This document shows, one piece after another, positions 1-64,000 of a stretch of 64,000 bases of DNA. The notes beneath the pieces are model-generated. The model had not been told where the DNA came from. It made no database searches and saw only the letters and a list, made by a program, of their open reading frames with translations. The translations under genes and the position numbers were made by a program. Each line of letters begins with the position of its first letter. The first letter of the stretch is position 1. This stretch comes from Actinomycetota bacterium (GTDB lineage Bacteria; Actinomycetota; Actinomycetes; JAKEEW01), in contig JBKPTD010000001.1 in the NCBI GenBank assembly GCA_046735375.1, positions 884 to 64,883 on the forward strand, in the 5' to 3' direction.

Positions 1-216
1 CTCCCCACCTGACGAGATACCAGCGCTCCCTAACCAACTACGCTCGGTTGCTCGCAGAACGCTCGACTTGAGGCCATCTCGCCAGTGAGCGGAAGCCCCT
101 GAGAAACCCTCTGGCGACGATGTGCCAGGGTCCGTATCGGCTCCCGCGTGGGGTTAGAGTGACGCCGACGACCTTCCGGATGCGATGTCTCCCGTGCCCT
201 TTGGGGGCGAGCGACC

Positions 217-702
217 ATGGCAGTACGGGCTGCGGCCAAGAACGCTGCGCGACAGCGGTGGCGGTGGCGCTACAGCCGGGTGGCCAGACGGGTTGGCTCG
301 GTCCTTGGTGGACGGGTCGAACGCCGGATCGAACGACATCTGCTCGAGCTCGCCTGGCTGCACGCCAAGCCCGAGATGCTGCAGGTAGACCTCGTCGGCG
401 CGAACCTCGCCGGTGCGGACCTGCAAGGCGCGAACCTCGCCGACGCACAGCTGCAAGACGCGAACCTCGAGGACGCGCAGCTGGAAGATGCGACGCTCAT
501 CAACGCGCAGCTGCAACGCGCGATCCTCACCGACGCGCGACTGGAGCGCGCGAACCTCAGTGGCGCGCAGCTGCAGGACGCGGAGGTAAATGAGGGGACG
601 CGCTGGCCGAAGGGATGGGATCACACTCGCATCGCTGAGGCCGGAGTCCAGTTTGAGGCCGAGCGGGAGGACGATGCCGGCCCGACAGGTCAAGCACTGT
701 AG
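217..702 (+). CDS. pentapeptide-repeat protein
   Basis: Tandem A(D/N)LxxAxL pentapeptide repeats (ANLAGADLQGANLADAQLQDANLEDAQLEDATL...). The true start is uncertain and may be internal (MLQVDL...). Confidence 0.6.
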   Translation: MAVRAAAKNAARQRWRWRYSRVARRVGSVLGGRVERRIERHLLELAWLHAKPEMLQVDLVGANLAGADLQGANLADAQLQDANLEDAQLEDATLINAQLQRAILTDARLERANLSGAQLQDAEVNEGTRWPKGWDHTRIAEAGVQFEAEREDDAGPTGQAL

Positions 703-772
703 CCCCGACCGGATTCGAACCGGCGCTACCGCCTTGAGAGGGCGGCGTGCTAGGCCACTACACAACGGGGCC
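700..772 (-). tRNA. tRNA-Glu (anticodon CUC)
   Basis: The minus-strand sequence GGCCCCGTTGTGTAGTGGCCTAGCACGCCGCCCTCTCAAGGCGGTAGCGCCGGTTCGAATCCGGTCGGGGCT folds as a cloverleaf. It has a CCGCC/GGCGG anticodon stem with loop CTCTCAA and a GGTTCGAATCC T-loop. CCA is not encoded. Ends are +/-2 nt. Confidence 0.75.
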
Positions 773-825
773 ATGTGGCTTTCACCACAAATCGGAACCC
801 AGCCTGAACTGGGCTCCGACTGGAG

Positions 826-897
826 CTGGGGTACCAGGACTCGAACCTAGACTAACGGAGCCAGAATCCGTCGGGCTGCCAATTACCCCATACCCCA
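826..897 (-). tRNA. tRNA-Gln (anticodon CUG)
   Basis: The minus-strand sequence TGGGGTATGG...CGGATTCTGGCTCCG...GGTTCGAGTCCTGGTACCCCAG has the U1:A72 pair typical of bacterial tRNA-Gln. Anticodon loop is TTCTGGC and T-loop is GGTTCGAGTCC. It lies between gltX and tRNA-Glu, as in mycobacteria. Confidence 0.75.
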
Positions 898-1067
898 TCG
901 GTTCCTCGCCGCCCCCCCGCGCGCCAGAGCGAATGCACTGCGTAGTCATGGGATGGCGGCGACGAACCGACGACGAGGATACCCGACGCGCGGTCGCGCC
1001 TTCAAACGGATCTACCTCGCTCAGGCACTGCCAAAACATGATCAGAGACGTCGTCAGGTTAGGAGCG

Positions 1068-2579
1068 CTAAGCCGTATTCCGAGCACGCTCGAGGCGTGA
1101 CAGAGTGCGGTCGCGACCGAGCAGTTCGAGGGATTCGAACAGCGGCGGAGATACCCGCCGACCGGTCACCGCGACCCGTACCGGACCGAACGCGAGCTTG
1201 GGCTTGAGGCCGAGGTCGTCGACGAGCGTTCCCCGCAACGCCGCCTCGATCTCGGCGGTTCTCCACTCGGAGACGCCCGACAGTGCATCGCTCGCGGCCG
1301 CCAGGACGGGCCGGGTCTCCTCGGTGAGCAGCCGAGCGGCCGCCTCCTGGTCAACGGTGAAGTGTGCGTCGTCGACAAAGAGGAACCCGACCATGTCAGC
1401 AGCCTCGGTGAGATGGGCGACCCGCTCCTGGATCAGGGGCGCAACCCCATGGACCATCCGGCGCTCTTCATCCGTCGGTACCCGTGACACCAGACCCGCG
1501 TGCTGCAGGAACGGGACAAGGCGCGCTTCGAAGTCAGCCGGAGCCAGAGCCCGGATCCAGTCGCCGTTGATGGCGTCGAGCTTCCGCACGTCAAACCGAG
1601 CCGGGCTGGCGTTAACCCGAGCCAAGTCGAACTCCCGCGCCATCTCCGCTAGCGAGAAGAACTCCCGGTCGTCGCCCGGCGACCACCCCAGCAGAGCGAG
1701 GTAGTTACACATCGCTTCCGGCAGGTAGCCCTTGTTCCTGAATGCGCCGATCGTCGTCGCACCATGTCGCTTGGACAGCTTCGTGTTGTCCGGCCCCATG
1801 ACGAAGGGCAAATGCGCGAAGCGGGGGAGGTCCGCCTCCGCCACACCCATGGCGCGATAGACCGCGACTTGCCGGGGCGTCGACGAGAGCAGATCCTCGC
1901 CCCGTACGACATGGGTGATCTCCATGAGTACGTCGTCCACGGCGACGGCAAGCGTGTACAGCGGGGAGCCATCGGCGCGGGCGAGGACGAAGTCGGGAAC
2001 GTACTCGTGCTCGAAGGTCACCTCGCCGCGGACCAGGTCGACGAAGGTCGTCTTGCCTGGCGGCATGCGAAACCGGAGCACCGGCTTGCGGCCCTCTGCC
2101 TCGTACGCCGCTATCTGTTCGGGACTCAGGCTCCGGCAGCGGCCGTCATAACCAGGGGGCCGACCCTCTGCGCGGGCCTTCTCGCGGCGCTCCTCGAGCT
2201 CCTCCGGAGTGCAGTAGCAGTAGTAGGCGTAGCCCTCGTCGAGGAAGCGCCGGCTCCACTCACGGTAGATGTCCATTCGCTGGCTCTGCAGGTAGGGCCC
2301 GAATCCGCCGCCCACCTCAGGTCCTTCGTCCCAGTCGAGCCCAAGCCAGCGCATCGACTCGATCGCGGCATGGATGTACTCGTCGGTGACACGGGACTTG
2401 TCGGTGTCCTCGATGCGGAAGACAAAGCTGCCGCCGGTACGGCGGGCATATGCCCAGCAGTAGATGGCCGTGCGAATGTTGCCGACATGCAGGTCTCCGC
2501 TGGGCGAGGGCGCGAACCTGACTCTCGTCTCGGCCACGTCAGCGGCCAGCGAAGCCTCGGCCAACGGTCGATCAGTCAC
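1068..2579 (-). CDS. gltX: glutamyl-tRNA synthetase
   Basis: Class I aaRS HIGH region (PSPSGDLHVGN) and KMSKS-like motif (KLSKRHG). Length is 503 aa. tRNA-Gln and tRNA-Glu lie immediately downstream. Confidence 0.9.
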   Translation of the reverse strand: MTDRPLAEASLAADVAETRVRFAPSPSGDLHVGNIRTAIYCWAYARRTGGSFVFRIEDTDKSRVTDEYIHAAIESMRWLGLDWDEGPEVGGGFGPYLQSQRMDIYREWSRRFLDEGYAYYCYCTPEELEERREKARAEGRPPGYDGRCRSLSPEQIAAYEAEGRKPVLRFRMPPGKTTFVDLVRGEVTFEHEYVPDFVLARADGSPLYTLAVAVDDVLMEITHVVRGEDLLSSTPRQVAVYRAMGVAEADLPRFAHLPFVMGPDNTKLSKRHGATTIGAFRNKGYLPEAMCNYLALLGWSPGDDREFFSLAEMAREFDLARVNASPARFDVRKLDAINGDWIRALAPADFEARLVPFLQHAGLVSRVPTDEERRMVHGVAPLIQERVAHLTEAADMVGFLFVDDAHFTVDQEAAARLLTEETRPVLAAASDALSGVSEWRTAEIEAALRGTLVDDLGLKPKLAFGPVRVAVTGRRVSPPLFESLELLGRDRTLSRLERARNTA

Positions 2580-3354
2580 GAGAAACCACCCGGTTGTCCA
2601 ATGTCCCGATTCCCTCGACTGTCACCTCGACCCGATCCCCGGCAACGATCGGACCGACGCCCGCCGGAGTACCGGTGAGGATGACATCGCCAGGAAGCAG
2701 TGTGAAGGCCGCGGAGATGTACGCGACCAGCGTGGGGATGTCGAAGATCAGTTTTGACGTCCGAACGTCCTGCTTGACCTCATCGTTCACGGCCGTACGC
2801 AGCGCCAGGTCCGCGGAATCGAGTTCGGTCTCCAGCCAAGGGCCGAGCGGGCAGAAAGTGTCGAAGCCCTTCGCCCGCGCCCACTGATCGTCGCTACGTT
2901 GAAGATCACGCGCTGTCACGTCATTCCCGACGGTGTACGCGAAGATGACGTCGGCCGCCCGCTCGCGGGGGACATCGCGGCACAACTTGCCGATCACGAC
3001 CGCTAGCTCGCCCTCGAAATGGACCTCGTGGGACTGGCGCGGAAGGACGATCGCATCGCCTGGACCTATCACTGCCGTGTTCGGCTTGAGGAACAGCAGT
3101 GGCTCCTCCGGGATGACCTGACCGAACTCCGCGGCGTGGTCGGCATAGTTTCGGCCCACCCCGACGATCTTGCTGCGCGGGATGACGGGGGCGAGCAGGC
3201 GTACATCGGCCAAGGGCAGCCGCTCGCCGGTGAACTGCACCGGCCGGTAGAGCGGGTCGCCGGCCACCACCGCCACCAACTCGTCGTCGGGTGGGCCTTC
3301 CACCACGCCGTACCTGGGCTCCCCGCCCTCCGTGGTGAACCTCGCGATCCGCAC
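2572..3354 (-). CDS. fumarylacetoacetate hydrolase (FAH) family protein
   Basis: 260 aa with FAH-fold motifs (…IVGVGRNYADHAAE…GELAVVIGK…). It is positionally equivalent to the FAH-family gene next to gltX in mycobacteria. Confidence 0.8.
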   Translation of the reverse strand: MRIARFTTEGGEPRYGVVEGPPDDELVAVVAGDPLYRPVQFTGERLPLADVRLLAPVIPRSKIVGVGRNYADHAAEFGQVIPEEPLLFLKPNTAVIGPGDAIVLPRQSHEVHFEGELAVVIGKLCRDVPRERAADVIFAYTVGNDVTARDLQRSDDQWARAKGFDTFCPLGPWLETELDSADLALRTAVNDEVKQDVRTSKLIFDIPTLVAYISAAFTLLPGDVILTGTPAGVGPIVAGDRVEVTVEGIGTLDNRVVSRD

Positions 3355-3363
3355 CCGCCAACC

Positions 3364-5031
3364 CTAGTGTCCCGTGTCCGAGGGGCCGGGCACCTCCGTC
3401 ACACCGGCCCGGATGAGGCCAAAGGTGACGGCGTCGTCCAGCGCCTGCCACGACGCCTCGATCACGTTCTCGTGGACCCCAACGGTGGACCAGGTGTCCA
3501 TCCCGTCGCTCGTCTCCACGAGGACCCGCGTCACGGCCCCGGTGCCGTGTGCGCCCTCCAGGATGCGCACCTTGAAGTCGACGAGCTCCAGGCCGGCGAG
3601 TTGCGGGTAGATCCGCTCGAGCGCCTGCCGGAGCGCTGTGTCCAGCGCGTGCACTGGCCCGTTCCCCTCACCGGTAGCGACGATCCGCTCCCCCTTCGCG
3701 ATCAGCTTGACCGTCGCCTCGCTCACCGCGGTGTGCGGTGCGTCCGGACCGACCCCCGGGCGGTTCTCCACGATCACTCGGTACGACTCGACCTCATAGA
3801 AGCGCGGCCGCGACCCGTCGACCTCCTCGCCGAGCAGCAAAGCGAATGATGCATCGGCCGCTTCGAAGGTGTAGCCGGCCGCCTCCAGCGCCTTCACCCG
3901 CTCAGTGATTCGGGTCAGCGTGGTCCGATCGCCGGCCAGCTCATAGCCGAGCTCTCGGCCCTTCAGCTCGATGGACGCCCGCCCTGCCATGTCGGAGACG
4001 AGCATGCGCATGTCGTTCCCGACTGAACCGGGCTCGATGTGCTGGTAGAGGCTGGGATCCACCTTCACGGCGCTGGCGTGCAAGCCAGCCTTGTGCGCGA
4101 ATGCGGACAGGCCGACGTAGGGCTGGTGCTGGTTCGGGGCGACGTTCGTGACCTCCGCCACTGCATGAGCGACCCGGGCCATCTCGCCGAGCGCACCAGG
4201 CGGGAGGACCTGGCGGCCCTTCTTAAGCTCCAGGTTGGCCACAACGGAGAAGAGATTGGCATTGCCGCACCGCTCCCCATAGCCGTTGGCCGTGCCCTGG
4301 ACATGGGTGACCCCAGCGTCGACGGCGGCGAGCGAGTTAGCGACCGCGCAGGCGGTGTCGTCGTGGCAGTGGATTCCCAGCCGGCCCGAGGTGCGAGCGA
4401 GGACATCGTCGACGACCTCGGCGAGCGCTCCCGGCAGCATCCCGCCGTTGGTGTCGCAGAGCACGACAACGTCCGCGCCTGCTTCGGCGGCAAGGCGAAC
4501 GACCTCCAGCGCATATGCCGGATCGGCCTGATACCCGTCGAAGAAGTGCTCGGCATCGAGGAAGACCCGCCGCCCTTCCGCGCGGAGGTGTTCGATCGTG
4601 TCCCTGATCATGGCGAGGTTCTCTGCAGGCGTCGTCCGCAGCGCCAACTCAACGTGGCGGATGTGGGTCTTGGCCACCAGCGTCACGATCGGCGCCCGAG
4701 AGTCGCGCAGCGCGCCGACGAGCGGATCGTCGGCGGCTTTGATCCCGGGCCGACGGGTCGCTCCGAAGGCCGCGAGCGTGGCCTGCCGGAGATCCAGGTC
4801 CGTCTGGGCCCGGCGGAAGAATTCGGTGTCCTTCGGACTCGCGCCTGGCCAGCCACCCTCGATGAAGCCGACGCCGAGCTCATCCAGGTGCCGCGCGATG
4901 GTCAGCTTGTCCGCGACGGACAGGGACAGACCCTCTTGCTGGGCGCCGTCGCGCAGCGTGGTGTCGTACACATGAAACGCATCGTCGGGCACCGTGCGCT
5001 GGCGGACTGCTGCATGCTCCTCGTCACCCAT
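3364..5031 (-). CDS. 2-isopropylmalate/citramalate synthase family protein (CimA/LeuA-like, with LeuA-dimer C-terminal domain)
   Basis: N-terminal DRE-TIM barrel motifs (YDTTLRDGAQQEG, HCHDDTACAVANS). The C-terminus has a LeuA dimerisation/regulatory domain. The ORF-track start at 5145 was rejected. The ATG at 5031 (MGDEEH) gives about 555 aa, typical of actinobacterial citramalate synthase annotations. Confidence 0.85.
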   Translation of the reverse strand: MGDEEHAAVRQRTVPDDAFHVYDTTLRDGAQQEGLSLSVADKLTIARHLDELGVGFIEGGWPGASPKDTEFFRRAQTDLDLRQATLAAFGATRRPGIKAADDPLVGALRDSRAPIVTLVAKTHIRHVELALRTTPAENLAMIRDTIEHLRAEGRRVFLDAEHFFDGYQADPAYALEVVRLAAEAGADVVVLCDTNGGMLPGALAEVVDDVLARTSGRLGIHCHDDTACAVANSLAAVDAGVTHVQGTANGYGERCGNANLFSVVANLELKKGRQVLPPGALGEMARVAHAVAEVTNVAPNQHQPYVGLSAFAHKAGLHASAVKVDPSLYQHIEPGSVGNDMRMLVSDMAGRASIELKGRELGYELAGDRTTLTRITERVKALEAAGYTFEAADASFALLLGEEVDGSRPRFYEVESYRVIVENRPGVGPDAPHTAVSEATVKLIAKGERIVATGEGNGPVHALDTALRQALERIYPQLAGLELVDFKVRILEGAHGTGAVTRVLVETSDGMDTWSTVGVHENVIEASWQALDDAVTFGLIRAGVTEVPGPSDTGH

Positions 5032-5073
5032 CGCGGATCCTCGCCTCCTGCTCCGTTTGTGCCTCACCCAACG

Positions 5074-5105
5074 AAAAAGACCCCTCGCGGATGCGAAGGG
5101 TCTGC
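5074..5105 (-). terminator. intrinsic terminator/attenuator hairpin in the 5' leader of the cimA/leuA-like gene
   Basis: Minus strand AGACCCTTCGC-ATCC-GCGAGGGGTCT followed by TTTTT. It is an 11-bp stem with one mismatch, 43 nt upstream of the ATG and 18 nt downstream of the leader-peptide stop. Confidence 0.6.
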
Positions 5106-5122
5106 GCGCCATCCGTCGTGCT

Positions 5123-5167
5123 CTAGGTGCCGGCGCGCCTGCCAATAATGATCATGTACATAGACAT
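5123..5167 (-). CDS. Ile-rich leader peptide (MSMYMIIIGRRAGT) of an attenuator
   Basis: 14-codon ORF with SD GGGAGG 9 nt upstream. It has three consecutive isoleucine codons (ATC ATT ATT), which are rare in this GC-rich genome. A terminator follows directly. Confidence 0.6.
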   Translation of the reverse strand: MSMYMIIIGRRAGT

Positions 5168-5170
5168 CGC

Positions 5171-5282
5171 TGTCAGCCTCCCATAACACCCGGGAGATGG
5201 ACAGCTCGTCTCAGGATGTGAGTGCGCGGTACCGGTAGTCCGCTGACATGGCGTGTCAGCGTGGTGTGAGCCGGGTGTCAGC
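5171..5282 (+). promoter_or_regulatory. TGTCAGC heptamer cluster with 7-5-7 palindrome GCTGACA-TGGCG-TGTCAGC in the divergent promoter region
   Basis: TGTCAGC occurs at 5171, 5254 and 5276. The last two are 22 bp apart. An inverted copy at 5242 forms a perfect palindrome with 5254-5260. The cluster ends 43 nt upstream of the ABC ATPase start. Confidence 0.35.
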
Positions 5283-5324
5283 GGCGGTCGGCACCTTGGG
5301 TGGCGTACGAAGGGAGTCGTTTCG

Positions 5325-6332
5325 ATGACGTACGCCATCGAGGCGAGCGGCCTGGTCAAACGGTTCGGTCGAACGACCGCGCTGGCCGGCGTCGACCTCG
5401 CCGCACAGCCGGGCACCGTCCTCGGCGTCCTCGGCCCTAACGGCGCAGGCAAGACGACGGCGGTTCGCATCCTGGCCACTTTGATCAAGCCGGATGAGGG
5501 ACGTGCGACCGTCGGTGGTTTCGACGTCGCCAGTGACGCGGCGGAGGTCCGATCCCTGATCGGGCTTACCGGCCAATTCGCCGCCGTCGACGAAGATCTG
5601 ACCGGGACGGAGAACCTCGTTCTCATCGGACGGCTGCTCGATCTTTCTCGCCGTGATGCCAAGCGCCGGGCCACTGAGCTACTGGATCGCTTCGAGCTTT
5701 CCGACGCAGCGAAGAGGCTCGCCAGGACGTATTCCGGCGGCATGCGGCGCAGGCTCGACCTCGCAGCCAGCTTGGTGGGAAATCCCTCGGTGATCTACCT
5801 CGACGAGCCGACAACCGGGCTGGACCCGCGAGCCCGTGCCAGTGTCTGGGATGTCATCCGCGGGCTGACCGCCGACGGCGTGACGGTGCTGCTCACCACG
5901 CAGTACCTGGAAGAGGCCGATCAGCTCGCCGACGAGATCGCCGTCTTCGACCATGGCCGCGTCGTGGCCACCGGTACAGCGAACCAACTCAAGGCCAAGG
6001 TCGGGGGGCAAACGCTGGTGGTCAGACCACGGGACGAGATCGATCTGGACCTGGTGGAGCGGATGGTCGCCGAACTGACCCGACGTGACCCGATCCGAGA
6101 CGCCGAGCGCCGGGAACTCACGGCTGACGTCACCGACCCGGCCGTTCTGGCCGCTCTGGTCCAGCGGCTCGACGCCTTCCAGATTCCGGTGACCGAGGTC
6201 GGCCTGCGACCGCCCAGCCTGGACGACGTCTTCTTCGCCTTGACCGGCCACGCAGCGGTGACGGAGGAAGCCCCCACCGCGGCCGCAGAAACAGTAGAGA
6301 GTGCGAGTGCAGCGAACGGGAGCATCAGATGA
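5325..6332 (+). CDS. ABC transporter ATP-binding protein (DrrA-like)
   Basis: Walker A (GPNGAGKTT), ABC signature (YSGGMRRR) and Walker B (IYLDEPTTGLD). RBS GAAGGGAG precedes the ATG at 5325. The stop overlaps the next gene as ATGA. Confidence 0.85.
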   Translation: MTYAIEASGLVKRFGRTTALAGVDLAAQPGTVLGVLGPNGAGKTTAVRILATLIKPDEGRATVGGFDVASDAAEVRSLIGLTGQFAAVDEDLTGTENLVLIGRLLDLSRRDAKRRATELLDRFELSDAAKRLARTYSGGMRRRLDLAASLVGNPSVIYLDEPTTGLDPRARASVWDVIRGLTADGVTVLLTTQYLEEADQLADEIAVFDHGRVVATGTANQLKAKVGGQTLVVRPRDEIDLDLVERMVAELTRRDPIRDAERRELTADVTDPAVLAALVQRLDAFQIPVTEVGLRPPSLDDVFFALTGHAAVTEEAPTAAAETVESASAANGSIR

Positions 6333-7153
6333 CCGCGATGACAACCGCCGAGCGTTCATTGACGCCACTGGTCGCACCGGGCGTGCGCAACCGGCTGCCC
6401 TCCACGGCCCGCCATGGTCTGACGCTCGCGTGGCGAGCGCTGCTGAAGACGCGGCACAACCTCGAGTCGCTGCTTGATCTGGTACTTCAGCCGATCGTCT
6501 TCGTGGTGATGTTCGTGTTCCTCTTCGGAGGCGCGGTCAGCGGCGACTGGCGCAGCTACCTGCAGTTCGTGCTGCCGGGTATCGCCGTCCAGACCGCGAT
6601 CTTCGGGTCGATGGGCACCGGGCTGACATTGAACACCGATATCACCAAGGGGGTGTTCGACCGTTTCAAGAGCATGCCGATGTCGCGGTCTGCGCCCCTG
6701 GTCGGCGGTGTGCTCGGCGACATCCTTCGCTATGTGATCGGGGTCGGGATTGTCCTCGGGTTCGGCATCGCGCTCGGCTTCCGTGTGCAGACCGGGGTTC
6801 TGGGTGTGGTTGGCGCTTTCGCGTTGATGCTCGTCTTCGCGCTGGCGATGTGCTGGGTCGCCGTTCTCCTCGGCGTGCTCGCCAAGAGCCCCCAAAGCAT
6901 GCAGGCACTCGCCTTCATCTTCCTATTCCCGCTGACCTTCGGCAGCAACATCCTCGCGCCGGCCCAGACGATGCCGGGCTGGCTGCAGGCCTGGGTCAAC
7001 ATCAATCCGGTGTCCAAGCTGACCGAGGCCGTCCGCGGGCTCCTCGTCAGTGGTCCCGTTGCTGGGCCGACCGTGGCAACACTGCTGTGGGCTGCCCTGA
7101 TCGTGGCGATCTTCCTGCCCATCTCCACACTGGTCTACCGCAGGCGTATCTAA
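6329..7153 (+). CDS. ABC-2 type transporter permease (DrrB-like)
   Basis: 274-aa polytopic membrane protein with six predicted TM segments. It is translationally coupled to the ATPase. Confidence 0.8.
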   Translation: MTAMTTAERSLTPLVAPGVRNRLPSTARHGLTLAWRALLKTRHNLESLLDLVLQPIVFVVMFVFLFGGAVSGDWRSYLQFVLPGIAVQTAIFGSMGTGLTLNTDITKGVFDRFKSMPMSRSAPLVGGVLGDILRYVIGVGIVLGFGIALGFRVQTGVLGVVGAFALMLVFALAMCWVAVLLGVLAKSPQSMQALAFIFLFPLTFGSNILAPAQTMPGWLQAWVNINPVSKLTEAVRGLLVSGPVAGPTVATLLWAALIVAIFLPISTLVYRRRI

Positions 7154-10100
7154 GGGTTCGTGACCCGCTTCTCAGGGAACGGTCCGTGCTCGCGAATCAG
7201 GCTTGCGATCGCCTCCCGTGACATGGCGCGCCCCTCGTCGTACGCCGCTGCGTAGGAGTCTTCGCCCACAGCGTCCCTGGCCTGCTCGATAGTTCGCACC
7301 GTCGCCGGGTTGCCCAGGTCGGGCATCCCGCGGACAGCTGCCGCCATGCCGAGCAGCCGAGCAGCGTCAGTCCACCGGTTTCTCGCCGCCGCAGCGGTGG
7401 CGGCCGCATCCAATGCGCCACCGGTTACGGGCATGTCCCTTGTCTCGACTCCAATCAGCGCTGCCTCGGCGACCCGCTGCTCCGCGGTTGCGTATTCACC
7501 CTCGGAGATGTCGACGCAGGCAGCGGCCGTGAGGACCATGCCGCGTATCTGCCGGGGGAAGCTCTGTACCACGTCGCAGAGGGCGAGCGCCTTGTCCAGG
7601 CGGGCGCGCGCGTCTGCCAGATCGCCGCGCAGCCAGGAAATGCCAGCCACTGCCGTCTGGATGAACACCTCGGTGTCCGTCGCACCCGCCGCCGTGTCGA
7701 CATGGCCGGCCGCATCGAGCGAGCCTTCTCGCCGGCGTGCGCGCATCGCGCTGTCGATGTCAGCCTGCGCGCCCGCCATGTCGCCCGTGCGTGCCCGCAA
7801 CACGGCGAGCTGGATGAATTCCTTGACGATGTCGTCTCGCGCACCGACTTCGGTCGCCAACCCCAAGGCGATTTCGCGGGCATCGATGGCGCCGGCCGCG
7901 TCACCGCGAGTGGCGCGCAACTCAGCAATCGCGCTCGTCGCATTGGCCAGGCCCCACCGCTCGCCGAGTGCTTGGAACTCGACGAGGGAGGCGGCCAGTT
8001 CTTCCTCGCCACCGATCGCGTCGCCGTCGTTCAGCTTGAGCCAGCCGCGCAGCAGCCTGCCGATCGCCCGTACCCACGGATCCGGACTCTTGGCGACCTG
8101 GTCGAGGCCGCGGTGTGCCTCCTCGTAATCTCCGTCGAACATCGGGAAGAGCGGCTCGGAGAGCATGGTCGCCAGCCGCCGCTGCGCCGGCGGGATGTCC
8201 TTGACGAGCTCGCGGGTCTCCTGGGCGGCCGCGCGCCCCGCCCCGAAGTCGTCGGCCGAGCCATAGCCGAGGGCGAGAAGCGCGGTGGCTTCGGCACGGT
8301 CGACGGCCGGGACGTCACCCGGAACCTCCAGCGCCTCCTTGATCCACGTCAGCGCCACTTCCGGTGCGCGCATCAGCCAGCCCCAGCCGAGCGCTGTGAC
8401 GAGCCGGACGGCGGTCCGCGCGTCTGCTGAGTCGGTCGCCCAGCGGAGAGCGGCAAGGAAGTTGTCCTCCTCGGTGCGCAGCCTGGCCAGCCAGTGGAGC
8501 TGGCCGGCTCTGCGCAGCTCAGGCTCCAGCCTCTCCGCCAGCGCGACGAAGTACGCCGCGTGCGCCCGGCGGAATCGCTCGGCTTCACCTGACTCGGCGA
8601 GCCGATCAGCGGCAAAGGCGCGGATCGTCTCCAGCATGCGATAGCGGGTTGCCAGCTCCCCCGCGAGCAGAACCAACGACTTGTCGACGAGGGAGCCAAC
8701 ATGCTCGACCACGTCCTCGGGTCGCACGTCGTCCCCGGCGCAGATCTCCTCGACCGCCTCGAGGTCGGCTCCGCCCGCAAAGACAGCCAGCCGTCGGGCG
8801 ACGGCCCGCTCCGCCTCGCTGAGCAGATCCCAGCTCCACTCCACCACCGCCGCCAGCGTCCGATGCCGAGGCAGCGCGGTACGGCTGCCTCCGGTCAGCA
8901 GCCGGAAGCGGCCTCCAAGCCGATCAGCGATCTCTCCGATCGAAAGCGACCGGAGCCGTGCGGCGGCTAGCTCGATCGCGAGTGGCAGGCCGTCAAGCCG
9001 CCTGCATACCTCGACAACGGCGTCGGCCGATTCGGCGGTCAACGAGAATTCAGGCCGTGCGGCCGCTGCACGATCGAGAAACAGCCGTACCGCCGGATAC
9101 GTACTCGCTTCTTCGGCATTCGCGCCAGCCGGTGGCAGCGCCAGCGGAGCAACGGGGAAGAGGTTCTCGCCCACGATGCCGAGCGGTTCCCGACTGGTCG
9201 CGATGATCCGCAGGTCGGAGCCGAGGGCCAGCAGCTGCTCGGCAAGCCGCGCTGACGGCTCGATGAGGTGCTCACAGTTGTCGAACAGCAGGAGCATCTT
9301 GCGGCCGGCGACCGCAGCGACGAGCCGCTGCATTGTGCCCTGCCGGACTGCTGGGCTGACCGATCGCTGCGTCTCGAGGACGCGGACCTCCCCCATGCCG
9401 GCGACGTCGAGGACCGCCTGCGGGACCTCCAGCGGGTCGGTGACCGGGGCCAGCTCCACCATCCACACGCCGTCTGGTGTGCTCTGCACGAGACGCTGGG
9501 CCGCCTCCTCCGCGAGGCGCGTCTTGCCCGACCCTCCGGGCCCGACCAGGGTGACCAGCCGAGAGTCCGCGATCAGCTTGCCCAGCCTGGCGACCTCTTC
9601 CGTGCGACCGACGAAGCTGGTGAGCTGCGCACGCAGGTTGGTTTGTGGCGGCTCGCTCGCGGCTGACGGAGCAGCCGGGAGGAGCCGGGGATCCTGCCTG
9701 AGTACGGCGAGATGGACCTGCTCGAGATCCGGTGAAGGGTCGATGCCCAGATCGTCGGCGAGTCTGCGACGCAGCCGGTCGTACGCTGCCAGCGCATCGG
9801 CCTGCCGCCCACTGCCGTACAGCGCTCGTATCAGCTGGCTGGACAGCCTCTCGCGGAGAGGGTTCTCGGCAGTGAGTGCATCCAGCTCAGCAACCAGCTC
9901 CGCGTGCCTGCCGAGTCGAAGATCCGTCTCGATCCGGTCTTCGAGTACGGCAAGGCGAAGCTCCGCGAGCCGTGCGGCGGGAACTGCGGCGAACGGCACG
10001 TCCACGAGGTCGGCCAGCGGCGCTCCGCGCCAGAGGCTGAGCGCCTCATGCAGCAGTCCTGATGCGGTGGCCGACTCCCCTGCCGCGAAGGCGGCACGAC

Positions 10101-10428
10101 CGCGGGAAGCCAGCCGCTCGAAGGCTGCACTGTCCACGTCTGCCGCGTCGATGGCCAGCCGGTAGCCACCAGGCTGGGCGATGATGGTCTCCGAATCGCC
10201 CGCAGGCAACGCCCGTCGCAGCCGGGAGATCAAGGACTGCAAAGCGTTGACGGCCGCCGCGGGAGGGTCATTTCCCCAGATCCCGTCGATCAGCCGGTCG
10301 ACCGTGACCAGCCGTCCTTGAGCCAAAGCAAGTTGGGCGATCACCGCGCGCAGCCGCAAGCCCGCGAGGTCGATGCGCCGCCCGCTGCCGGAGTACACCT
10401 CGACCGGCCCCAGCAGCCCAACCCGCAT
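7150..10428 (-). CDS. AfsR/SARP-family transcriptional regulator (OmpR-type wHTH + BTAD + NB-ARC ATPase + TPR)
   Basis: The N-terminus (LLGPVEV…RLRAVIAQLAL…DRLIDGIWG…YRL) is the SARP winged-helix DNA-binding domain, followed by a BTAD. A P-loop (VTLVGPGGSGKTRLA) and long TPR-like C-terminal region follow. Length is 1092 aa. Confidence 0.85.
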   Translation of the reverse strand: MRVGLLGPVEVYSGSGRRIDLAGLRLRAVIAQLALAQGRLVTVDRLIDGIWGNDPPAAAVNALQSLISRLRRALPAGDSETIIAQPGGYRLAIDAADVDSAAFERLASRGRAAFAAGESATASGLLHEALSLWRGAPLADLVDVPFAAVPAARLAELRLAVLEDRIETDLRLGRHAELVAELDALTAENPLRERLSSQLIRALYGSGRQADALAAYDRLRRRLADDLGIDPSPDLEQVHLAVLRQDPRLLPAAPSAASEPPQTNLRAQLTSFVGRTEEVARLGKLIADSRLVTLVGPGGSGKTRLAEEAAQRLVQSTPDGVWMVELAPVTDPLEVPQAVLDVAGMGEVRVLETQRSVSPAVRQGTMQRLVAAVAGRKMLLLFDNCEHLIEPSARLAEQLLALGSDLRIIATSREPLGIVGENLFPVAPLALPPAGANAEEASTYPAVRLFLDRAAAARPEFSLTAESADAVVEVCRRLDGLPLAIELAAARLRSLSIGEIADRLGGRFRLLTGGSRTALPRHRTLAAVVEWSWDLLSEAERAVARRLAVFAGGADLEAVEEICAGDDVRPEDVVEHVGSLVDKSLVLLAGELATRYRMLETIRAFAADRLAESGEAERFRRAHAAYFVALAERLEPELRRAGQLHWLARLRTEEDNFLAALRWATDSADARTAVRLVTALGWGWLMRAPEVALTWIKEALEVPGDVPAVDRAEATALLALGYGSADDFGAGRAAAQETRELVKDIPPAQRRLATMLSEPLFPMFDGDYEEAHRGLDQVAKSPDPWVRAIGRLLRGWLKLNDGDAIGGEEELAASLVEFQALGERWGLANATSAIAELRATRGDAAGAIDAREIALGLATEVGARDDIVKEFIQLAVLRARTGDMAGAQADIDSAMRARRREGSLDAAGHVDTAAGATDTEVFIQTAVAGISWLRGDLADARARLDKALALCDVVQSFPRQIRGMVLTAAACVDISEGEYATAEQRVAEAALIGVETRDMPVTGGALDAAATAAAARNRWTDAARLLGMAAAVRGMPDLGNPATVRTIEQARDAVGEDSYAAAYDEGRAMSREAIASLIREHGPFPEKRVTNP

Positions 10429-10480
10429 GATCCTCAGCCTCTCACGCGACTGGCGAACCTGGGGCGGACGATCACGCGGG

Positions 10481-11590
10481 CTAAAGAACCTTGTGGATCC
10501 AGCCGTGCGGGTCCGGCGCGGCGCCGTGCTGGATGTCGAGCAGTGTCTCGCGCAGCCGCATCGTCGCCGGACCCGAGCCGCCGTCCCCTACCGTCCACTC
10601 GGCGCCGACCTTCTTGACCGATCCGACGGGCGTGATGACTGCCGCCGTACCACAGGCGAAGACCTCGCTGATCGAGCCATCTGCGTTGCCTGCCCGCCAC
10701 TCGTCGACGCTGATCCGGCCCTCCTCGACGTCGTATCCGAGATCCTTCGCAAGGGTCAGAAGCGAGTCGCGGGTCACACCGGACAGGAGCGTTCCGGTGA
10801 GCGACGGCGTCATGACCCGCGCAGTGCTCCCCGATCCGTACACGAAGAAGAGGTTCATGCCCCCCATCTCCTCCACCCAGCGGTGCTCGATCGCGTCGAG
10901 CCAGACAACCTGGTCACAACCCTGGGCGGCGGCTTGAGCCTGGGCGACGAGGGACCCGGCATAGTTGCCGGCGCATTTCGCCTCACCCGTCCCGCCAGGC
11001 GCGGCGCGGCTGTAGTCCTCAGAGAGCCAGACGGTGACCGGCTTGACGCCGCGGGGGAAGTAGGCGCCGGCGGGCGAGGCGATGAGGACGAAGAGGCACT
11101 CGTTCGCAGGGCGGACCCCGAGACCCACCTCGGTCGCCATCATGAACGGGCGCAGGTAGAGGCTGTGCTCGTGGCTTTCTGGCACCCAGTCCCGATCCTG
11201 GGTGACGAGCGCGTGGGCAGCATCGATGAAGAGGGATTCGGGCAGCGACGGCAGGGCGAGCCGGGCGGCGGAGCGCTGGAAGCGCCGGGCGTTCTCATGC
11301 GGCCTGAAGAGCGCGACGGTCCCATCGACCTGTTTGTACGCCTTAAGGCCTTCGAAGATCAGCTGGCCGTAGTGGAGCGCCATCGTCGCTGGGTCGAGCT
11401 CGAAGCTGCCGTAGGGCCGCAGCTGAGCGTCATGCCATCCCCGGTCGGCACTCCATCGCGCGGTGACCATGTGATCGGTGAAGTAGCGGCCGAAGCCAGG
11501 GTCGGCTACCCGGCGAGCGCGCTCATCTGCGGCGAGCGGCGACGCCGTCGGCCGCAGCTCGATCTCCACGTCAGTGGTCCCGTATGTCAT
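10481..11590 (-). CDS. ilvE: branched-chain amino acid aminotransferase
   Basis: Class IV aminotransferase motifs (FTDHMV…YGQLIFEGLKAY…). Start moved to the ATG at 11590 (MTYGTTDVE), giving about 369 aa. Confidence 0.9.
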   Translation of the reverse strand: MTYGTTDVEIELRPTASPLAADERARRVADPGFGRYFTDHMVTARWSADRGWHDAQLRPYGSFELDPATMALHYGQLIFEGLKAYKQVDGTVALFRPHENARRFQRSAARLALPSLPESLFIDAAHALVTQDRDWVPESHEHSLYLRPFMMATEVGLGVRPANECLFVLIASPAGAYFPRGVKPVTVWLSEDYSRAAPGGTGEAKCAGNYAGSLVAQAQAAAQGCDQVVWLDAIEHRWVEEMGGMNLFFVYGSGSTARVMTPSLTGTLLSGVTRDSLLTLAKDLGYDVEEGRISVDEWRAGNADGSISEVFACGTAAVITPVGSVKKVGAEWTVGDGGSGPATMRLRETLLDIQHGAAPDPHGWIHKVL

Positions 11591-11766
11591 CTCGCTACGC
11601 CCTTCGCTTGCGTATGTCACACCGATCACCTGAAGGGAACGGTAGCCGACCCATCCCAAGATGTGGACGCCTACGGCCCCCGACCGCCACAACCCGTTCT
11701 TTCCGCAGAAAACGCGTCCTCACCTGGTGAAGATCAATGGGAGGCCGTATCCCGACGGGAGGGCGA

Positions 11767-12813
11767 TCAAGCGGTTACTCGATGAACGATCGCGTCGCCG
11801 ACCTCGCGGGTCGGGCGAAGGGCACTACCACGGGCGGCCAGGTCCGCGGCAACCGCCGCCTCAACCTTTGCCGCCACCCCGGCGAACCCGAGGTGGTCGA
11901 GCATCATCGCGACGGAAAGGATCGTCGCGGTCGGGTCGGCGACTCCCCGGCCGGCGAGGTCCGGCGCGGACCCGTGGACGGGCTCGAACATGGCCGGGTG
12001 CCGCCGGCTGGCGTCGATGTTTCCGCTGGCAGCCAGGCCGATGCCGCCGGCAATGGCGGCCCCGATGTCGGTCAGGATGTCACCGAAGAGGTTGTCCGTG
12101 ACCACGACATCGAAGCGACGTGGCTGGCTGACGAAGAACATCGCAGCAGCATCGACGTGGCAGTAATCGACGGAGATGTCGGGAAAGTCAGCTGATACGG
12201 CGCTGACGGTGCGCTGCCACAGATCGCCTGCGTGGGTGAGGACATTCGTCTTGTGCACAAGGGTCAGGCGCCGCCGCGGGCGAGCTGCAGCGCGGCGGAA
12301 CGCGTCACGGACGACGCGCTCGACACCGAACGCAGTGTTGAGGCTCTCCTCGGTCGCGAGCTCGTGGCGCGTCCCCTTCCGCAGCACTCCCCCGGCGCCG
12401 GTGTACGGACCCTCGGTGCCTTCGCGTACGACGAGCATGTCGATGTCGGCAGGCTCGACGCCGGCCAGCGGCGTGCGCACTCCGGGATAGAGACGCACCG
12501 GCCGCAGGTTGACATAGTGGTCCAGCTCGAACCGCAGCCGCAGCAGCAGACCGCGCTCAAGCACGCCACTGGGCACGGTCGGGTCCCCCACCGCACCGAG
12601 CAGGATCGCGTCGTGGTCGCGCAGCTCGGTGAGCACGGAGTCGGGCAGCGTCTCCCCGGTCGCGTGCCAGCGGTGGGCCCCGATGTCGTACTCGGTCGTC
12701 TCGATCTTTACACCGCTGTCCGCCGCTGCGATCTCGAGTACCTTGCGACCCTCGGCGACGACCTCGGGACCGATGCCGTCGCCGGGAATGACCGCAACGC
12801 GAAGTGAGCGCAT
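11767..12813 (-). CDS. leuB: 3-isopropylmalate dehydrogenase
   Basis: Strong homology pattern ([13 protein letters not shown]…, NLFGDILTD…). Start at ATG 12813 ([11 protein letters not shown]). Confidence 0.9.
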
Positions 12814-12845
12814 GGACGGTGGCAGCTGCGTGGGCTCTGCGCTGT

Positions 12846-12947
12846 TCACCTGAAGCGGCCGGTCGGACCGCCGTTGTCTCGCCTATCCAGGGACTCCTGG
12901 ACGGCCTGGCTGCCCTTTTCCTGCCCCTCTGTCTGCTCCTCTGTCAT
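12846..12947 (-). CDS. candidate small acidic ORF (33 aa, [33 protein letters not shown]) upstream of leuB
   Basis: SD GGAGGAAG sits 6 nt upstream of its ATG. The ORF ends 33 nt before leuB. There is no homology support, so it may be chance. Confidence 0.2.
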
Positions 12948-12995
12948 GACTTCCTCCGCCGCATTTGACTGTTCCGGTGCATGTCGATCGGATGC

Positions 12996-13011
12996 GCGGG
13001 TACCCGCGCAG
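12996..13011. promoter_or_regulatory. perfect 16-bp palindrome GCGCGGGTACCCGCGC in the leuB / M15-peptidase divergent region
   Basis: Seen directly in the sequence. It is operator-like. Confidence 0.3.
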
Positions 13012-13322
13012 TGGCTGCGGAGGGGGCGGTCGCGGTTTCGTCACGGCTGGTTCGCAATCCGTCGGCTCGGGTGGCCGGCGGATCCTTGACGCCAATTGCC
13101 GCGACGGGGGGCCGGCCTGTCAGGCCCCGTCGCGGCGGCGAAGGATGAGTACGAACCGCATGGTGCACCCGAGCCTAACGGCGTCGCCTGGCATTGTCTC
13201 GGCATCCGGCGAGCCGTCTCGCTGGATGAGATACAACACCCAGCCGGCTGGCCGGCACCGAGCTGGTTGCGATCACTCTGACAGCGATTCCCCATTCGCA
13301 TGTCCTCGGTTATCGTCGGAAC

Positions 13323-14000
13323 ATGTTGTCGCGGCGAGGGGCGGTGCTTGCGGCGCGCCCGATGATCGGGGTGCTCGCCGTCGCGCTGACTTTAAGCGCA
13401 GCTGTACCGGCTGCGGCGCTCGCCCGCGACCCCAGGCCGTCGATCAACCCGGCCCGTCCCTTCGATCATGCGACGCCCCCGGCGAGCCGGCAGTCCTCGA
13501 TCGATGCCCTGTTGAACCAGGGCGCCGCCGCGATGGTGCCGATCGCGAGGCCCCGTCCGTACACCAAGCCCGACGCCGGCTGCATCCGCCCGTCTCCGGG
13601 TGGCGGCTGCATCACGCCGCGCACGGAATGGATGCTCGGGGAGCTGGGTCGCGCGTTCGGCGGCCTGCCGGGGCCGATCGTCAAGGCGCTCGGCTGCTGG
13701 GACCTCCACCTGTGGAACCCGACTTCTGACCATCCGCTCGGCAAGGCCTGCGACCTCTACGTCGGACCGGCCGGGCAGTTCGCGAGCGCCCAGGAGCAGC
13801 AGCTCGGCTGGCTGATCGCCTGGTGGCTACGCATCAATGCGAAGGCGCTCGGCGTCAAATACGTCATCTGGCAAGGGCGGATCTGGTCGCAACAGCGCGA
13901 CGCCGAGGGCTGGCGAGCTTATGACGGCGGGGGCATCTACGACGTGGATGAGGCCGTCGGCGGCCACTTCGACCACATCCACGTCTCGATGCTCGCCTGA
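13323..14000 (+). CDS. secreted LAS/M15-family zinc peptidase-like protein (VanY/ARB-07466-like)
   Basis: N-terminal signal peptide (MIGVLAVALTLSAAVPAAALA). SxHxxGxAxD motif (SDHPLGKACD) and C-terminal HxH (GGHFDHIHVS) are typical of M15 peptidases. Confidence 0.6.
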   Translation: MLSRRGAVLAARPMIGVLAVALTLSAAVPAAALARDPRPSINPARPFDHATPPASRQSSIDALLNQGAAAMVPIARPRPYTKPDAGCIRPSPGGGCITPRTEWMLGELGRAFGGLPGPIVKALGCWDLHLWNPTSDHPLGKACDLYVGPAGQFASAQEQQLGWLIAWWLRINAKALGVKYVIWQGRIWSQQRDAEGWRAYDGGGIYDVDEAVGGHFDHIHVSMLA

Positions 14001-14014
14001 CCCGAGGGTGGCTG

Positions 14015-14758
14015 TCAGGCGGTGTCCCGCCGCATGACGAGCCATGTTCCGGCAGCCGCGAGAACCGCCGCGTAGGCCGCGAGAAGCAGCCCGCCGCCAA
14101 TCGGGTCGAGCAGCCCGCTGCGCTCCCTGCCGATGACCGCGTCCGCGGCGCCGCCCGGTAGCCAGGCGTAGAGCTGCGGCGCCCGCACGAGGATGGGCAC
14201 GACGTTCTCGAGAACCAGGCTCCAGAGCAGCGCAGCAACAAGCGCGACCGTCTGATTGCGGGTAAGCACGCCGAGGGCGACACCCATCAGCCCGTACAGC
14301 GCACTAATGCCAATGGTCGCAAGCGCTGCCTCGGCGGACGCGACGGCTGACAGCGCAATGCCCTTGGTGCCGAGCACGGGCAGCACGACAAGCAGCCCCA
14401 GCGTGAGCGCGAGTACCGAGATGCCGACACCGACGAGGACGCCGGTAAGCATTTTGGCCATCACAACGCGACGCCTGGCCGGTGTGAGGAGGAATGTTCT
14501 GGTCACCGTGCGATGCGTCCACTCACCCGCCATGGCAATGACACCGAGCAGCAACGCAGCGAAACCGAGCAGTTGGGCGGGCGACCGCAGGAACCCGGGC
14601 AAGGTCTCCGGCCCGAGCGGTGGCGCATCCCCCTCGCCTGCCGTGGTGACGGCGAAAACCGCGAACACGATGACAAGAGCCGACGCCGTCGCGGCAACGA
14701 CCGCGGGGCCGCGGATCGTGGCAAGCTTCCTGAGTTCGACGCGAACGAGGCTGTTCAT
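14015..14758 (-). CDS. ABC-2 type transporter permease
   Basis: 247-aa hydrophobic protein with six predicted TM segments. It overlaps the ATPase stop by 4 nt. Confidence 0.7.
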   Translation of the reverse strand: MNSLVRVELRKLATIRGPAVVAATASALVIVFAVFAVTTAGEGDAPPLGPETLPGFLRSPAQLLGFAALLLGVIAMAGEWTHRTVTRTFLLTPARRRVVMAKMLTGVLVGVGISVLALTLGLLVVLPVLGTKGIALSAVASAEAALATIGISALYGLMGVALGVLTRNQTVALVAALLWSLVLENVVPILVRAPQLYAWLPGGAADAVIGRERSGLLDPIGGGLLLAAYAAVLAAAGTWLVMRRDTA

Positions 14759-15474
14759 CGGAGTGCTCCTGTCGTGGTACGGGTGAGGAAAAGGTCTTCG
14801 AGCGACTTGTGACCACCATCGGCGAGCAGGTTGTCCAGGTCGCCGGACACCACCTCTCGGCCGCGGTCGATCAGCAGCGCGTCATCGATGGTCTGCTCGA
14901 GCTCGGCGAGCTGGTGGCTGGACACCAGGACGGTGCGGCCCTGCCCGGCAAGCATCCGCAGGAATCCGCGCAGCCAGTGAATGCCACCGGGATCGAGGCC
15001 GCTTGTCGGTTCGTCGAGGATCAGCACCTCTGGGTCGCCGGTCAGCGCGTCGGCGATGGACAGCCGCTGCCGCATGCCCGACGAGTAGGTCTTGACTCGT
15101 CTGTCGGCAGCGTCGGCGAGGCCGACGAGTTCGAGGACGTCTCCAACCCGCCTGCGGCTGGCGCCTACCGTGGCTGCTGAGATGCTCAGCGCGTCCCTGC
15201 CGCGACGACCGGGATGGAAGGAGTCCGGGTCGAGGCTGGCTCCGATGAGCCGGGCGGGATTCGACAGCGCCCCATATGGGCGCGCGTCGAATCTTGCGCT
15301 GCCGGCGGTCGGCCGGGTGAGGCCGAGCAGCATTCGCAGGGTCGTGGTCTTGCCCGCGCCGTTCGGCCCGACGAAGCCGGTGACTCGCCCAGGACGAACA
15401 GTGAAGGTCAGATGGTCGACCGCGGTCAGTTCTGAATACCGCTTCGTCAGGCCATCGGCATGGATCGTTGTCAT
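14755..15474 (-). CDS. ABC transporter ATP-binding protein
   Basis: Walker A (GPNGAGKTT), signature (YSSGMRQRL), Walker B (LILDEPTSGLD). Length is 239 aa. Confidence 0.85.
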   Translation of the reverse strand: MTTIHADGLTKRYSELTAVDHLTFTVRPGRVTGFVGPNGAGKTTTLRMLLGLTRPTAGSARFDARPYGALSNPARLIGASLDPDSFHPGRRGRDALSISAATVGASRRRVGDVLELVGLADAADRRVKTYSSGMRQRLSIADALTGDPEVLILDEPTSGLDPGGIHWLRGFLRMLAGQGRTVLVSSHQLAELEQTIDDALLIDRGREVVSGDLDNLLADGGHKSLEDLFLTRTTTGALR

Positions 15475-15582
15475 GAACCCGACGGTATGAGCGCGCGATC
15501 ACTCGCGTCGTCGGCTCTGAGGCCGCACTTTGGCGTACGCCGCCGGGCCGACGAGCACACCCTGAGGCGTACAGGGGTCGGG

Positions 15583-16248
15583 TCAGCGCCCCGGCACAAC
15601 GAGCCCAGACTCGTAGGCGATGGCCACGAGCTGAGCTCGATCCCTGGCACCGAGTTTGGTCAGGATCCGGCCCACGTGGGTCTTCGCGGTGGCTGCGCTC
15701 AGCACGAGCCGGTCGGCGATCTCCGCGTTCGAGAGTCCCTCGGCAACTAGGGCCAGGACCTCGCGTTCCCGCTCGGTGAGCAATCGAGCGATCTCGCCGG
15801 CCGATGGACCAGGCGCCGGACGCCGAACAAGATCGGCGATAAGCCGCCGGGTGACGGTCGGCGCGAGCAATGCTTCCCCGCCGGCAACGACCCTGACCGC
15901 GGCCAGCAGGTCCTCGGGCATCACATCCTTGAGCAGGAAGCCGCTGGCGCCTGCCCGCAGCGCACCGTAGACGTACTCGTCGAGGTCGAACGTGGTGAGC
16001 ACCAGGATCCGTACGCCGGCACACCCGGGGTCGGCAACGATCTCGCGAGTCGCGGCGATGCCGTCGCTGCCTGGCATCCGAACGTCCATGAGCAGCACGT
16101 CGGGTTGTGCCGATTGGGCCAGCGCGACTGCCGCGATGCCGTCGGCGGCCTCACCGACCCACTCCATGTCGGCGGCAAGGCCGATCTGGACCCGGAACCC
16201 GTCGCGGACCAAGGCCTGATCATCGGCGATCGCCACCCGGATCGTCAT
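15583..16248 (-). CDS. two-component response regulator, NarL/LuxR family
   Basis: REC domain (VAIADDQALVRDG…DVLLMDVRMPG) with a C-terminal LuxR-type HTH (EREVLALVAEGLSNAEIADRLVLSAATAKTHV). Confidence 0.85.
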   Translation of the reverse strand: MTIRVAIADDQALVRDGFRVQIGLAADMEWVGEAADGIAAVALAQSAQPDVLLMDVRMPGSDGIAATREIVADPGCAGVRILVLTTFDLDEYVYGALRAGASGFLLKDVMPEDLLAAVRVVAGGEALLAPTVTRRLIADLVRRPAPGPSAGEIARLLTEREREVLALVAEGLSNAEIADRLVLSAATAKTHVGRILTKLGARDRAQLVAIAYESGLVVPGR

Positions 16249-17372
16249 GGGGCCACCCGCGGACTGCGATCAACGTCTCGCGGTCGAGTGGCAAGGGCGT
16301 TCGGCAGGACAGCGCTGACCCGCCAGCCGGCCGAGTCAGCTCGGGGGCCTGCCTCAACCGTGCCGCGAAGGGCCTCCACTCGCTGCCGCATCGCCGTCAG
16401 CCCGGTGCCCGAGCCGGGTACGGCTGCCTCGGCCGCTGCGGCTGTTGATCCCTCGTCGCACACTGTGACGCGTACCTGCTCGTCCGATACGTCGACCTCA
16501 ACGTCAGCGTGCTTCGCCCCGGAGTGGCGTACCACATTGGTGAGGGATTCCTGGACGACCCGGTACGCTGCGCGGCTCGCCTGGGCCGATACCGACCGCG
16601 GGTCTCCGTGAACACTGAGGGCCACACGGAGGGATCGGCCGGACACGGAGGCGACAAGGCGGTCCAGATTCGACAGGTCCTGGTCGGCGTCTCGACCCAG
16701 GACGGCGACCAGCTCGCGGGTCTCGGCAAGCGCCTGCCGGCTCGCTGTCTCCGCGGCGGACAGCGCGGTGAGCGCCTCCTCCTCCCGGCCTGCCGCGAGC
16801 GCCATCCGTGCGGTACTCGCCTGCACCGCGATGCTCGCCAGCCCGTGCCCGACCACGTCGTGCAGATCATGTGCGATGCGCAGCCGCTCCTCGACCATGG
16901 CCCGCCGCCGCAGCGCCTCGCGTTCCGCGGTACGCGCGGCCGCCAGGAGGCCGCCGAGTAGGGCGATGGCCGCGAGCAGGACATAAAGCGCGATGGTGTC
17001 GGCGGTCACGCCGTCGCGCCAGGCGACGGCGACGACGCAACCGACGGCCGTCGCGGCGATTGCACCGATTCCTTCGATGAGAGCGGGCCGAAACGGCCGC
17101 CGTCGCGCCTGCAGCACGAGCGCGGCGAGCAGCACATACGGCGGCATGATCGGATAGAGGATGGCCGCGGCGACATAAGCGCCGGTCACCACGCTCAGCA
17201 TCCGGCCCGGCCGGTCTCGCCACAGCAGCACAGCGGCGCCCTGCACGATCGCGAGGATGGTGACCAGGCCCGCCACGACCGAGCTCGGCCCCACTTGGCC
17301 GGTTCGCGGACCGAAGGCCTGCAGGAGCGTGAGCAGCACCAACAGGAGCAGCTCGCGGCGGCGGACCTTCAC
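16245..17372 (-). CDS. sensor histidine kinase (HisKA_3 / NarL-partner type)
   Basis: N-terminal TM segments, H-box (RIAHDLHDVVGHGLASIAVQ) and HATPase_c motifs. It overlaps the response-regulator start by 4 nt. Confidence 0.85.
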   Translation of the reverse strand: MKVRRRELLLLVLLTLLQAFGPRTGQVGPSSVVAGLVTILAIVQGAAVLLWRDRPGRMLSVVTGAYVAAAILYPIMPPYVLLAALVLQARRRPFRPALIEGIGAIAATAVGCVVAVAWRDGVTADTIALYVLLAAIALLGGLLAAARTAEREALRRRAMVEERLRIAHDLHDVVGHGLASIAVQASTARMALAAGREEEALTALSAAETASRQALAETRELVAVLGRDADQDLSNLDRLVASVSGRSLRVALSVHGDPRSVSAQASRAAYRVVQESLTNVVRHSGAKHADVEVDVSDEQVRVTVCDEGSTAAAAEAAVPGSGTGLTAMRQRVEALRGTVEAGPRADSAGWRVSAVLPNALATRPRDVDRSPRVAP

Positions 17373-17440
17373 AGCGACACGCTACGCCGGGAAACCGCAG
17401 GTGATCAGCGATAACCGCACGGCTCGCAGCGAAGGGACGG

Positions 17441-19030
17441 TCAGGACAGGTCGACGGTGCGGGCGTTCTCGGCGGCGATCTCGACCACGATCTCGTCGAG
17501 AACGGCCGGTGGTATGGCCGAATCCACGGTCATCCCGAGCAGGGCGTGACCGCCGCGGGTGTCGCGGCTGACCTGCATACCGGCGATGTTGACGCCCGCG
17601 TCACCGAGGTGGCGGCCGACGATACCGACGATTCCCGGCCGGTCGACGTAGCGCGCGAACATCATGTGCTCCGTCGGCAGCAGCTCGATGTCGAAGCCGT
17701 CGACCTCGACGATCTTCTCGACGTGCCGCGGCCCGGAGAGCGTGCCGGACACGGAGACGACCTGACCAGTGGGGAGCGTCCCGCGGACCGTCACGATGTT
17801 GCGGTAGTCGGGACTGTCTGGGCTGGTGGTGAGCCGAACCTCCACGCCGCGCTCCTGCGCGAGCAGCGGGGCGTTCACGTAGGAAACCGACGACTCCTCG
17901 ACGACGTCGGTGAAGACGCCCTTGAGAGCGGCCAGCTCCAGCACCTTCACGTCGTACCGGGTGATCTCGCCACGGACTTCGACATCAAGCTGGGCGGCGA
18001 CCCCGCCGGCCAACGCAGTGAAGATCCGCCCGAGCTTCTCGGCCAGCGGCAGTCCCGGACGCACGTCCTCCGCAATCGTGCCGCCCTGCACGTTGACGGC
18101 GTCGGGGACCAGTTCGCCGCGCAGCGCGAGCTTCACCGACCTCGCGACCGAGGTGCCTGCCTTCTCCTGCGCCTCCTGCGTGCTCGCCCCCAGGTGTGGG
18201 GTCACCACGACATGGTCGAAGTCGAACAGCGGGCTGTCCGTACTCGGCTCGGTGGCGAACACATCGATGCCCGCTCCGGCGACCCGGCCCTCCTTGAGCG
18301 CGACGACGAGCGCGTGCTCGTCGACGATGCCACCGCGCGCCGCGTTCACGATGCGTACGGTCGGCTTGACCTGTCGCAGCGCCTCCTCGCCGATGAGCCC
18401 AACAGTTTCGTGGTTCTTCGGCAGGTGGATGGTGATGAAATCGCTGTCGGCGAGCAGCTCCTCCAGCGGAACGAGGCGTACCCCAAGCTGCGCGGCGCGA
18501 GCGGCGGGGATGTAGGGGTCGTACGCGATCAGCTTGACGCCGAAGGTGGCCAGGCGCTGCGCGACCAGGACCCCGATCCGGCCGAGGCCGACGATCCCGA
18601 CGACCTTGTCCTGAAGCTCGACCCCGGTGTACTTCGACCGCTTCCACTCGCCTTGCTTGAGGGCAGCGTTGGCCGCAGGCACGTTGCGCGCGGTCGCGAG
18701 CAGCAACGCGACGGCGTGCTCGGCGGCGGAGACGATGTTGGACTGCGGTGCATTGACCACCATGACGCCAGCCCGGGTGGCGGCGGGGACATCGACGTTG
18801 TCGAGGCCGACGCCGGCCCGTGCGATGACCCGCAACCGCGGTGCCGACGCCAGGGCTTCCGCGTCGACCCTGGTAGCGCTGCGGATGATCAATGCGTCGA
18901 CATCGGCGAGGGCAGGCAGCAGGGCGTCGCGGTCGGCTCCATCCACCTGCCGGACCTCGTACTCGTCCTCCAGCAGGGCGATACCGGCCGGAGACAGCTC
19001 CTCGGCGACGAGAACGACAGGTTTGGTCAC
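17441..19030 (-). CDS. serA: D-3-phosphoglycerate dehydrogenase
   Basis: Full-length match to the actinobacterial SerA pattern, with NAD-binding GxGxxG (GIVGLGRIG) and a C-terminal ACT domain. GTG start at 19030 with SD GAGGAA, giving 529 aa. Confidence 0.9.
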   Translation of the reverse strand: MTKPVVLVAEELSPAGIALLEDEYEVRQVDGADRDALLPALADVDALIIRSATRVDAEALASAPRLRVIARAGVGLDNVDVPAATRAGVMVVNAPQSNIVSAAEHAVALLLATARNVPAANAALKQGEWKRSKYTGVELQDKVVGIVGLGRIGVLVAQRLATFGVKLIAYDPYIPAARAAQLGVRLVPLEELLADSDFITIHLPKNHETVGLIGEEALRQVKPTVRIVNAARGGIVDEHALVVALKEGRVAGAGIDVFATEPSTDSPLFDFDHVVVTPHLGASTQEAQEKAGTSVARSVKLALRGELVPDAVNVQGGTIAEDVRPGLPLAEKLGRIFTALAGGVAAQLDVEVRGEITRYDVKVLELAALKGVFTDVVEESSVSYVNAPLLAQERGVEVRLTTSPDSPDYRNIVTVRGTLPTGQVVSVSGTLSGPRHVEKIVEVDGFDIELLPTEHMMFARYVDRPGIVGIVGRHLGDAGVNIAGMQVSRDTRGGHALLGMTVDSAIPPAVLDEIVVEIAAENARTVDLS

Positions 19031-19217
19031 TGTGCCGGTTCCTCTCGACCCCCGCACGCCGTGGCTCAGGCGGGTGCACGCAGGCACGGAGCACACGGGT
19101 GATTACTGGCTGGACCGCGGCGAAGAACACAGCGCTGTGCCCGCGGCGTGCCCGCCAGTGTAGTCGGCCGCCCCACCCTCGATGCACGCTGGCACGACGC
19201 GAGCTGAGGCACCAACG

Positions 19218-19315
19218 GTGCAGACAGAAACTCGTACAGGTAGTCAGCAATTTAGGGTCGTCCACGCGCTTTGGGGCCTTTTGCACTGGCCTTCGTGTAC
19301 GAGGTTCTGTCGCGG
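19218..19315. repeat. approx. 95-bp element with 17-bp terminal inverted repeats (copy A)
   Basis: CAGACAGAAACTCGTACA…TGTACGAGGTTCTGTCG. It is homologous to copy B 326 bp downstream. Confidence 0.6.
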
Positions 19316-19543
19316 ACCTGGCGAGGACGTGACGCGACTCAGCCTGTGTCGTGCCAGCGTGCGTTGAGGGGGCCACCTCGCCGCGGGTGGTGCCGGCCAT
19401 GGCCAGATGCCGCCAGCGGGCGGCTCCACCATGAACCCGGACAGGGTCCACGGCGCACACCGCATCAGCCGGCTGCCTCCCGACTCCGGCCGAGACGGCC
19501 TGTTGACAGGCGGATCGTCGCCGGCCGACTCCCGGCGCGTTCG

Positions 19544-19641
19544 GTGGCAGACAGAAACTCGGACACGTTGGGGGGGAATTTAGGCCCGCCCAGACACTTT
19601 GGGCCTATTTGCGCCGCGCTTCGTGTACGAGTTTCTGTTCG
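19544..19641. repeat. approx. 95-bp element with terminal inverted repeats (copy B)
   Basis: CAGACAGAAACTCGGACA…TGTACGAGTTTCTGTTCG. The internal AATTTAGG…CTTTGGG(G)CC…TTTGC core is shared with copy A. Confidence 0.6.
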
Positions 19642-19677
19642 GTGTCGCTTCCGCGGCCGCAGAGAAGCCCCGGTGGC

Positions 19678-22990
<3,313 letters not shown>

Positions 22991-23040
22991 GATCTTCGTC
23001 GCCTCATCTGAATCCGCGTCGTGCTGGCTCGGGGAACGAA

Positions 23041-23073
23041 AAACCCCCAGGCCCTGGCGGGCACGTGGGGGTC
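23041..23073 (-). terminator. intrinsic terminator of the ilvB leader (attenuator)
   Basis: Minus strand ACCCCCACGTGCCCGCCAGGGCCTGGGGGT followed by TTTTT. It lies between the leader-peptide stop and the ilvB ATG. Confidence 0.6.
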
Positions 23074-23094
23074 GCGCGCTGGCTGCCGCTCGGG

Positions 23095-23136
23095 TCAGCC
23101 CGCGCGCCTACGAAGTACGAGAATTCGGTGCTGCAT
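23095..23136 (-). CDS. ilvB leader peptide [13 protein letters not shown]
   Basis: 13-codon ORF with consecutive Ile-Leu-Val-Leu codons. It closely resembles the Streptomyces ilvB leader MRTRILVLGKRVG. Confidence 0.65.
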
Positions 23137-23230
23137 CGGATCAGACGCTTTCGTACGGCGGGCTGGACTGTCAAGCACGTGGGACGCCCGTCTCAGGATT
23201 CAGACGCGTCTGCGCAGGGAGGTCCTGGAA

Positions 23231-24904
23231 TCAACCGGTGACGGCGCCGGTGGCTGCGGAGCCGACGAGCCTCGCGTATTTCGCAAGTGCACCGGAGGTG
23301 TAGCGCGGAGCCGGTGGCGCCCAGACCGTCCGGCGGCGGTCGAGCTCGATGCCATCAACCAACAGGTCCAAGCTGCGGGTGCGCATATCCAGCCTGATCC
23401 GGTCGCCATGCCGGACGAGCGCGATGGGTCCGCGCTTGACCGCTTCTGGCGCGATGTGACCGACGCAGAAGCCTGTCGTCGCCCCGGAGAATCGGCCATC
23501 GGTGATCAGGAGGACATCCTTGCCGAGGCCGGCGCCCTTGATGGCACCGGTGACGGCGAGCATCTCGCGCATGCCTGGACCGCCCGCTGGACCCTCGTAC
23601 CGGATGACCACGACATCGCCGCCCTCGATACCACCGCGAGTGAGCGCGGTCATCGCGTCCTTCTCGTCATCGAAGACCTTGGCGGTCCCCTCGAAGACGT
23701 CATCGTCCAAGCCAGCGCTCTTGACCACGGCACCATCGGGGGCAAGCGAGCCACGCAAGATCGTCAGCCCACCGGTCTTGTGGATCGGGTCGTCGAGCGC
23801 ATGGATGATCTTGCCGTCGGGGTCTGGGGCCAAGATGTCCGCCAGGTTCTCGGCCATCGTGCGACCGGTTACGGTGAGCGCGTTGCCGTGCAGGAGCCCG
23901 GCATCGAGCAGCGCCCGCATGACCACTGGCACCCCCCCGACACGGTCGATGTCGTTCATGACATAGCGCCCGAACGGCTTGACGTCGGCGAGGTGCGGGG
24001 TCGCATCGCCGATGCGGTTGAAGTCGTCCAGGCTCAGCTCAACGCCGGCTTCGTGGGCGATGGCCAGCAGGTGGAGAACGGCGTTGGTGGACCCGCCAAG
24101 TGCCATGACGACGGAAATCGCGTTCTCGAACGCTTCCTTCGTGAGGATCTGACGGGTGGTGATGCCTCGCTCGAGCAGCCCTACGACCGCTTCTCCGGCC
24201 CGGCGGGCGTCCTCGTCGCGGCGATGGTCGGGCCCGGGTGGCGCAGCACTGCCCGGGAGCGCCATGCCAAGCGCCTCGGCGGCGCTGGCCATCGTGTTGG
24301 CGGTGAACATTCCGCCGCACGCCCCTTCGCCCGGACAGGCATACCGCTCGATGTCGCCGAGCTCGTCCTCGCTGATCCGACCAGAGGCGCAGGCGCCTAC
24401 GGCCTCGAACACATCACCGATGGTCAGGTCGCGGTCGCCAAGCCGGCCGGGCAGGATCGAACCCGCATAGATGAAGACCGCGGCGACGTCGAGGCGGGCG
24501 GCAGCCATGAGCATGCCGGGCAGCGACTTGTCGCAGCCGGCTAGAAGCACCGCTGCGTCGAACCGCTCGGCATGCATGACGCACTCGACCGAGTCCGCAA
24601 TGATCTCGCGGGAGACGAGCGAGGCACGCATGCCCTCGTGGCCCATGGAGATGCCGTCGGACACCGAGATTGTGCCGAACTCCAGCGGGAACCCACCAGC
24701 GCTGCGTACGCCGTCCTTGGCCGCCTTCGCCAGCCGGTCCAGCGGCACATTGCACGGCGTGATCTCGTTCCAGGACGACGCCACTCCGATCTGCGGCTTG
24801 GCGAAGTCCTCGTCGCGCATGCCGACCGCGCGCAGCATCGCGCGCGCAGGTGCGCGCTCATAACCGTCGGTGACCTCGCGACTTCTTGGCTTGATGTCGG
24901 GCAT
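23231..24904 (-). CDS. ilvD: dihydroxy-acid dehydratase
   Basis: 557 aa. ILVD/EDD family motifs (…[15 protein letters not shown]…, GGPGMREML…) are present. Confidence 0.9.
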
Positions 24905-25035
24905 GCTTGCGGCCTTTGAATGAGTACGACGACCCGCGGCGGCCGACCTGGGATCACCGGTCGGTACGCACGGCAGCGGCTGACGGTGCGGTCAATCTAC
25001 GCCACCGCCCCCGCACAGGGGTCTGGCGCCGTGGA

Positions 25036-25263
25036 TCAGGCTGCTTGTGCCGGCCCGCGGCGGTCGGCCGTCTCCCCGCTCGTCTCCTCTGGCGCGCTGC
25101 CAGTGAAATAGGCCATGCCGCAACCCGCGCATACCAGCTCGGGGCAGTCCTCACCGTGGCCATCGGTGCAGGGTGGCTGCTCAAAGGTGGTATCGCCGCA
25201 CTCGGCACACCAGCCTTCGAGCGCGTCGGAAACGGCAAGCTCCGGCGTCCGGCTCGTCGTCAC
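25036..25263 (-). CDS. small Cys-rich hypothetical protein (possible zinc ribbon)
   Basis: 75 aa with CxxC…C…C…CxxC pattern. GC3 is high and a non-ATG start is likely. No other support. Confidence 0.35.
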   Translation of the reverse strand: MTTSRTPELAVSDALEGWCAECGDTTFEQPPCTDGHGEDCPELVCAGCGMAYFTGSAPEETSGETADRRGPAQAA

Positions 25264-25385
25264 TGCGGACCTCCCTCAGCGATATGCAACCGCCTCCGGG
25301 ATATGACCGTCCCACCCTCAGCTCACGAATCCGCGCATCTGTCATGGCTCGGCGTGTCGCTACGTCGCGCCGAGCTCCTCACTGC

Positions 25386-26579
25386 TCAGAGCAACTCGAT
25401 GATCGTGGCGTTGGCCATCCCGCCGCCTTCACACATTGTCTGCAAGCCGTACCTGCCGCCAGTGGACTCCAGCGTGTTGAGCAGCGTGGCCATCAGCCGG
25501 GTGCCTGAGGCGCCGAGCGGATGACCGAGGGCAATGGCGCCACCCCGTGGGTTGAGCCGCTCGAGATCGGCGTCAAACTCCTGCCGCCAGGCCAGCGGCA
25601 CCGATGCGAATGCCTCGTTGACCTCGTACGCGTCGATCTCGTCGATGGTCAGCCCAGCCCGCTTCAGGATCATCCGGGTCGCGGGCATGATGCCGGTCAG
25701 CATGAGGACTGGGTCATCGCCGACAACGGCGAAGGCGTGGAAGCGTGCTCGCGGCCGCAGCCCAAGTGCGGTGGCCTTTGCCTTGCTCATGATCAGAGCG
25801 GCGGAGGCGCCATCGGTCAGCGGAGATGAGTTGCCGGCGGTCACCCGCCAGTCGATCTCGGGGAAGTCTGGCGCGGCGGGATCGTCGGCAAATGCAGGCT
25901 TGAGCGAAGCCAGGCTGTCGAGGGTGGTCTCCGGCCGGATGGTCTCGTCCACGCCGTGCCTGACCAGTGCCCCGTCGGGTCCGTGCACGTCAATGGGCAC
26001 AAGCTCGCGGTCGAAGAGACCGGCGGTCGTCGCCTCGGTGGCCCGCTGATGCGAACGGAAGGCGAAGGCGTCGAGGACGTCCCGGTCCAGGCCCCAGCGC
26101 TGGGCAACGAGTTCAGCGGAAATCCCCTGCGAGACCGGACCGTCCGGGAATCGAGTCCGCAGCCGCTCGCCGTATGGATCTCTGCCCTGGATGCTCGAAT
26201 ACATCTTCGTCCGGCTCATCGACTCGACGCCGCATGCGACGACCACGTCGTACACGCCGGCCATCACGCCTTGTGCGGCGAAGTGGGCGGCCTGCTGGCT
26301 TGAGCCGCATTGCCGGTCGATGGTGGCCGCCGGCACGGCGTCGGGGAAGCCTGCGGCCATGACGGCGCTGCGGGTGACGTTGATGCTCTGCTCGCCGCTC
26401 TGGGTCACACAGCCGCCGATGACGTCGTCGATGAGCGCCGGATCGAGACTGTTTCGCTCGACGAGGGCTTCGAGCACGGTCGCAAGGAGGTCAACGGCGT
26501 GTGTGGTAGAGAGGGCTCCACCTGGCTTGCCCTTGCCACTGGCTGTGCGTAGGACATCGACGATGACTGCGTCTGGCAT
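25386..26579 (-). CDS. acetyl-CoA C-acetyltransferase (thiolase)
   Basis: Thiolase N- and C-terminal signatures (…TIDRQCGSSQQA…, …NPRGGAIALGHPLGASG…, CEGGGMANA). Start at ATG 26579 (MPDAVIV). Confidence 0.85.
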   Translation of the reverse strand: MPDAVIVDVLRTASGKGKPGGALSTTHAVDLLATVLEALVERNSLDPALIDDVIGGCVTQSGEQSINVTRSAVMAAGFPDAVPAATIDRQCGSSQQAAHFAAQGVMAGVYDVVVACGVESMSRTKMYSSIQGRDPYGERLRTRFPDGPVSQGISAELVAQRWGLDRDVLDAFAFRSHQRATEATTAGLFDRELVPIDVHGPDGALVRHGVDETIRPETTLDSLASLKPAFADDPAAPDFPEIDWRVTAGNSSPLTDGASAALIMSKAKATALGLRPRARFHAFAVVGDDPVLMLTGIMPATRMILKRAGLTIDEIDAYEVNEAFASVPLAWRQEFDADLERLNPRGGAIALGHPLGASGTRLMATLLNTLESTGGRYGLQTMCEGGGMANATIIELL

Positions 26580-26637
26580 ATCCGTCCCTTCGGCGGTCCC
26601 TCCGATAGTCGCACGGCTCCACAAAAGCCCGGCCGGG

Positions 26638-26934
26638 TCAGCTGTGCCGCGCGCCGCCGGAGATGGCCGGCAGGATCGTGATCTCTACGCCGGAGTGCAG
26701 CCGGGTCTCGAGGCGATCCAGATCTTTGATGTTGTCCGTCCCGACGAAGACGTTGACATGTTCGCGGATCTGACCGAGCTCATCGCGGATCCTGCGCTCG
26801 AGCAGCGGATGAGACCGCCCAACTGCATCGAGAACATCCCTGATGACCGCACCGTCGGTGACGTCGAGCGGCAGCTGCTTCGCACCACCGACGTATTCGC
26901 GCAGGGGCCCCGGCAGCCACACGACGACTCGCAT
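26638..26934 (-). CDS. MoaD/ThiS (CysO-like) sulfur-carrier protein with 4-aa extension after the GG
   Basis: The pattern VVVWLPGPLREYVGG…VNVFVGTDNI…ITILPAISGG matches mycobacterial CysO/MoaD2. The protein ends …SGGARHS. Confidence 0.6.
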   Translation of the reverse strand: MRVVVWLPGPLREYVGGAKQLPLDVTDGAVIRDVLDAVGRSHPLLERRIRDELGQIREHVNVFVGTDNIKDLDRLETRLHSGVEITILPAISGGARHS

Positions 26935-26944
26935 GTGGTCTGCC

Positions 26945-28033
26945 TCACCCGACGACCGCAGCCCGGATGGATAGAACGTCGGGCAGATGGAGCGCCACCG
27001 TGTGCCAGCTGTCCCCCTCGTCCCCGCTCGCGAACACCGCCCCAGAACGGCTGCCTAGATAGAGCCCGGTCGGATCGCCGTTGTCGGCTGACATCGCGTC
27101 GCGCATCACGGCGGCCTGGAATCCGTCTTGCGGGAGACCCTTTTCCAACGGCTGCCAGGTCTCGCCGGCGTTGTCGGTTCTGAAGACGCGGCAGCGCGAC
27201 TCCGGCGGCGTCCGGTCGAAATCGCCCAGCAGCGGAAAGACGAACGCGCTGCCTGGGCGTCGCGGATGGGCGACGATCGGGAACCCGAAGTCTGCAGGAA
27301 GGCCGCCTCCGATCGGCGACCAGCTACCACCGCCGTCGTCGGAGCGGAAGACACCACCGTGGTTCTGCAAGAACATGCGGTCCGGCTCGCCGGGGTGGGT
27401 CGCGATCTTGTGGACGCACTGCCCGTACTCCGGGTAAGGGTCGGGCCTATGCAGAGCGACGATGCCACCGTTGCTCGGCGCCCAGCTTTGACCACTATCG
27501 GTGGTCTGGTAGACCCCGCCGGTCGACATCGCGACGGTCACCCGGCTGGTGTCGCTGGCGTGCGGCAGGACGGTGTGGAGACACTGCCCTCCTCCGCCCG
27601 GCTGCCACGTCGGCCGGTGCGGATGCTCCCAGAGGCCGCGAACCAGCTCGTATGTCACTCCGCCGTCCTCCGACCGGAAGAGAGCGGACGGCTCGGTGCC
27701 TGCCCACACCACATCGGGCTCAGCTGGGCGGCTCGGCTGAAGCTGCCACACCTGTGCGAGCGCTGCGCCGGATCCCTCTGGGAACGAGATGGGTGCCCGA
27801 TCAGGCTCCTGCCAGGTCTTGCCGAGGTCGTCGGAGTAAAGCACGGACGGCCCCCAGTGACCGCTGGTCGCCCCGACCAACAGGCGTGGCTGGCCACGCC
27901 GGGTATCGATGCACACCGCAGAAACGGAATTCATTCCAAGATCTGCGCGCTCGACGTCCCAGGACTCTCGATCAGTAGAGCGGCCGAGAAAGAGACCCTT
28001 GCGCGTCCCTATCGCGAGGAGATATTCGGTCAT
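26945..28033 (-). CDS. BNR/Asp-box repeat protein (sialidase-like beta-propeller fold)
   Basis: Six SxDxGxTW-type Asp-boxes (SDDLGKTW, SEDGGVTY, TDSGQSW, SDDGGGSW, TDNAGETW, GDEGDSW). Confidence 0.7.
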   Translation of the reverse strand: MTEYLLAIGTRKGLFLGRSTDRESWDVERADLGMNSVSAVCIDTRRGQPRLLVGATSGHWGPSVLYSDDLGKTWQEPDRAPISFPEGSGAALAQVWQLQPSRPAEPDVVWAGTEPSALFRSEDGGVTYELVRGLWEHPHRPTWQPGGGGQCLHTVLPHASDTSRVTVAMSTGGVYQTTDSGQSWAPSNGGIVALHRPDPYPEYGQCVHKIATHPGEPDRMFLQNHGGVFRSDDGGGSWSPIGGGLPADFGFPIVAHPRRPGSAFVFPLLGDFDRTPPESRCRVFRTDNAGETWQPLEKGLPQDGFQAAVMRDAMSADNGDPTGLYLGSRSGAVFASGDEGDSWHTVALHLPDVLSIRAAVVG

Positions 28034-28080
28034 CGGGCACCTCACTATTGGCGACCGGCGAAGCCGTCCAGCCGACCCGC

Positions 28081-29019
28081 TTAGCCGGTTATCCGGATCA
28101 CATTAGCGAGTGTTTCGCCCGCCGCGTACCGCCTGAGTTGGTCACGCACGAGCCGCCGTGCACGAGGCAGGAATGCGCTCGAGGCACCGCCGACATGTGG
28201 CGAGATGAGTACGCCAGGCGCCCGCCACAGCGGATGGTCGGCCGGGAGCGGCTCTGGGTCGGTGACATCGAGCGCAGCGCGCAGCCTGCCCGCGCTCACC
28301 TCGGCCACCAGCGCCTCCGTATCAACGATCGGACCGCGCGCCACATTCACCACCAGCGCCCGATCAGGCAGCGCCGCCAGAAAGTCCTTGCCCACCATCC
28401 CGCGGGTCTCGGACGTCAGTGGCACGGTCAAGATCACGACGTCGGCGGTGGGCAGAAGCGCGGGCAGCTCGCTCAGCGCACTGACGCCGGCTCGGGCCGA
28501 CCTCCCAACCCGCACGACCTCGACCTCGAAGCCAGCCAGTCGCCGCTCGACGGCAGCGCCGATCGCCCCGTACCCAACGATCAGCACGGTCCTATCAGCC
28601 AGTGCGTCCCGGAACCCGTGCTGCCACTCCCCGGTGAGCTGAGCACGGGCATAGTCGCCCAGGCCGGTGATCGCCGCCAGGGTCAGGGCCACGGCGAGCT
28701 CGGCAGTGCTCGTGTCGTGCACGCCACGTGCATTGCAGAGGGTGACGCCGGTCGGGACGTATGGCTCGGCGTGCTCGAAGCCTGCGGTAAGCAGCTGTAC
28801 GACCTTCAGCGCCGGCATCTGGGCCATCGCCGCAAAAGGCTCAACCTCGAAGACGTAGTCCGGCACGTAGAACTCGATCTCGGTGAGCCGTTCGGTCGGC
28901 CAGGTGTCGATCACGACCTCATCGGGCACATCACCGGGATCCGGCACGTACTCCGGGCCGGGGAGCAGCGCTCTCACACCGCGGCACCCTACCGGCCTGC
29001 TTGCGCAGGGTAACGGCAT
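28081..29019 (-). CDS. D-isomer-specific 2-hydroxyacid dehydrogenase family protein
   Basis: NAD-binding GxGxxG (LIVGYGAIGAAV) and catalytic His region (VLISPHVGGAS). Start moved to ATG 29019. Confidence 0.8.
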   Translation of the reverse strand: MPLPCASRPVGCRGVRALLPGPEYVPDPGDVPDEVVIDTWPTERLTEIEFYVPDYVFEVEPFAAMAQMPALKVVQLLTAGFEHAEPYVPTGVTLCNARGVHDTSTAELAVALTLAAITGLGDYARAQLTGEWQHGFRDALADRTVLIVGYGAIGAAVERRLAGFEVEVVRVGRSARAGVSALSELPALLPTADVVILTVPLTSETRGMVGKDFLAALPDRALVVNVARGPIVDTEALVAEVSAGRLRAALDVTDPEPLPADHPLWRAPGVLISPHVGGASSAFLPRARRLVRDQLRRYAAGETLANVIRITG

Positions 29020-29091
29020 GATCTGGTCGTACCGGGAACCAGGAGGGTGAGGACCGCGTACCAACCGATGTCGGCAACTTCCTGACGGAAG

Positions 29092-30255
29092 GTGGGCCTG
29101 GTGCAACGCACGGCCGTGATCGCCGCGGCGACCGTACTGGCCTTCACGGCGCTCACTGCCTGCTCGGGCGGTGATGACTCCGCCGGATCCGCGAACTCGG
29201 CACCTGCTACGACGCCGGGCCGGAGCACGGGCTCACCGACCTCGACCGCGACCAAGAGCGAGCCCACGGGTGCCGACCTGAAGCCGGTCGTCACCAGGGT
29301 CATCGCCGGCGGTTTCACCAGCCCATGGGGCCTTGCATTCCTGCCTGACGGGAGTGCGTTGGTATCCGAACGGGACACCGCCCGGATCAAGCGCGTGACC
29401 GCAGCGGGCAGGGTCACCGCCGTCGGCGACGTGCCGGGTGTCGTACCGGGCGGCGAGGGCGGGCTGCTCGGCCTCGCGATCTCGCCCGACTTCGACCAGA
29501 ACCACTGGCTGTATGCCTACTTCACCAGCGATCGAGACAACCGAATCGTCCGGATGAAGTACAGCAACGGCGAGCTCGGGAACCCCCATCCCGTCCTCAC
29601 GGGTATCGCGAAGGCCGGAATTCACAATGGCGGCCGGATCGGTTTCGGCCCGGACGGCATGCTCTATGCCGGGGCCGGCGAGGCAGGTCTGCGCGCTCCG
29701 GCCCAAGACCTCCACTCGCTGTCGGGAAAGATCCTCCGCCTGACGCCGACGGGCAAGCCGGCGCCTCGCAACCCGTTCGATAACTCTGTTGTGTGGACGT
29801 ACGGTCATCGCAACCCGCAGGGCTTCACCTGGGACGACAAGGGTCGAATGTGGGCGTCCGAGTTTGGCCAGGACACCTGGGACGAGCTCAATTTGATCCA
29901 GCGCGGCCGCAACTACGGCTGGCCGGTGGTCGAGGGCAAGGCCGACAACAACAGCTATGTCAACCCGGTCGTTCAGTGGCACACCGATGAGGCGTCACCC
30001 AGCGGCGTCGCCTTTGCCAAGAGCGCGATCTACATGGCCGCCCTGCGCGGGTCTCGACTCTGGCAGATCCCGCTGAACGGCACGCATGCCGAAAAGCCGC
30101 GCGACTTCTTCGTGAACAAGTACGGGCGGCTGCGCACCGTCGTGGTCGCGCCCGATGGTTCGCTGTGGCTCACGACGAGTAATACGGACGGTCGCGGAGC
30201 GCCGCGCACCAACGACGACAAGATCCTTCGCATTGAGCTGCGCCCTCAGGACTGA
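29092..30255 (+). CDS. PQQ-dependent sugar dehydrogenase (soluble aldose dehydrogenase-like), lipoprotein
   Basis: Lipobox (LTACSGG) and beta-propeller motifs (SPWGLAFLPDG…, GHRNPQGFTWD…, RNYGWPVVEG…). Confidence 0.8.
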   Translation: MGLVQRTAVIAAATVLAFTALTACSGGDDSAGSANSAPATTPGRSTGSPTSTATKSEPTGADLKPVVTRVIAGGFTSPWGLAFLPDGSALVSERDTARIKRVTAAGRVTAVGDVPGVVPGGEGGLLGLAISPDFDQNHWLYAYFTSDRDNRIVRMKYSNGELGNPHPVLTGIAKAGIHNGGRIGFGPDGMLYAGAGEAGLRAPAQDLHSLSGKILRLTPTGKPAPRNPFDNSVVWTYGHRNPQGFTWDDKGRMWASEFGQDTWDELNLIQRGRNYGWPVVEGKADNNSYVNPVVQWHTDEASPSGVAFAKSAIYMAALRGSRLWQIPLNGTHAEKPRDFFVNKYGRLRTVVVAPDGSLWLTTSNTDGRGAPRTNDDKILRIELRPQD

Positions 30256-30295
30256 GTCACGAACCACCTACCCCCCGTCATTTAGGCTGCGAGAG

Positions 30296-31579
30296 GTGCG
30301 GCGGCCGACGAATCCACTGAAGCTTCCCGGTGGCGCCTGGGCACCGCTGGCCGCGGACTTCTACGCACTCAGAGCCAGCGCGCCACTGCCGCATGTGCCG
30401 ACCCCGGACGAGATCCTGCGATCCCCCGACGGTGCGACACCCGATGACCAGACGGCCTCCACCCCCCGCCGGGTCATGCTCTGGGTGGTTCTCCCGCTTC
30501 TGATGGCCGTCGCGGGGTTCATCTTGCTGAAGGCCGTCGGCGCTGAGATCGGCAGTGGCGGGCTTGTGGTTGGAACGATCTTCGCTTTACTGCCCGTCGT
30601 GCCGGTCCTCGCCGTTTTCCTGTGGCTCGACCGGAATGAGCCGGAGCCGGTGCCGTATCTCGTCTTCGCAGTCGCCTGGGGCGCGACTGTGGCTGGTGTG
30701 ATCGCCCTGGCGTTGAATTCGGCAGGCATTGAATTCCTGCGCCAGTACGGCCAGAAGGATGTCGCGATCGGCGCCGTGTTCATCGCACCCTGGGTCGAGG
30801 AGGCCGCCAAGGGAGCAGGAGTTGCGCTGCTCGCGTTGCGAAGGCGGCGGGAGTTCGACGGAGTGGTCGACGGGCTAGTTCTCGCGGGCTTGTGCGGACT
30901 CGGCTTCGCCTTTGTCGAGAACGTGCTCTACTTCGGCCGGGCGTACACGGACACGGTCGCCGAGCACGGCACCTTCGGCGGGCTCGGCAGTGTTGGTGCG
31001 GTGTTCGTCCTCCGTGGGCTCGGCGCGCCGTTCGCCCATCCCATGTTCACCGCCGCAATCGGCGTTGGCTTCGGCATCGCGGCGTCAACCGACCGCCCAC
31101 GGGTGCGGGTGGCGGCGCCTGTGATCGGCTATCTCTGCGCTGTCGCCTTGCATGCGTTGTGGAATCTCTCGGCTGCCGGTGGCCTCGCCGGCTTCCTCGT
31201 CGTGTACGGGCTGGTCATGGTTCCGCTGTTCGCCGCGTACGTCGGCCTGATGATCTGGGCACGGCGGCGGGAGGGGAGGGTGGTCGCGCAATGGCTGCCG
31301 GAATACGGCATGGCCGGCTGGTTCAGCCTCGATGAGGTGGCGCGGCTGGCATCGATGCATGAGCGGCGCCGTGCTTTGGTCGCGGCGGGGAGGTACGGCG
31401 GATGGGCGGGACGCCGGGCCACAAGTAAGTTTCAGCACATCGCGACCGAGCTGGCCTTCCTCCGCAATCGGGCGGGACGGCACTCACTTGGACCGGACTT
31501 CGCCGATCGGGAGCACGAGCTGCTGGTCGCCGTCGCCGCGAGCCGTGCCCGCCTCCCGGTCACTCCACTGACCACGTAG
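30296..31579 (+). CDS. PrsW-family intramembrane metalloprotease
   Basis: EExxK motif (WVEEAAKG), FxxxH (FAHPMF) and HxxxN (ALHALWN) lie within a multi-TM protein. GTG start at 30296 with GAGAGG upstream. Alternative start is ATG 30476. Confidence 0.7.
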   Translation: MRRPTNPLKLPGGAWAPLAADFYALRASAPLPHVPTPDEILRSPDGATPDDQTASTPRRVMLWVVLPLLMAVAGFILLKAVGAEIGSGGLVVGTIFALLPVVPVLAVFLWLDRNEPEPVPYLVFAVAWGATVAGVIALALNSAGIEFLRQYGQKDVAIGAVFIAPWVEEAAKGAGVALLALRRRREFDGVVDGLVLAGLCGLGFAFVENVLYFGRAYTDTVAEHGTFGGLGSVGAVFVLRGLGAPFAHPMFTAAIGVGFGIAASTDRPRVRVAAPVIGYLCAVALHALWNLSAAGGLAGFLVVYGLVMVPLFAAYVGLMIWARRREGRVVAQWLPEYGMAGWFSLDEVARLASMHERRRALVAAGRYGGWAGRRATSKFQHIATELAFLRNRAGRHSLGPDFADREHELLVAVAASRARLPVTPLTT

Positions 31580-31677
31580 TGGTTCCAGCATGGAACCGCG
31601 AAGGCCCGTGGCCCGTCCAAGTCGCTGAGTTCTTCAAGATCAGAGACGTCTGAGTCCCCGAGAAAGCAGGTGACCAG

Positions 31678-32817
31678 ATGGTGGTCGATGGCAGGCCGCT
31701 GGCCGAGGCAAGAGTCGGCGCAAAAACCCGCCGACGGCGCGTAGTGATCACGTTGGCCAGCACCGCGGTCGTGGGCATGGCGATCGGGGGGACGGTCCTG
31801 GCCTCCATCCTTGGAGGCATTGCCGATCCCGGGCCACCGGCGGGGTCACCACCCGGCCCGATTGTGACGCCGCCGGGCACCAGACTCGTCGGCGCCGGCC
31901 ACGCAGCGATCGCGGTACCCAAGGAGTGGGGGACGAACAAGGCACTCTGCGGGGTGCCTCAGCAAGACACCGTCGTCATCGATGTGGCGGCAATCGAGGC
32001 CTGTCTACCCCGCCGCCCTCGCGGGGTCGATAGCGTCGAGATCCGGACGGGGCCGCCGCCTTTCTACTACCACGCGGACGAGACGACCCTGATCGACGGT
32101 GTGCCCGCCGAGCGGCAGAAGACCGCGTGCTCTCCCGGCGGCCGCCCTGTCTGCATCGGGATCACCTACCTTCCTTCTCTCGGGGTGATGTTCATCGCCG
32201 ACTCCTCGACCAGTCGGGCGGAGGTGGACCGCATCCTCAGCTGGATCCGGATCGTGCCCGACCGGATTGCCGTTCCTGGTGTTGACAAGATCAGGACGGA
32301 TGAACAGGGAGGCGCCCGGGCGACCTACGTTGACGTCCTGCACCGGGCGAGCCTGACCGCCGAGATCCACGCCAAGACGGTCCCCGGTAGCCCGGCCGGC
32401 TACATCCTCGCCGTTTCACCGGCGCCCGGGACGATGGTGGAGCCGGGCGCGGTGGTCATGGTGACCGTGGTCGCCGAGCCGCGAGGACCTGCCGACGAGG
32501 TCGACGTTGGCATGAATTCCGTCCACTACAACCCCAAGGAGGTGTACCACGACCTCGACGATTCGCAGATTCGCTCTGGCGCGACCATCAAGCTGCACGT
32601 CGGGGACTACATCTGGGCATACGCGACAGGCAAACGCGCCAGCACCCTCGCCGGCGAACTGGAGGGCACGTCGCTGGCCGTCAACGACTGCAAGAAATGC
32701 CCGAACTATCCGCACTCGTGGATCGCAGTCTCGCGGGGAGCGACCAAGATCACACTCACCATCACAGCCCACAGTCGGGCGGTCGTGCTCGGCACCGTCA
32801 CCGTTCTGGTCCGGTGA
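31678..32817 (+). CDS. membrane-anchored hypothetical protein with PASTA-like segment
   Basis: One N-terminal TM helix, a Pro-rich linker and a PASTA-like stretch (GYILAVSPAPGTMVEPGAVVMVTV). The C-terminus is Cys-containing. Confidence 0.5.
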   Translation: MVVDGRPLAEARVGAKTRRRRVVITLASTAVVGMAIGGTVLASILGGIADPGPPAGSPPGPIVTPPGTRLVGAGHAAIAVPKEWGTNKALCGVPQQDTVVIDVAAIEACLPRRPRGVDSVEIRTGPPPFYYHADETTLIDGVPAERQKTACSPGGRPVCIGITYLPSLGVMFIADSSTSRAEVDRILSWIRIVPDRIAVPGVDKIRTDEQGGARATYVDVLHRASLTAEIHAKTVPGSPAGYILAVSPAPGTMVEPGAVVMVTVVAEPRGPADEVDVGMNSVHYNPKEVYHDLDDSQIRSGATIKLHVGDYIWAYATGKRASTLAGELEGTSLAVNDCKKCPNYPHSWIAVSRGATKITLTITAHSRAVVLGTVTVLVR

Positions 32818-32832
32818 AGCAGAACCATCAGG

Positions 32833-33513
32833 TCAGTCCTTGAGCCACACGCGCAGCTGACCGACGCTGACAAAGCCCGTGCGGTGGGCAGCCGGCAGTC
32901 CTGCCTCCCCTTCGTAACCGACGAGCGGCAGACCGGGGAAGTGAGCGGAGATAGCGGCGATTGCGCCGGCCCACGCCCGCTCCTCGTCGCCTGTCACGGT
33001 GAACAGGTTGGAGACACCGACGACGGAGGCGCTGCGATTGCCTATCGCACCGGCCGCAATACCCTCACCGTCGTACGCAGCCACAATGGCGACGGCCGGG
33101 TCCCTGACCAACGCCGGTCGGAAGACCTCGCCGCCACCATGCGCCGCTGCCCAAGTCCGGAGCTCGTCGGGTGTCTGCACGATGTTCCAGCCCGGGGGAA
33201 CCACGGCTGGATGCTCCGCCGGCTCGCGGTAAATCCACTCAGCGTCGAAGAGCAGCCCGAAGCCCTCCAACGACAGGTCGACCGATGCGAAGCTGTCCTT
33301 GACAGAACATCCGGTCGAGCTGTCCACCCGGCCAACCACATCCCCGGCCGATAGACGATCGCTGAGTGTGACGGCGTCCGGGTACAACGGCGGCGACCGT
33401 CGATGCGCGACCCACATATCCGGTTCGAACATGGTGTCAATACCGTGCGTTCGACACACCAGGTCACACCACTCGGCGTTGTTTCTTGCGGCCGCGACGG
33501 CGCGCGAATCCAT
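32833..33513 (-). CDS. hypothetical protein
   Basis: 226-aa ORF with high GC3. No recognisable motif. Confidence 0.45.
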   Translation of the reverse strand: MDSRAVAAARNNAEWCDLVCRTHGIDTMFEPDMWVAHRRSPPLYPDAVTLSDRLSAGDVVGRVDSSTGCSVKDSFASVDLSLEGFGLLFDAEWIYREPAEHPAVVPPGWNIVQTPDELRTWAAAHGGGEVFRPALVRDPAVAIVAAYDGEGIAAGAIGNRSASVVGVSNLFTVTGDEERAWAGAIAAISAHFPGLPLVGYEGEAGLPAAHRTGFVSVGQLRVWLKD

Positions 33514-33581
33514 CGGCGCAGCATGGCATGCGTCCTGTCACCGCGCATTACAGACGAAGCTGAAAGGGCTGGCAGCTCTTC

Positions 33582-34019
33582 CTAGCCGTCTTGGGTGGCG
33601 GCGGCGCGGCTTATGACCTGGTCGAGAGGAACGTCGACACCGCGGCAGAGCGCAGGGAGGTCGAAGAAGATTTGCTCGCCTTGCATCTTCCCGTTCTTGA
33701 ACGGGACGACGTTGACGAAGGCACAGGTAAAGGTCTTGTGGGTGGGCGCGATGCCAAGCCACGGTCCATCCATCGTTCCCTGAACTGTCCCCCAGGTGAC
33801 GAAGACATCGTCGCCGAAGGCTTCGCCCACCGACGTTGGCGACAGATCAGGGAAGGCGGTGAACAGCGCCTCGTAGGATCGGCGCACTGCTTCGCGCCCT
33901 GATGCGCGCGTTCCAAGGGCGACGTTCTCGAGGAAGCAATCGTCGTCGAAGGTTGCGACCACGGCATCCAATTCACGCGCTTCCTCAACCTCGCGATGTT
34001 CGAGATACAGGCGCTTCAT
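33582..34019 (-). CDS. SnoaL-like / ester cyclase (NTF2-fold) family protein
   Basis: About 145 aa with the typical ester-cyclase pattern (LYLEHREVEEARELDAVVATFDDDCF…GREAVRRSYEALFTAFPDL). Confidence 0.65.
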   Translation of the reverse strand: MKRLYLEHREVEEARELDAVVATFDDDCFLENVALGTRASGREAVRRSYEALFTAFPDLSPTSVGEAFGDDVFVTWGTVQGTMDGPWLGIAPTHKTFTCAFVNVVPFKNGKMQGEQIFFDLPALCRGVDVPLDQVISRAAATQDG

Positions 34020-34188
34020 TTCATGGCGTTCCATCGATCCTCCCCCAAGGACGGCGAGCCGTCACCCGCCGACGATAGTTCCTCCGCCTTGCGCGACGAC
34101 GCCTAGGTCGGAGTCTGTCGGGTTGCCACACTCGTGCATGCGGTCCGCCGCACCACTACGTTGATGATCTGAAGATGGGAGGACAGCC

Positions 34189-34347
34189 ATGGAAACCCTG
34201 TTCGGTGTCGCGGCGCTCCTGGCCGGCATCGGTGTGCTCTGGCTCTGCTTCGCCCTTGGTGTTTTCTACTTCACCCGCACGGGGCGTGAGGGCATGCGGA
34301 TCCAGCGGATGGAAGACGAGCACCGCCAGCAGATGCGTCAGCAATAG
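34189..34347 (+). CDS. small (52 aa) single-TM membrane protein, not in the ORF track
   Basis: The ATG is preceded by GGAGGA at 5-nt spacing. A hydrophobic helix (LFGVAALLAGIGVLWLCFALGVFYF) is followed by a basic and acidic tail. Confidence 0.4.
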   Translation: METLFGVAALLAGIGVLWLCFALGVFYFTRTGREGMRIQRMEDEHRQQMRQQ

Positions 34348-34365
34348 GTCGCCGGTCGCGGCCTC

Positions 34366-35382
34366 TCAACGAGACCCGTCGCCAGCTGGGCCGTCCGCTG
34401 AGCTGCTCCGCAGCCGCTCCCGGAACGACTGGAGGATCTCGCTGGGATCCGGGCGGATGAAGCCGTTCTGCTTCGCCTTCGCACCAAACCTGCCGTGCGC
34501 GCCGAAGTCCCGGCCGCTCGGGCCGTCCAGGGGGTCCCATAGGTTGTGAGGCCGCTGCGGATCTTCCGGCTCCTTCGTCTGTTGCGAGCTGTAGCCGGCG
34601 CGTGCGAGGTAGCGATCCAGAACACCGCCCGCGACCTTGTTGGCTGCGACGGTCGCCACCGTGGTTCCACCGATCCAGTACTCGCGGCGCTCCGGGTGCT
34701 CCGAGGCGTACACCACAGCCCGTGCCGCGATCTCGGGCGCGTAGATCGGCGGCACGGGCTGTGGTCGATAGGGGAGGCGCGAGAGCACCCAGTCGAACTG
34801 CGGTGTATTCAGGGCGGGAAGCTGGACCATGGTGAGCCCGATCTTCCTGCGATCGTGGAAGAGCTCCGTGCGCAGTGACTCAGTGAAGCCCTGGATCGCG
34901 TGCTTGGCGCCGCAGTATGCCGACTGGAGCGGTATCGCCCGGTGTGCCAGAGCGGAGCCGACCTGGACGATGACACCGGCGTCGCGCGGGATCATCCGGC
35001 GCAGCGCCGCCATGGTGCCGTAGACGGTGCCCAAGTAGGTGACCTCCGTCACGCGGCGGAACTCGGCGGGTTCGACCATGTCGACGGGTGCGAACACCGA
35101 AGCCATCGCGTTATTGACCCAGACGTCGATCGGACCCAGCTCGGACTCGATGTGCTGTGCTGCCGCTTCCAAGGCATCGGCGTCTGCGACATCTGCCTGG
35201 ATGGTCAACGCCTGGCCGCCCGCTTGCTCGACATCCTTAGCGGCGCCGGTCAGTCCCGTCTCGCCGCGGGCGATGAGGCCGACCATGTCGCCCCTTGCGC
35301 CGAATGCCTGCGCGGTCGCCCGCCCGGCACCCGCGCTCGCCCCGGTAACGACGACGACCTTCGGCTTTTGATCCGCGCCCAT
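34366..35382 (-). CDS. SDR-family oxidoreductase
   Basis: TGASAGAGRA Rossmann motif and catalytic YxxxK (YCGAKHA). Confidence 0.85.
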   Translation of the reverse strand: MGADQKPKVVVVTGASAGAGRATAQAFGARGDMVGLIARGETGLTGAAKDVEQAGGQALTIQADVADADALEAAAQHIESELGPIDVWVNNAMASVFAPVDMVEPAEFRRVTEVTYLGTVYGTMAALRRMIPRDAGVIVQVGSALAHRAIPLQSAYCGAKHAIQGFTESLRTELFHDRRKIGLTMVQLPALNTPQFDWVLSRLPYRPQPVPPIYAPEIAARAVVYASEHPERREYWIGGTTVATVAANKVAGGVLDRYLARAGYSSQQTKEPEDPQRPHNLWDPLDGPSGRDFGAHGRFGAKAKQNGFIRPDPSEILQSFRERLRSSSADGPAGDGSR

Positions 35383-35476
35383 GGGTCCGTCCTCCCTGCT
35401 CTTGCACGGGCACCGGTCTACCGCAGCTAGCGACGACCAAACGTCAGGTCGACTCGCTTCATGCAGGGCGGGCCAG

Positions 35477-36697
35477 TCAGGCGGGGATGTCTGCTAGAGC
35501 GGCAGCGGCAACGGCGGTTCGCCGGGCGTGAACCGCAGGAGCAAGAGCAACGATGATCGCTGCGGACGCAGCGCAGACGACGAAGCAACCGGCCCACAAG
35601 GTCACCTCGCCAAGGCTCTGGAAGACCCTGGTGCCCGCGAGCGGCGCCACGAAGGCAGCCGCACCGAACGCGACTCCGACGGCCGCGCTGTAGCGGCCAC
35701 GCAGAGCGGGTGGCGCAATGTCGGCGATGAGCGCCGGGCCGACCGCGTTGAAGCCGATCTCGCCCAGCGTCCACACCACCACCGTTGCCGCGAAAACGGG
35801 CAGCGTGTCCGCGAAGGTGGTCAGCCAGAACCCAAAGCCCATGATCAAGGATGAGCCGACGAGGAGCGGTATGGGAGCCAGCCGATCGACAGCCCACAGC
35901 ACGAGCGGCTGAACCGCGATGACAGTGATCGGATTCACCGCGTAGACAACACCGAAATCACCCGGGCCGTATCCATCAGCACGCATCGCGAGCGGAAGGG
36001 TCACCATGTACTGCATATAGACGACCGAGGTGAGCAGCACAGAGCTGACCAGGCCGAGGAGCACGCCATCGCGCAAGACGGGGCCGTAGCCGTGATCGTC
36101 CTGGCTCGCCGTTTCGACCTTGGTCTCGGGAACGAATCGCGCAATGAGCAGCGCGAAGATCAGGCACGTCAGCGCGTCCAAAACGAACAGCAGCCAGAAG
36201 GACCGATTAGCGAGGTAGCCCCCGGCAACGCCGGCCACCGCAACGCCGAGGTTGATGGCCCAGTAGAGCAGTGCGAACGCCCGTGGCCGCCGCGCGGGCG
36301 TGACCAGGTCGGCGACAAGGGCGGCCACAGCCGGCCGATATGCGTCGACCATCAGCCCGGCGATGACGGCTGCAATGGCGATGAACACCAGATCTCGTGC
36401 GACCGCGAACAGCATGAATGCGGCCGCAGTGCCCAGCATGCTGGCCACCAGTGTCGCCCGGCGCCCGACCCGGTCGGCGAAATAACCGCCGATCGGCTGC
36501 GAGATGAACGAACCGAGCCCGAAACAGGCGACCACCGTGCCGACCGTCGACGCGTTCAGATCCCGCGGCCCCGCGAGGTAGAGAGCGAGGAACGGCTCGA
36601 CGAAAAACCCGATCCGGTTGACAAAGGTGCCGACGAGCAGCACCCAGAACGGCCGCGGCAACCCCTCGGCCGTACGAACCCACCACGCTCGGAACAC
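35477..36697 (-). CDS. MFS transporter
   Basis: 406 aa with 12 predicted TM segments. An MFS motif (GGYFADRVGRR) is present. Confidence 0.8.
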   Translation of the reverse strand: MFRAWWVRTAEGLPRPFWVLLVGTFVNRIGFFVEPFLALYLAGPRDLNASTVGTVVACFGLGSFISQPIGGYFADRVGRRATLVASMLGTAAAFMLFAVARDLVFIAIAAVIAGLMVDAYRPAVAALVADLVTPARRPRAFALLYWAINLGVAVAGVAGGYLANRSFWLLFVLDALTCLIFALLIARFVPETKVETASQDDHGYGPVLRDGVLLGLVSSVLLTSVVYMQYMVTLPLAMRADGYGPGDFGVVYAVNPITVIAVQPLVLWAVDRLAPIPLLVGSSLIMGFGFWLTTFADTLPVFAATVVVWTLGEIGFNAVGPALIADIAPPALRGRYSAAVGVAFGAAAFVAPLAGTRVFQSLGEVTLWAGCFVVCAASAAIIVALAPAVHARRTAVAAAALADIPA

Positions 36698-36741
36698 GAT
36701 CTATGACGCTATCCGCCGGCACCGACAGCAACGGCGAGCCG

Positions 36742-38271
36742 TCAGCCGGAGACACCAAGACGGGCGAAGATCAGCTCGCGTACCCGAGCGGCGTCGGCCT
36801 GACCGCGGGTCGCCTTCATGACCGCACCGACCAATGCGCCAGCCGCAGCGGTCTTTCCGGACCGTACCTTCTCGGCAATGTCAGGGTTGGCCGCGATCGC
36901 TTCGTCGACGGCAGCGCCGAGTGCGGAGTCATCGCTGACGACTGCGAGGCCCCGCGCGGCGACGATCTCGTCCGGTGACCCGTCTCCGGCCAGCACGCCC
37001 TCGATGACCTGCCTGGCGAGCTGATCGTTCAGCTTTCCCTGGGCAACCAGCTCCACCACCCGCGCGACATCGGCGGGGCTGATGCGCAGCGCGGACACCT
37101 CGGTGCCTGTCTCGTTGGCATGGCGGGCGAGCTCTCCGAGCCACCATTTGCGCGCCTCGGCAGGGGGTGCGCCGGCCGCGACCGTCGCCTCGACCGAGTC
37201 GAGCGCCCCGGCGTTGACCAGCGCGTCCATATCGCGTGGCGACAGACCCCACACGTCGGCGAGGCGCCGGCGGCGCGCGGTCGGCAGCTCGGGAAGCGAC
37301 GCACGCAGCTCCTCAACCCATTCGCGGGACGGGGCGAGCGGTACCAGGTCGGGGTCGGGGAAGTAGCGGTAGTCCTGCGCCTCTTCCTTGCTCCGGCCGG
37401 GCGTCGTCACGCCGGTCTCCTCATGCCAGTGGCGGGTCTCCTGGACGACTCGGCCGCCAGCGGCCAGGATTCCGGCCTGGCGTTCGATCTCGTAGCGGAG
37501 CGCGCGCTCGATCGACCGCAGCGAGTTGACGTTCTTCGTCTCGGTTCGCTTCCCCCACTCACTGGCCCCGCGCGGCGCGAGAGACACGTTGGCGTCGCAG
37601 CGCAGCGAACCCTCCTCCATCCGTACGTCAGAGACGCCGAGGGTGCGGCAGATCTCCCGGAGTTCGGTGACGTAGGCCCGGGCGACCTCCGGCGCCAGCG
37701 CGCTCGTGCCCGGTACCGGCTTGGTCACGATCTCTACCAATGGAATCCCGGCCCGGTTGTAGTCGACGAGCGAGTAGTCGGCGCCGTGTATCCGACCGGT
37801 CGCACCCCCGACGTGAAGCGTTTTGCCGGTGTCCTCCTCGAGGTGCACCCGCTCGATGTCGACCCGGAAGGTGCGCGGACCGTCCCCCGTGTCGAGCTCG
37901 ACATCGAGCCAGCCTTCGGTACAGAGCGGCTCGTCGTACTGCGAGATCTGATAGTTCTTCGGCATGTCGGGATAGAAGTAGTTCTTGCGCGCAAACCGGC
38001 ACCACTCTGCGATCGAACAGTTGAGGGCCAGGCCGATCTTGATCGTGGAATCGACCGCTGACCTATTGGCGACCGGCAGTGACCCTGGCAAGCCGAGGCA
38101 GATCGGGCAGACCTGGGTGTTGGGAGCCGCCCCGAACACAGTCGAGCAGGCGCAAAACATCTTGGAGGCGGTGCCGAGCTCGACGTGGACCTCGAGCCCG
38201 ATCACCGGGTCGTAATCGGCCACTGCCTTCGAATAAGGCAGGAGCGCCGTCGTTTCCACCACATTGGTCAC
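36742..38271 (-). CDS. gatB: Asp-tRNA(Asn)/Glu-tRNA(Gln) amidotransferase subunit B
   Basis: 509 aa. GatB/YqeY pattern ([10 protein letters not shown]…, C-terminal GatB_Yqey). Confidence 0.9.
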
Positions 38272-39770
38272 AGGGACGGCGCCTCCTCCAGAAGGGGATG
38301 ACCCCAGACGTCCCGGAGCGCGGCCTCGACCGCCGCACCCACTCGGTAGACGCGCTCATCAGCGAGCGTGGGAGCCATGATTTGCAAACCCACCGGCAGG
38401 CCGTCCTCCGGCGCGAGCCCACACGGAAGCGACATCGCCGCGTTGCCCGCGAGGTTCGCCGGGATCGTGCAAAGGTCCGCGAGATACATCGCCATGGGGT
38501 CGTCGACTCGCTCGCCGATCGTGAATGCCGTCGTCGGAGTGGTCGGCGACACGAGAACGTCCACCGACTCGAAGGCACGGTCGAAGTCCCTGGTGATGAG
38601 CGTGCGCACCTTCTGTGCCTGGCCGTAGTAGGCGTCGTAGTAGCCGGAGGACAGCGCGTACGTGCCGAGCATGATGCGCCGCTTAACCTCAGGGCCGAAT
38701 CCGGCAGCCCGCGTCAAGGCCATCACCTCTTCGGTGCTGCGCGTGCCGTCATCCCCGACCCGCAGGCCGTAGCGCATCCCGTCGAAGCGGGCCAGGTTGG
38801 ACGAGCATTCGCTGGGAGCGATGAGGTAGTAGGCGGGAAGCGCGTAGACGAAGTGGGGGCAGGACACCTCGATGACATCGGCGCCTAGCTTGGCCAGCAA
38901 CTCAACCGCCTCGTGGAAGCGCTGCTCGACGCCGGCCTGGTAGCCCGCGCCTGACAGTTCCTTGACCACGCCGACCCGCAGGCCGGTCACGTCGGCGATG
39001 TGCGCCGCTTCGGCGACCGGCGGGACCGGTGCGTCGATTGAGGTCGAGTCGAGCGGGTCATGGCCGGCGATCACCTCGTGCAGCAACGCCGCATCGAGGA
39101 CGGTGCGGGCAAGCGGCCCTGCCTGATCGAGGCTGGACGAGAAAGCCACCAGGCCGTAGCGAGACACTCCGCCGTAGGTCGGCTTGACGCCCACCACGCC
39201 GGTCACCGCCGCCGGCTGGCGGATCGAGCCCCCAGTGTCGGTCCCGATGCCCAGCGGAGCCTGATATGACGAGACAGCGGCACTGGACCCACCCGACGAA
39301 CCGCCGGGGATCCGGCCGAGATTCCAGGGGTTATGGGTTGGGCCGTACGCGGAATTCTCGGTGGACGAGCCCATCGCGAACTCGTCCATGTTGGTCTTGC
39401 CAAGAACCACCACGCCTGCGTCGCGCAACCGACACACAACCGTTGAGTCAAACGGTGGGCGCCATCCCTCGAGGATCCTCGATCCGCAGGTCGTGGGCAC
39501 GCCCTTCTGTGTGAAGACGTCTTTCAGCGCCAGCGGCACACCGGCGAGCGAGCCAAGCCGCTCTCCATTCGCGCGCTTCGCGTCGACCGCTCTCGCAGCG
39601 GCCAAGGCGCCCTCGCGATCGACATGTAGGAAGGCATGCACTCTCTCGTCCACGGCGGCGATCCGGTCGAGGTGCACCTGCGCAACCTCGACGGCGGAGA
39701 TCTCACCCGAGGCGATCGCGGCCGCGATCTCGGAGGCCGACAGCCTCGTCAGGTCGGTCACACCGATCAC
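38268..39770 (-). CDS. gatA: Glu-tRNA(Gln) amidotransferase subunit A
   Basis: Amidase-signature Gly/Ser-rich motif ([11 protein letters not shown]). Confidence 0.9.
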
Positions 39771-40060
39771 TCCTCATCCAGGATCCGGGGGACCCGGAAC
39801 CTGCCGTCCTCGGCGGCCGGCGCTGCAGCGAGCACTTCCTCAGGTGACAGGCATGGACCAACCTCGTCTTCGCGCAGGACATTGGTCAGCGGGACGGAAT
39901 GAGAGGTCGGTGGGATGTCATCGGCGGCGACCTCGGCCACCCTGGCCACGGCCCCGATGATCACATCGAGCTGGGTAGCGAAGTGGTCGAGCTCCTCCTC
40001 GCCCAGGTCGATCCGAGCGAGTCTGGCCAGATGTGCCACCTCGGCACGGGTGATGGCCAT
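39767..40060 (-). CDS. gatC: Glu-tRNA(Gln) amidotransferase subunit C
   Basis: 97 aa ([24 protein letters not shown]…). It sits immediately upstream of gatA with overlapping stop/start. Confidence 0.85.
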
Positions 40061-40144
40061 GGATCAGCTGCTCCTTGCCTGGTCGGGAACCTCGCCATCG
40101 TAGAGCCTGGAGCCTGGCGATCTCGCATGGAATTAGTGCCGGCG

Positions 40145-43265
<3,121 letters not shown>

Positions 43266-43308
43266 AGCCCAGAGAGTAGAAGAACCCGAACGGGGCGGTG
43301 GACGACTG

Positions 43309-44415
43309 TCAGGCGGCGGTTCTGGCGGCGGCTGCGATGGTCGCCGAGCCGATCACCCGCGTGCGGTCGTACAGCACGATCGCCTGCCCGGGGGCGACAC
43401 CCCGGGCCGGCCGGTGCAGGCGTACCCGCAGTTCGCTCCCGATCAAGCGGGCCCGGGCAGGGACCGGCGCTCCGTGGGCACGAACCTGGGCAGAGCACGA
43501 GACCTCGCCCTCCGGTGCTGGACCGCACCACCGCGGCCTGAGGCCGACCACCTCGTCGACATCGAGCATCTCCGCCGGGCCAACCGTGACCGTGCGCCGA
43601 ACCGGCGAGATGTCCAGGACATAGCGGGGCTTACCGTCCGCTGCTGGAGTCCCGATCCGCAGCCCGCGGCGCTGCCCGATGGTGAACGTGTGCGTGCCTT
43701 GATGGGTGCCGAGGACGGCACCGGTGTGGTCGACGATCTCGCCGGGCGCCTCGCCGAGGCGGCCGCTGAGGAAACCCGCTGTGTCACCGTCCGCGATGAA
43801 GCAGATGTCATGACTGTCAGGCTTCTCAGCGACTGCGAGCCCCCGCCGCGCCGCCTCCGCGCGAACGGCAGCCTTCGTGGATCCGCCAACCGGGAACAGT
43901 GCGCCGGCGAGCTGACCAGCCGTGAGCACGCCGAGCACGTAGGACTGATCCTTGTCGGGGTCCGCCGAGCGGTGCAGCTCGCGGCCGCCCGCGGCCGTCT
44001 CCACGATCTTCGCGTAGTGCCCGGTGCAGACCGCGTCGAAGCCGAGCGCGAGCGCGCGGTCGAGCACCGCCGCGAACTTGATCTTCTCGTTGCAGCGCAG
44101 GCAGGGATTGGGCGTGCGACCGGCGGCGTACTCGGCCACGAAATCGTCGATGACGTCTTCGCGAAAGCGCTCAGCCAGATCCCAGACGTAGAAGGGTATT
44201 CCGATCACGTCGGCCGCCCGGCGGGCATCCCTCGCGTCCTCCAGCGTGCAGCAGCCGCGCGCACCGGTGCGGAACGACGCGGGGTTGCTCGAGAGCGCGA
44301 GATGCACCCCGACAACGTCGTAGCCGGCGTCTGCGGCACGGGCAGCCGCGACGGCCGAATCCACGCCGCCGGACATGGCGGCAAGCACGCGCAGGGGTCG
44401 ATTCTGGCTGGTCAT
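43309..44415 (-). CDS. mnmA: tRNA 2-thiouridine(34) synthase
   Basis: PP-loop SGGVDS. Catalytic Cys region is conserved. Confidence 0.9.
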
Positions 44416-44455
44416 CTCGGTGTACGAGGGTAGTCGACGGCACCGGGCCGACGTG

Positions 44456-45661
44456 TCAGACAGTGTGATCGGTCGTCTTGGGCCCGTTCTTCAGGCCCGC
44501 ACGATGGGCACGCTCGACCACTGGAGCGATCGCGTCGACCAGGGCATCGACATCGGCCTGGGTAGAGGTATGCCCGAGGGAGAAGCGGAGTGAGCCGCGA
44601 GCCCGCTCCTCGGCCTGACCCATCGCCAACAGGACGTGGCTGGGCTGCGCGATGCCAGCTGAGCAGGCCGAACCGGTCGAACACTCGATGCCGCGCGCGT
44701 CAAGGAGCATGAGCAGTGCATCGCCCTCGCACCCCGGGAACGAGAAATGTGCGTTGCCGGGCAGCCTGCCCTCGACGTCGGGATCTGGGTCACCGTTGAG
44801 CACCGCCTCGGGCACCGCCTCGACGATCCCGCGGATGAGGTCCTCCCGAAGCCGCATGAGCTGCTCAGCGCGCTCTGCCTGCCGTTTGACGGCGAGCTCC
44901 GCGGCCACGGCCAGCGCCGCGATGGCGGGCGTGTCCAGGGTGCCGGAACGGATGTCGCGCTCTTGCCCACCGCCGTGAAGGACCGGGACCGGGGTCAGGT
45001 CGTGGCCGAGCAGCAGCACGCCGACACCGATCGGTCCACCGATCTTGTGACCGGTCACGGTCATCGCGTCCAAGCCGGCGGCCGCGAAGTCCACCGGGAG
45101 CTGGCCCACCGCTTGGACTGCGTCGGAATGGATTGGCACTCCGTACGTCCGCGCGATCTTGGTCAGCTCCGCAATCGGCTGTACGGTGCCGACCTCGTTG
45201 TTTGCCCACATCACCGAGACCAGCGCGGCTGAGTGGGGATCCCGTTCGAGTGCCTCCCTGAGGGCCTCCGGGTCTACGCGGCCGAGCCGATCGACGGGCA
45301 GCAGCTCGATCTCGGCGCCCTCGTGCTCACCCAGCCAGTGCGCTGAATCGAGTACCGCATGATGCTCGACCGCGGAGACGATCACCCGCCGGCGCTGAGC
45401 ATCCTCCGCACGTCGCGACCAGTAGAGGCCCTTGATCGCGAGATTGTCCGCTTCGGTTCCGCCCCCGGTGAAGATCACCTCCGAGGGCCGGGCGCCGAGC
45501 GCCTGCGCCACCGCCTCCCTGGCCTCCTCGACGACTCGGCGTGCAGCGCGTCCCGAGCAATGCAATGAGGACGGGTTGCCGAGCCGCCCGAGATGAGCCG
45601 TCATGGCCTCGATTGCCTCGGGGAGCATCGGGGTGGTCGCGGCGTGATCTAGATAGGGCAT
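44456..45661 (-). CDS. cysteine desulfurase (class V aminotransferase, IscS-like)
   Basis: PLP-binding pattern (…[13 protein letters not shown]…) and active-site Cys region (…STGSACSAG…). Confidence 0.85.
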
Positions 45662-45744
45662 ATCGCCCGCAAGCCTAGCCCGCGGGCAGAATTACCTCGA
45701 CCGGCGAAATCTCGCCACTGTGCCGTGCACTGCCCGTGGCCCGG

Positions 45745-46704
45745 TCATGCCTTGCGGCGGCGGACTTCCGCGGTGAGCTGGGGAACGACCTGATGCAGGT
45801 CGCCGACCACGCCGAAGTCGACCAGCTCGAAGATCGGCGCCTCCGGGTCCTTGTTCACCGCGACGATCGTCTTCGATGTCTGCATCCCCGCCCGGTGCTG
45901 GATCGCGCCTGAGATGCCACAGGCGATATAGAGCTGCGGCGATACGGTCTTGCCGGTCTGTCCCACCTGGTGCTGGTGCGGATACCAGCCTGCGTCGGTG
46001 GCGGCCCTGGAGGCGCCGACAGCTGCGCCGAGTGAGTCTGCCAGCTCCTCGATGATCGAGAAGTTCTCCGCCGAGCCGACCCCGCGGCCGCCCGACACAA
46101 CGATCGCGGCCTCGGTGAGTTCGGGCCGAGAGCCGGTCTCTACCACGACCCGATCGACGACCCGAGCCTGCCGAGCTGCATCTGACAACTCCACCGAAAC
46201 GTCGATCTGCTCTGCGGCGGCCGACACGTCCGCGGCTACCGGTGAGGTCGCATTCGGTCGCATCGTGATGATCGGCAGTCCCTTGGTGACCCGCGAGTGG
46301 ACGATGGACGAACCGCCGAAGATCGACTGCTCGGCGACGAAGCCTTCGCCGAGACTCACCGCGTCGGTCAGGACGCCTGAATCGATCTTCAAGGCCAGCC
46401 GGGCTGCGACTTCCTTGCCCTCCGCGGTAGAGGCGACGATCACGGCGTCCGGTGCTGCGGTAGTGACCAGCGACGCGAGCAGCTCGGCCGTAGGTGCCAC
46501 CACGTACTCGGTGAGCTCGGGCGCCTCTGCAACGTAGACCTTCGCCGCGCCGTACTCGGCGAGGCGGGGCGCCGCGGTCTCGAAGCCGGCCCCGACGAAG
46601 ACGGCCGCCGGCGTGCCGAGCGCCCGCGCCGCAGTCAGCAGCTCCAATGTGACCTTCTTGAGCGCGCCCGCGTCGTGCTCGACCAGGACGAGGATCTCAC
46701 CCAT
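45745..46704 (-). CDS. etfA: electron transfer flavoprotein alpha subunit
   Basis: FAD-binding C-terminal motif (…[19 protein letters not shown]…). Confidence 0.9.
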
Positions 46705-46727
46705 CGTGTTCGCGTACCTCTCAGTGC

Positions 46728-47507
46728 CTAGATGAACTTCTGCTCGGTCAGGAAGTCGGCGAGCTTGGCGCCGCCATCGCCCTCGTCTTTGATGATCGTG
46801 CCGGCGGAGCGCGGCGGGCGGTCAGCGAAGTCGTCGACCGCGGTGGCCGAAGCGGCGAGGCCGACCGCGCCCGGGTCGATTCCGGCCTCGGCGGCGGTCA
46901 GCGTCTCGAGCGGCTTCTTCTTCGCCGCCATGATTCCTTTGAACGAGGGATAACGCGGCTCGTTGATCTTTTCCACCACGGATAGGACAGCCGGGATGGC
47001 TGCCTCCACCACCGCGTAACCGTCCTCGGTCTGCCGCTGGATACGGATAGTCGTCCCGTCCACGTCCACCTTGCCGGCATAGGTCAGCTGAGGGAGGCCG
47101 AGCCGCTCGGCAACCATGGCAGGAACGAGCGACGTCCGTGCATCGGTCGCCTCGGAACCGAAGATCACCAAGTCGTACTCGAGAGTGCCAAGCGCCTGGG
47201 CGAGCGCGTAGGACGTCGCGCCGGCGTCGGATCCGGCCAGCGCGTCGTCGAGGAGGTGAACGCCGCGGTCCGCACCCATCTGCAAGGCCTTGAGAATGGT
47301 CTCCCTGGCCCGCTCCGGACCCATCGACAAGACGGTTACGTCGCCGTCGGTCGCCCCGGCCAGCCGCAGCGACTCCTCGATGGCGTACTCGTCCAATTCG
47401 TTCAGCACGCCGTCGACTGCCGCGCGGTCGAGGGTCTTATCGGCCGGATCGAGCCGGCGCTCCTGCGCAGTGTCGGGTACCTGCTTCACACAGACGACGA
47501 TCTTCAT
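46728..47507 (-). CDS. etfB: electron transfer flavoprotein beta subunit
   Basis: MKIVVCVKQVPDT… is the canonical EtfB N-terminus. Confidence 0.9.
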   Translation of the reverse strand: MKIVVCVKQVPDTAQERRLDPADKTLDRAAVDGVLNELDEYAIEESLRLAGATDGDVTVLSMGPERARETILKALQMGADRGVHLLDDALAGSDAGATSYALAQALGTLEYDLVIFGSEATDARTSLVPAMVAERLGLPQLTYAGKVDVDGTTIRIQRQTEDGYAVVEAAIPAVLSVVEKINEPRYPSFKGIMAAKKKPLETLTAAEAGIDPGAVGLAASATAVDDFADRPPRSAGTIIKDEGDGGAKLADFLTEQKFI

Positions 47508-47648
47508 GGCCGGGGACCGACCTCCAACTCCAGGCGTGAACGGTGCAAAGGTCCGCTTAAGAAGCTTGCCAGTGAACCCGCGGACGCAAGCAAGCCGGTG
47601 TGGGTCTGAGCTATGTTACTCACGAGTAGGCATCACTCAGATGTGACC

Positions 47649-49283
47649 TCAACCACGTGGCATCGGAAGGCCGAGACCGATCTCCCACGGTCTTTGGAGC
47701 GGTTGCCAGTGCTGGTAGACGACGACACATCCCACCTCGGTGCGCTGACTCCGTATGCCATGCCTGGCCAAGGCGGCATCAACCTGAGCCACGTGGTCCG
47801 GCTCTTCGTCCATCGGATCTCGGATATGTCCCGCCACGTAAACCGGGTCGGGATCGGCGTCCACGATGTGTCGGGCCTCGGGGAACTTCGTCCGGCCGCC
47901 CCCGATAGGCGCAACGAACAGCCGGCCGCCCGCGTAGAACTGCAGCGGCATGCCAGTCCAGTAGTCCGAGTAGACATGGGTGATTCCATGGCCCCGCAGC
48001 CATGCGGTCGCAGCAGCCAGGCATCCCGGCAGGCCGCGCGGCCCGTCGTCATGGTGGAAGGCCAGGAACGTGGCCGATGTGGCGGCCCAGGCGGCCAGGA
48101 CTGCGACGGCGACGGATCGCTGGGCCACCCCGCTGCCCCGGGACGGCGCATCGAGGCTCCCGAGCGACCGCGGCACCGATGCCGCAATGCCCAGCGCGAG
48201 TGCCGGGTACGCAGCGAAGAGGTAGCGGGGTTCACCCGTCCACCATGTGTACGGCGAGGCCGCGTACAGCAGCGCGACGGTCGGCGGGGTGAGCAGCAAC
48301 ATGTCCGTCGGCGCCGACCTCCCGCTCCGCAGCCGACGGGCGACGGCGACCGCGTAGCCGATGCCGAGCATGGCGAGCAGCGCGTATTGCGGGACGATCG
48401 GCCAGCCAGGATGACCGTAGCGGTAGCCCACGCCGATGAACTCACGCAGAACCGGACTCACCAGTGAGGCGAGCCGCTCCCACGTGGTGCGTTCCGGCTG
48501 CGGACCGCCGAGCAACGGGAACGTGCCGTGGGCGATCGCCCAACCCAACGCAGGCGCATAGCCGATGACGAGCGCCGGGAGCCCTGCCATGGCGGCCTGT
48601 CGCCGCCGCCGCCACAGCGTGGGGAGGGCGTACACCAACGCGGGCAGGATCAGATATCCGGCCGACCAGGACGCCCACAGGGCCAGCCCAATGCTCAGCC
48701 CCAGGACGGCGAACCAGCGGCGCTCGCCGGGGCGACCCGCGTCCCGCAGCCGGAGCGCCGCGTACATAGCGAGGAGGCCGAGGATCTGTCCCGTGCCGTA
48801 CGCACCGTGGCTGCGGACGCCCTTCCAGATGTTGAAGAACGGCCCGGTGGCGAAGAGAGCGGCGGCCAGTGCCGCCTGCCAGCGGGTCGCAAGCATCCGG
48901 GCACCCACGATGTAGATCAGCCAGCACACGACGCAGGCGATGGCGACCTGGGTGAGCCGCAGCGTGAAGGCGTTATCGGGCAGCAGAAACAGCATCGCGG
49001 CCTGCGGGTACTGCTCGATCGCACCGTTGTAGTGCTGCCCGGCGAGGTACGTGTAGAGGTGACCGTCGAGGATGTGCCTGGCCATCACGCCGGTCGTCGC
49101 CTCGTCGCCGTCAAGCGTTGCCTGCGGGGTGGTGAGATACCACAGCCGGACGGCTGCGCAGACGACGATCGCGGCGGCTGCCGCTATCGACGGGGAGACC
49201 AGCACCGAGAACCGCGGCGCACGAGCGCCCTGCCGATGGGCCTGGGGCCCGTGCGCCTGGCGGTGAGCGATCTGGAGGGGCAT
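47649..49283 (-). CDS. polytopic membrane protein, glycosyltransferase-like (GT-C / ArnT-PMT-like)
   Basis: About 544-aa multi-TM protein. Start at ATG 49283 overlaps the upstream stop (TGATG). Functional assignment is by general resemblance only. Confidence 0.5.
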   Translation of the reverse strand: MPLQIAHRQAHGPQAHRQGARAPRFSVLVSPSIAAAAAIVVCAAVRLWYLTTPQATLDGDEATTGVMARHILDGHLYTYLAGQHYNGAIEQYPQAAMLFLLPDNAFTLRLTQVAIACVVCWLIYIVGARMLATRWQAALAAALFATGPFFNIWKGVRSHGAYGTGQILGLLAMYAALRLRDAGRPGERRWFAVLGLSIGLALWASWSAGYLILPALVYALPTLWRRRRQAAMAGLPALVIGYAPALGWAIAHGTFPLLGGPQPERTTWERLASLVSPVLREFIGVGYRYGHPGWPIVPQYALLAMLGIGYAVAVARRLRSGRSAPTDMLLLTPPTVALLYAASPYTWWTGEPRYLFAAYPALALGIAASVPRSLGSLDAPSRGSGVAQRSVAVAVLAAWAATSATFLAFHHDDGPRGLPGCLAAATAWLRGHGITHVYSDYWTGMPLQFYAGGRLFVAPIGGGRTKFPEARHIVDADPDPVYVAGHIRDPMDEEPDHVAQVDAALARHGIRSQRTEVGCVVVYQHWQPLQRPWEIGLGLPMPRG

Positions 49284-49981
49284 CAGGGGGCCTGGCGGCG
49301 CGACCGATGTGCGCGTGAGTGCCATACGTGTTCAGCAGCGGTGTGGATGGGCGCGGCCGGCACCGTGGGCAGCCGGCTCTTCAGTACGTGGGCCGGTGCT
49401 CCCGCGGCCACGCTGTAAGGCGGGAGATCGCGGGTGATCACACTTCCGGCTCCGACGACACAGCCCTCGCCGATGTCGACACCGCGCAGGACCGTTGCCT
49501 TGGTACCGAGCCAAACATCGCGACCGATGCGCACCGGCGCCTTGACGATGCCCTGGTCCTTGATCGGCTGATCGAGCCGCTCATATCGGTGGTCGAAGTC
49601 GCAGATGTAGGCATCGTCCCCGATCAGACTGGCTGGACCGATCTCCACATGAAGGTAGGAGTTCACCGTGACCCGCGCGCCGAGGACAGCCTTGTCGCCG
49701 ATCCGCAGCGTGCCCTCGTGAGCGCGCAGCGCAGTGTGGTCTCCGATGTGTGCGAACTTGCCGATGACCAGCCGGCCGTAGCCGCGACGTGCGTACGCGT
49801 CGACGCCCTTTCCAAGGAAGACCATGCCCTCGGTGATGACGTGCGGCCTCGTGACCCGCAGGCGCGCGTAGCGCAGGTACCGCACGAGGTGGTAGGGCGT
49901 CCACGCGCGGTACAGGATCACCCAGCGCAGCGAGGCCCACGTGAGCACCCGAGCCTGCTTCGGCGGCCGCATCCCGATCAC
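49283..49981 (-). CDS. hexapeptide-repeat (LbH) acyl/acetyltransferase
   Basis: Left-handed beta-helix repeats (IGDKAVLGARVTV…IGRDVWLGTKATVLRGVDIGEGCVVGAGSVIT). Matches the Mtb Rv3034c-type acetyltransferase in the MGLP locus. Confidence 0.75.
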   Translation of the reverse strand: MIGMRPPKQARVLTWASLRWVILYRAWTPYHLVRYLRYARLRVTRPHVITEGMVFLGKGVDAYARRGYGRLVIGKFAHIGDHTALRAHEGTLRIGDKAVLGARVTVNSYLHVEIGPASLIGDDAYICDFDHRYERLDQPIKDQGIVKAPVRIGRDVWLGTKATVLRGVDIGEGCVVGAGSVITRDLPPYSVAAGAPAHVLKSRLPTVPAAPIHTAAEHVWHSRAHRSRRQAP

Positions 49982-50093
49982 GGTTCGTCACCGTACCTGC
50001 CGCTCACCCCGCGGAAACATCAAGGGCACCTTCACCCGAACCTATGGGGTGAGGGTCCCCCTCATGGTTCTGCGGATCGAGGTGTCGCGCCCT

Positions 50094-51050
50094 TCACCCG
50101 GCTTTGTGTCCGGTGACGGAAACGTTGTAGTAGAGCCACGGCGGCACATATCGAGACAGCGCGCGGTCGACGGCGGAGAGCCTGAGCCAGGACTGGTACG
50201 CGAAGTTGGCCCATCCCCACCCGAGCCGCTCGGGATTGACCGCCGCTTCGAATGTACGAACGGGCCAGCCGAACCACGCCGCGGTCAGCTCCTCGGTGAT
50301 CATATGAACGTCGGCTGCGCCGGCTCGGCGCGCAGTGGCGGCAAGTGTGGCCGGATCGAAGGTATGCAGGTCGACGACCGCCTCTAAGGCCGCAACTCGA
50401 GAAGACTCGGCCAGCTCTTGCCGCGGGCGGGCCCACCGGTCCCGCAGGGCCGGCACGTGCGTCACCCGTGTCGCGAACCACCAGGTGGCCCGGGACAGCC
50501 GCCGGGCGATCCGGTCGCCCCACTGCGTCGGCTCACCGGCGATGACGAAGCGACCGCCCGGCTTGAGCACCCGAAGCATCTCCTTGAAGGCCAGTTCCAC
50601 GTCGGGAATGTGGTGGAGTACCGCATGCCCGACAACGAGATCGAAGAGCTCGTCGCCGTACGGAAGCGATTCGGCGTCCGCGACCCGGCCTTCCACCTCG
50701 AAGCCGAGAGACGAGGCGTTGCGCTGTGCCGCGGCCACCATGCCCGGGCTGATGTCGGTGACATAGCCGCGGTCGAGCACACCGGCCTGTTTGAGGTTCA
50801 GCAGGAAGAAGCCAGTCCCGCAGCCGAGCTCCAGCGCTTTGCGGTACGGCCACCCGTCGGTCCCCGCAACGGCGACGAAACGATCCCTGGCGTAGGCGAT
50901 GCACCGCTCGTCGTACGAGATCGACCACTTCTCGTCGTAGCCGGCCGCTTCCCAGTCGTGATAGAGCACGTTGGCCAGCTTGGGGTCGCGCCATGCGGCC
51001 TCGACCTGCTGCGCGATCGAGTCCGCGCCCCCGGCGCCCGCGTCAGGCAC
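50094..51050 (-). CDS. class I SAM-dependent methyltransferase
   Basis: Motif I (LELGCGTGFFLLNL) and post-I acidic residue. GTG start at 51050 overlaps the upstream stop by 8 nt. Confidence 0.7.
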   Translation of the reverse strand: MPDAGAGGADSIAQQVEAAWRDPKLANVLYHDWEAAGYDEKWSISYDERCIAYARDRFVAVAGTDGWPYRKALELGCGTGFFLLNLKQAGVLDRGYVTDISPGMVAAAQRNASSLGFEVEGRVADAESLPYGDELFDLVVGHAVLHHIPDVELAFKEMLRVLKPGGRFVIAGEPTQWGDRIARRLSRATWWFATRVTHVPALRDRWARPRQELAESSRVAALEAVVDLHTFDPATLAATARRAGAADVHMITEELTAAWFGWPVRTFEAAVNPERLGWGWANFAYQSWLRLSAVDRALSRYVPPWLYYNVSVTGHKAG

Positions 51051-51822
51051 CCTTGAAGACCGCTTTGCCCGGGCCGTGCTCGATGAAGGACTCGAAGCCA
51101 ATGGCCTTGTCCTCGGTCGCGAAAAGTGAGGCGAACTGTTGCCGCTCGATCTCCAGGCCCGTGTCAAGGTCGGCTTCCAGTCCGCGGTCGACCGCCTCCT
51201 TGGCCGCGCGGAGGGCGTAGGCGGGTCCGCTCGTGAACTGCCCAGCCCACTTCTGCGCCGCGGCGTACACCTCACTCGAGGGCACCACCTGGTTGACGAG
51301 CCCTATCGCCAGCGCCTCCGAGGCGTTGACGAAGCGACCCGTGAAGACGATGTCCTTCGCCCTGGCCGGGCCGACCAGCCTGGCCAGGCGCTGAGTTCCG
51401 CCGGCCCCTGGGATGATGCCGAGCAGGATCTCCGGCTGGCCGAGCCTCGCGTCCTCGGCCGCGATCCTGACGTCCGCGCACAGCGCGAGCTCACAGCCGC
51501 CACCTAGGGCGTAACCGTTCAGGGCGGCGACGACCGGCTTGGGGATCTTGGCGATCGACGAGAACGACGACTGGAGCGCACCCGACCGATCGACCATGTC
51601 GGTGTAAGACATCGCCGCCATCTCCTTGATGTCGGCGCCGGCGGCGAACACCTTTTCGCCGCCGTAGACGATCACCGCGCGGACGTCGGCGCGGCCGGCT
51701 GCCTCGTGCGCCGCCGCCCGCAACTCCTCCTGGACCGCTGCGTTCAACGCATTCATCGGCGGCCGGTCGAGCCTGATCGTGCCGATGCCGTCCTCCACGT
51801 CGAGACATACGAACTCGCCCAC
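51043..51822 (-). CDS. enoyl-CoA hydratase/isomerase (crotonase) family
   Basis: Crotonase fold (…AAVNGYALGGGCELALCADVRIA…). GTG start at 51822 with GGAGG, giving 259 aa. Confidence 0.8.
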   Translation of the reverse strand: MGEFVCLDVEDGIGTIRLDRPPMNALNAAVQEELRAAAHEAAGRADVRAVIVYGGEKVFAAGADIKEMAAMSYTDMVDRSGALQSSFSSIAKIPKPVVAALNGYALGGGCELALCADVRIAAEDARLGQPEILLGIIPGAGGTQRLARLVGPARAKDIVFTGRFVNASEALAIGLVNQVVPSSEVYAAAQKWAGQFTSGPAYALRAAKEAVDRGLEADLDTGLEIERQQFASLFATEDKAIGFESFIEHGPGKAVFKGA

Positions 51823-51991
51823 GACTCCCTCGCCTCCGATAAAGGTCAGCCCCGGGCGGAAGACTAGTGTCGCGGGGCAGCCGGACGCGTACACTCGCGC
51901 GTTTTGATCGGTGAGAGGCTGGCCGCGCTGAAGGCAGGCATCGGCAGCCGCGGACGTGCCAGGACTTCGCACCTTCGTGAGGATGGATGTC

Positions 51992-54169
<2,178 letters not shown>

Positions 54170-54205
54170 GAGCAGCGCCTCCCCTCGCGTCCCGACCGCA
54201 TCGGC

Positions 54206-54258
54206 GCGCCCTGGAACATGACTCTGCGCCCCGGAACATGACTCCGCTCCCTGGATGC
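54206..54258. repeat. approx. 21-bp tandem repeat (CCCTGGAACATGACTCTGCGC / CCCGGAACATGACTCCGCTC / CCTGGATGCATCC…)
   Basis: Seen directly. It lies in the convergent glgX / hypothetical-gene intergenic region. Confidence 0.4.
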
Positions 54259-54353
54259 ATCCGGAAGACCGGCATTTCGGACAGGATCTGATGCGGCAGG
54301 GAGCGAAGTCTGGTCCGGGCGTCCCGTTAGCCCCGAATGCGGGAGGAGCCTGG

Positions 54354-54739
54354 TTAGGCGAAGCCGCGGCCGACGGCGGGGACGGGGAGGCCGTGCGGCC
54401 GGTCGGTGGGCGGCACGAACGCAAGGGCGAGCAGGTCATAGCAACCGAGCGGCGCGAAGGTGATGCGCAAATGGCGTAGTGAGGACCCCCTTCCGGCAGC
54501 GCCACTCACCATGTTTCGCCAGGCGGATCCCTCGAGTTCGATCAACCGGTCGCTCGCCGATACCTGATCGCGCCTGCACGCGGCACGCGGCGTGAACCCA
54601 ATTGCCGCCACGCCGAGGAAGAGTACGGACTCCCAGAGGTATTCGCCGGTCGGGCCGGGAAGGTCGTAGCTCAGGGTTACCCGGTCTCGCCGATGGCTGA
54701 GCACTGGACCGTCGCGGCATTCCATCGACGACATGGGCA
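54354..54739 (-). CDS. hypothetical protein (about 128 aa) downstream of the sigL-like operon
   Basis: High-GC3 ORF (MPMSSMECRDGPVLSHRRDRVTLSYDLPGPTGEYLWESVLFLGVAAIGF…). The track N-terminus overlapping the anti-sigma gene was rejected. Confidence 0.4.
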
Positions 54740-54851
54740 TCGTCCACACGACAGTTCGCGTTCGTGCCACAGTCCCCCCCGTCACTGACAGTGCGCTGTG
54801 GAGCACCAAGGGTACGGCATCGTCCACACCACCGTTCGTCTTCGCACCACA
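54735..54851. repeat. two copies of a 37-bp direct repeat (GGCATCGTCCACAC[G/C]AC[A/C]GTTCG[C/T]…CACAG) spaced 80 bp
   Basis: Copy 1 is at 54735-54771 and overlaps the ATG of the hypothetical gene. Copy 2 is at 54815-54851. Confidence 0.5.
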
Positions 54852-54876
54852 GACCGCCGGGAGCCCAGCCGCTGGC

Positions 54877-55560
54877 TCACCCGAGCGTGCCGGGCAGCCC
54901 GACGGGGATGGCCAGGAGCTCATGGCCGGCCATCGTCTCGATGCCGAGCGCTGCAATCTGACCCAGAGGAACGGTGGTCGAGGCAGGGACGTCGACCGTA
55001 CCGTCGTAGCCAGCGGGCCAGCTGCCGGCTTCGTGCTGTGCGCCGGAGCTGTCACGGACGATCAGCCGGCAGGTCATCCCCTCCGGCACACCGCGGAGTC
55101 GAAGCTGGATATCGGTTCCAGTGCCGGTCCCGACGAGGTTCGCAATTCCGGACACTCTCGCCGCGGTTGCGCTGGCGACTACCGGACTGGGCGCCGGTGG
55201 ATCCTGCTGATCAATGGCCGGGATCGCCATGCCCGCGGCCGCGACGGCGAGAGCGGCCGCGACGAAGGCTCGGCGCGACTTGGCCTGGCGCTGCCGGGTC
55301 GCTGATGTCGTCGCCAGCAACCGGTCGAGCACTACCGGCGATGGCTCAGGTGAGCTGCGGGGGGCGATCTCCGCCTCGCTCACCGAACCCAGGAGATTGG
55401 CGACCGGGCGCAGCTCATCGACAGCCGCCCGGCAGATCACACAGAGCTTGAGGTGGACCTCGATTCTCGCTCGCTCCGACGCGGCCACCCGGTCGAGGAC
55501 GTAGGCCCCGACCGACTCGGTGACTTCGCAGTTCGTTGCGCTCGCCCGGACACGGTTCAC
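54877..55560 (-). CDS. anti-sigma factor, zinc-binding ZAS family (RslA-like)
   Basis: HxxxCxxC motif (HLKLCVICR) in the N-terminal domain. A TM segment follows, then a C-terminal extracytoplasmic domain. Overlaps the sigma gene stop by 4 nt. Confidence 0.7.
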   Translation of the reverse strand: MNRVRASATNCEVTESVGAYVLDRVAASERARIEVHLKLCVICRAAVDELRPVANLLGSVSEAEIAPRSSPEPSPVVLDRLLATTSATRQRQAKSRRAFVAAALAVAAAGMAIPAIDQQDPPAPSPVVASATAARVSGIANLVGTGTGTDIQLRLRGVPEGMTCRLIVRDSSGAQHEAGSWPAGYDGTVDVPASTTVPLGQIAALGIETMAGHELLAIPVGLPGTLG

Positions 55561-56078
55561 GGCGTCGTCAGCCCCCGCTCTTCGAGCACGAGCCGCAAGG
55601 CCCGCAGCGCGTAGAAGCTGCGCGACTTCACTGTGCCCGCAGGGATACCGAGGACCGCGGCGGCTTCCACGATCGACCGGCCGCGGTAGAAGAGTTCGAC
55701 GATCACCTGGCGGTGCGCCTCGCTGATCGCTTGGAGGGCGTCGGCTACCTGCCAGGACAGCAGCGCCTGATCAAAGGCGCGGTCATCGGCCACCAGCGCG
55801 TCGGCCGCGTGGATCGGGACTTCGGGTGCCCTCGCGGTCTTGGCCCGATGCCCGGAGATCACGAGGTTGCGCGCGACCGTGTAGAGCCACGGTCGTACAC
55901 GATCTTCACTCAGCGCCTCAGGATGCTGCCACGCGCGCAGGAGAGTTTCCTGTACGACGTCTTCCGCGCGCTGCCGGTCGCCGTCGACCAATCGCTGGAC
56001 AAAACTGAGCAACGGGCCGGCGTACTCCGCGTAGAGCGCGCGGACGAGATCCTCGTCGGCTGCCTGGCGGACACCCAC
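55557..56078 (-). CDS. ECF sigma-70 factor (SigL-like)
   Basis: Region 2 (AEDVVQETLLRAWQHPE) and region 4 (GTVKSRSFYALRALRL) closely resemble mycobacterial SigL. GTG start. Confidence 0.8.
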   Translation of the reverse strand: MGVRQAADEDLVRALYAEYAGPLLSFVQRLVDGDRQRAEDVVQETLLRAWQHPEALSEDRVRPWLYTVARNLVISGHRAKTARAPEVPIHAADALVADDRAFDQALLSWQVADALQAISEAHRQVIVELFYRGRSIVEAAAVLGIPAGTVKSRSFYALRALRLVLEERGLTTP

Positions 56079-56086
56079 ACAAAAAG

Positions 56087-56114
56087 CTACGCATCCCGCC
56101 TACGCCACGGTTCA
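56087..56114 (-). promoter_or_regulatory. putative ECF (SigL-type) autoregulatory promoter TGAACC-N17-CGTAG
   Basis: Minus strand TGAACCGTGGCGTAGGCGGGATGCGTAGC ends about 8 nt before the GTG. This would imply a leaderless or near-leaderless transcript. Confidence 0.3.
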
Positions 56115-56162
56115 GACGTGAACAGGCGGTTGACCGCCTGAAAGGCGGGCCTGGGCGCCTCG

Positions 56163-58901
56163 CTATGGGAGGGCGATCAGGCCGAATTCCGCGGGGCTCG
56201 CGAGGAGCTTGTGCCACGGCAGGACCCGGACCGTGAAACCCACCTGCCCGGTCTTCAGCAGTGCGACGCTCCCCTCATATCGCCACCGGCCCGACTCGTA
56301 GGCCTCCGCTGGATCCAGGGTCTGGAACATCGGTTCAGTGATGCCGTCGCTGTCGTCGACCCGACCGTACGCCACCTGGACGGCGACATCCTCGGGCGTG
56401 AGATCACCGAGGGACACGAATGCGCGGACCACCAGAGTCGCGCCCACCGACGTCGCGTCCGCGACGCCGTCCGACTCCACGTGATCGACCCGCACGCTCG
56501 GCCAGGCGTGACGGACCCGCCCCTTCCAGTCGGCGAGCACCTTGGCCCCGACGAAGTCGCCGTCGAAGACCGCAGCCACCGAACGCGCCGCAGGGGCGTA
56601 CAGCGTGTGGACGTAGTCGCGCACCATCCGGTCGGCGCCAACCCGTGGTCCCAATGTCCGCAGCGTGTGCCGCACCATCGCGAGCCAGCGCACTGGAAGC
56701 CCCGCGACGTTACGGTCATAGAACTGCGGCGCGACGCGATTTTCGATGATGTCGTACAGGGCAGCCGCCTCGAGGTCGTCCCGCCGATCCGGGTCGTCGA
56801 CACCGCTGGCACTCGGGATCGCCCAGCCGTTCTGCCCGTCGTAGAGCTCGTCCCACCATCCATCCATGATCGAGAGGTTGAGGCAGCCGTTGAGCGCGGC
56901 CTTCATGCCAGATGTACCGCATGCTTCGAGCGGGCGCAGCGGGTTGTTCAACCACACGTCGCACCCGGGATAGAGGGTTTGCGCCATCCCCATGTCGTAG
57001 TTCGGGAGGAAGACGATGCGGTGCCTGACCTCGGGATCGTCCGCGAACCGCACCAAGTTGCGGACGAGCGCCTTCCCACCGTCGTCGGCCGGGTGCGACT
57101 TGCCCGCCACGACGATCTGAATGGGTCTGGTGGGGTGCAGCAGTAGCCGCTTGAGCCGGTCCGGGTCGTTCAACATCAGCGTCAAGCGTTTGTACGATGG
57201 GACGCGCCGGGCGAAGCCGATCGTGAGCACCTCAGGATCGAGCGCCGAGGAGACCCAACCGAGCTCGGCCTCGCTGGCGCCGCGCTGTCGCCAGGACTCC
57301 CGCACCCGCCGCCGCACGTCGTCCACAAGGGCGGCCCGCAGGATCCCGCGCAACCGCCACAGCGCTTCGTCGCGGACGAGCTCCCAGCCCGCGCCGCCAG
57401 CCGTCGGCGGACCGGCATCCGCCTCGCCCGCCGATGACGCATCGCCGTTGACCTCCGGCTCGGTGTACGCGGCGAGTCCGGCCGCGGCCGCCGGGGCGTA
57501 CTCGGCCAGGGTCGTGGTCACCTCCGGCTTGACCCAGGTCGGTGCGTGGACGCCGTTGGTGATCGAACCGATCGGCACCTGGTCCGGGTCGAAGCCCGGC
57601 CACAGGCCTGCGAACATCCCCCTGCTGACCCTGCCGTGCAGCAGACTCACGCCGTTGGCACGCTGCGCCAGCCGCAGCCCCATCACCGCCATGTTGAACA
57701 GATCGGGACTGCCGCCCTCGTAGGTTTCCGCACCCAGCTCGAGGATGCGATCGACCGGTGTGCCTGGCGAGGCGTTATCCCCGCCGAGGTACTGCATGAT
57801 CAACTCGCGCGGAAAACGGTCGATGCCCGCCGGCACCGGCGTGTGGGTGGTGAAGACGGTTCCGGTCCTGACGGCCTCGAGCGCCGTGTCGAAGGACAGG
57901 CCTGCCTCCTCCGTCAGCTCCCTGATCCGCTCCAGCCCGAGGAAGCCGGCGTGGCCCTCGTTGGTGTGAAAGACGATGGGGTCAGGCGTACCGGTCATCT
58001 GGCAATACGCCCGCAGCGCCCGGACACCGCCGATGCCCAGGAGCATCTCCTGAAGCAGCCGGTGCTCCGTACCGCCGCCGTAGAGCTTGTCCGTCACCTC
58101 GCGCTCGCCGAGGCCGTTGTCCTCGATGTCCGAGTCGAGCAGGAGCAGCGGCACCCTGCCGACCTGTGCCTTCCAGATCTGAGCTGCCAGCAGGCGGCCA
58201 CCTGGCAGACCTACCCGGACTCGCAACGGCGCTCCCGCGGCGTCCCGCAGCAACGCCAGCGGGAGCGCATACGGGTCGATCAGCGGGTAGTGCTCGATCT
58301 GCCAGCCGTCCGCCGACAGGGTTTGCCGGAAATACCCACGACGATAGAGCAGACCGACTCCGATGATCGGTACGCCCAGATCGCTGGCCGCCTTGAGGTG
58401 ATCGCCCGCGAGGATTCCGAGTCCGCCCGAGTACTGCGGCATGGCGGCAGTGATCCCGAACTCTGGTGAAAAGTAGGCGATCGATTCGGGCGGAACAGAC
58501 GAGGCTTGCGATCCGGCAGCGCTGCCCTCGGCCGCCGCTGAATCGGCGTCGGCTGCATCGGCACCGCCACCCTGGTCCGGGCCTAGCTCCTCGCTGGTTC
58601 CAGCGAGGTACTGATACCACCTCGGGGCGGTGAGGTAGGTGGCCAGGTCAGCTGCAGCCGCGTCGAGCCGCTCCCTGAATTCCGGATCCACCGCAAGCTG
58701 GTCGAGCCGGTCCGAAGAGAGCTCGCCGAGCAGCCGGATCGGGTCACGCCTGACCCGCTCCCAGACCTCGGGGTCCGCTGCCGCGAATAGCTCGCGCGTC
58801 GGCGCGTGCCACGACCACCTGAGGTTCATGGCGAGCTCGCCAAGGGCCGTCAGCGGCTCGGGCAGAACAGCCTGGACGGTGAATCGACGAAGGGCTCTCA
58901 C
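56163..58901 (-). CDS. glgP: alpha-1,4-glucan (glycogen/maltodextrin) phosphorylase
   Basis: 912 aa. The GT35 family PLP-binding region and the actinobacterial GlgP N-terminus (LRWSWH…) are present. Confidence 0.9.
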   Translation of the reverse strand: MRALRRFTVQAVLPEPLTALGELAMNLRWSWHAPTRELFAAADPEVWERVRRDPIRLLGELSSDRLDQLAVDPEFRERLDAAAADLATYLTAPRWYQYLAGTSEELGPDQGGGADAADADSAAAEGSAAGSQASSVPPESIAYFSPEFGITAAMPQYSGGLGILAGDHLKAASDLGVPIIGVGLLYRRGYFRQTLSADGWQIEHYPLIDPYALPLALLRDAAGAPLRVRVGLPGGRLLAAQIWKAQVGRVPLLLLDSDIEDNGLGEREVTDKLYGGGTEHRLLQEMLLGIGGVRALRAYCQMTGTPDPIVFHTNEGHAGFLGLERIRELTEEAGLSFDTALEAVRTGTVFTTHTPVPAGIDRFPRELIMQYLGGDNASPGTPVDRILELGAETYEGGSPDLFNMAVMGLRLAQRANGVSLLHGRVSRGMFAGLWPGFDPDQVPIGSITNGVHAPTWVKPEVTTTLAEYAPAAAAGLAAYTEPEVNGDASSAGEADAGPPTAGGAGWELVRDEALWRLRGILRAALVDDVRRRVRESWRQRGASEAELGWVSSALDPEVLTIGFARRVPSYKRLTLMLNDPDRLKRLLLHPTRPIQIVVAGKSHPADDGGKALVRNLVRFADDPEVRHRIVFLPNYDMGMAQTLYPGCDVWLNNPLRPLEACGTSGMKAALNGCLNLSIMDGWWDELYDGQNGWAIPSASGVDDPDRRDDLEAAALYDIIENRVAPQFYDRNVAGLPVRWLAMVRHTLRTLGPRVGADRMVRDYVHTLYAPAARSVAAVFDGDFVGAKVLADWKGRVRHAWPSVRVDHVESDGVADATSVGATLVVRAFVSLGDLTPEDVAVQVAYGRVDDSDGITEPMFQTLDPAEAYESGRWRYEGSVALLKTGQVGFTVRVLPWHKLLASPAEFGLIALP

Positions 58902-59008
58902 GGTGAGGCACCCTAACCCGTCAACGTCCCAGCCCGCTGGTCGTGCTCTTGTACGACAGGGCTTCGCGGGTTGCCGGGACGCACTTGGGTAGGTTCGTTC
59001 AGGTGAGG

Positions 59009-61090
59009 ATGGGGCGCATTCCGATCACCGATGTCCAGCCCGCAGTCGACTGCGGACGTCGCCCGGCGAAAGCGGTGCCCGGGGAGACGGTCCGCGTCAG
59101 CGCTTTCGTGTTTCGCGAGGGTCATGACGCGGTCAACTGCAACGTCGTTCTACGAGATCCGGATGGCCGGCGAGGGCCGTACACGCCCATGCGTCCCGGT
59201 GCGCCAGGCACCGATCGCTGGTACGCCGACATCGTCCCCGACCGCCCCGGGCTGTGGTCGTACGCGATCGAGGGTTGGTCCGACCCGATGGCGACCTGGC
59301 GGCATGCCGCGGTGGCGAAGATCTCGGCGGCCGAGGGCGGTGTGATCGCCGGTGGAGTCGCTCAGGTCACTGAGCAGGACGTCGAGCTGACCCTCGAGGA
59401 GGGGGCGAAGATCTTCGAGCGCGCGGCCTCCACCGTCGCTCCCCGCCACAGTGCCATGGTCAAGGACGTCATCATCGCGCTGCGGGATCGGTCCCGGCCG
59501 GCACCGGCTCGGCTGGCGGCTGCGACCGCGCCCGAGGTGAGCGCCCTCCTCGCGGACAACCCACTGCGTGATCGGGTCACCAGCTCCTCCCGGTACGCGT
59601 TGCAGGTCGACAGGAAGCTGGCACTCTTCGGCAGTTGGTACGAGTTCTTCCCTCGCTCGGAGGGAGCGCGGTACGACGAGCGGGCCCAGGCCTGGCGGTC
59701 CGGGACCTTCGGCACAGCGGCGAAGCGACTGCCCGCCATAGCGGCGATGGGGTTCGACGTCGTCTACCTGCCGCCGATCCATCCGATCGGCACCGCGCAC
59801 CGCAAGGGCAGGAACAACACGCTCGTCACCGAACCGGACGATCCCGGCTCGCCGTGGGCGATCGGCGGGCCAGACGGCGGCCATGACGCTATTCACCCCG
59901 ATCTTGGAACCTTCGATCACTTCGACGCCTTCGTGGCGGAGGCGGCGAAGCACGGCCTCGAGATCGCGCTGGACTTCGCCTTGCAATGCTCGCCAGACCA
60001 TCCTTGGGTCAAGGAGCATCCGGAGTGGTTCACGACGCGTGCCGACGGCAGCATCGCCTATGCGGAGAACCCACCGAAGAAGTACCAGGACATCTACCCG
60101 ATCAACTTCGACAGCGATCCGGAAGGCATCTGCGCCGAGGTGGTGCGGATCCTTCGACTGTGGATGTCACACGGAGTGCGTGCGTTCCGGGTCGACAACC
60201 CGCACACCAAACCCCTCGACTTCTGGGAGCGGGTGCTTGCGGATGTCAGGGCGACCGACCCTGACGTGATCTTCCTTTCGGAGGCCTTCACGAGGCCCGC
60301 CATGCTGCGGGGATTGGCGAAGATCGGCTTCCACCAGTCCTACACGTATTTCACCTGGCGCAACAGCAAGGACGAGCTTCAGGCCTATTTGCGTGAACTG
60401 TCGATGGAGACCGCGCATTTCTTGCGCCCGAACTTCTTCGTCAACACGCCGGACATCTTGCACGCCTACCTGCAATATGGCGGCCTGCCGGCGTTCAAGA
60501 TCCGTGCTGTGCTCGCCGCAATGACGTCCCCGGCCTGGGGGGTTTACTCAGGCTACGAACTCCACGAGCATGTCGCCGTACGCCCGGGCAGCGAGGAATA
60601 TCTGGACTCGGAGAAGTACCAGTACAAGCCGCGCGACTGGGATCGGCCCGACTCACTCGCGCCGTACCTCACCAGGCTCAATGAGATCCGCCGCGCTCAT
60701 CCGGCCCTGCACGACCTGCGCAACCTGCGGTTCCACTATGCCGACAACGACGCGATAATGGTCTTCTCCAAACGGTCACGCCCTATGGCCATGGGGGCGG
60801 CCAGGGGCGACAGTCCCGCTCCGAGTTCCCAAGGTTTCGCCGCAGCTGGCGGAGCCCGGTTCGGGCCGGAAGACATCGTGCTGGTCGTGGTCAACCTCGA
60901 TCCGCACGGCACCCGCGAGGCAACCGTCTCGTTGGACATGCCGGAGCTCGGAATGGATTGGCAGGAATCGTTTGCAGTCCACGACGAGGTCACCGGTGCG
61001 ACCTACTGGTGGCGGCAACACAACTACGTCCGGCTCGATCCGTTCGTCGAGCCGGCACACATCTTCACGGTAAGCAGGAACGGCGCATGA
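59009..61090 (+). CDS. glgE: alpha-1,4-glucan:maltose-1-phosphate maltosyltransferase
   Basis: GH13_3 pattern (…FRVDNPHTKP…, …YLPPIHPIGTAHRKGRNN…). Divergent from glgP, as in Mtb Rv1327c/Rv1328. Start moved to ATG 59009. Confidence 0.9.
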   Translation: MGRIPITDVQPAVDCGRRPAKAVPGETVRVSAFVFREGHDAVNCNVVLRDPDGRRGPYTPMRPGAPGTDRWYADIVPDRPGLWSYAIEGWSDPMATWRHAAVAKISAAEGGVIAGGVAQVTEQDVELTLEEGAKIFERAASTVAPRHSAMVKDVIIALRDRSRPAPARLAAATAPEVSALLADNPLRDRVTSSSRYALQVDRKLALFGSWYEFFPRSEGARYDERAQAWRSGTFGTAAKRLPAIAAMGFDVVYLPPIHPIGTAHRKGRNNTLVTEPDDPGSPWAIGGPDGGHDAIHPDLGTFDHFDAFVAEAAKHGLEIALDFALQCSPDHPWVKEHPEWFTTRADGSIAYAENPPKKYQDIYPINFDSDPEGICAEVVRILRLWMSHGVRAFRVDNPHTKPLDFWERVLADVRATDPDVIFLSEAFTRPAMLRGLAKIGFHQSYTYFTWRNSKDELQAYLRELSMETAHFLRPNFFVNTPDILHAYLQYGGLPAFKIRAVLAAMTSPAWGVYSGYELHEHVAVRPGSEEYLDSEKYQYKPRDWDRPDSLAPYLTRLNEIRRAHPALHDLRNLRFHYADNDAIMVFSKRSRPMAMGAARGDSPAPSSQGFAAAGGARFGPEDIVLVVVNLDPHGTREATVSLDMPELGMDWQESFAVHDEVTGATYWWRQHNYVRLDPFVEPAHIFTVSRNGA

Positions 61091-61157
61091 GTGAGCGTCA
61101 GCGAGCGGATGAGGGTCATCGAGCCAGGGCTGGTGCGGCGACGAGTCTGGGGGTCGG

Positions 61158-63035
61158 GTGAGCGCAGATGTAGCGAGGGGCGGGCCTCCCAGAACGGCCA
61201 AGCAGAACACGACCGGGGTCGAGGTGAAGACGGCCCCGGCCGCCGCGAGCACACCCCGCGGCGCGGGCGCTGGCGCTCGTACGTCGATAGCGGATGCGGC
61301 GACCTGGACGCGGCCTGAGGTGGCCGAGCCGACAGTGTCGGCTGGCGTCGGCATCGATCCGTTCGCCGATGTCTCCGAGGCGGAGCGAGACCCGCAGTGG
61401 TTCAAGCGCGCGGTCTTCTATGAGGTGCTCGTCCGGTCGTTCAACGACTCGAACGGCGACGGCCAGGGCGACCTGCCTGGCCTCACCGCCAAGCTGGACT
61501 ACCTCGCCTGGCTCGGCGTGGACTGCCTCTGGCTGCCGCCCTTCTATACCTCGCCAATGCGTGACGGAGGCTACGACGTCTCGAGCTCCACAGCGATCCA
61601 GCCTGAGTTCGGCACGCTCTCGGATTTCGTCGAGTTCGTCGATGAGGTGCATCGCCGTGGCATGCGGGTGATCATCGACTTCGTCATGAACCATACGAGC
61701 GACCAGCATCCGTGGTTCCAGGCGTCCCGTGAGGACCCGCAAGGTCCGTACGGCGACTTCTATGTCTGGCGAGACGATGACAAGGGCTACTCAGACGCTC
61801 GGGTTATCTTCGTCGACACCGAAACGTCGAACTGGACCTACGACCCAGTACGCCGGCAGTACTTCTGGCATCGCTTCTTTTCCCATCAGCCCGACCTGAA
61901 CTACGACAACCCGCAGGTCCAGGAGGCTGTTGTGGAGGCATTGCGGTTCTGGCTTGACCTCGGTATAGACGGCTTCAGGCTTGATGCCGTGCCTTACCTG
62001 TTCGAGGAGGAGGGCACGAACTGCGAGAACCTGCCAGCCACCCATGAGCTCCTCAAGCGGATCAGGGCCGAGGTGGACCGGCTCTATCCCGACCGAGTCC
62101 TGCTCGCGGAGGCCAACCAGTGGCCTGGCGATGTCGTCGACTACTTCGGAGACGCAGTCGAGGGCGACGAGTGTCACATGGCCTTCCACTTCCCGGTGAT
62201 GCCACGGATCTTCATGGCGGTTCGCAGGGAATCGCGCTATCCGATTTCGGAAATCATGGCGCAGACGCCGGAGATCCCACCGAACTGCCAGTGGGGCATT
62301 TTCCTGCGCAACCATGACGAGCTGACACTCGAAATGGTCACCGACGAAGAGCGCGACTACATGTGGGCGGAATATGCCAAGGATCCGCGGATGAAGGCGA
62401 ATATCGGTATACGCCGCAGGCTCGCTCCGCTGCTCGAGAACGACCGCAACCAGCTCGAGCTATTTACCGCGCTCTTGCTTTCGCTGCCCGGCTCGCCGGT
62501 CCTGTACTACGGTGACGAGATCGGCATGGGCGACAACATCTGGCTAGGCGACCGCGACGGTGTCCGCACCCCGATGCATTGGACGCCTGACCGCAACGCA
62601 GGATTCTCGACCTGCGACCCGGGGCGCCTTTTCCTCCCAGTGATCATGGACCCGGTGTACGGCTACCAGGCGCTGAACGTTGAGGCAGAGCTGCGAAACT
62701 CGACCTCGTTCCTGCACTGGACGCGCCGCATGGTCGAGGTGCGCAAGCAGAATCCCGCTTTTGGGCTCGGCTCGTTCACGGACCTCGGAGGCAGCAACCC
62801 GAGCGTGCTCGCCTACGTCAGAGAGTTTGGCGACGATCTCGTGCTCTGCGTGAACAATCTCTCCCGCTTTGCGCAACCGGTCGAGCTCGACTTGCGTAAA
62901 TGGGAAGGGATCGAGCCGGTAGAGCTGCTCGGCGGCGTGCGCTTCCCGCGGATCGGCGAGCTGCCATACCTGCTCACGATTGCTGGCCACGGTTTCTATT
63001 GGTTCCGGCTGCCGAGGGAAAGCCATACCCCATGA
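61158..63035 (+). CDS. treS: trehalose synthase / maltose alpha-D-glucosyltransferase
   Basis: Near-collinear with mycobacterial TreS ([15 protein letters not shown]…[11 protein letters not shown]…[20 protein letters not shown]…). The N-terminal 80 aa is an extension, so the true start may be an internal GTG. Confidence 0.9.
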
Positions 63036-64000
63036 CTGAACGGGCGCTCGACCCGAACGCACTCACGGAGATCCTGCGTGAATGGCTGCCACGGCAACGT
63101 TGGTACGCGGCAAAAGGTCGAGATGTCCAAAACCTCGCGGTCAGCTCCTACGACGTTCTCGCTGGCGGTGAACCAGCGCTGCACCACGCGATCGTGCGTG
63201 TCGATGGCGATAACTATCAGCTCTTCCTTGGCCTGCAAGGCGGGGAGGTGCCACATCGGATCGAGCACGCGGTCCTCGGCTGGCTGCCCGTCGACGACGG
63301 ACGGATGGTCGCGGTCTATGACGCGCTGCACGATACGGAGCTGACCACCATCTTGCTCCAGCGGCTCACTCGGCTACCCGATGCGGTCGTGCCGAGCAAC
63401 CTGCAATCACTTGTGGTGCAGTCCGAACAGTCCAACACCTCGCTCATCTTCGGCGACGAGCTGATCCTCAAGGTGTTCCGGCGCATCTCCCCTGGGATCA
63501 ACCCCGACTTCGAGGTAACCACCGCGTTGGCTCGCCGGGGGTGCAAGCGCATCCCGCGCCCACTCGCCTACCTCGACACATCGGTCGAAGGGGAGCCGAC
63601 CACTGCGGCGATTCTCACCGAGTACCTGCGTACTGCGGTGGACGGCTGGGAACTGGCCAAGACCAGCGTTCGCGATCTGTTCGCGGAGGCCGATCTGCAT
63701 GCGGACGAGGTCGGCGGGGACTTCGCGAGTGAGGCGTACCGCCTCGGCCAGGCCACGGCCGAAGTACACGCCGACCTGGCCGCGGCGTTGGCGACCGTTA
63801 CCTTCGATTCGTCCGAACTCAGCGGCATCGCGGCCGGGATGCACAAGCGACTGTCCGCGGCGGTGGCAGAGGTGCCAGACCTCGCCCCGTATGCAGAAAC
63901 CTTCAGCGCCACCTACGACGCACTCGCCCACAGACCGGCGACCGCCGAACCGATCCCGGCACAACGGATCCACGGTGACCTGCACCTGGGGCAGGCGCTT
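63032..64000 (+). CDS. maltokinase (Mak/Pep2), 3'-truncated by window end
   Basis: The ATG overlaps the treS stop (ATGA). It is not in the ORF track because the frame is open at the window edge. It matches Mtb Mak ([55 protein letters not shown]). Confidence 0.8.

What the first reader, a model, noticed from the sequence alone, without database searches (positions are those of the whole stretch)
5032..5170. Isoleucine-codon leader peptide plus terminator upstream of the CimA/LeuA-family synthase: a putative Ile-sensing attenuator
The 5' region of the cimA/leuA-like gene carries a 14-codon ORF, MSMYMIIIGRRAGT, with a GGGAGG SD. It contains three consecutive Ile codons (ATC ATT ATT), which is striking in a genome at about 70% GC. 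Eighteen nt after its stop there is a strong intrinsic terminator on the minus strand: an 11-bp GC-rich stem, AGACCCTTCGC…GCGAGGGGTCT, followed by TTTTT. That terminator sits 43 nt before the synthase ATG. This is the textbook layout of ribosome-mediated attenuation. Ile control would fit a citramalate synthase feeding the threonine-independent isoleucine pathway rather than a leucine-controlled LeuA. The element is not in the ORF track and would normally go unannotated.
Basis: partly seen in the sequence, partly recalled or inferred. Interest (0 to 1): 0.7.

Follow-up and report, generated by a model that had tools for sequence, protein, structure and literature searches.

The report
Isoleucine-codon leader attenuator of cimA
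A tiny upstream reading frame with rare isoleucine codons, a conserved hairpin and a transcription terminator sit in front of the citramalate synthase gene in many actinomycetes. Together they most likely switch this isoleucine-pathway gene on when isoleucine runs short, as a sister of the known ilvB leader that has not been described as such.

Summary
On the minus strand lie a 14-codon ORF (5167-5123, MSMYMIIIGRRAGT*), an 11-bp terminator (5103-5078 plus U-run) and a citramalate synthase gene (TIGR00977, 625 bits) starting at 5031.

It is not chance. The element precedes cimA in all 80 related genomes examined, and two helices show compensatory changes. The leader Ile codons are 66% the rare ATT, against 0.5% in cimA itself.

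Published S. lividans data place a leaderless transcription start exactly on the orthologous small ORF and a Term-seq 3' end at its terminator. Neither paper interprets the element.

The "GGGAGG SD" aligns with the -10 promoter box, so the transcript is probably leaderless. No antiterminator overlapping the terminator exists.

Instead, a GC-clamped hairpin (P1) begins 5 nt after the last Ile codon and abuts the terminator with no linker. A stalled ribosome would leave P1 intact; a ribosome reaching the stop codon would melt it. This matches the logic proposed for the M. tuberculosis ilvB1 attenuator.

A covariance model of the cimA leader also detects ilvB leaders, including the one in this window (23136-23039).

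Verdict: a new, Ile-specific member of a known kind. How P1 blocks termination is unresolved.

The parts
5207..5217 (-). Upstream motif ATCCTGAGACG, about 27 nt before the -10 box. It may be a transcription-factor site or a promoter-upstream element; its function is unknown.
   Evidence: The window holds only two exact copies, here and upstream of the ilvB leader at 23189-23199. TGAGA[CT] is present at a fixed distance in 60 of 71 cimA loci, against 0.5% of background windows. It is also present in the S. lividans promoter sequence.
5175..5180 (-). -10 promoter hexamer GAGGCT. The predicted transcription start is at or next to A5167.
   Evidence: It aligns with CAGACT/CACACT, which lies 6-10 nt before the leader start codon in all lineages. 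In S. lividans the aligned GCCAGACTG was assigned as the -10 box of a leaderless TSS at the first base of the small ORF. This is an inference by homology for the window.
5123..5167 (-). Leader ORF, 14 codons plus stop: MSMYMIIIGRRAGT*.
   Evidence: Read directly. An in-frame start-Ile-stop ORF is conserved in the related loci. The peptide N-terminus is not conserved between lineages. In some Streptomyces the region after the Ile codons is read in another frame from the same nucleotides, so the RNA rather than the peptide is what is conserved there.
5144..5152 (-). Regulatory isoleucine codons ATC ATT ATT.
   Evidence: Every aligned leader has 2-3 Ile codons (1 in a few divergent ones). ATT accounts for 95 of 145 leader Ile codons, against 6 of 1105 in the cimA coding sequences.
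5104..5138 (-). Hairpin P1. The 5' arm (5138-5131) lies inside the ORF (codons RRAG) and the 3' arm is 5111-5104. The stop codon sits in the loop. P1 is the proposed ribosome-sensitive anti-terminator element.
   Evidence: It appears in the MFE folds. In 65 leaders it is 96% paired and 4 pairs show compensatory changes; the four basal G-C pairs are invariant. P1 starts 5 nt after the last Ile codon in 39 of 65 leaders and 8 nt after in 21 of 65.
5070..5103 (-). Intrinsic terminator. The stem is 5103-5078 with loop AUCC, followed by a U-rich tail from 5077. It abuts P1 with no linker.
   Evidence: Found by the consensus scan. It is 100% paired in 65 leaders, with 2 pairs showing compensatory changes. 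The linker between P1 and the terminator is 0 nt in 64 of 65 leaders. The S. lividans Term-seq 3' end at 2497125 lies at the orthologous U-run.
3364..5031 (-). cimA, citramalate synthase (555 aa). An SD-like GAGGA lies at 5042-5038.
   Evidence: TIGR00977 equivalog at 625 bits against a cutoff of 450; all LeuA models are below their cutoffs.

Best explanation
This is a leader-peptide (ribosome-mediated) transcription attenuator that makes cimA expression depend on the supply of charged tRNA-Ile.

Transcription starts at or next to the leader ATG, giving a leaderless mRNA. A 70S ribosome translates the 14-codon ORF while RNA polymerase transcribes hairpin P1 and the terminator that follows it directly.

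Geometry. P1's first base pair lies 5 nt after the last Ile codon. That is position +12 from the first base of the P-site codon when that Ile codon is in the A site, just outside the stretch of mRNA that a ribosome unwinds.

- When Ile-tRNA is scarce, the ribosome waits at the rare ATT/ATC codons and P1 stays folded.
- When Ile-tRNA is plentiful, the ribosome runs on to the stop codon, which lies in or just after P1's 5' arm, and P1 is melted.
- With P1 melted, the terminator forms and a transcript of about 95 nt is released.
- With P1 intact, next to a stalled ribosome, termination is suppressed and cimA is transcribed.

What is shown here: the parts, their conservation and covariation, their spacing, the codon bias, the homology to ilvB leaders, and (from published data) the TSS and premature 3' end in an orthologue.

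What is inferred: translation of the ORF, the Ile response, and above all how P1 counteracts the terminator. The two helices share no nucleotides. My proposal is steric. The terminator's 5' arm is tied with no linker to a GC-clamped helix and a stalled 70S ribosome, so its basal pairs cannot be drawn into the RNA exit channel of the polymerase.
For: - Anatomy in the window.
- CimA identity of the downstream gene.
- The element is present in all 80 genomic cimA loci from Streptosporangiales, Streptomyces, Kitasatospora and MAGs. Held-out loci are found by the covariance model at E from 3e-31 to 7e-9.
- P1 and the terminator covary: 96% and 100% paired, with 6 pairs changed on both sides; slid controls drop to 33-62% paired.
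- Only the ORF frame and the Ile codons are kept. The N-terminal peptide varies between lineages. Some Streptomyces read the P1 region in another frame from the same nucleotides.
- Rare ATT is 66% of leader Ile codons against 0.5% in cimA.
- Spacing is conserved: 5 or 8 nt between the last Ile codon and P1 in 60 of 65 leaders, and 0 nt between P1 and the terminator in 64 of 65. The stop codon lies at least 10 nt into P1, or, in minimal variants (L001, L002, L164), directly before it. In both cases only a ribosome that has passed the Ile codons invades P1.
- S. lividans orthologue: leaderless TSS at the first base of the 51-nt ORF SLIV_10862 (PMC8079986 supplements). A Term-seq 3' end at 2497125 defines a 'cis-regulatory' transcription unit 2497125-2497260 (PMC6742748 supplements).
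- Paralogy with ilvB leaders. The window's own ilvL ([13 protein letters not shown]) has the same build. So do about 25 metagenomic ilvB leaders, and all of these are hit by the cimA-leader model.
- For M. tuberculosis ilvB1 the same logic was proposed: the ribosome at the stop codon masks the anti-terminator, and stalling at LVVI lets it form. Changing LVVI to AAAA gave low, uninducible expression (PMC13236596).
Against: - P1 and the terminator are not mutually exclusive by base pairing. Every thermodynamic fold keeps both. The anti-termination step therefore rests on an untested steric argument.
- If the basal AGA:UCU pairs are counted as part of the U-tract region, the effective linker is 3 nt rather than 0, which weakens the steric case.
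- For the paralogous S. coelicolor ilvB leader, mutation of the regulatory codons was reported to have no effect on regulation (Craster 1999, as cited in PMC1262725).
- More distant ilvB leaders have linkers of 4-8 nt.
- In Streptomyces a second TSS lies between the terminator and cimA. At least there, cimA does not depend only on read-through.
- No experiment on the cimA leader itself exists. Translation of the ORF and an Ile response are not shown in any organism.
Confidence: 0.55

Rival explanations
1. Classical four-segment attenuation. The stalled ribosome masks segment 1 (the P1 5' arm), and the freed segment 2 pairs with the terminator's 5' arm as an antiterminator.
For: - This is the textbook precedent (trp, his, leu, thr in enterobacteria).
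- If the ribosome covers mRNA up to +15, a stall at the last Ile codon would fray 1-4 basal pairs of P1.
- Weak lineage-specific alternatives exist: CGGAUGGCG/CGCAUCCG in the window, and GCGcAG/CUCGC in MAGs and Streptomyces.
Against: - Segment 2 abuts segment 3 with no loop in 64 of 65 leaders.
- The terminator 5' arm shows no above-chance complementarity to upstream RNA (z = -0.46).
- The terminator persists in all constrained folds.
- The window's candidate helix is broken in L161 (95% identical CimA) and absent in L163.
- The mini-hairpin is lost in Streptosporangiaceae, where the terminator covaries CGC/GCG to CAC/GUG.
- In Streptomyces and in minimal variants, a ribosome stalled at Ile cannot reach P1 at all.
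Confidence: 0.1
2. The small ORF is not an amino-acid sensor. The terminator is a constitutive or factor-controlled attenuator, or the short transcript is a small RNA. Regulation would then come from the promoter (for example a factor binding the conserved TGAGAC motif) or from a protein recognising the highly conserved GCGCAGACCUCUC sequence.
For: - Regulatory-codon mutations had no effect in the S. coelicolor ilvB leader (cited in PMC1262725).
- The terminator 5' arm and the P1 base are conserved at sequence level across orders, more than structure alone requires.
- A shared upstream 11-mer precedes both the cimA and ilvB leaders.
- An abundant terminated transcript exists in S. lividans.
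Against: - This does not explain the in-frame start and stop codons.
- It does not explain the invariant presence of Ile codons, and only Ile for cimA against I/L/V for ilvB.
- It does not explain the extreme ATT bias or the fixed 5-nt spacing to P1.
- The M. tuberculosis ilvB1 codon mutant lost induction.
Confidence: 0.15
3. The AT-rich ATCATTATT is a -10 promoter box, so cimA transcription starts inside the 'leader' and the ORF is never made.
For: The consensus scan found CTGACA-17-GATCAT at 5176-5148. AT-rich hexamers are rare in a 67% GC genome.
Against: - Two independent S. lividans TSS maps place the start 18 nt upstream of the Ile codons, at the ORF's first base. Neither reports a start just downstream of them.
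- The distance from the upstream conserved hexamer to ATTAT varies from 23 to 27 nt between lineages, while the reading frame is always kept.
Confidence: 0.03

Closest known systems
Actinobacterial ilvB leader attenuators: M. tuberculosis ilvB1 uORF (PMC13236596), Streptomyces ilvL MRTRILVLGKRVG* (PMC8079986; Seliverstov 2005, PMC1262725), and the ilvL in this window at 23136-23039
   Same: - A leaderless ORF of about 13 codons, often ending in ...RRAG*/...KRVG*.
- A GC-clamped hairpin that starts about 5 nt after the last regulatory codon.
- A terminator that abuts this hairpin.
- A proposed logic in which a ribosome at the stop codon masks the anti-terminator.
- The cimA-leader covariance model hits ilvB leaders (window 23036-23145 at 29.4 bits, E = 2.5e-7).
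   Different: - The regulatory codons are Ile only (II or III, mostly rare ATT), not a mix of I, L and V.
- The controlled gene is cimA, not ilvBNC.
- The terminator sequence AGACCUCUCGC...GCGAGGGGUCU is specific to cimA.
- For M. tuberculosis the authors describe mutually exclusive folds. Here P1 and the terminator share no nucleotides.
Corynebacterium glutamicum ilvBNC attenuator (ilvB-II motif; three-hairpin model, PMC10272879, PMC11857589)
   Same: An actinobacterial, (near-)leaderless leader peptide with branched-chain amino acid codons, placed upstream of an intrinsic terminator.
   Different: The Corynebacterium model has three hairpins, with an antiterminator that overlaps the terminator. 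Only two conserved helices are found here, with no overlap.
Enterobacterial trp/his/leu/thr/ilvGMEDA leader-peptide attenuators
   Same: A short ORF enriched in codons of the pathway's end product, followed by a terminator. Ribosome position decides read-through.
   Different: - Those leaders use an SD-led ORF.
- Their regulatory codons lie inside segment 1, so stalling masks it.
- They have a distinct 2:3 antiterminator that overlaps the terminator.
- None of these three features holds here.
S. lividans TK24 SLIV_10862 / cis-regulatory TU 2497125-2497260
   Same: This is the orthologous element: a 51-nt ORF upstream of cimA (SLIV_10860), with a mapped leaderless TSS and a premature 3' end.
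   Different: It is only catalogued. It is absent from that paper's table of eight leader peptides, and the texts I could read give it no function.

Membership tests
Leader-peptide (ribosome-mediated) transcription attenuator | A short ORF upstream of a biosynthetic gene, enriched in codons for the pathway's end product | tested here: met
   The window has three consecutive Ile codons in a 14-codon ORF. Related leaders have 2-3 Ile codons. The downstream gene is citramalate synthase, on the pyruvate route to isoleucine.
Leader-peptide (ribosome-mediated) transcription attenuator | An intrinsic terminator between the leader ORF and the structural gene that stops transcription in vivo | tested here: met
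   The hairpin plus U-run is present and covaries. In S. lividans a Term-seq 3' end lies at the orthologous U-run. In vivo termination in the window's own organism was not tested.
Leader-peptide (ribosome-mediated) transcription attenuator | An alternative antiterminator structure that shares nucleotides with the terminator | tested here: not met
   Constrained folds always keep the terminator. Complementarity of the terminator 5' arm to upstream RNA is at chance level. Candidate helices are not conserved.
Leader-peptide (ribosome-mediated) transcription attenuator | An RNA structure whose formation depends on where the ribosome stands on the leader ORF | tested here: met
   The P1 5' arm is made of the ORF's last codons. 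Its base lies 5 or 8 nt after the last Ile codon, and the stop codon is in or next to P1.
Leader-peptide (ribosome-mediated) transcription attenuator | The leader ORF is translated, and read-through responds to supply of the cognate amino acid | not testable with these tools
   Indirect support only: a leaderless TSS on the start codon in S. lividans, and reporter data for the paralogous M. tuberculosis ilvB1 leader.
Actinobacterial ilvL-type leader (ilvB attenuator family) | Shared sequence and structure: a leaderless ORF of about 13 codons, a GCGCGC-clamped hairpin after the regulatory codons, and an abutting terminator | tested here: met
   Pairwise alignment with the window's ilvL. The cimA-leader covariance model gives full-length hits on about 25 ilvB leaders. 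Spacer and linker lengths are the same.
Actinobacterial ilvL-type leader (ilvB attenuator family) | Located upstream of ilvB(N/H)C, with mixed Ile/Leu/Val regulatory codons | tested here: not met
   The element lies upstream of cimA and has Ile codons only. It is therefore a paralogue, not an ilvL.
T-box riboswitch (Ile) | Match to the T-box covariance model (specifier loop and T-box sequence) | tested here: not met
   No Rfam 15 hit in 4500-5800 at E <= 10 other than two chance matches elsewhere. There is no hit in the whole window at gathering score, and none in three orthologous loci.
Any described Rfam cis-regulatory family (Leu/Thr/His/Trp leaders, ilvB-OMG and others) | Match to the family's covariance model | tested here: not met
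   Searches gave no match.
Citramalate synthase CimA (TIGR00977) | Score above the curated equivalog cutoff, and above the scores for LeuA models | tested here: met
   625.1 bits against a cutoff of 450. The best LeuA model scores 248 bits against a cutoff of 517.

The most novel reading that the evidence does not exclude
The cimA and ilvB leaders of actinomycetes may represent a distinct attenuator design. In it the anti-terminator helix does not compete with the terminator for nucleotides. It blocks termination by position instead. A GC-clamped hairpin is pinned against a stalled ribosome and joined with no linker to the terminator's 5' arm. This would keep the terminator's basal pairs from forming inside the polymerase's RNA exit channel. 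If true, this would also explain why classical antiterminators have been hard to find in actinobacterial attenuators, and why mutational results in Streptomyces looked paradoxical.
Probability: 0.25. Interest if true: 0.7.

Novelty: new member of a known kind. Interest (0 to 1): 0.45.

Why it matters
It gives the citramalate (threonine-independent) route to isoleucine in actinomycetes its own amino-acid-specific control element, separate from the multivalent ilvB leader. That route feeds precursors such as 2-oxobutyrate, used in many Streptomyces secondary metabolites.

The element is strongly conserved, is absent from Rfam, and is uninterpreted in the transcriptome papers that captured it. 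Naming it would improve annotation, and it offers a compact Ile-responsive part for engineering.

The cimA/ilvB pair has identical architecture but different regulatory codons. That makes it a natural experiment for working out how two-hairpin actinobacterial attenuators function. The same mechanism has recently been linked to drug vulnerability in M. tuberculosis.

Tried and rejected
1. Rfam 15 search of the region, the whole window and three orthologous loci: no family matched.
2. Classical 2:3 antiterminator. I folded with the ribosome at each Ile codon, at the stop codon, or absent, in 14 cimA leaders and 2 ilvB leaders. The terminator was always kept.
3. Co-transcriptional folds ending at the terminator loop, with a shuffle test. 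Pairing of the terminator 5' arm with upstream RNA was at chance level.
4. The window-specific helix CGGAUGGCG/CGCAUCCG is broken by a U-to-C change in L161 and absent in L163.
5. GGUCUGC (leader codons 4-6) pairing with GCAGACC is present only in Streptosporangiaceae, and a stalled ribosome would cover it.
6. The mini-hairpin GCGcAG/CUCGC is lost where the terminator covaries to CAC/GUG.
7. Extending P1 into the terminator would need a 3x3 internal loop for two G-C pairs, and those G residues sit inside a stalled ribosome.
8. The upstream TGAGAC motif pairing with the terminator 5' arm shows no covariation (GUGAGA occurs with both UCUCAC and UCUCGC). Its fixed distance to the -10 box points to a role in DNA.
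9. A conserved functional peptide or arrest peptide (...GRRAG) is rejected. Five Streptomyces leaders read the same nucleotides in another frame (...SAPVRSDR*), and the N-termini differ between lineages.
10. GGGAGG as a Shine-Dalgarno sequence is rejected in favour of the -10 box, by alignment with the mapped S. lividans promoter.
11. The internal promoter hit CTGACA-17-GATCAT has no matching TSS in S. lividans.
12. Literature searches for a described cimA leader found nothing.
13. The search for homologous proteins listed only hits of at least 74% identity, so it did not extend the taxonomic range. One close relative (P0003) had no retrievable DNA.
Full report
**1. What is in the window**

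All features lie on the minus strand.

- ORF: ATG 5167-5165 TCT ATG TAC ATG ATC ATT ATT GGC AGG CGC GCC GGC ACC TAG 5125-5123, encoding MSMYMIIIGRRAGT*.
- Terminator: 19 nt after the stop codon lies an 11-bp hairpin, AGACCCUUCGC-AUCC-GCGAGGGGUCU (5103-5078), followed by UUUU. It was the only terminator-like site in 4700-5700.
- The downstream gene starts at ATG 5031.
- That gene is a citramalate synthase. It scores 625 bits on TIGR00977 (cutoff 450), and all 2-isopropylmalate synthase models fall far below their cutoffs.
- The gene upstream (start 5325, plus strand) is a divergent DrrA-like ABC ATPase. The 294-nt intergenic region must therefore hold the cimA promoter.

**2.

P1 pairs G5138-G5131, the codons for RRAG, with U5111-C5104. 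The stop codon sits in the P1 loop. The 3' arm of P1 is followed, with no unpaired base, by the first base of the terminator stem.

**3. The element is conserved**

A scan of one genome per species returned at least 588 cimA relatives, of which the best 80 were kept (68-78% identity). They come from Streptosporangiales, Streptomyces, Kitasatospora, Yinghuangia and many MAGs.

- 72 loci show at once a small ORF with II or III followed by G(S)RRAG-like codons, in front of a conserved GCGCAGACCUCUC... terminator.
- The remaining eight carry divergent versions, such as VLGHVITQ*, MTVRQIIF*, MTTAIMIPKARRAG* and VPATTMITG....
- A covariance model built from 65 distinct leaders finds every locus that was not used to build it, at E from 3e-31 to 7e-9. 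It also finds three newly fetched close relatives.

On the 65-sequence alignment:

| Helix | Cells paired | Pairs with compensatory changes |
|---|---|---|
| P1 | 96% | 4 |
| Terminator | 100% | 2 |

Sliding the 3' partners by 1-3 columns drops pairing to 33-62%. The number of independent substitution events is small, because the sequences are very similar.

**4. What is and is not conserved points to a translated sensor ORF plus an RNA structure, not a functional peptide**

- The N-terminal residues differ between lineages: MFYGLL-, MTSGR-, VLSFAM-, MSMYM-.
- In five Streptomyces leaders a 1-nt difference puts the P1 region in another frame (...SAPVRSDR*), while the nucleotides stay the same.
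- A start codon, the reading frame and the Ile codons are always kept.
- The Ile codons are 95 ATT and 50 ATC. The adjacent cimA coding sequences use 1087 ATC, 6 ATT and 12 ATA.
- A close relative (L163) uses ATC ATC ATC, so ATT is favoured but not obligatory.

**5. The 'SD' is most likely the promoter**

In all lineages a hexamer of the form nAnnnT lies 6-10 nt before the leader start codon: CAGACT, CACACT, and GAGGCT in the window at 5180-5175.

- The S. lividans TK24 re-annotation (PMC8079986, supplementary tables) lists a novel 51-nt CDS, SLIV_10862 (2497258-2497208). It lies directly upstream of SLIV_10860, a 1605-nt gene in the cimA position.
- Its TSS is at 2497258, flagged 'leaderless'. 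The -10 box is GCCAGACTG and the -35 box is TGGACA.
- 51 nt is exactly the length of VLSFAMIIGSRRAGPQ* plus its stop codon.
- By alignment, the window's GGGAGG overlaps this -10 box and would not be in the transcript. This is an inference by homology. It is not proven for this organism.

**6. The terminator works in vivo in the orthologue**

An independent dRNA-seq and Term-seq study of S. lividans (PMC6742748 supplements) gives three relevant records:

- a primary TSS at 2497260;
- a 3' end at 2497125 of the class 'cis-regulatory';
- a transcription unit 2497125-2497260 labelled 'Cis-regulatory'.

The implied length of about 134 nt matches the distance from the start codon to the U-run in Streptomyces leaders (131-135 nt). 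Neither paper discusses the element. It is missing from the first paper's table of eight leader peptides, which does list ilvL as MRTRILVLGKRVG*.

Five literature searches found no description of a cimA leader. The 2005 survey of actinobacterial attenuators covers ilvB, leuA, trp and cys, but not cimA. Papers in subscription journals could not be searched.

**7. It is a paralogue of the ilvB leader**

The window also contains ilvD-ilvB-ilvN-ilvC-serA...leuB-ilvE on the same strand. Between ilvD and ilvB lies [13 protein letters not shown] (23136-23095), and its build matches the cimA leader:

- the hairpin's 5' arm is made of the RRAG codons;
- the hairpin begins 5 nt after the last regulatory codon;
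- a terminator (ACCCCCA...UGGGGGUUUUU) abuts it.

Eighty metagenomic ilvB loci were fetched. The actinobacterial ones show the same design: leader peptides with L/V/I runs, spacers mostly of 4-5 nt, a GCGCG clamp and a linker of 0-2 nt. The cimA-leader model gives full-length hits on about 25 of them and on the window's ilvL (29.4 bits, E = 2.5e-7).

**8. Mechanism: what fails**

The classical scheme needs an antiterminator that shares bases with the terminator. I found none.

- With the ribosome absent, on any regulatory codon, or on the stop codon, the minimum-energy fold always contains the complete terminator.
- Folding only the RNA made before the terminator's 3' arm, the energy gained by pairing the 5' arm upstream is -2.4 kcal/mol, against -2.0 for shuffled arms (z = -0.46, 57 leaders).
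- The best candidate in the window (CGGAUGGCG with CGCAUCCG) is broken in a relative with 95% identical CimA and absent in an 82% relative.
- Other candidates are lineage-specific and do not follow the terminator's covariation.
- Segment '2' cannot fold back on segment '3', because no base lies between them in 64 of 65 leaders.

**9. Mechanism: what the geometry says**

- The last Ile codon is followed by 5 nt (39 leaders), 8 nt (21), 7 nt (3) or 4 nt (2) before P1's first pair.
- With that codon in the A site, P1 therefore starts at +12 or later from the first base of the P-site codon.
- From established work on the ribosomal mRNA helicase, which I recall rather than tested here, duplexes are opened up to about +11. 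A ribosome waiting for Ile-tRNA would leave P1 intact, and the next translocations would open it.
- The stop codon lies 10-16 nt into P1 in most leaders.
- In the minimal variants L001, L002 and L164 the stop codon directly precedes P1. There the only difference between 'stalled at Ile' and 'at the stop codon' is whether P1's base is invaded.

This is the logic proposed for the M. tuberculosis ilvB1 attenuator. There the ribosome at the stop codon masks the anti-terminator and stalling at LVVI lets it form. The LVVI-to-AAAA reporter was low and uninducible, and deleting the terminator relieved attenuation (PMC13236596). P1 therefore sits in the place of the anti-terminator.

**10. The unresolved step**

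P1 and the terminator share no nucleotides, and both are stable together in solution models. My proposal is an inference and is untested.

- The terminator's 5' arm is tied, with no linker, to a helix whose four basal pairs are invariant G-C.
- In the starved state that helix is jammed against a 70S ribosome.
- The weak basal pairs of the terminator are A-U, G-C/G-U and A-U, all invariant. They would have to be pulled into the polymerase's RNA exit channel, and they cannot be.

Points against this proposal:

- If AGA:UCU is counted as part of the U-tract region, the linker is 3 nt.
- More distant ilvB leaders have linkers of 4-8 nt.
- Regulatory-codon mutations in the S. coelicolor ilvB leader reportedly had no effect.

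**11. Rivals**

- A constitutive or factor-controlled terminator or small RNA remains possible (0.15). It does not explain the frame, the Ile-only codons, the ATT bias or the spacing.
- The classical model is given 0.10.
- An internal promoter at ATCATT is contradicted by both TSS maps (0.03).

**12. Verdict**

The finding is real, conserved and biologically sensible. It is an Ile-specific leader-peptide attenuator of cimA, paralogous to the actinobacterial ilvB leader. It has been captured but not interpreted in published transcriptomes, and it is absent from Rfam.

It is a new member of a known kind. The most novel open reading is a non-overlapping, position-dependent anti-terminator.

Noticed in passing
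window 23039-23136 (minus strand): A second leader-peptide attenuator lies upstream of ilvB. The ORF is [13 protein letters not shown] (23136-23095). Its hairpin has the RRAG codons as the 5' arm and abuts a terminator ending in UUUUU (23043-23039). The consensus terminator scan missed it because the loop is long.
   Followed up: yes
window 5207-5217 and 23189-23199 (minus strand); cimA loci L003-L080: The 11-mer ATCCTGAGACG occurs exactly twice in the window, each time upstream of a branched-chain amino acid leader promoter. TGAGA[CT] sits 55-63 nt before the first Ile codon in 60 of 71 cimA loci, against 0.5% of background windows. It is also present in the mapped S. lividans promoter and in 15 of 35 ilvB loci. 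It is absent in L163 and L164. This may be a shared transcription-factor site; no factor has been identified.
   Followed up: partly
Streptomyces loci such as L064 1372-1500; S. lividans 2497074: Streptomyces carries a conserved segment of about 130-150 nt between the terminator and cimA (...GAGCGCGAGGGAYCAT...GGTGGAGCCGGTCATTCCGGTAGACCGAGATCC...). S. lividans has a second mapped TSS there, 55 nt before cimA. The window has only 42 nt at this position and no such segment. There is no Rfam match.
   Followed up: partly
window 5325-10428: In many relatives ilvE lies directly upstream of the cimA leader (L041, L163). In the window, a DrrA-like ABC transporter pair (5325-7153, plus strand) and a 1092-aa SARP/BTAD-STAND regulator (7150-10428, minus strand) are inserted between ilvE (10481-11692) and cimA.
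   Followed up: no
window 700-897 (minus strand): Two tRNA genes lie downstream of gltX (1068-2579). cimA is followed by an FAA-hydrolase-family gene (2572-3354). The order cimA, FAA hydrolase, gltX is shared with the closest relatives.
   Followed up: no
window 5148-5176 (minus strand): A sigma-70-like consensus hit (CTGACA-17-GATCAT) lies inside the leader ORF. No TSS corresponds to it in the S. lividans maps, so it is probably a by-product of the AT-rich Ile codons.
   Followed up: yes
window 30308-30423 (minus strand): The cimA-leader covariance model gives a weak full-length hit here (9.8 bits, E = 0.56), inside a plus-strand coding region. This is probably noise.
   Followed up: no
L061 about 1260-1270: The leader in this MAG contig is interrupted by a run of N, so only the 3' part of the element could be scored.
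   Followed up: no
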